Assembly (NCBI GenBank): GCA_016199105.1 | Contig: JACQHI010000056.1 | Location: 1 to 27,261 of the forward strand | Source of the DNA: Lentisphaerota bacterium | GTDB lineage: Bacteria; Verrucomicrobiota; Kiritimatiellia; JAAZAB01 | DNA: 27,261 nucleotides | Direction: 5' to 3' | Part shown: positions 1 through 27,261 of the stretch, piece by piece | Layout of the letters: each line of letters opens with the position of its first letter | How positions within the stretch are numbered: position 1 is the first letter of the stretch | Program-made: the position numbers and the translations under genes | Notes under the pieces: generated by a model | Databases searched by the model: none | Seen by the model: only the letters and a program-made list of their open reading frames with translations | Told to the model about the DNA's origin: nothing

Positions 1-1014
1 ATCTACGTGTCGCCGTCGCAGATCCGGCGGTTCGCCCTTCGCACGGGCGACCGGGTGGAAGGGGAGATACGGTCTCCGAAGGACAAGGAACGGTTTTTCG
101 CGCTCCTGCGCGTGGATCGCGTCAACGGGGACGATCCGGAGAAATCCCGCTGCAAGGTGCCGTTCGAGAATCTGACGCCCTTGTTTCCGACGCGGCGGTT
201 CATTCTCGAGCGCGAGCACGACGAGATTTCGATGCGCGTTCTGGATGTCTTTACGCCGATCGGCATGGGCCAGCGGGGCCTGATCGTGGCGCCGCCCCGC
301 ACGGGCAAAACCGTGCTGCTGCAGAAAATCGCCAACAGCATTTCCGCCAACCATCCGGACACGATCCTCATTGTCCTGCTGATCGACGAGCGGCCCGAGG
401 AAGTGACCGACATGCAGCGAAACACCAAGGCGGAGGTCCTCAGTTCCACCTTCGACGAGCCTCCGGAGCGGCACATCCAAGTGGCGGAAATGGTGATCGA
501 AATGGCCAAGCGCATGGTGGAATGCGGGAAGGATGTGGCCATCCTGCTCGACAGCATCACCCGCCTGGCTCGCGCCTATAACGCCGTGGAGCCGCACAGC
601 GGCAAGATCCTGTCCGGCGGCGTGGACTCCAACGCCCTGCACAAGCCGAAACGGTTCTTCGGCGCGGCCCGCAACATCGAACACGGCGGCAGCCTCACGA
701 TCATCGCGACCGCCCTGGTGGATACGGGCAGTCGGATGGACGAGGTGATTTTCGAGGAATTCAAGGGGACGGGCAACATGGAACTCGGCCTGGACCGCCA
801 TCTCGTCGACAAACGGATCTTCCCCGCCATCAACATCGAAAAGTCGGGGACCCGCAAGGAGGAGCTCCTGCTGCATCCGGACGAACTGAACCGGATCTGG
901 ATCCTGCGGCGCGCCCTGAACGGCGTGCCCACCGTGGAGGCCATGGAACTGGTGGTGAACCGGTTGAAGAAAACGAAGAGCAACGCGGAATTTCTGATGA
1001 GCATGCACGAGTGA
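1..1014 (+). CDS. rho: Transcription termination factor Rho (5'-truncated by window edge)
   Basis: Frame open from base 1 ([11 protein letters not shown]). Rho hallmarks: [12 protein letters not shown]-binding barrel, P-loop [44 protein letters not shown]. Confidence 0.98.
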
Positions 1015-1041
1015 GCGATTTAGACAAGGAAGGTTTGTGGA

Positions 1042-2394
1042 ATGAAGGTGAAAGCGGAAGAAGCCGGTGTCTGTCGGAAACGATTGAAAATCGAGGTGCC
1101 CGCCGAGGAGGTGAGCGCCGAACTGGTCCGGATCCGGGCGGACTTCGCCCGGCAGGCGCGCATTCCCGGCTTCCGGAAGGGAAAAGCGCCCGCGGCGGTC
1201 GTGGGACGCCATTATGCCAAGGAGATACGCGAGGAGGCCAGGGATCGGCTCGTGGCGGCGTCCTACGGCGAGGCGATCCGGCAGGAAAATCTGCATCCCA
1301 TCGCCATCCTCGAGGTGGAGAACGACAAGGTCGAGGAGGGCCGGCCGCTGGCCTATTCCGTGGTCGTGGACGTGCCGCCGGAGTTCAAGCTGCCCAAATA
1401 CCAGGGCTTGTCGCTGAAAATCGAAAAAAAGGACGTGACGCCCGAGGACGTCGAAAAACGGTTCGGCGAGCTCTTGAACGAGCAGGCCCGCTATGAGCCC
1501 GTGGAGGGGCGTCCCGTTCAAAAGGACGACTTGGTTCAGATCGATTATGAAGGGCGCCTGGACGGACGGAGGCTGGAGGAAATTTCCAAGGATGCCGCCG
1601 GTCTCGGCCAGGGCAAAAACTACTGGTGTCTGGCCAACGAGAACGCCTTCTTTCCCGAATTGGGCCAGGGGCTTGTCGGCGCCGTGGCGGGGGAAAGCCG
1701 CGATATCGCCGTGAATTTCCCGAAAGATTTCATGGTCAAAGAGGTGGCCGGCCGGCAGGGCCTGTTCCATGTCCTGGTTACGGGCATTCGCCAGCGTCTG
1801 CCGGCGGTGGCGGACAAGGCGTTCCTGGACCGTTTCCAGGCGGAGTCCGTGGAGGCGCTCAAGACGAAAATAAAGGAAGGACTCGTCGCGGAGACGGAGG
1901 CCGCGGACCAGCGGAAGCTGAAAGACCAGATCGTGGAGACCCTGCTCGAGAAAACCGCGCTGGACCTTCCGGAAACGGTGGTGCAGGAGGAGACTCGCAA
2001 CGCCTATGTGGGCCTGGTGCGGCAGAACCTGATGCGGGGGATGACGAAGGAGCAGGTGTTGGGCAAGCGGGATGAGTTTCTGACTCTCGCCGGCCAGTCG
2101 GCCGCCGAGAAGGTGAAACTCATGTATATTCTCCACCGGATCGCCGACGAGGAAAAAATCGCCGTGGAGGAGGAGGAATTGACCCGTTATCTGGGTTACC
2201 TGGCGATGCGCGCCAACCAGCCGCCGGATCGTCTTCGCAAGGACTTGGAGGAGAAAAAGGAGTTGGACGCGATCCGGGGCGAGCTGCGGATGAACAAGAC
2301 GCTGGATCGCATCCTGGCCGGCGCCAAGATCAACGAGGAAGGTTTTTTTGGAAAATTGATCAAGGGGGTTGGCGGCGACAAGAAAAGCGGATAG
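1042..2394 (+). CDS. tig: Trigger factor
   Basis: Ribosome-binding signature IPGFRKGKAP, FKBP-type domain (DLVQIDYEGRLDG), helical C-domain, SD-like AAGGAAGG upstream, classic position before clpP-clpX. Confidence 0.95.
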   Translation: MKVKAEEAGVCRKRLKIEVPAEEVSAELVRIRADFARQARIPGFRKGKAPAAVVGRHYAKEIREEARDRLVAASYGEAIRQENLHPIAILEVENDKVEEGRPLAYSVVVDVPPEFKLPKYQGLSLKIEKKDVTPEDVEKRFGELLNEQARYEPVEGRPVQKDDLVQIDYEGRLDGRRLEEISKDAAGLGQGKNYWCLANENAFFPELGQGLVGAVAGESRDIAVNFPKDFMVKEVAGRQGLFHVLVTGIRQRLPAVADKAFLDRFQAESVEALKTKIKEGLVAETEAADQRKLKDQIVETLLEKTALDLPETVVQEETRNAYVGLVRQNLMRGMTKEQVLGKRDEFLTLAGQSAAEKVKLMYILHRIADEEKIAVEEEELTRYLGYLAMRANQPPDRLRKDLEEKKELDAIRGELRMNKTLDRILAGAKINEEGFFGKLIKGVGGDKKSG

Positions 2395-2410
2395 ACTGGA
2401 TGGCGATTTG

Positions 2411-2448
2411 CAACGCTCAACGTCCAACAACCAACAGCCAACGCCCAA
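2411..2448 (+). repeat. Degenerate heptamer tandem array (CAACnnn)x5 plus partial unit
   Basis: caacgct|caacgtc|caacaac|caacagc|caacgcc|caa read directly in the tig-clpP gap. Confidence 0.85.
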
Positions 2449-2473
2449 GTAAGATAAAAACGAAAGGATGCCC

Positions 2474-3094
2474 ATGAACGAGCAGGATCAGATGCTGGTG
2501 CCCATTGTGGTCGAACAGACCGGACGCGGCGAACGGGCGTATGACATTTATTCGCGGTTGCTGAAGGATCGCATCATCTTCATCGGCACGGCCATTTCCG
2601 ACGAGGTGAGCAGTCTGGTGGTGGCGCAGATTCTCTTCCTGCAGGGCGAGGATTCCACCAAGGACATCAATCTGTATATCAATTCGCCGGGCGGCTCGGT
2701 CACCGCGGGACTGGCCATTTACGACACCATGCAGTTCGTCAAATGCGATGTGACCACCTATTGCGTGGGCCAGGCGGCCAGCATGGGCGCGGTGTTGCTG
2801 GCGGCGGGGAAGAAGGGCAAGCGCTTCGCGCTTCCGCATGCCCGCCTCATGATGCATCAGCCGTGGGGCGGCGCCGAGGGCGCGGCCTCCGACATCAGCA
2901 TCCAGGCCCGGGAAATCCTCCGCTTGCGCGACGTGCTGAATTCCATCCTGTCCACGCACACCGGCAAGACGCTGGAGCAGGTGATGAAGGATACCGACCG
3001 CGATAATTTCATGTCGTCCGAGGAGGCCAGGGAATACGGCTTGATCGATGCCGTGGTCGCCAGCCGGAAGGACGTTGAAACCATAGTCAAATAG
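2474..3094 (+). CDS. clpP: ATP-dependent Clp protease proteolytic subunit
   Basis: [22 protein letters not shown], catalytic Ser (QAASMG), His (MHQP), Asp (DRD). ATG 2474 chosen over 2468 because of AAAGGA spacing. Confidence 0.98.
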
Positions 3095-3130
3095 AGCTCG
3101 GAGTCGCTGTTGCGAGACAGGGAGGATTCC

Positions 3131-4402
3131 ATGGTTAAGAAAAACCAGTCCGGGTGTTCGTTTTGCGGCCGCATTCCGTCCCAGGTTCGCCAGATGATCG
3201 GGGGGCCCGGCGTTCAAATCTGCGATATCTGCGTGGAGCTGTGCCGGGGAATCATCGAACAGGAGGCATCCAAGTCGCGAGGGCAGGACAGCCGCAGTCT
3301 GAAAGTGCCCAAGCCGCATGAGATCAAGGCCTTTCTCGACGATTATGTGATCGGCCAGGAGCACGCGAAAAAGGCCCTGTCGGTGGCGGTCTATAATCAT
3401 TACAAGCGCTTGACCCAGGACGCCCATTTCGCCAAGGACGATCCGCTCGCGCCCGTCGAGCTCCAAAAAAGCAACATTCTGCTCATCGGTCCGACGGGCT
3501 GCGGCAAGACCCTGTTCGCTCAGACTCTGGCGCGCCTGTTGGACGTGCCCTTCAGTATTTCCGACGCCACCCCGTTGACGGAAGCCGGTTATGTGGGCGA
3601 AGACGTCGAAAACGTCCTGCTCCGTCTCATCCAGGCGGCCAACGGGGACGTGGCCCGGGCGGAAAAAGGCATTATTTACATCGATGAAATCGACAAAATA
3701 GCCCGGAAAGCGGACAATGTGTCGATCACCCGCGATGTGTCCGGCGAGGGCGTTCAGCAGGCGCTGTTGAAGATTCTGGAAGGCACGGTGGCCAATGTCC
3801 CCCAGCACGGGGGCCGGAAACATCCGCAGGAGGAATATCTCAAGATCAAGACCGACGGAATCCTGTTTGTCTGCGGCGGCGCCTTCGTGGGGTTGGAGGA
3901 GATCGTCAAGCGGCGTATCGGCGTCAAGACCATCGGCTTTCACGATGAGGCCGATCAGGACGATAAAAACAAACTGGTCCGGCACGCCCATGGAAAATCC
4001 GTGCTGCCGGCGGTCGAGCCCGAGGATTTGATCAAGTTCGGGCTCATCCCCGAATTCGTGGGGCGCCTGCCGGTCGTCGTGGCCCTGGATGAATTGAGCG
4101 AAGCCGATTTGATCCGCGTGCTGACGGAACCCCGGAACAGCATGGTCCGGCAATACGAGAAACTGATGGCCATGGAGGGCATCAAGCTGACATTCACGCT
4201 GACGGCCCTGAAGGAGCTGGCCCGGCTGGCGATGAAGAAGAAGACCGGCGCCCGGGGTCTGCGGGCGATTCTCGAGCATGTCATGCTCGACATCATGTAT
4301 GAGGCGCCGATGAAGAAGAACGTCAAGGAATGCCAGATCACGAAGGCGGTCATTGACGGGCACACCACGGGCCTGGATGTGGCGGAGGTCAAAATCGCGT
4401 AG
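3131..4402 (+). CDS. clpX: ATP-dependent Clp protease ATP-binding subunit ClpX
   Basis: C4 zinc finger (CSFC...CDICVELC), Walker [13 protein letters not shown] pore loop, GGRKHP, IGF loop, GARGLR. GGAGG 5 nt before ATG 3131. Confidence 0.98.
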
Positions 4403-4411
4403 GACGTCCGA

Positions 4412-4777
4412 TCAGATCTTCTTGAGCGGGCCGTCCGGCTTGTTGTTTTCGTCCAGCGCCAGAACCAGGGGCCGTTGATGTCGCGCCTCATCGGCGGGAA
4501 CGACGGCAAAGGAAAAGATGATGATCGAGTCCCCGACCGCGCCCAGGTGGGCCGTGGCGCCGTTCAGGCAGATGACGCCGGACCCCGCTTTCCCGGGTAT
4601 GGCATAGGTTTCAAACCGGTTGCTGTTGTTCAGATTGGCCACCAGCACTTTTTCGTACGGCAGCAATTTGACGGCATCCATCAAATCGCGGTCGATGGTC
4701 AGGCTGCCTTCATAGTCCAGCGCGGTCTCCGTGACCCGGGCCTTGTGCAGCTTGGATTTCAACATGATGGAAAACAT
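4412..4777 (-). CDS. panD: Aspartate 1-decarboxylase proenzyme
   Basis: MLKSKLH, self-cleavage site YEG|S, RFETY, ICLNGA. Start moved to ATG 4777 (MFSIMLKSK). Confidence 0.95.
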   Translation of the reverse strand: MFSIMLKSKLHKARVTETALDYEGSLTIDRDLMDAVKLLPYEKVLVANLNNSNRFETYAIPGKAGSGVICLNGATAHLGAVGDSIIIFSFAVVPADEARHQRPLVLALDENNKPDGPLKKI

Positions 4778-4901
4778 CGTCACCCTCCGGATTCGCCGTC
4801 TGAAAAGGCTTCGCAAAGAGGTCCTTTTATAGCACTCGCCGGACAAAGTCAATGAAAAGCAACTGCCCTCCCGAACACTGAACACTTGCTGAGTCGTCAC
4901 A

Positions 4902-6536
4902 ATGAAAGCAACCATACGCCGTCGGGCTAAACCGGCGAAGCTGCTTCTGTTGGCGCTGGTTGGGTTTTGTCTGGCCCTGGGTTCCGTTGGCGCCGGCGAC
5001 GTCGCCGTGACGGTGCTCTATACGGCCGACGTACACGGGTCGATCCTGCCCATCGAGTATTACGAAGGGATGGAGCATGCGGGCGGGCTGTTGCGTTGCG
5101 CCACCGTGATCCGGCGGGAACGCGAGCTCGATCCGGAGCTGTTGCTTCTGGATGGAGGGGATTTGTTCCAGGGCTCGATCGAGAGCTATCAAACGCGGGG
5201 GCAGATCGTCATTCAGGCGGTGAATGCCCTGCGCTACGATGCCTTGATCCCGGGCAACCACGAGTTCGACTGGGGTGTCGCAAATTTGCGGGCTTTCTAT
5301 GCCGGCACCACGATTCCCGTGGTGGCGGCGAATATCGGGGCCGACCCTCCGGAAAGCCGGCCGCCCGGAAAGTGCGTCCCGTTTATCGTCAAAACCGTTC
5401 GTGGCGTTCGCGTGGCCATCGTGGGCTTGACCACCCCGCACATCCCCCGCTGGAGCCGGCCGCGATTGCTCGGCGCGCTGACGTTCCAGCGCTCCCTCGA
5501 GGCGCTTCAGCGGGTCATGCCGGAGGTGCGCCAACGGAAACCCGATATCCTGATTCTGGCGGCGCACCAGGGCTTCCGGGACTATGGCGACGACACCGCA
5601 AACGAGATCAATGCCATCGCCCGGAGTTTTCCGGAATTCGATCTTATTCTGGGCGCGCATACGCATCGCAACGTCGAGACCGCGGAGTTGAACGGCGTCC
5701 TGTATTCCCAGCCGGGCCCCTATGGCATCTGGTTCGACAAGATCCGTCTCGTGTACGATCCTCAAGCGCGCCGCATCCTGTCCAAGCAGTGCGAGATTAT
5801 AACGGTGGATGCCTCGTTCAAACAGGACGCCGAATTGAAAAAGCTGTTGGCCGCGGGTTTGGAGGAAGCCGAAGACATGGCCGAGGAGGATGTCGGCTGG
5901 GCGGATGAAAAACAGACCCCGACCTCCGAGTTCCCGGGCCAATCGTCCATCCAGACGCTGATCGCCAAGTCCATCGCGGAAGCGGTGCCGGCCGACGTGG
6001 TATTTCATGGCGCGCTGACACAGGCGGACTTGAGAAAAGGGCCCATCCGGGTGAAAGACATCTGGCGGATTGTGCCCTACGAGAACTCCATCGGCGTGGC
6101 CCACCTGACCCTGGACGAGTTGCGGCAGATTCTCGAGGAGAACAGCGCGTTTTACAAATCGCGGGGGGAAACCCGGGATTTTCGCGGCGTCCATGGCTTG
6201 ACGTACGCGCTGAACCCCAAGGCGCCCGCCGGTTCCAAGGTCAGCCGCCTCGTGTTGACCCACCGGCCGCCGCCGAAGGAGGGCGGACGGATCCGGGTGG
6301 CGTTCAACAGTTTTGACCTGGCCTCCGCGGGCGACCGGCTGAAGCGGTTGCGGGCGATCGTCGAGACACCCGAGGCGCGGCTTGAGGAAACCGATGTGGA
6401 TACGCGTTCCGCCGTGAAGGCCTATATCGAAGCGCATTCGCCGGTCCGGGAAGAGCCGCAGGAAGGCGCCGTGATCGTCCGCGGCAAAAAAGGAAAACGA
6501 TCGAAAGCGGATGACGAAACAGCCGGCGAGCGCTGA
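4902..6536 (+). CDS. Secreted 5'-nucleotidase / 2',3'-cyclic phosphodiesterase family metallophosphoesterase
   Basis: Basic plus hydrophobic signal peptide. Calcineurin-like motifs DVHG, GDLFQG, GNHEFD, GAHTH. C-terminal 5'-NT domain (IVPYENSI). Confidence 0.9.
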   Translation: MKATIRRRAKPAKLLLLALVGFCLALGSVGAGDVAVTVLYTADVHGSILPIEYYEGMEHAGGLLRCATVIRRERELDPELLLLDGGDLFQGSIESYQTRGQIVIQAVNALRYDALIPGNHEFDWGVANLRAFYAGTTIPVVAANIGADPPESRPPGKCVPFIVKTVRGVRVAIVGLTTPHIPRWSRPRLLGALTFQRSLEALQRVMPEVRQRKPDILILAAHQGFRDYGDDTANEINAIARSFPEFDLILGAHTHRNVETAELNGVLYSQPGPYGIWFDKIRLVYDPQARRILSKQCEIITVDASFKQDAELKKLLAAGLEEAEDMAEEDVGWADEKQTPTSEFPGQSSIQTLIAKSIAEAVPADVVFHGALTQADLRKGPIRVKDIWRIVPYENSIGVAHLTLDELRQILEENSAFYKSRGETRDFRGVHGLTYALNPKAPAGSKVSRLVLTHRPPPKEGGRIRVAFNSFDLASAGDRLKRLRAIVETPEARLEETDVDTRSAVKAYIEAHSPVREEPQEGAVIVRGKKGKRSKADDETAGER

Positions 6537-6601
6537 AATTGGCCGGGCCGGTTTCGCGAGATGCCGACTGCGATTGCCCTTACGGGGATGGCTGGAAGGT
6601 T

Positions 6602-8422
6602 ATGAACAAACGTCATTTAGTCTGTCGAAAGATGCCCTTGGTCTTGGGGTTCGCGTGGGTGTTATGGCTTTTTTTTCCCTCTCGTCCGGGGATTTCTCAG
6701 CCCCATGCGGTGCTGAGCTTTGAGGCTGTGTTGCGGCCCGATAACGCCTTGGAAGTCGTCGTGGATATCCGGGGGTCGGAGACGAATCCGCTGACCTATG
6801 CCGTGGATCTGGGCGGATTGGAGGGCATCCGGGACATTGGAGTCGAGGCCCTTGCGGAAACGGGCAGACAGAACGTCCCGTTTTCCATCACTCGTTCGGG
6901 CCGGACTTGCGTGATTTCATGGGGATCGCCTCCCGCGCAATCACCGGGCGGTTTTCGTCTGCGTTATGTGCTCCTGGGGGTGGTCGGTCGGGGGGAGCGC
7001 TCCGACGAGTTCAACTGGAACATGCTGAGTGGATTTCAGGAGTTCTTCTGTGATTACGTCAAAGCCACGATCGCTGTTCCCGCTTACGTCTCGAAAGAAG
7101 CATCGCCGGTCATCGTTCGTTCCGGGGCCGAAGTGACGCGTTGCCAGAAGACGCTTGGACAACTGAAGATTGAAGCGGTGATTGTGCCGCCCGGATCCCC
7201 TCTGGGGGTCCAATGTCGGTTGTCGGGAGTTGTGGAGGGCCGTTTTTTCTGGAACCGGTTTATGAAGACCGTGGGCGGAACGGCTCTGATGTTGTTCCTT
7301 CCGCTGGCGGTGTTCGGCGTCCTTTTTCCCGTCTATTGGCTTCGCGGGCGGGATCCGCATTTGCGGCCGTTCGAGGCGGAGGACTCCCGGCCTCCGGAGG
7401 CGATCACCCCTGAAGTGGCCGCAGCCATCCGGTCCGAGCATGTCGAAACGCGGGATATCCTGGCGGCGGCGGTGGACCTTGCCCGCCTCGGGTTTCTGAA
7501 ACTCACGCTGACGGGGGCCGAGCCGGCCCGGATAACGGAAGTGCGCGTCGAGGCGGTCCGCTCGTTCGAGTCGCTTCCCCCGGCCAGGAGAGCGATCGCG
7601 GAGTTGATGACGCGGGCGGCGGATGCGTCGTTAACCCGTGCGTTCTCAGTCGAAAAATGCGCGCCACGTTCGGAGGTGGAAGAGGCGCGGGAAAAAGTCT
7701 ATGCCCAGGCGGTCCGCGACGGTTTCTTTCGCGCCGATCCGGAGATGGAACGGTGGGCCTATTCGATGGCCGGAGTGGTGTTTCTGGGAATCGGCGCCTG
7801 CTTTCTGGCCTCCGGGTCCGTCTCCTGGACGCTCTTGGCCTGCGCAACGGGTTTTCTCATGGCGTCTATGGCGGCGGGGCTGCAGGCCGCGAGGACGGGC
7901 CGGGTCTGGATCCGTGTGTTGCTGTTCGGCGCGGCGATGGTCTGCCTGAGTGGCGGTTTGCTCCTGATCGCTGCGAATCCGGACAAAATGCTCGTAACAT
8001 GGACAGCCAAGGTGGGCTGGGGCCTTGGGCTCGCGGCCGGCGTGTTCTTTTGCTTCTCGCCGCTGATGCCGCAGAGGACCGTGAGGGGCGCGGCCGAAAA
8101 ATCGCGCCTGATCGCCTACAAAACCCATCTCAAGTCGCTTCGATTGGAGGATCTGGACGCCGCCGGGCTCCAAGGGGAATTCGAGCGGGGACTGCCGTTT
8201 GCCGTGGTGTTTCGATATCGGAAGGAATGGATCAACCGCTTCGCCGCATGCGGCGCGTTGACGCCAGCCTGGTGGACCACGGAGATGGCATCCGCTTCGG
8301 ACGGAACTCTAACCGGTCAGAATTCCTGTACGCTTTTGCGGAATCGGGAGCCCTTCATCGAGACGTTGAGTATTCTTTCGTCCGCGTTGGGGGAGTCGCC
8401 CGAAGCGGGAGTGGGCGGCTGA
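6602..8422 (+). CDS. DUF2207-family membrane protein
   Basis: Signal-peptide-like start at 6602, DEFNWN, TM followed by GRDP, AAAVDLARLGFL, several TM helices, MPQRTVRG, FERGLPFA...W..F, PAWW. These follow the DUF2207 (PF09972) motif order as I recall it. Confidence 0.8.
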   Translation: MNKRHLVCRKMPLVLGFAWVLWLFFPSRPGISQPHAVLSFEAVLRPDNALEVVVDIRGSETNPLTYAVDLGGLEGIRDIGVEALAETGRQNVPFSITRSGRTCVISWGSPPAQSPGGFRLRYVLLGVVGRGERSDEFNWNMLSGFQEFFCDYVKATIAVPAYVSKEASPVIVRSGAEVTRCQKTLGQLKIEAVIVPPGSPLGVQCRLSGVVEGRFFWNRFMKTVGGTALMLFLPLAVFGVLFPVYWLRGRDPHLRPFEAEDSRPPEAITPEVAAAIRSEHVETRDILAAAVDLARLGFLKLTLTGAEPARITEVRVEAVRSFESLPPARRAIAELMTRAADASLTRAFSVEKCAPRSEVEEAREKVYAQAVRDGFFRADPEMERWAYSMAGVVFLGIGACFLASGSVSWTLLACATGFLMASMAAGLQAARTGRVWIRVLLFGAAMVCLSGGLLLIAANPDKMLVTWTAKVGWGLGLAAGVFFCFSPLMPQRTVRGAAEKSRLIAYKTHLKSLRLEDLDAAGLQGEFERGLPFAVVFRYRKEWINRFAACGALTPAWWTTEMASASDGTLTGQNSCTLLRNREPFIETLSILSSALGESPEAGVGG

Positions 8423-8465
8423 AGGGAACAACATCGGCGCGGTTGACACAAGGAGAATGGTCTTC

Positions 8466-9293
8466 ATGCCTGGTTTTCTGAATATCCGCGACAATACCTG
8501 CATGATTTCGCCATATGAGGCCGCCTTCGAACTGGTCAAAAACAACCGGGGCGAATACGGCGATGTGTGCGTGACGCTTTCGATCGCCTACCGGGTGTTC
8601 GACGCGCCGAAATCCGAGGGGTTCAAGTTTGTCGGCGAGGCGCCGGTGGACGACATCTCCGTTTCGGATGGTCAAGACCGTCCGCTGAAATGGACTCGCG
8701 TCCAAATGCGCGAGACCCGTCTCGAATGGAAGTTTGTGCAGCCGGTGCGCAACAACGAGACAACGGTGGTGGCGCGTTTCAGGATTCGCGATGCCCTGGA
8801 AGAAGAGACGGGCGGCAACGTGTTCACGGCGCCGTGGGTGGGGAATTTCAGGGTGCCGGTGTCGCGGGTGGTTTATCGCTTTATCTTCCCCGCCGGCTTC
8901 CGGCCGACGCGGACCGTGGTGAACGGGAGGCCGGCAAAAATGAAAACGTCGGCCGATGGCCGGACTGTCGCCGAACAGGGCTATGAGTCGCCGCCCGCCG
9001 GCGGGTTCTGTGTCCGATTTTCTCCGGCGATGGGCCGGCCGCCGTCATGGAAAAAACCGGCTGGTCCCGGAAGAGGCGGCAAGGCCAAACCGTCGAATCC
9101 CCTTTTCTCTTTGTTGGCTATTCTGGGTTTTATCCTGCTGTGGAACCTGTCCCATTGCGATAAAAAAGGCGGGGGGACGTCGGGGAAGGGGGGCGGTTGT
9201 GCCACTTCCGTGGGCGATTTCGGCGGGTCGTCCGGATGTTCGAGTTGTTCCAGTTGCGGAGGCTGTGGCGGGTGTGGAGGCTGTGGCGGGTAG
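8466..9293 (+). CDS. Single-TM membrane protein with DUF2207-like N-domain and C-terminal Cys/Gly-rich tail (candidate radical SAM target)
   Basis: AGGAG 10 nt before ATG 8466 (alternative ATG 8457). Beta-rich N-domain (W..NFRVPVSRVVYRFIFP), TM LFSLLAILGFILLW, tail ending GCSSCSSCGGCGGCGGCGG. DUF2207 kinship of the N-domain is by eye. Confidence 0.75.
   Translation: MPGFLNIRDNTCMISPYEAAFELVKNNRGEYGDVCVTLSIAYRVFDAPKSEGFKFVGEAPVDDISVSDGQDRPLKWTRVQMRETRLEWKFVQPVRNNETTVVARFRIRDALEEETGGNVFTAPWVGNFRVPVSRVVYRFIFPAGFRPTRTVVNGRPAKMKTSADGRTVAEQGYESPPAGGFCVRFSPAMGRPPSWKKPAGPGRGGKAKPSNPLFSLLAILGFILLWNLSHCDKKGGGTSGKGGGCATSVGDFGGSSGCSSCSSCGGCGGCGGCGG
9237..9290 (+). repeat. Tandem duplications encoding the (Cxx)6 tail
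   Basis: 9-bp units 9237-9245 and 9246-9254 match at 8/9; 18-bp units 9255-9272 and 9273-9290 match at 17/18. Confidence 0.85.
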
Positions 9294-9300
9294 CCCGACA

Positions 9301-10380
9301 ATGGCCGTGTTCAATCCATCCGAAGCGTTTTTTCTGCAGTGGCACATCACCGACCGCTGCAATCTCCGGTGCACGCACTGTTACCGGACGGAGTCCAAGC
9401 AGGATTTGTCGCTTTCCGAACTGAGCGGCGTGTTCCGCAACTTTCTGCGCTTGCGCGAGGTCGTGCCGCAAGCCAAGGCCCGTGTCCAGTTGGCCGGCGG
9501 CGAGCCGTTGCTCTCGAACCATCTCTTTCCGGTTCTCGACATGATCGCGGAAGCCGGGCTGCAGTCGCGCATTCTGAGCAATGGCACTTTGATTGACCGC
9601 CCGATGGCGATGGGGATCAGGGCGCATGGGTGTCGTATCGTTCAGATCAGCCTGGAGGGGTCCCGCCCAACACACGATACGATCCGGGGGGACGGCGCAT
9701 TCGACCGCGCGATTGACGGCGCGCGCCGATTGCGCGAACAAGACATCCAGGTGACGTTTGCCATGACTTTGTCGCGCCAGACGGTGGATGACATTCCTGC
9801 CGTTCTGGAAATCGCCCGGACCCTGGCCAACCGGGTGGGTTTTCATCGACTGGTACCCTGTGGGACCGGACGCGCATTGGCCGATCGGATGCTGCGGCCG
9901 GCGGAAATTAAAAGGGCGTTTCGGCGGATATGGGAGTTCCGCAAGGCCCATCCCTCCATCGAAATACCGCTGCGCGATCCGCTGTGGAAGCCGTATCTTC
10001 GATGCGGTCATGCGGCGGACACGGTGAACGGGTGTTCCGCCGGTTATGCGGGGCTTTGCGTTGACGCGGATGGGAGTGTCTATCCGTGCCGCCGACTGCC
10101 GGTGTGTTTGGGAAATGCCGTTCAGGACTCCCTGATCGAGCTCTGGCGATCTCTTTTGATGGATCAATTGCGGAATCGCGACGGGCTGCGGGGGAAATGC
10201 GGAACGTGTCCCCTGCGCTGGGATTGCGGGGGGTGTCGGGCGATCCCGTTCGCGCTTACACAGGATCCGTTGGGCGAAGATCCCCAATGTTTCTTCAGAC
10301 CATCATGGCTTCAGAAGAAAATGATCGAGGCCATGTTCGCCCTGGAAGCCACGGCGAATCGCGGGGAGGGGGGCGGATAG
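9301..10380 (+). CDS. Radical SAM/SPASM domain protein
   Basis: CNLRCTHC (residues 20-27), GGEPLL, SNGTL, ISLEG. SPASM cysteines CSAG...C...G.VYPC...CGTC.....CGGC...DPQC. The ORF-track start 8956 overlaps the upstream gene, so ATG 9301 is preferred. Confidence 0.93.
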   Translation: MAVFNPSEAFFLQWHITDRCNLRCTHCYRTESKQDLSLSELSGVFRNFLRLREVVPQAKARVQLAGGEPLLSNHLFPVLDMIAEAGLQSRILSNGTLIDRPMAMGIRAHGCRIVQISLEGSRPTHDTIRGDGAFDRAIDGARRLREQDIQVTFAMTLSRQTVDDIPAVLEIARTLANRVGFHRLVPCGTGRALADRMLRPAEIKRAFRRIWEFRKAHPSIEIPLRDPLWKPYLRCGHAADTVNGCSAGYAGLCVDADGSVYPCRRLPVCLGNAVQDSLIELWRSLLMDQLRNRDGLRGKCGTCPLRWDCGGCRAIPFALTQDPLGEDPQCFFRPSWLQKKMIEAMFALEATANRGEGGG

Positions 10381-10383
10381 GCT

Positions 10384-11358
10384 CTAAAGCCATTTCTCCA
10401 GGAACGCCATGATTTCCGACCGCATGTGCGCGTTCTCGAAATGTCCGGTCGCATATCGCTTCATTTGCCAGGCATCCTTCGCTCCCAGCGACTCGTAGAC
10501 CTGTCTCAGGGCCTTGTCAATGCGATCCAGCCCGGCCGAAGGCGTGAGACGATCATAGTTGCCGGCGAGGCTTAAATGCCGCCGCGGGGCAATCAGCGCG
10601 TTGATTTGCGCGGTTGTGAAGTGCTTCAGGAGTGACGGTACATAGTAATAGATGCCGTGCTCATCGAGCCCCCGGGCTGAAATCAGGGCCTCGAAATCCG
10701 TCAGACAGCAGATGTCCACGCACACTTTGATCCGGGTATCCAACGCGGCGGTCCACCAAGCCATGGTGCTGCCCATGGACAGCCCGATCGTTCCAATTCG
10801 TTGCCCGTCGACGTCGGGGCGCGCGGCGAGATAATCCAGGGCTCGCAGGTTGTCATAGACCATCATCCCCCAGAGGACCCGGCCTTTCCAGAGCATCTCC
10901 TTGAAGACTTCGGACTCCGACCGTCCGCGCCGTTCGCCGAAAACCCAGGTGTCGATGCACAGCGCTCCCCAGCCTTTGGCGGTGAGCTGTTTTGCGTAGG
11001 GTGGCGTGCAAAGCGCCTCCCGGCCCAAAAGCAATTCGTCCTTGCCCAGGACGTAGTTGCCTCCGTGGGCATGATTGTAGAGCAGGCAGGGCATGCGTGG
11101 GCCGGCATTCCTGGATTTGACAAAGTAGGCCGGCACGGATTCGATGCCGTTCAGGTCCAAAAGAAGTTTCTCCAGGATATAGCCGTCGCGCTCGCCCTGT
11201 TCCACCACCGTTGAACGAATCGGGCGATCCCTTTGGGGCAGGTCCCCGAGAAGGGCGTATAGTGCTTGCCGCTGCTTGTCTTGTTCGATGTCCAGTCCCA
11301 TGCGAATGGCGAGTTGCTTCTTGATCTGCTTGGCGTAAGGATTTCGGCGGCTCCTCAT
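10384..11358 (-). CDS. Dienelactone-hydrolase-like alpha/beta hydrolase
   Basis: Nucleophile elbow [25 protein letters not shown]-terminal TGH. Start either 11358 or 11301. The N-terminus appears chimeric (see findings). Confidence 0.85.
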
Positions 11359-11367
11359 TTTAGTCAG
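11287..11367 (-). pseudogene. BrnA-type (ribbon-helix-helix) antitoxin fragment fused in frame to the hydrolase
   Basis: [27 protein letters not shown] resembles the recalled family pattern DFSKMKSRKNPYAKxLKKQVTIRLGxDVI. The N-terminal MxxEY and the C-terminal GIPYQ..IN..L half are absent. Confidence 0.6.
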
Positions 11368-11425
11368 CACGAAGGAATTCACAACCATGACGTTCAAGAT
11401 GACGGATGAGGTCTCGCCTCTTCAT
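11360..11425 (-). pseudogene. hicA: Truncated HicA toxin (21 aa remnant)
   Basis: Own translation: [21 protein letters not shown], a typical HicA N-terminus. ATG overlaps the hicB TGA (TGATG). Stops before the catalytic His region. Confidence 0.8.
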
Positions 11426-11640
11426 CAGGATGGGATAAGAAAGGGTTCACGTATGACTTTTTGCCCGGCGATGGACTCTTCGGCGAGTTGGCGATTGGCG
11501 TCTAGAATCAATTCCACGGCCTCGACCAGGTTTCTGCGAGTTTCGTCCAGATTCGCACCCTGAGTATTGGCTCCCGGCAATTCTTCAATGAATCCGACAT
11601 AGCCAGCGGGAACTTCTTGGAATACAGCGGTAAGTTTCAT
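11425..11640 (-). CDS. hicB: HicB-family antitoxin (short form)
   Basis: MKLTAVFQEVPAGYVGFIEELPGANTQGANLDETRRNLVEAVELIL matches the HicB partial RNase-H fold pattern. AAAGGAA SD. Lower GC (26/60 in line 11581-11640). Confidence 0.88.
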   Translation of the reverse strand: MKLTAVFQEVPAGYVGFIEELPGANTQGANLDETRRNLVEAVELILDANRQLAEESIAGQKVIREPFLIPS

Positions 11641-11676
11641 TGTTTGATTCCTTTCATGACTCATCTGGTTGCCAAT

Positions 11677-13026
11677 TTACTCATGCAAAGAACCCGCGTC
11701 AAGCAGTTGCTTCTTCAGCCACGCCAGCGCCGCTTCGCGGTTTTCCAACTGGCCGTCCAGTTGCGCCTCGTAGACCTTTTTCTTCCAGAGGCCCACATCG
11801 CGGCCTTCGGGGATGCCCAGGGCCAGGATGTCCTGGCCGGTGACCCAGGGCTCGGGGAGGACCGGTTCGCCGGCCCGCTCCTTCTGGAACGCGACGAGAA
11901 AATCGTAATTATCCATGCCGCCGTGGCTGGCCAGGCAGTCGAGACGGTGCAACTCGAGCTCCACGGGAAAGGTCGGCGCGCCCACCAGCCGGCAGAGCGT
12001 GGCCCGCCGCATTTTTTTGACGTCCATGAAGCGCATGTGGTTGGCGATGCAAAAACAGATGGCATCGGTGTCGGCGTTGGAAAAGCGCAGCCGCCGCAAC
12101 ACGGCCTCCGCCATGGCGGCCCCATGCCGGGCATGATTGTCGAAACGGATCCGGTCGCCCACCTGCTTGGCCGAGGGCGGCTTGCCGATGTCGTGAAGCA
12201 GTACCGCATAGGCAAGCTGGACTGAGCGCTCGACCATGGCGTTCAACATGATGAGCGTGTGGGTGAATACGTCGCCTTCCGGATGAAACTGCGGCGGCTG
12301 TTCCTGTCCTTTCAGGGCCTCGACTTCGGGGAGAATGTGTTTGATCAATCCCAGCTCTTGAAGGGTCTGGACGGCGTCTCCGGCGCGGGGGGCCTCCAGC
12401 AGCATGCGCGTGAGTTCCTGCTGGATGCGTTCGGCGCTGATGCTTTGAATCCGGTCCGCCAGGTCCCGGATGGCGCCGGCCGTGGCGGGCTCAAGGGCAA
12501 AGCCGAGCGTGGCCGAAAACCGCACCGCGCGCAGCAGGCGAAGTTGATCCTCCATGAAGCGGTCGCGGGGCCGGCCTACGGTGCGGATGATCTTGCGGTC
12601 AATATCCTTCCGGCCGTCCACGAAATCGTGGATGACCTTGGCGATGGGGTCGAAGAACAGCGCATTAATCGTAAAATCGCGGCGGGCGGCGTCCGTTTGG
12701 GCGTCCGTGAAGGTGACGGCTTCCGGATGCCGGCCGTCCCGGTAGGCATGGTCCTGGCGGAACGTGGCCACTTCATACCAGTTTCCCTCGATCGGGACGC
12801 GAACGACGCCAAAAGCCTTGCCCACGGCCAGGGACTTGGGAAAAAGGCGAAGCACGTCATCCGGCGTGGCGTTGGTGGCGATGTCGTAATCCTTGGGTGT
12901 GCGGCCCATGATCACATCGCGGACACAGCCGCCGGCCCAGTAGGCCGTCCAGCCGGCCCGTTGGAGGCGGAGCGCGACCTCGCGCGCGCCGGCTTGCAGG
13001 GGGTTCGATGGAAGATCGGCTGACAT
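11677..13026 (-). CDS. cca: CCA tRNA nucleotidyltransferase with HD domain
   Basis: GGCVRD, DYDIAT, EVATFR, RRDFTINAL, EDxLRLLRAVRF, HPEGDVFTH, HDIGKP. CCA- versus A-adding specificity cannot be fixed by eye. Confidence 0.88.
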   Translation of the reverse strand: MSADLPSNPLQAGAREVALRLQRAGWTAYWAGGCVRDVIMGRTPKDYDIATNATPDDVLRLFPKSLAVGKAFGVVRVPIEGNWYEVATFRQDHAYRDGRHPEAVTFTDAQTDAARRDFTINALFFDPIAKVIHDFVDGRKDIDRKIIRTVGRPRDRFMEDQLRLLRAVRFSATLGFALEPATAGAIRDLADRIQSISAERIQQELTRMLLEAPRAGDAVQTLQELGLIKHILPEVEALKGQEQPPQFHPEGDVFTHTLIMLNAMVERSVQLAYAVLLHDIGKPPSAKQVGDRIRFDNHARHGAAMAEAVLRRLRFSNADTDAICFCIANHMRFMDVKKMRRATLCRLVGAPTFPVELELHRLDCLASHGGMDNYDFLVAFQKERAGEPVLPEPWVTGQDILALGIPEGRDVGLWKKKVYEAQLDGQLENREAALAWLKKQLLDAGSLHE

Positions 13027-13045
13027 AATCAAATCCTTCCCTTCG

Positions 13046-13190
13046 TCTTTACCTTAATCTTTTCCCTTTGTCTCTCCCAGTTCCCGCACAGATTATGGCG
13101 TGAGCCACGTTGTGGCAATCACGTGACCACGTTGGCACGTGCTACGTGACTCACGTGGCGCCACGCACGTGGTAAAGATTACGGCAAAGA
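13046..13190. repeat. 145-bp intergenic element with 20-bp imperfect terminal inverted repeats and a CACGTG-rich palindromic core
   Basis: 13046-13065 versus reverse complement of 13171-13190 match at 17/20. CACGTG at 13120, 13136, 13152 and 13166. Confidence 0.6.
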
Positions 13191-13227
13191 TTTCTTCCCG
13201 AACCCCGAACCCTGCCCACCGGAGCGG

Positions 13228-13656
13228 TTACCTCTTTGCGCTTCTTTCGGCTTTCAAACGGAACACGCAGGGAAAAAGTTGCTCCAAGGTCCGGGATAAC
13301 GGCGGTTTTCTGTTGCGGGCTGACCATGAAAGGATCGGAAAATCCGGGGGACAAAATTCCGCGAGCACCTGCAGGCAGGCGCCGCAGGGGGCGGCGGGTT
13401 CCGGAGCATCGGTGACAATGCCCAGCGCCGTGAAGCGCAGCCGGTGGGCAACGGCCGCCACAACGGCGGCGCGTTCGGCGCAAAGCGTGAGTCCGTAGGA
13501 GGCGTTTTCGACGTTGCAGCCTGTCACGAGGGTTCCATCATGAATTAACAGGGCGGCGCCCACCCGGAAGCGGGAATAGGGCGCATAGGCCGCCGCCCTG
13601 GCCTTCAGGGCCGCGCTGCGCAACGCTTCGATGTGTCTTTGTGTCAAGGATTTCAT
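13228..13656 (-). CDS. cdd: Cytidine deaminase (homotetrameric type)
   Basis: AYAPYSRFRVGAA, GCNVENASY, CAER, PCGAC zinc ligands. Confidence 0.96.
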   Translation of the reverse strand: MKSLTQRHIEALRSAALKARAAAYAPYSRFRVGAALLIHDGTLVTGCNVENASYGLTLCAERAAVVAAVAHRLRFTALGIVTDAPEPAAPCGACLQVLAEFCPPDFPILSWSARNRKPPLSRTLEQLFPCVFRLKAERSAKR

Positions 13657-14483
13657 CGTGCGATCCTAAGTCCTTTCCAGAAATATTCCAAAAGACGCTT
13701 CAGGCGGGGCAGCGCCTTTTGAGCGGCCCGCTCGACATCCTCATGGGACAGGCGGATTTTGCCGAGACCGGCGGCGCGGTTGCTGATGCAGGAAAGCCCC
13801 AGCACTTGCAGGCCGGCCGCATTGGCCAGGACGGCTTCCGGCACCGTGGACATGCCCACGGCATCGGCGCCCCAGGCGCGGAATGCCCTGATTTCAGCCG
13901 GGGTTTCGAAGGTGGGGCCGCCGGTGGCCAGATACACCCCGTGGGCGCAGGGAATGCCGGCTTGCCGGGCCGCCCGGTCCATCCGTTTTCGCAATGCCGG
14001 GGCATACACCTCCGTCTGATCGACAAACATCGGGCCCCAGAAAGGATCGCGATTGCCGCAAAGCGGGTGCGAGGGAAGGGCGTTGATGTGATCGTCAATG
14101 ATCATCACATCCCCCACGTTCAGATCGGCGCGTATGCCGCCGGCGGCGTTGGTCAGCACCATGAACTTCACGCCGAGAGCTTTGCTCAGGACGATGGGTA
14201 GCGCCACGGGTTCCCAGCCGGCGCCTTCGTACCAGTGCCGCCGGCCCTGGAAGACCAGGGTTTCCATGCCCGCATATTCGGCCCAGAGAATGCGGCCGGA
14301 ATGACCGGCCACCAAGGTGTTGCCCAACCCGGGGATGTCGCTGAAAGCGATCGCCTTCCTCACGGCAAACCCACCGACAGCGGGACCCCAGCCGGAGCCC
14401 AGGCTCAAGCCGCAGACGGGCTTGGCGGACGGCAGCCGCTTTCGCAAAACCGCGGCCGCTTTGTTGAGCATGGACATGTTCAT
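13653..14483 (-). CDS. punA: Purine nucleoside phosphorylase (trimeric PNP-I type)
   Basis: LGSGWG, GHSG, FQGRRHWYEG, TNAAGG, DHIN, GPTFETPAE, VGMSTVPE, SNRAAG. 4-nt overlap with cdd. Confidence 0.93.
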   Translation of the reverse strand: MNMSMLNKAAAVLRKRLPSAKPVCGLSLGSGWGPAVGGFAVRKAIAFSDIPGLGNTLVAGHSGRILWAEYAGMETLVFQGRRHWYEGAGWEPVALPIVLSKALGVKFMVLTNAAGGIRADLNVGDVMIIDDHINALPSHPLCGNRDPFWGPMFVDQTEVYAPALRKRMDRAARQAGIPCAHGVYLATGGPTFETPAEIRAFRAWGADAVGMSTVPEAVLANAAGLQVLGLSCISNRAAGLGKIRLSHEDVERAAQKALPRLKRLLEYFWKGLRIAR

Positions 14484-14519
14484 GCTTTACACCTATTCCG
14501 ATCTCAGCCCTTGCTTTTT

Positions 14520-14555
14520 TCAGGTTTCAGGTTTCATCCCTCTGCCCTTGCCTTT
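14520..14555. repeat. 36-bp heptamer-built repeat, copy 1 (overlaps the pdp 3' end)
   Basis: tcaggtttcaggtttcatccctctgcccttgccttt, 34/36 identical to 22301-22336. Confidence 0.9.
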
Positions 14556-15856
14556 GCGATGACTCTAGCAATTAACGGGGGCGGCGTCACGGGGGAAGGC
14601 GACAGCGCAAAGGCCGTTTCCACCAGCGCGCGCGCCTGGGCAAGAAGATGGGCATCGTTGGCATGGAGCACCGCCAACGGCGCGCCGCGCGAGACCCGCT
14701 CGCCTATTTTTCGAATGTCCGACAACCCCACGGCGTGATCCACGGCGTCCTCCATCCGCTGCCGGCCGGCGCCGAGAATGACACAAGCCTTGCCGAGCGA
14801 TTCGGCATCGGCGGACCGGATGGCGCCGTCGGCGGGCGCCGGGATGGGCTCGTGGATCATGGCGGCCGGCAATCGCTCGGGATGTTCCAGCGTGGAAATA
14901 TCGCCGCCATGAAGCCGGACCATGTTCAGAAATGTGGATAAGGCGGCCCCCGACTCGAGTTGGCGGCGGGCCATTTCCGTGCCCTGCTTCCGATCGCCGG
15001 CCAGACGGCCCAGCACCAGCATGTGGGCGCACTGGGCCAGGGTCAGTTCCACGATGTCGGCCGGCCCTTTCCCCTGGAACGTGTCCATGGCCTCGATGAT
15101 TTCAAGGGCATTGCCTGCCGTACGGCCCAACGGCTGGTTCATGTCGGTGATCATGGCGGTCATGGGACAACCCATGCGGCGCGACGTCTCCAGAAGGCTG
15201 TTGGCCAGCCCTTCGGCTTCCGGAAGGGTTTTCATGAATGCACCGGTTCCCCATTTCACGTCCATGACGAGGCCGTTCAATCGAACGGAGAGTTTCTTGC
15301 TTAAAATGCTGGCCACAATCAAGGGGATGGAAGGCACCGTGCCCGTAACATCCCGAAGGGCATAGAATCGGCGGTCGGCCGGGGCGATCCGATCGGTCTG
15401 GCCGATGATGGAGCAGCGACATTGCCGCAGGATGTCCCGGAACTCGGCGATCGGAAGGGCGGTCCGGTAGCCGGGGATGGATTCCAGTTTGTCGAGGGTC
15501 CCGCCGGTGATGCCGAGACCGCGGCCCGCGATCATGGGCACCGTCAGGCCGCAGGCGGCCGCCAGGGGCGCCAGGATAATGGAAATCTTGTCGCCAATGC
15601 CGCCGGTGGAATGCTTGTCCACGCAGGGCGGCGGGAGGTCGGACGTGTCTATTGTGTCGCCGCTTTGCCGCATGGCCTCGGTGAGGGATGCCGTTTCGTC
15701 GGCGGACATGCCGCGGAACAGGATGGCCATGGCCAGGGCGGACATCTGGTAATCCGGGATCTGCGCCTTGACGAAGCCCTGGATCATCCAGCGGATTTCC
15801 TCGTCGGAGAGGGGCTTGCCATCCCGTTTCTTTTCGATGATCCATTGAGCCAGCAT
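14534..15856 (-). CDS. pdp: Pyrimidine-nucleoside / thymidine phosphorylase
   Basis: IIEKKRDG, DYQMSA, DKHSTGGIGDK, GRGLG.TGGTLDKLESIPG, SILSKK, DMNQPLG..GNALE. Confidence 0.95.
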   Translation of the reverse strand: MLAQWIIEKKRDGKPLSDEEIRWMIQGFVKAQIPDYQMSALAMAILFRGMSADETASLTEAMRQSGDTIDTSDLPPPCVDKHSTGGIGDKISIILAPLAAACGLTVPMIAGRGLGITGGTLDKLESIPGYRTALPIAEFRDILRQCRCSIIGQTDRIAPADRRFYALRDVTGTVPSIPLIVASILSKKLSVRLNGLVMDVKWGTGAFMKTLPEAEGLANSLLETSRRMGCPMTAMITDMNQPLGRTAGNALEIIEAMDTFQGKGPADIVELTLAQCAHMLVLGRLAGDRKQGTEMARRQLESGAALSTFLNMVRLHGGDISTLEHPERLPAAMIHEPIPAPADGAIRSADAESLGKACVILGAGRQRMEDAVDHAVGLSDIRKIGERVSRGAPLAVLHANDAHLLAQARALVETAFALSPSPVTPPPLIARVIAKARAEG

Positions 15857-15897
15857 GGGGGACAGCATACGGGGCGCCCGGGAAGATGTCAATGGCA

Positions 15898-15923
15898 AAG
15901 GATTCGTGTGCGAAGGATTCGTG
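15898..15923. repeat. 11-bp direct repeat AAGGATTCGTG x2
   Basis: Exact copies at 15898-15908 and 15913-15923, between the toxin stop and the pdp start. Confidence 0.75.
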
Positions 15924-15948
15924 CCGCCATTCGCATTATGGCCGTCTT

Positions 15949-16212
15949 CTAAGTCTGGTCGGCATCGATCAAGTCGATAATCATGACTTCCTTGGCGGGG
16001 TGATCTGCCCAGAAGTAAACAGCGTGTTTTCCAATGATTCTGACCTGGCAGTATCTGCCTGTCGAGTCAGATTCTGTATAGTCGCCAGTCTGGAATGGAT
16101 CGGCGCGAAGCGACGTAATGAAAGACAGAATGTTGTCACGACCGGAGCGTGGAATGGCCCGGAGCAGGCGATATATCTCATATCGAATGTATAATTCGTA
16201 TGATATGGGCAT
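15949..16212 (-). CDS. RelE/ParE-like toxin (putative type II TA)
   Basis: 87 aa with a RelE-like layout (helix, DPF, VRIIGKHAVYFW, KEVMII). Lies 6 nt downstream of a small gene. Lower GC (27/60 in line 16021-16080). Confidence 0.6.
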   Translation of the reverse strand: MPISYELYIRYEIYRLLRAIPRSGRDNILSFITSLRADPFQTGDYTESDSTGRYCQVRIIGKHAVYFWADHPAKEVMIIDLIDADQT

Positions 16213-16218
16213 GACCGC

Positions 16219-16416
16219 TCATGTCCGCGATAGTTTTCGCTTCAACTGATCAAGCGTCAGCCAGTTCTGTGCGGTCCTGTCGTCAAGCCTACGCGCCAAC
16301 TCCCTGGCGTGTCGCGGATTCCTTTTGAGGCGCAGTACAGACAGGCAGGCGGCAAGTCGATCCTGCTGTTCGGGAGCCCATTTTTCAATTTGTTTCTGAA
16401 TGGTTGTTAGTGTCAT
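16219..16416 (-). CDS. Putative antitoxin
   Basis: 65-aa helical protein ending WLTLDQLKRKL, AGGGAGGT SD, upstream of the toxin-like gene. Confidence 0.6.
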   Translation of the reverse strand: MTLTTIQKQIEKWAPEQQDRLAACLSVLRLKRNPRHARELARRLDDRTAQNWLTLDQLKRKLSRT

Positions 16417-16442
16417 TTTTGCACCTCCCTTTCACTGTTTGT

Positions 16443-16471
16443 AAACTACCACAGCACCGATCTGAAATCAA
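16443..16471 (-). promoter_or_regulatory. Sigma70-like promoter for the TA pair
   Basis: Minus strand TTGATT-N17-TAGTTT with TG extended -10, about 27 nt upstream of the antitoxin ATG. Confidence 0.45.
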
Positions 16472-16613
16472 GCGGCCAACGAGGGGTGCAGAATGATTCT
16501 GTCGATAATCCGTATTCAGGATGGACAACCGGGAGTGGAGTTCCTATATATGGCGGCCGTGACGGCTAGCCGTTTAGCCTGTTGGTGGAGAGGCTGTAGG
16601 AGAGAGACAACCG

Positions 16614-17702
16614 ATGAACCGGACGTTCCAAGGGCAGCTGCCGTCGAAAATCCGGGCTTTGTTCGGCCGGGTGACCGAGGCGCAGTGGCGGAACTGGCGC
16701 TGGCAGCTCCGTCATAGCCTCGCCGGGATGGAGGATTTAAGCCGCCTCTTGAAGATTCCGGATCCGGACGTCCGCCGCTATGCGGAGCTCCTGAACGAAT
16801 ATCCCTTTCGGGTGACGCCGTATTTTGCGTCGCTCATTGATTGGGACGACTCCCGTGATCCTTTGCGGCGGCAGATGCTTCCTGACGTTCGGGAAATTGC
16901 CGACCGGAAGGCGGAGAGTCGGGATCCCCTGGAGGAGAATCGGAACAGCCCTGTCAGCGGCCTGATCCACCGTTACCGGAATCGCGCCGTGGCGCTGGTC
17001 AGCGAGCGCTGTGCGGTCTGGTGCCGGCACTGCACCCGCAAGAACCGTCTGCGGCCGGCCGAATCGCCGACGCCCCGCGAGCTCCGGCGGATGGCGGAAT
17101 ACGTTTCCCGCCACCCTTCGATCCGGGAGGTCATTGTGTCCGGAGGGGATCCGTTGCTGTTGGAGACGGAGGCATTGGATCGTCTGTTGCGGGCCTTCCG
17201 GCGCATTCGGCACGTGGAGGTGCTTCGGATCGGCACACGGGCGCCCGTGGTTTTGCCCATGCGGGTGGATGCCGGATTGGCGGCCGTTCTGGAGTCGCAC
17301 CGGCCGCTCTGGCTCAACACGCAGTTCAATCATCCCCGCGAGATCACGCCGGAATCCGCCCGGGCCTGCGAACGCTTGTTGAAGGCCGGCATTCCGGTGT
17401 CGAGTCAGACGGTGCTGTTGAAAGGCGTCAACGACACTGCGAACACATTGGCGGACCTGTTCAACCGGCTCCAACGGATCATGGTCCGGCCCTACTACCT
17501 GTTTCATTGCGATCCGGTGCGGGGCACCCGTCATTTGCGCGCGGATCTTCAGCATGGCCGGGCCATCTACAAGGCGCTGAGGGCGTCGCAGGGCGGGCTC
17601 TGTCTGCCCCAATATGTCGTGGATATGCCCGGCCGGGCGGGCAAGATGCCGGTGGAACTGCTCGCTCCAGCGCGAATGATTCACCACGAACCACGAGAAT
17701 AA
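16614..17702 (+). CDS. KamA-family radical SAM protein (lysine 2,3-aminomutase-like)
   Basis: WRWQL, PFRVTPY, GLIHRY, CAVWCRHCTRK, SGGDPL, RIGTR.PV, TQFNHP, QTVLLKGVND, PYYLF, and YVVDMPGRAGK containing the probable PLP lysine. Confidence 0.92.
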   Translation: MNRTFQGQLPSKIRALFGRVTEAQWRNWRWQLRHSLAGMEDLSRLLKIPDPDVRRYAELLNEYPFRVTPYFASLIDWDDSRDPLRRQMLPDVREIADRKAESRDPLEENRNSPVSGLIHRYRNRAVALVSERCAVWCRHCTRKNRLRPAESPTPRELRRMAEYVSRHPSIREVIVSGGDPLLLETEALDRLLRAFRRIRHVEVLRIGTRAPVVLPMRVDAGLAAVLESHRPLWLNTQFNHPREITPESARACERLLKAGIPVSSQTVLLKGVNDTANTLADLFNRLQRIMVRPYYLFHCDPVRGTRHLRADLQHGRAIYKALRASQGGLCLPQYVVDMPGRAGKMPVELLAPARMIHHEPRE

Positions 17703-17754
17703 ATGGAAAGGGATCGCACACGGTCACACAGAGTGTGCCCCTCCCAAATCCAAT

Positions 17755-18579
17755 TCAGTCCTTCTTGAACCAGGCCCAGACCAGGATCACGCCGATGAGA
17801 GCGGCGATGCCGGCCAGCGTCAGTACTTTCCGGGTTTTCACCATTTCGTTGTCGGCGTTAAACGCCCCCTTGGGCGCCGGGGTCGCGGCGGACTCCGGCG
17901 GAGGGACCAGGAAAGAGGATTGTTCGGGCTTCTTTTGTTTCTGTTGTCGGGCCAGTTCACGCGCCTTCTCTCGCGCCTGAATTTCCGCCTCCAGAGTCTG
18001 CGCCTTGGCGAGCAGGGCCTCTCCCCGTTTCGTTTGCAGCCGGGCCATCTTCTCCTTTTGGATTTTTCCATCGGCCGAGAGGGAACTGCCGGCCTGCATC
18101 GCCGCGCCCACCTTGCACAACGTTTCGCCTTGCGCCCGCCACTCGGCGATTTGCCGGCGTTCGTCGGACAGGGATTGGGGAGGAGACGGGGTGGCGGGGG
18201 TGGTTTCCGGAATCACGGGGAGAGTTTGTCTCAACTGCCGGGCGTCCGCGGCCGTGGCCGGTTCGATCTCGGCGGAGATTTCAAGACATCGGGCCGCGAA
18301 GACCGGTTTGTTTTCCTGGATGAGACGGCGCGCGGCGCTCCAATACGTGTCCGGAACATTGGTGGAGGAGCTGATATGGAGCACGCGATCGGTGCCGAGC
18401 CGCAGCTCGCCGCCCTCGACGGTAATGATGTATTCCTGCTTGTCCAGTCCTGTCACGCGACCCAGAATCATGGCGTCGGGCGACGTCACGATCAGGTCGG
18501 CGACGGACGGGACGACGATGCCGATCAGGAATAACACGGAAACCGCCGCTCTTCGGACGCTGTGACCCATGGCGTTCAT
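17755..18579 (-). CDS. Hypothetical exported protein with C-terminal membrane anchor
   Basis: Signal-peptide-like N-terminus, helical/coiled-coil middle, C-terminal hydrophobic segment followed by FKKD. Confidence 0.7.
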   Translation of the reverse strand: MNAMGHSVRRAAVSVLFLIGIVVPSVADLIVTSPDAMILGRVTGLDKQEYIITVEGGELRLGTDRVLHISSSTNVPDTYWSAARRLIQENKPVFAARCLEISAEIEPATAADARQLRQTLPVIPETTPATPSPPQSLSDERRQIAEWRAQGETLCKVGAAMQAGSSLSADGKIQKEKMARLQTKRGEALLAKAQTLEAEIQAREKARELARQQKQKKPEQSSFLVPPPESAATPAPKGAFNADNEMVKTRKVLTLAGIAALIGVILVWAWFKKD

Positions 18580-18667
18580 GCCTCAAAATGTATCGCGATT
18601 CGTTTGCATTCACAACTCATTTATGCCAAGCTCCTACCGTATGGAGTCGTAACGAATGGAGGCGATT

Positions 18668-19003
18668 ATGGACACGACATCGGATCTGGCCGGCCGGCAA
18701 TGCGTTCCCTGCGCGGGAGGCGCGCAACCGTTGAAGGGTGAGGCGCTTGCCGCGCTGGTCGCCAGTCTGGGCGGCGATTGGCAGGTGATGGAAGAGCGCC
18801 GCCTGGAAAAAACGTTCAAGTTCAAGGATTTCAAGCAAGCCCTTGCGTTCGTCAACAAGGTCGGCGAACTGGCCGAGGCCCAGGGACATCATCCCGATAT
18901 CCTCTTGGCCTGGGGGCGCGCGAAGATAACCCTGTGGACACACAAGATCGGCGGGCTGTCCGAAAGCGATTTTGTCATGGCAGCCAAAATCGACCGGCTA
19001 TAA
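18668..19003 (+). CDS. phhB: Pterin-4-alpha-carbinolamine dehydratase
   Basis: CVPC, FKDF..AL.FVN.VG.LAE..GHHPDI, WTHKIGGLSESDF. GGAGG 5 nt before ATG 18668. Confidence 0.95.
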   Translation: MDTTSDLAGRQCVPCAGGAQPLKGEALAALVASLGGDWQVMEERRLEKTFKFKDFKQALAFVNKVGELAEAQGHHPDILLAWGRAKITLWTHKIGGLSESDFVMAAKIDRL

Positions 19004-19025
19004 ATTCGCCGGAAGGCGAATTTAT
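19000..19025. terminator. Symmetric hairpin between convergent phhB and kdgK
   Basis: ATAAATTCGCC-GGAA-GGCGAATTTAT, a perfect 11-bp stem with only short U runs. Confidence 0.6.
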
Positions 19026-20053
19026 CGCTGGACGCGGCCGGACGCGTCGCCGCCCGCCAGTTTGTCCACTTCCTCCAGCGAGACGAGGTTGAAGTCGCCG
19101 AGGATGGAATGTTTCAGGCAACTGGCCGCCACGGCGAAATTCAACGCGTTTCCCGGGTCCTTGCCGTTGGCCAGCCCGTAGATGAGGCCCGCGGCGAACG
19201 AATCGCCACCGCCCACGCGATCCACGATGTCCGCGATCTCGTATTTGCGGCTGAGGATGAATTGCTTGCGGTCGTTCAGGCAGGCCGACCAGCCGTTGGA
19301 GTCGGCGCTGTGGCTTTCCCGGAGCGTGATGGCCATGATTTTCAGGTTGGGGAAGGCCTCCAGCACCTTTTTCGAAAGGGCCTCGTATTGCGCCGTGTCG
19401 AGTTCGCCTTTTTCCACCTTCACGGCCACGGTGATGCCCAGCGATTTCTGGCAATCCTCCTCGTTGGCAATGCCGATGTCCACGTATTTGACCAGCTCCT
19501 TCATGACTTCAGGCGCCGTCTTGCCGTATTTCCAGAGCTTGCCGCGGTAGTTGAAGTCGCAGGAGACGGTCAGCCCCATTTCCTTGGCGGCTTTCACGGA
19601 CTCCATGGACAGGTCCGCCGACGACTGGGTGATGGCGGGCGTGATGCCCGTGATGTGGAACCAGCCGGCGCCGGCGAAGACTTTCCTCCAGTCGATGGAG
19701 CCGGGCTTCGCCGCGGCGATCGAGGAATTCGCCCGGTCGTAAATGACCTTGGAGGCGCGCTGGTTGGCACCGTTTTCCAGGTAGTAAATGCCCATGCGGC
19801 CTGAGCCCCGGGCAATCGGCGAGGTGTCCACGCCGAAACGGCGCAACTCGCCGATACAGGCGTCGGCAATCTCGTTCTTGGGCAGCACGGTCATGAAGGC
19901 GGCATTCATGCCGAAGTTGGCGAGCGAGACCGCCACGTTGGCCTCGCCCCCGCCGAAGGTGGCTTCGAGCCGTGGGCTCTGGAAGAGGCGTTCGAAGCCC
20001 GGGGATTTCAGTCTCAACATGATCTCGCCGAAAGTGACGACGCGCGTGTTCAT
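19022..20053 (-). CDS. kdgK: 2-dehydro-3-deoxygluconokinase (PfkB family)
   Basis: [55 protein letters not shown]. Adjacent to eda. Confidence 0.92.
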
Positions 20054-20093
20054 ACTGTCTTCCTTTCCTGGTAAGCGGAGGCGTTGACGCGAA

Positions 20094-21059
20094 TTACTTT
20101 TTCTGCAACAGATGGATCGCGTAGCCGTTGACTTCGTCTTTCAGGTACACGGCGATCATCGCGCCCGCCGCGTCCTTCTTGGCCGTCGTCAGGTCCACCT
20201 TGACGCCCTTGCGCTCCAGGGCGGCGATGGCGCGGCCGATCGTGTTCGTGGTCACGGCGATATGGCCGTGGGCGCCGAGGCCCGGCGCCTTGTTCACCTC
20301 GAAGCCCTTGCCGGCGAAATTGGAGCTGTTCCCCTCCTTGAGCGGGATGTTGAAGATCGAGGTGAGTTGCTTCGCGATGGAGAGGGAGGCGTTCGCGTCG
20401 GGCGAGTTCATGCCGATGTGGCCGAGGTCGAAGCCCAGCATGACGTCAATGGCCTCGCGCGCGAGCTTCGTGATTTCCGCGAACTTGCCTGACTGGATCG
20501 TCTCCTTCTTGGCCAGCCAGCTTCCGCCCACGGCGAAGATCTTGTCGAACAGGATGAACTCGGGCAGGTTGAGCGTGGTCACGCCGCCGGTCGGGATGAA
20601 GCGGACGGCGCCGAAGGGGGCGGCCAGCGCCTTGATGGTCTTGATGCCGCCGAACACGTCGGCGGGGAAATACTTGACCACGTCGACGCCGTGATCCAGC
20701 GCCGTCTGGATTTCCGTGGGGGTGACCACGCCGGGGGTGATGGGAATGTTCTGGCCCTGGCAGAATTTGACGACCGCCGGGCTGAAACCGGGGCTCACGA
20801 TATATTTCGCGCCCGCCTTGATGGCGCGCTCGGCCTGGTCCACCGTCAGCACCGTGCCCGCGCCCAGCAGCATGGCGGGCAGGCTGGAGGCGATGCGTTT
20901 GATGGACTCCTCGGCCGCCGCCGTGCGGAAGGTGATTTCGGCCACGGGCAGGCCGCCGTCGGTCAGCGCCTGGGCCAGAGGGACGGCGTCCTTGGCATCG
21001 TCGATGGCAATCATGGGAATCAGGCCGTATTCGTTGATTCGCTTGAGGGTCTCATTCAT
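20094..21059 (-). CDS. eda: KDPG/KHG aldolase with ~110-aa C-terminal extension
   Basis: AEITFRT, GAGTVL, IVSPG, PG..TPTE, VKYFPA (Schiff-base Lys), FIPTGGV, VGGSW. AAGGAG SD. Confidence 0.93.
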
Positions 21060-21071
21060 GCGGGTCTCCTT

Positions 21072-21096
21072 ATGGATTCCATGTCATGGAATCCAT
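21072..21096. promoter_or_regulatory. Perfect 12-1-12 palindrome (candidate operator or 5'-UTR hairpin)
   Basis: ATGGATTCCATG-T-CATGGAATCCAT, directly abutting the eda SD. Confidence 0.6.
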
Positions 21097-21127
21097 TCAT
21101 TGTTCTGTCGTACAATTGCTCGTCTGC

Positions 21128-21156
21128 TCTATATGGTTACAAACGCGGCGGGTCAA
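21128..21156 (-). promoter_or_regulatory. Sigma70-like promoter for eda-kdgK
   Basis: Minus strand TTGACC-N17-TATAGA. Confidence 0.5.
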
Positions 21157-21186
21157 ACCGCAATTACAAGATTCCGCTGAAAAACC

Positions 21187-21252
21187 CGCCCGGTGGGGTC
21201 ACCGGGCCTACAAAAAGGCCATTTTCTGTAGGCCGCGTGACCTCACGCGGCG
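21187..21252. repeat. Inverted doublet of 26-bp GTAG-REP-like palindromes
   Basis: Minus 21187-21212 TGTAGGCCCGGTGACCCCACCGGGCG and plus 21227-21252 TGTAGGCCGCGTGACCTCACGCGGCG: 21/26 identical, each with an 8-bp stem after GTAG. Confidence 0.75.
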
Positions 21253-21270
21253 TTAATCTTAATGTTACGA

Positions 21271-22257
21271 TTAAGAGGCACTTTGCCCGGCGAGCTCTAA
21301 CTTATTGACCGGATACTTGGGTTTTCCGGTGAGCAACACGTCGCGCACGTTCTCCGCGGCCTTGCGCTTCAACTCGGCGAACGACTCCTCGGAGTACCAC
21401 CCCTCATGGCCGGACACCGTGATGTTGTCCAGCTTGAGCAGCGGGTTGTCCGGGGCGATCGGCTCCTTCTCGAACACGTCGATGCCGGCGCTGTTGATCC
21501 AACCCTGTTGAAGCGCGGCGAGGAGGGCCTTCTCGTCGATGATCGGGCCGCGGGATGTGTTGAGCACGATGGCCGTCGGTTTCATCTTGCGAAAAGCGGC
21601 CTCGTTGAAAAGCCCGCGCGTTTTGTCGTTCAGCGGCATGTGGATGGAGAAGAAATCGCCTTCCTTCAGGGCGGTGTCCCAGTCCGCCTTTTGGGCGCCG
21701 GCGGCCGCGATGGCGGCTTCGTCGAGGAAGGGGTCAACGACCAGCACGCGGCCCAACTGGAAGCCGGAGAGCTTCCGGTGGAACACCCGGGCGATCATGC
21801 CGAAACCGAAGAAGACGAAGGTCTTGCCCCGGATGCGATACTTCTTGCCGCCGCGGCTGTAATCCCACGTGTGGGCGCGAACCTGGCGGTCCCGGAGCGC
21901 CGTCTTGCGCACGCAGCTCATGAAAAGCGCAAAGGCCTGGTCGGAAACGTCCTCGCCGCAGTAATCCGGCACGTTCGCCACCCAGATTTTTTTGGCCGTC
22001 GCGGCCTTGACGTCCACCGCGTCGTAACCGACCCCGTAACGGGAGATCACCCGGCATTCCCGCAGGCCGGCGATGATGTCGGCCGTGATGGGCGCCAGGT
22101 TGACGATGATGCCGGCGGCGTCATGGGCCGCGGCGACGATGTCGGCCGCCAGGGCGGATTTGACGTGAACGAGCTGCGCACCGATGGAGGCGAGGGCGGC
22201 CTTTTCCTCGTTGTAGTGCGGGTAACGGTCATCCACAATGACGACTTTTTCGGCCAT
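21271..22257 (-). CDS. D-isomer-specific 2-hydroxyacid dehydrogenase
   Basis: RYGVGYD.VD, NVPDY, GFGMIA Rossmann motif, SIHMPL, NTSRG, DVF..EP, catalytic His (GHEGWYS). Confidence 0.92.
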   Translation of the reverse strand: MAEKVVIVDDRYPHYNEEKAALASIGAQLVHVKSALAADIVAAAHDAAGIIVNLAPITADIIAGLRECRVISRYGVGYDAVDVKAATAKKIWVANVPDYCGEDVSDQAFALFMSCVRKTALRDRQVRAHTWDYSRGGKKYRIRGKTFVFFGFGMIARVFHRKLSGFQLGRVLVVDPFLDEAAIAAAGAQKADWDTALKEGDFFSIHMPLNDKTRGLFNEAAFRKMKPTAIVLNTSRGPIIDEKALLAALQQGWINSAGIDVFEKEPIAPDNPLLKLDNITVSGHEGWYSEESFAELKRKAAENVRDVLLTGKPKYPVNKLELAGQSAS

Positions 22258-22300
22258 GGAAGGCTCCTTTCTGATTTTGGATTTTTCCGAAATCCGAAAC

Positions 22301-22336
22301 TCAGGTTTCAGGTTTCATCCCTCATCCCTTGCCTTT
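22301..22336. repeat. 36-bp heptamer-built repeat, copy 2 (just after the SDR stop)
   Basis: tcaggtttcaggtttcatccctcatcccttgccttt, 34/36 identical to 14520-14555. Immediately preceded by (TCCGAAA)x2 at 22286-22299. Confidence 0.9.
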
Positions 22337-22339
22337 TAA

Positions 22340-23188
22340 TCACACTCCGGAGAAAGACCCAAACCCCCCGTCGATCGCCAGGCTGGCGCCGGTGGTGAAC
22401 GAGGCGGAGGGCGAGCACAGATAAACGATGGCGCCGATCAGTTCCTCGGGCTTTCCGTAGCGTTTCATGGGGGTGCCGCCGAGGATATCGGATCCGCGGG
22501 AGGCCGTGAGCACGCCCGGCGTTTTGGCGATGAGGTCCGCGTTCTGGAGCGTGGGGAAGAAGCCCGGCCGGATTTCATTGACCCGGATGCGGGCGGAATG
22601 ATTCATCGCCATGTCCGCCGCCAGCCAGCGCGTGAAATTGCTCACGCCGGCTTTGGCCGAAGAGTACGCCGGCGTCCGCGTCAGCGGCGTGTCGGCGCTC
22701 ATGGAGGACGTGTTGATGATGACCCCTTCGCCCTGCCGGATCATCACCTTGCCGAAGATCATGGATGGAATGATCGTGCCCATGATGTTCAGGTCGAACG
22801 TGAATCGGATGCCTTCCACCGTGAGGTCGGAGAAATGGATGCCGTCCTCCTTCCGGGTGATGGCCTTGGGATGGTTGCCGCCCGCGCCGTTGATGAGGAT
22901 GTCCGCCCGGCTGTAGTGGCTCAGGACGGCATCCCGCGCCTTGCTGACGCTTTCGGGGTTGAGCACGTCGAGCTCGATACCGATCGCGTCGCCGCCGCCG
23001 GCGACGATCTCGTCGGCGGTCTTCCGGGCTTCCGCCAGGCGGAGATCCAGGCAGGCGACTTTGACGCCCAGTTGGGCGAGCCCGCGGGCCACGGCGCCGA
23101 ACAGCACCCCGCCCGCGCCCGTGATGGCGGCAACCTTGCCCTCCAACGAGAACATTTCGGCCAATTGTTGGCGTGCCTTCGGGTTCAC
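22340..23188 (-). CDS. SDR oxidoreductase, D-mannonate oxidoreductase (UxuB)-like
   Basis: TGAGGVL, NGAGGNHPKA, NTSSM, YSSAK (YxxxK), PGFF...QN. GTG start. Substrate assignment is an inference from motif resemblance. Confidence 0.85.
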   Translation of the reverse strand: MNPKARQQLAEMFSLEGKVAAITGAGGVLFGAVARGLAQLGVKVACLDLRLAEARKTADEIVAGGGDAIGIELDVLNPESVSKARDAVLSHYSRADILINGAGGNHPKAITRKEDGIHFSDLTVEGIRFTFDLNIMGTIIPSMIFGKVMIRQGEGVIINTSSMSADTPLTRTPAYSSAKAGVSNFTRWLAADMAMNHSARIRVNEIRPGFFPTLQNADLIAKTPGVLTASRGSDILGGTPMKRYGKPEELIGAIVYLCSPSASFTTGASLAIDGGFGSFSGV

Positions 23189-23212
23189 ATTTGCCGTCCT
23201 TTTCCGCGGACC

Positions 23213-24289
23213 TCAGCCCCAGTTGCCGCGTATCGCTTTGCCGGTCTCGTTCGATTTATACATGGCCGAAATGATTTCGATACAGGCCAGGCCGAGTTGC
23301 CCGCTGATGCCGTACATGGGTTCCTCGTTGTTCATCACGCAGTCCACCGCGTAAGCCAGCTCGTCCACGTAACCCAGATTCAGGAATTCGTCCACGGCGG
23401 GCTTGGTCCACCCCTTGGTGTTGTCGGTTTTTTCGATGACATAGGAGGCGCCGGGGCGGCTGTAGAGCGTCAGGAAGGAGCCGAAGGTGAGGTCGGCCTT
23501 GATGTTGCCTTCCGAGCCGTAAACCTCGACCTTGTCGTCCATGCCGCCGACGGTGATGTAGTTGCCTTCCACGAACGCGTGCTCGCCGTTGGCGAATTTC
23601 ATGATGCCGACGGCGAAATCCTCGCCGCCGTTGTCCTTGTGCACATAGTTGTCCTTCAGGCCGCCGTTGCATTTGCCGATGACTTCGACGACCTTGTTTT
23701 TGCCGTCGTTGCCGAGGAGGTGCAGGGCCCAGCCGATGGGATGAATGGCGAGGTGAATCAGGCAGCCGCCGCCGCAGGACTGTTTGTTCTTGGCGAAGGG
23801 GCTGTGGGTGCCGTTATGGCATTCCTTGGCTTTCACGTACAGCATTCTGCCGATGCTGCCTTCCTTGATGAACTCGATCATTTTGCGGAGGGCGGGCGAG
23901 AAAACCCAGTCCTCGCCGTAGAACAGCTTGACGCCGGCTTTTTTGCAGACGTCCACGACTTCCTTGGCGTCTTCCACCGTCGTGGCCAGCGGTTTCTCGC
24001 AGAACACGTGTTTGCCGGAGCGGGCGCAGGCGAGCGCGACGTCATGATGCAGGAAGTTGGGCACGCACACGGAAACCAGATCCAGGTCCTCTTTTTCCAG
24101 CATCTCGTTATAATCGGCGTACGTCTTGGGGATGCTCCATTTTTTGGAAATCGCCTCGAGGTTGTCGATCGCGGCCACGGCGCGAATCTCCACCTTCGGG
24201 TTCCGCTTGAAACTGTACGCGTGGAAGTCCGCGGCGAATTTCGAGCCCACAATGCCGACCTTGATCGTCTCTTTCGACTTGCCTTTCAT
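23213..24289 (-). CDS. Gfo/Idh/MocA family oxidoreductase
   Basis: KVGIVG, VSVCVPNFLH, CEKPLA, SGGG.LIHLAIH. AAGGAG SD before ATG 24289. Confidence 0.9.
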   Translation of the reverse strand: MKGKSKETIKVGIVGSKFAADFHAYSFKRNPKVEIRAVAAIDNLEAISKKWSIPKTYADYNEMLEKEDLDLVSVCVPNFLHHDVALACARSGKHVFCEKPLATTVEDAKEVVDVCKKAGVKLFYGEDWVFSPALRKMIEFIKEGSIGRMLYVKAKECHNGTHSPFAKNKQSCGGGCLIHLAIHPIGWALHLLGNDGKNKVVEVIGKCNGGLKDNYVHKDNGGEDFAVGIMKFANGEHAFVEGNYITVGGMDDKVEVYGSEGNIKADLTFGSFLTLYSRPGASYVIEKTDNTKGWTKPAVDEFLNLGYVDELAYAVDCVMNNEEPMYGISGQLGLACIEIISAMYKSNETGKAIRGNWG

Positions 24290-24426
24290 GCGTTTCTCCT
24301 TTTGGATGCGTTCGCGGTGATGCGGGCGATTGTTTTGATGATCCGGCTTTGGTTTTGACAACTCAAGAGGCGTACGTCATATACGGTTTGGGCGCGGGGC
24401 GCAAGAAAATTGTTTGGCGGAGGAAG

Positions 24427-24879
24427 ATGAAGGCGTTGATACAGCGGGTCGCGCGGGCGCAGGTCACGGTGGAGGGCCGCCTGACGGGCCGGATTGACCG
24501 CGGCATGGTCGTGCTCTTGGGCGTGAAAACGGGGGACGCAGAAGAAGAGGCCCGTTTTCTGGCCGGCCGCACGGCGGCGCTCCGGATCTTCCCCGATGAG
24601 GCCGGCAAGATGAACCGGTCCCTCGTCGAAATCGGCGGCAATGTGCTGGTGGTGTCCCAGTTCACCCTGCATGCCGACACGCGGAAGGGGAACCGGCCCA
24701 GCTTTATCCGGGCGGCGGCGCCGGAGGTCGCGGAGCGCCTTTACGGGCATTACGTGGATTGTTTGCGGCGCATTCTGGGACCCGACCGGGTGGTGACCGG
24801 GTTGTTCCGGACCTCGATGCAGGTGGAGCTTGTCAACGACGGCCCCGTCACTCTCGAGTTGAACAGTCATAACGAATAG
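24427..24879 (+). CDS. dtd: D-aminoacyl-tRNA deacylase
   Basis: MKALIQRV..A.V, LRIF.D..GKMN, VVSQFTL, KGNRPSF, NDGPVT (Gly-cisPro). Confidence 0.96.
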   Translation: MKALIQRVARAQVTVEGRLTGRIDRGMVVLLGVKTGDAEEEARFLAGRTAALRIFPDEAGKMNRSLVEIGGNVLVVSQFTLHADTRKGNRPSFIRAAAPEVAERLYGHYVDCLRRILGPDRVVTGLFRTSMQVELVNDGPVTLELNSHNE

Positions 24880-24909
24880 GATTCGCACGGATTGAAAAAA
24901 GGAGACCGC

Positions 24910-25779
24910 ATGATCATCGACGCGCACAACCATCCGGACTGGCACGGTCATAGCCTGGACAAATATCTGGCCAATATGAACCGGCATGGAATCGATGTCG
25001 CCTGGCTTCTGGCCTGGGAGTGTCCGCCGGACGAATACGATCCGAGTTATAATTATTGCATCCCGGAAACGGGGGCGGGCGGGCCGATTCCCTTCGCGCG
25101 GTGTCGTTCCTATGCCGAGCGGGCGCCGGGCCGGTTCGTTCTCGGCTACGCGCCCGACCCGCGCCGGCCGGACGCCATTGACCGTCTGCGCGCGGCGGTG
25201 GAGATTTTCGGCGTCCAGGTCTGCGGCGAACTGAAGCTGAGAATGATGTATGACAATCCCGATGCCCTCCGCCTGTTCCGGTTTTGCGGCGAACGGCGCA
25301 TCCCGGTGACCGTTCACGTAGATTACGAGTTCAAGACCGGGGTCGTGTATCCCCGCCCATCCTGGTGGTATGGCGGCGGCATCGAGCCCCTGGAACGGGC
25401 CGTCCGGAAATGTCCCGACACGGTTTTCCTCGGTCATGCGCCCGGGTTCTGGTCTCACATTTCCGGCGATGACCAGTACGACAAGGCGATGTATCCCGCC
25501 GGCAAGGTCCAGCCCGGCGGCCGGGTCGTCGAGCTGATGCGGACGTGTCCGAACCTGTACGGCGATCTGTCGGCCGGGTCCGGGTGCAACGCGTTGAAGC
25601 GGGACCCGGAATTCGCGAAGGCGTTCATCCTCGAATTCCAGGATCGCCTGCTCTACGCCCGCGATTACTTCGACAACGCACACCAGGAGTTCCTGAATTC
25701 GCTCGGCCTTCCGGCCGGCGTCCTGGATAAGCTCTACTCCGGGAACGCCCTCAAGCTGGCGCCGCTGAAAACGCCCTGA
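24910..25779 (+). CDS. Amidohydrolase family protein (Amidohydro_2-like)
   Basis: IIDAHNH, GELK, VTVH, FLGH, DLSAGSG, LLYARD. AAAGGAG SD before ATG 24910. Confidence 0.85.
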   Translation: MIIDAHNHPDWHGHSLDKYLANMNRHGIDVAWLLAWECPPDEYDPSYNYCIPETGAGGPIPFARCRSYAERAPGRFVLGYAPDPRRPDAIDRLRAAVEIFGVQVCGELKLRMMYDNPDALRLFRFCGERRIPVTVHVDYEFKTGVVYPRPSWWYGGGIEPLERAVRKCPDTVFLGHAPGFWSHISGDDQYDKAMYPAGKVQPGGRVVELMRTCPNLYGDLSAGSGCNALKRDPEFAKAFILEFQDRLLYARDYFDNAHQEFLNSLGLPAGVLDKLYSGNALKLAPLKTP

Positions 25780-27075
25780 TCATCCCTTTTCCGGCCCGGT
25801 GATGCCCCAGTATTTCTTCTGGAGCGTTTCGCGCTCGTAGTTCATGAAAGCCAGGGTTTGCGTGTAGTTCATCACCGATTTCTCCATCGTCTCCCGGAAC
25901 TCGCGCACGCGGGGAGAGGCGTCGTCCATCTTCTCGGCCGCCTTGAACTGGGCGACCAGCCGCCCGACATCCGTGTCGCGGACCAGTTGGTACATGCGGG
26001 TGAAGTCGCGCACGCAGACGATGGACTTGATCAGCCGGTGGGCGGACGGCTTCCGTTCCTGGTCGAACACGCGTTCCACATAAACGCCGGGGTCGGCGAA
26101 TTTCTCCTCGGGCGTGTCGATCAGGGCGGTGGCGGCGGCGGGGTTGGCCTTGAGCAGGTGTTGGCTGGCGGCGACGAGGAGATGGCGGGCAATGTCGTCG
26201 GTGTCCGCGATGAAGGGGCCGACGAACGGCCGGATGCGGCCGGGCCGCGTGAAGCAATACCCCTGGACCACGCCCTCGTCGTTCCGATACACGAAGCAGG
26301 CGCCCGGCCCGCCGTCGGCGAACAGAGCTTCCATGATTTCCACGCGCTCCACGAAGGAGGAGGCGTCATAGCGGATCACGTCGGGTAAATCCGTTTTTGT
26401 CATGGCCTGGACATGCAGGGAATCGAAGGCGGCCCCGGCGAATTCCTTGAGTTCATAGGTGGAGCGCCAGAGGCGGAAGGAATTGACGTAGCCGACGGCG
26501 CCATAGACGGTATTGCCCATGGGCGTCGCGTCAAGGCCGTTGACGATCTTGCCGGAGTCGATGGCATACTTGACGCAATGCTGCATCATGGCGTTGGCCA
26601 GGCCCTGGCGTCGCAATTCGGGGTGCACCAGGATCATGCCGATCCACGTGTTGTTCCGGCCGAGCGGCAGCACGGACGCCGTGCCGATGGGAAGGCCCGA
26701 GAGCAGGGCCACGAAGGAGCCGTGCGGATCGAGATCGATCATGCGATGGATGTCCCGCTCGTTCTGGTTCCAACCCGCCCGCATGGTGAGCAGGTGCATG
26801 CTGTCGCGATACTTCCCGATTTCCTTGAGGCGGAAGAAGGGGGTGTTGACCGCCTTGGTGTTGGCGGGCAGCTCGAGCTTGAGGGATTCCGGGACCGTGA
26901 CGTGGATTTTCTTTCCGCTTTTAAAGACGATCTCGACGTCGCGTTCCGGGGCGAACGCGTCGCCCTTGGGATTGTTGAAGCGGAAGCAGCCGTAAAGCTG
27001 GTCGAGATACTTGTCCTTCCCGAGAACGATGCTGGAGACCTTGCGCGGATCGCCTTTTTTGATCAATGTGGCCAT
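25780..27075 (-). CDS. Extended GNAT-family N-acetyltransferase
   Basis: GWNQ, WIGMILVHPELRRQGLA (acetyl-CoA motif A), LDATPMG..VY...G, IGPF-type GPFIA second domain, C-terminal GPEKG. Confidence 0.82.
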   Translation of the reverse strand: MATLIKKGDPRKVSSIVLGKDKYLDQLYGCFRFNNPKGDAFAPERDVEIVFKSGKKIHVTVPESLKLELPANTKAVNTPFFRLKEIGKYRDSMHLLTMRAGWNQNERDIHRMIDLDPHGSFVALLSGLPIGTASVLPLGRNNTWIGMILVHPELRRQGLANAMMQHCVKYAIDSGKIVNGLDATPMGNTVYGAVGYVNSFRLWRSTYELKEFAGAAFDSLHVQAMTKTDLPDVIRYDASSFVERVEIMEALFADGGPGACFVYRNDEGVVQGYCFTRPGRIRPFVGPFIADTDDIARHLLVAASQHLLKANPAAATALIDTPEEKFADPGVYVERVFDQERKPSAHRLIKSIVCVRDFTRMYQLVRDTDVGRLVAQFKAAEKMDDASPRVREFRETMEKSVMNYTQTLAFMNYERETLQKKYWGITGPEKG

Positions 27076-27261
27076 GCGTCACTCCTCTGCTGTCAGGGTT
27101 GTTGCGGGTTCGGGGAGGTATTTATAAACACGCCGCGCCGGAATTGGAAGCGGAAAGATCGAGGCGGCAGGCAAAAAATCCAACCGTGCTGCTTCTTGCA
27201 AAACTCCAGACGGCTCGCCGGAGTCTCGCCCTCCATGTTACCAAACACGTGGTTTTCCGGA

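Follow-up and report, generated by a model that had tools for sequence, protein, structure and literature searches.

In this study, we describe a conserved gene pair in a 27,261-nt stretch of DNA, referred to here as the window, from a Lentisphaerota bacterium (assembly GCA_016199105.1, contig JACQHI010000056.1, positions 1-27,261, forward strand). The pair (8466-9293 and 9301-10380) is read as a two-gene protein-maturation cassette. A cytoplasmic radical SAM/SPASM enzyme, with three predicted [4Fe-4S] clusters and no RRE, would act on the flexible Gly/Ser/Cys tail past the single transmembrane (TM) segment of a 275-aa carrier protein, and the ladder cysteines of this tail would be modified chemically without any requirement for O2. 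The results showed that the pairing of the two genes is conserved, specific and co-inherited. That the enzyme modifies the tail is very probable, although this is inferred and there is no biochemical evidence of any modification. We also consider it probable that the enzyme matures the tail cysteines independently of O2. No published description of this maturation system was found. The features are listed in Table 1.

Table 1. Features of the gene pair and of its upstream neighbor, in window coordinates.
Feature	Position	Strand	Description and evidence
Upstream DUF2207 membrane protein	6539..8422	+	Full-length; PF20990 2.9e-15, weak PF09972 match
Carrier gene	8466..9293	+	275-aa membrane-anchored protein with Cys/Gly/Ser C-terminal tail, proposed substrate; ORF and Shine-Dalgarno
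Carrier all-beta N-domain	8496..9035	+	Residues ~11-190; AlphaFold2 (AF2) pLDDT ~97
Carrier transmembrane helix	9099..9155	+	Residues 212-230; helix in AF2 model, Kyte-Doolittle hydrophobic segment
Carrier disordered tail	9162..9290	+	Residues 233-275, eight Cys; pLDDT <50
Ladder CSSCSSCGGCGGCGGCGG	9237-9290	+	Residues 258-275, C-terminal end of carrier tail; read from sequence
Radical SAM/SPASM enzyme	9301..10380	+	359 aa, proposed tail maturase; PF04055 and PF13186
CxxxCxxC radical SAM motif	9358..9381	+	C20, C24, C27; invariant in 30 homologues
SPASM region	10033..10290	+	Seven invariant Cys: C245, C263, C300, C303, C309, C312, C330

The carrier starts at ATG 8466, 10 nt past AAGGAG (8450-8455), and stops at TAG 9291-9293 on the + strand. 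An in-frame ATG at 8457 was rejected as the start, because it lies too near this Shine-Dalgarno sequence. A scan of 4500-11600 for promoters and terminators gave nothing usable. The C-terminus of the carrier reads LFSLLAILGFILLWNLSHCDKKGGGTSGKGGGCATSVGDFGGSSGCSSCSSCGGCGGCGGCGG, directly followed by the stop. An earlier note on this DNA had counted eight cysteines past the hydrophobic segment, six of them in a 3-residue register, and the carrier sequence agrees exactly. The register is kept strictly by the last six of the eight, and Gly or Ser precedes each ladder Cys. When the whole 2.9-Mb genome was scanned in six frames (11,957 stop-to-stop ORFs, each of at least 100 aa), only the carrier ORF contained at least three consecutive C[GS][GS] units. 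This genome is only 59% complete.

The ladder is conserved among distant carriers. In an alignment of 23 homologues (29-47% identity), the terminal Cys-Gly never varies, and three more ladder cysteines are at least 90% conserved. Among 17 homologues of 29-45% identity, the Cys/Gly tail terminates every full-length one. An alignment of 10 closer sequences was used for the metagenome carrier scan. The tail DNA holds a short imperfect 9-bp repeat in 2-3 copies (80-90% matches) with synonymous codons mixed, which indicates that it is the protein sequence of the ladder that is maintained. DNA slippage was rejected as the origin of the ladder on the same grounds and because of its protein-level conservation across phyla. 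A C-terminal sorting signal of the PEP-CTERM/GlyGly-CTERM type was also rejected, because the order is TM then tail and not motif, TM and basic cluster. For carriers that combine a signal peptide with a single TM segment, the tail is predicted to be cytoplasmic, and it is predicted to lie outside in the Magnetobacteriaceae carriers, which have about four TM segments after the signal peptide. The window carrier lacks a signal peptide. Because signal peptides and hydrophobic segments conflict between carrier types, the side of the membrane on which the tail lies is unresolved.

Searches of the window carrier against Pfam and NCBIfam models gave no match. With Foldseek, its beta domain matched M1 aminopeptidases at their N-terminal beta domain (ERAP1, E 4e-8; LTA4H, TMq 0.47) and also an OST subunit chain. 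A language-model search gave a lead to PF09972 DUF2207 (0.85) and Ribophorin I. Among related carriers, the homologue P0006 has a precomputed PF09972 annotation, and the carrier at locus L060 matches PF09972 at 2.5e-5 (gathering score 24.4). The alignment of the carrier with the upstream DUF2207 family by hhalign was non-significant (probability 1.5%, E 0.035). A DUF2207-N/ribophorin-like fold for the beta domain is a lead only. For the DUF2207 gene directly upstream, a start at ATG 6602 is suggested but unconfirmed, and the product would then begin with MNKRHLVCRKMPLVLGFAWVLWLFF, a hydrophobic N-terminus. A DUF2207 homologue occupies the equivalent position only at the Elusimicrobiota loci L003, L004, L007, L008 and L009 and on the metagenome contig L086. 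This gene is a lineage-specific companion and not a core part of the system.

The enzyme starts at ATG 9301, 7 nt past the carrier stop, and opens with MAVFNPSEAFFLQWHITDRCNLRCTHCY. The radical SAM/SPASM gene that the earlier note had placed at this distance was confirmed by matches above the gathering scores of PF04055 (67.4 bits, E 2.2e-18; gathering score 29.5) and of the SPASM model PF13186 (40.6 bits, 3.2e-10, residues 245-304; gathering score 21.5). Invariant columns were taken from an alignment of 30 homologues (A1). The invariant SPASM cysteines are enough for two auxiliary [4Fe-4S] clusters, which remain predictions. Because the radical SAM motif begins at residue 20, no N-terminal RRE/PqqD domain fits the enzyme, and the Pfam search gave no PqqD match in it.

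All NCBIfam scores of the enzyme lie below the cut-offs. The best full-length match is SbtM (TIGR04082), with 165 bits against a cut-off of 350, aligned over residues 5-331 to profile positions 194-516. SbtM is also the best full-length match of the L024, L060 and L082 enzymes, and the range including the window enzyme is 162-188 bits. The radical SAM models of the ACGX (TIGR04340; 160 bits) and GeoRSP (TIGR04303; 145 bits) systems also match at full length, below their cut-offs of 400. The ACGX-system model, with which the earlier note had proposed to search, therefore does not claim the enzyme, and the neighboring repeat is CSS/CGG, not ACGX. AhbD (TIGR04545) is top by score (173 bits), but over residues 12-217 only, the N-terminal half, and NirJ2 (143 bits), NirJ (123) and NirJ1 (109) follow. 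The cut-offs of these four whole-protein models are 500-650 bits (500 for both AhbD and NirJ2). An identity as AhbD heme synthase or NirJ was rejected on these sub-cut-off scores and the partial AhbD coverage. Membership of the heme d1/Ahb families, which the earlier note had named as fatal to its proposal, does not hold.

The homologues of the enzyme were scanned in 185,579 species, one genome each, and 73 loci were obtained. In an IQ-TREE phylogeny of 69 enzymes, 42 homologues from 14 bacterial phyla formed one tail-associated clade (support 100/98), and 27 fell outside. The window enzyme branches inside this clade, where its sister is a Planctomycetota sequence. One neighbor of the tail-associated clade in the tree is ACGX-like (L054, 290 bits). 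TIGR04082 and TIGR04340 were sought in ten genomes of outgroup loci, and none was above the cut-offs. Because no SbtM or ACGX reference above cut-off was found, the clade is placed relative to characterized enzymes by HMM scores alone.

We used an uncurated definition of the tail-associated pair: an enzyme of the 100/98 clade together with a same-strand upstream ORF that carries a terminal Gly/Ser/Cys ladder. The next upstream gene is a same-strand Cys-tailed ORF at 35 of the 42 clade loci. At four more loci a Cys-tailed ORF lies within about 1.2 kb, and three loci are at contig edges. A Cys-tailed neighbor is thus present at all 39 assessable clade loci, and none lacks the tail. A lack of such neighbors beside the nearest enzyme homologues had been set in advance by the earlier note as a refutation, and this outcome was not observed. 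The spacing between carrier and enzyme is 5-65 nt where the start of the enzyme gene is clear; a contig end interrupts L002. Outside the clade, 24 of 27 enzymes have no tail beside them, one lies at the edge of a contig, and the pair L060/L061 alone has a tail. The tail register follows the enzyme subclade, with a spacing of 3 in most, a spacing of 4 in L038, L040 and L051, and CxxC pairs in Nitrospirota. The adjacency of enzyme and tail is not chance.

The enzyme and the carrier were each found in the same two of 41 related genomes, and they are adjacent in the second genome. Neither was found in the 24 genomes of the same family that were searched. The cassette is an accessory element with horizontal mobility. 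A third gene common to all loci was sought and none was found; only the enzyme and the carrier are conserved. Metal-homeostasis genes do not recur in the neighborhoods of the loci. An NTase-like gene is a common, lineage-restricted third gene at other loci, and it was not found in the window genome (59% complete).

Cys-tailed TIGR04222 and DUF2207-like membrane proteins number in the thousands, and their tails resemble RiPP precursors, although evidence for modification is lacking. The TIGR04222 model covers a multi-TM domain of 229 positions, behind which the proteins carry a low-complexity Gly/Ser/Cys tail. The link to this family drawn in the earlier note stands for the system but not for the window carrier. 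The carriers of six sister loci (L018, L024, L036, L038, L040 and L051), beside clade enzymes, pass the cut-off of 43 bits with 47.6-82.6 bits. The window carrier has the tail feature but only a single TM segment and no match at E <= 0.01, and its membership was rejected. The carriers have at least five kinds of scaffold, which share nothing but the tail. Of the 31 loci whose carrier has a beta domain with TM, 15 add a multi-TM/TIGR04222 extension. TIGR04222 stands alone at L018, L036, L038, L040 and L051, all above 43, and is joined to a beta domain in Magnetobacteriaceae (L024, 55.7). The L026 carrier combines a Zn-ribbon with the beta domain, and the smallest carrier is a 57-aa stub of TM and tail (L034).

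MNIO is an oxygen-dependent iron enzyme. On two metagenome contigs (L079 and L089), a homologous carrier is followed by an MNIO gene instead of the radical SAM gene. The L079 protein contains PF05114 and has BufB as its best NCBIfam match (217 bits), and the L089 protein was identified only through 39% tblastn identity to it. The MNIO in the enzyme slot is a non-orthologous replacement. Together with the tail being the only shared element of the scaffolds, this supports the suggestion of the earlier note that the enzyme acts on the tail of a full-size membrane protein. PF05114 had no match in the window genome (59% complete), and no MNIO gene was found in five other pair-carrying genomes. Because MNIO is rare anyway, its absence in these six genomes is weak evidence.

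If the tail is modified, one possible reaction would oxidize each Gly/Ser-Cys unit by four electrons to 5-thio-oxazole. It is suggested by analogy with SbtM (radical SAM) and BufB (MNIO), remains unproven, and is given somewhat less than an even chance. Under the same assumption, S-C-alpha/C-beta thioether crosslinks, also unproven, are a lesser possibility, and some other chemistry is just as doubtful as these. The thio-oxazole of the SbtM/BufB type is at least as good a fit as the thioether. A thio-oxazole ladder would make the tail a membrane-tethered binding site for soft metals (Cu). The chemistry is an extrapolation from weak similarity, because the enzyme scores 165 bits where SbtM demands 350 and because the ~190-aa N-terminal region of SbtM is missing. 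The full proposal is that in anaerobes a dedicated radical SAM/SPASM enzyme turns the Gly/Ser-Cys tail ladders of full-size membrane proteins into thio-oxazoles or related heterocycles without O2, isofunctional with the MNIO/bufferin route. We offer it tentatively, and it could well be wrong.

The same maturase-substrate pair could instead give a thioether product, either a sactionine (S-C-alpha to Gly/Ser) or a ranthionine (S-C-beta to Ser), and the tail would then be a knotted, protease- and redox-resistant structure. The majority of characterized SPASM enzymes that act on Cys-rich substrates form thioethers. The solved structure nearest to the enzyme by sequence is the thioether-forming sactisynthase SkfB (64 bits), the PapB, StsB, SkfB and AlbA models match it weakly, and CrpC/CrpA is a precedent for ranthionines on a full-size Cys-rich protein (PMC13692751). 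However, acceptors in the ladder are limited to Gly and Ser, and a (CGG)n ladder offers Gly C-alpha only. The thioether-forming families fall below SbtM, ACGX and GeoRSP in full-length scores, and the enzyme has no RRE, unlike CrpC and most sacti-/ranthi-synthases. The alternative occupant of the enzyme slot is a BufB-like MNIO, whose characterized relatives form thio-oxazoles, not thioethers (PMC12452194). Overall, the thioether product is considered unlikely.

It is also possible, though very unlikely, that the tail is no substrate at all. It could be a metallothionein-like ligand of a metal or Fe-S cluster, a sulfur or cluster donor, or a membrane dock for the enzyme, whose real substrate would then lie elsewhere, in a small molecule or a different protein. 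Cys/Gly ladders are able to bind soft metals or clusters without being modified, the enzyme lacks a peptide recognition domain, and modification is undemonstrated. Such a role does not explain why homologous carriers alternate between unrelated Cys-oxidizing RiPP-type families (radical SAM/SPASM and MNIO), why the tail register tracks the enzyme subclade, or why a stub of TM and tail is an adequate neighbor, and no all-locus third gene is available to provide another substrate. An unmodified metal/Fe-S-binding tail is not excluded, but it leaves a dedicated, replaceable enzyme unexplained. A last explanation is incidental adjacency of a tetrapyrrole/cofactor enzyme (AhbD/NirJ-like) and the ordinary low-complexity tail of a DUF2207-like protein. 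AhbD does have the highest NCBIfam score, and low-complexity tails are frequent in DUF2207 and TIGR04222 proteins. Against it, the AhbD match is confined to half of the enzyme and is far under 500 bits, the pairing holds at every assessable locus in 14 phyla, where no third gene is conserved throughout, relatives have either both genes or neither, and the terminal Cys-Gly and ladder cysteines are retained at low overall identity. As far as comparative sequence data can decide, this explanation is effectively refuted by the conservation.

The modified-tail system preferred here is "RiPP-like" and not a RiPP, because the 275-aa precursor has a folded domain and a TM helix and no RRE/PqqD was found in the enzyme, whereas a classical RiPP has a short precursor with a leader peptide and an RRE/PqqD domain within or next to its maturase. 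SbtM is a radical SAM/SPASM enzyme that converts Gly-Cys(Sec) to thio(seleno)oxazole, with a change of -4 Da and a thiol that remains alkylatable (PMC9204691). No curated model matches the window enzyme better at full length, and the window tail is a Gly/Ser-Cys ladder. The SbtM profile differs in its 516 positions, of which the N-terminal region is absent from the window enzyme, and its substrate is a short Sec-containing peptide and not a 275-aa membrane protein; the window system shows no Sec/SECIS features. The ACGX and GeoRSP systems share the SPASM domain, a similar length, the lack of an RRE and a Cys-repeat precursor partner. They differ in that the unit here is C-S-S/C-G-G at the end of a membrane protein and not an A-C-G-X peptide, and both are themselves uncharacterized. 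In Methanococcus voltae, the SPASM radical SAM enzyme CrpC (TIGR04463) installs ranthionines on the Cys-rich protein CrpA (Sept 2026; PMC13692751). As here, a full-size Cys-rich protein is encoded adjacent to a SPASM enzyme, with Cys concentrated C-terminally. However, an RRE is present in CrpC, and CrpA is a soluble protein carrying 17-residue C-x-x-Q/D repeats, with no membrane anchor and a motif unlike the window tail. TIGR04463 is not among the best 25 NCBIfam matches of the window enzyme.

Bufferins (BufA/BufB/BufC) are MNIO-made, thio-oxazole-containing, copper-binding RiPPs (PMC11626156, PMC12452194). Their Cu-chelating, Cys-derived thio-oxazoles are a possible end product here, and the L079 MNIO is closest to BufB. 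Bufferins are soluble small peptides that are exported through Sec and have DUF2063 partners, whereas the window cysteines lie on a membrane-tethered tail; no DUF2063 protein or copper genes were found near the window cassette. A pairing of MNIO (DUF692, PF05114) with Cys-tailed TIGR04222 membrane proteins was proposed in 2025 (Microb Genom; PMC12452194). In that study, a third of the TIGR04222 genomes had no MNIO, the alternative enzyme was not named, and radical SAM appears only within the reference list. Both systems have a disordered Gly/Ser/Cys C-terminal tail on a membrane protein and an adjacent RiPP-type enzyme as the proposed modifier. Clade loci with TIGR04222-passing carriers and MNIO loci with homologues of the window carrier connect the two. 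They differ in that the window enzyme is an O2-independent radical SAM/SPASM protein, no MNIO was found in the genome and the carrier is not a TIGR04222 protein, and the MNIO-TIGR04222 modification is itself unproven. The survey linked its enzyme to only some Cys-tailed proteins, and the radical SAM/SPASM clade would be the missing partner for anaerobes. If the thio-oxazole reading is true, it would define a widespread class of post-translationally built, membrane-tethered metal-binding tails and account for many Cys-tailed TIGR04222/DUF2207-like proteins without an MNIO partner. If the maturation itself is true, RiPP-type chemistry would reach as far as the termini of full-size membrane proteins, the same substrate would have a second, O2-independent enzyme solution, and anaerobic phyla that have been little studied would hold a new membrane-tethered, probably metal-binding structure.

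The earlier note had placed a carrier gene, encoding a membrane-anchored protein with a Cys-rich tail, at 8466-9293, with eight Cys after a hydrophobic segment, the final six in strict 3-residue register, and a radical SAM/SPASM gene 7 nt past its stop. The frame was present on the + strand and ended at 9293, both Cys counts were correct, and the enzyme gene began at that distance, with ATG 9301. The most plausible carrier start is ATG 8466, which is preceded by AAGGAG at 10 nt and gives a product of 275 aa, ending in the hydrophobic segment and then SHCDKKGGGTSGKGGGCATSVGDFGGSSGCSSCSSCGGCGGCGGCGG. The tail DNA contains merely a short imperfect 9-bp repeat and mixed synonymous codons. All six frames of the 2.9-Mb assembly (486 contigs, 59% complete) were scanned, and exactly one of 11,957 ORFs of at least 100 aa, the carrier, had at least three consecutive C[GS][GS] units. 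Because it is the sole such ORF in the genome, its place before the SPASM enzyme is not explained by common features meeting by chance. No Pfam or NCBIfam model matched the 275-aa carrier. A search of 5.8 billion proteins returned only 17 relatives (29-45% identity), and every full-length one ended in a Cys/Gly(/Ser) tail. In the 23-sequence carrier alignment, the terminal Cys-Gly was invariant and three more ladder Cys were at least 90% conserved.

The enzyme profile was searched against one genome per species (185,579 species), which gave 73 loci. A tail was scored when a same-strand upstream ORF had a Gly/Ser/Cys-rich, Cys-laddered C-terminus. In the maximum-likelihood tree of 69 enzymes, 42 formed a single clade (100/98 support). 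The results showed that the Cys-tailed ORF was the immediate upstream gene in 35 of the 42, at 5-65 nt where the enzyme start was well defined (L002 is truncated by the contig end), and lay within about 1.2 kb, with one gene intervening, in 4; a contig edge prevented assessment in the other 3. No assessable clade locus lacked a tail neighbour, as the earlier note had expected of close homologues. Outside the clade (n = 27), 24 enzymes had no Cys-tailed neighbour and 1 was at a contig edge; the sole exceptions were a separate Bacillota pair, L060/L061, where a DUF2207-type protein of 593 aa bears the tail. Clade members come from Planctomycetota, Elusimicrobiota, Auribacterota, Omnitrophota, Chloroflexota, Spirochaetota, Cyanobacteriota, Nitrospirota, Bacillota, Riflebacteria, Muiribacteriota, Verrucomicrobiota, Myxococcota and Acidobacteriota.

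When all ORFs of the loci were clustered all against all, only the enzyme and the carrier proved to be conserved throughout. Each was present in the same 2 of 41 related genomes, this one and another of the same class, where the two genes are likewise neighbours with 30 nt between them; a search of 24 same-family genomes found neither. The window enzyme grouped with a Planctomycetota sequence and not with either of the clade's two Verrucomicrobiota members, one of which is apparently from the same class as this genome. From its distribution, the cassette looks like an accessory, horizontally moving unit. The upstream DUF2207 gene recurs only in Elusimicrobiota loci and one metagenome contig and is a local companion. 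The metallophosphoesterase and alpha/beta hydrolase genes flanking in the window recur beside the cassette in no other genome. The gene after the cassette in Magnetobacteriaceae-type Nitrospirota encodes a lineage-specific membrane protein of about 710 aa, weakly PMT_2 glycosyltransferase-like, with homologues in L029, L031, L032 and L035. Cys-rich ORFs were also seen near two distant radical SAM/SPASM genes (Table). The one in L058, in a sister lineage of the L060/L061 pair, looks like an ordinary RiPP precursor.

Locations of features in the window and in homologous loci
Feature	Location	Details
Metallophosphoesterase gene	window 4902-6536	UshA/5'-nucleotidase-like; same strand, stop 2 nt before DUF2207 ORF
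DUF2207 gene	window 6539-8422	full-length
Alpha/beta hydrolase gene	window 10384-11397	convergent
All-beta domain	carrier, residues about 11-190	AlphaFold2, pLDDT about 97, very confident
TM helix	carrier, residues 212-230	AlphaFold2
Disordered tail	carrier, after TM helix	AlphaFold2, pLDDT below 50
Beta domain + one TM	window type	beta domain common to 31 loci, 15 of them with multi-TM/TIGR04222 extension
Beta domain + TIGR04222 multi-TM domain	Magnetobacteriaceae	L024, 55.7 bits vs cut-off 43
TIGR04222 alone	L018, L036, L038, L040, L051	47.6-82.6 bits
Zn-ribbon-headed carrier	L026	
Minimal carrier, 57-aa ORF	L034:5811-5984	TM segment + ladder, little else
Tandem carrier genes	L008:4137-5093, L008:4769-5989	Elusimicrobiota
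MNIO gene	L079:4851-5774	PF05114; best curated match BufB, 217 bits vs 310
MNIO gene	L089:3388-4185	39% tblastn identity to L079 MNIO
NTase-like genes (alignment A4)	L012:2364-3116, L079:3197-3964, L080:3021-3773, L082:200-958, L083:1606-2367	
PMT_2-like membrane protein	L022:6891-9044	
Small Cys-rich peptide	L058:~5820-6004	Muribaculaceae MAG; ends ...CKCGCGDCSCTGNSSSTKGCCG, overlaps start of radical SAM/SPASM gene
Gly/Cys/Ala/Ser ORF, 117 aa	L055:9745-10098	Patescibacteria MAG; nearly all these residues, ends ...CGGGCGGCGCGGCGGGCG; about 2.7 kb downstream of radical SAM/SPASM gene

The carriers adjoining clade enzymes have at least five architectures, and the constant element among them is the tail, not the scaffold. 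The tail register follows the enzyme subclade: most of the clade has a Cys every 3 residues and the L038/L040/L051 subclade every 4, and Nitrospirota tails carry CxxC pairs and end in GGGGD. The residue before every ladder Cys is Gly or Ser. The minimal carrier of a Muiribacteriota MAG has a 12-Cys ladder after its hydrophobic segment and lies 16 nt before a clade enzyme, and in L008 two tandem Cys-tailed carrier genes precede a single radical SAM gene.

The window carrier was modelled by AlphaFold2 with the 23-sequence alignment. In structure comparison, its beta domain resembled the M1 aminopeptidase N-terminal domain and an oligosaccharyltransferase subunit chain. A language-model search pointed to DUF2207 (PF09972) and Ribophorin I, as leads only; profile-profile comparison of the carrier with the upstream DUF2207 protein was not significant. 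Carriers of Anaerolineae, Omnitrophota, Verrucomicrobiota and several metagenome homologues have a signal peptide and one TM, and their tail should lie in the cytoplasm. In the Magnetobacteriaceae carriers, the signal peptide is apparently followed by about four TM segments, so that the tail would be outside. A signal peptide is lacking in the window carrier and in its relatives from Elusimicrobiota and Planctomycetota, and nothing in frame upstream of the window carrier supplies one. In all signal-peptide-less carriers (window 8466-8510, P0001-P0005, L004, L005, L007, L009), the first beta strand is preceded, at a distance of 3-4 residues, by a conserved Cys (xxC-x-ISPY); where a signal peptide is present, this position is Tyr. 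Enzyme action must take place in the cytoplasm; the tail may then be kept there or exported.

The 359-aa enzyme contains radical SAM (PF04055, 2.2e-18) and SPASM (PF13186, 3.2e-10) domains. In the alignment of 30 homologues, the CxxxCxxC cysteines C20, C24 and C27 and seven C-terminal Cys (C245, C263, C300, C303, C309, C312 and C330) were invariant, which would be enough for three [4Fe-4S] clusters. There is no room for an N-terminal RRE/PqqD domain because the radical SAM motif begins at residue 20. No curated NCBIfam cut-off was reached (release 20), and no NCBIfam model covers the carrier or the enzyme. SbtM gave 165 bits (cut-off 350) in a full-length match to the catalytic part, and ACGX and GeoRSP gave 160 and 145 bits (cut-off 400). 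AhbD scored 173 bits, over the N-terminal half only, and NirJ2 143 bits, both against a cut-off of 500; a heme or heme d1 enzyme was rejected on these scores, and with it an outcome that would have refuted the earlier note. The nearest solved structures, SkfB (64 bits) and PqqE (50 bits), are remote. On sequence evidence, the enzyme is assigned to an uncurated SPASM lineage.

The reverse test started from carrier homologues, and partner genes were seen in 11 carrier loci. A radical SAM/SPASM gene lay beside the carrier in L080, L082 to L087, L090 and L091 (L084 repeats the L083 carrier, and L085 that of L009). In two independent contigs, L079 and L089, an MNIO (DUF692) gene directly followed the carrier homologue; a PF26136 SCO6045_C protein comes after the L079 MNIO gene. 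Thus, the same slot beside homologous carriers is taken by two unrelated Cys-oxidising RiPP-type families. No other evidence argues as strongly for the tail as the substrate, and for comparable jobs of the two enzymes. This genome and five others with the pair yielded no MNIO gene, which fits an O2-independent substitute, but weakly. For the L081 carrier, no partner was seen within 4 kb downstream, and merely 0.5 kb of sequence was available upstream. Many loci, of both the radical SAM and the MNIO version, also have a third gene, whose product of about 255 aa has a nucleotidyltransferase fold (GS...SDxN motif; PF01909, 3e-5; PDB profile match to ANT(3'')(9), 1.4e-4). It may be a third cassette component and was not found in this genome (59% complete).

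The data demonstrate that the enzyme-tail pairing is specific, conserved and co-inherited, and that an MNIO takes the place of the radical SAM enzyme beside some homologous carriers. By inference, the enzyme would abstract hydrogen from tail cysteines or their neighbours and so modify them. Two chemistries are realistic, thio-oxazole and thioether. Most SPASM enzymes with Cys-rich substrates make thioethers, that is, sactionine or ranthionine links, and one was recently shown to make them on a full-size protein (CrpC/CrpA, PMC13692751). The MNIO replacement and the Gly/Ser-only context favour thio-oxazole, with thioether links in this tail an only slightly less likely alternative. The curated family that best matches the window, L024, L060 and L082 enzymes over their full length is SbtM, which converts a conserved Gly-Cys motif to a thio-oxazole; the product is 4 Da lighter and its sulfur is still alkylatable (PMC9204691). 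BufB-type MNIOs form the same group in copper-binding bufferins (PMC12452194). SbtM acts on Gly-Cys, and the window tail is a ladder of Gly/Ser-Cys units. For the two reasons named, thio-oxazole was rated slightly ahead; it remains a tentative assignment, short of an even chance, and all similarity scores are well below family cut-offs.

The nearest published idea is the MNIO-TIGR04222 pairing, in which one third of TIGR04222 genomes were without MNIO (PMC12452194). That paper made no radical SAM link to TIGR04222 proteins, and a full-text literature search found no report in which Cys-tailed membrane proteins have a radical SAM/SPASM partner. RiPP-type Cys maturation is of a known kind; what we propose as new is that an uncurated SPASM clade would perform it here, and on the tail of a membrane protein.
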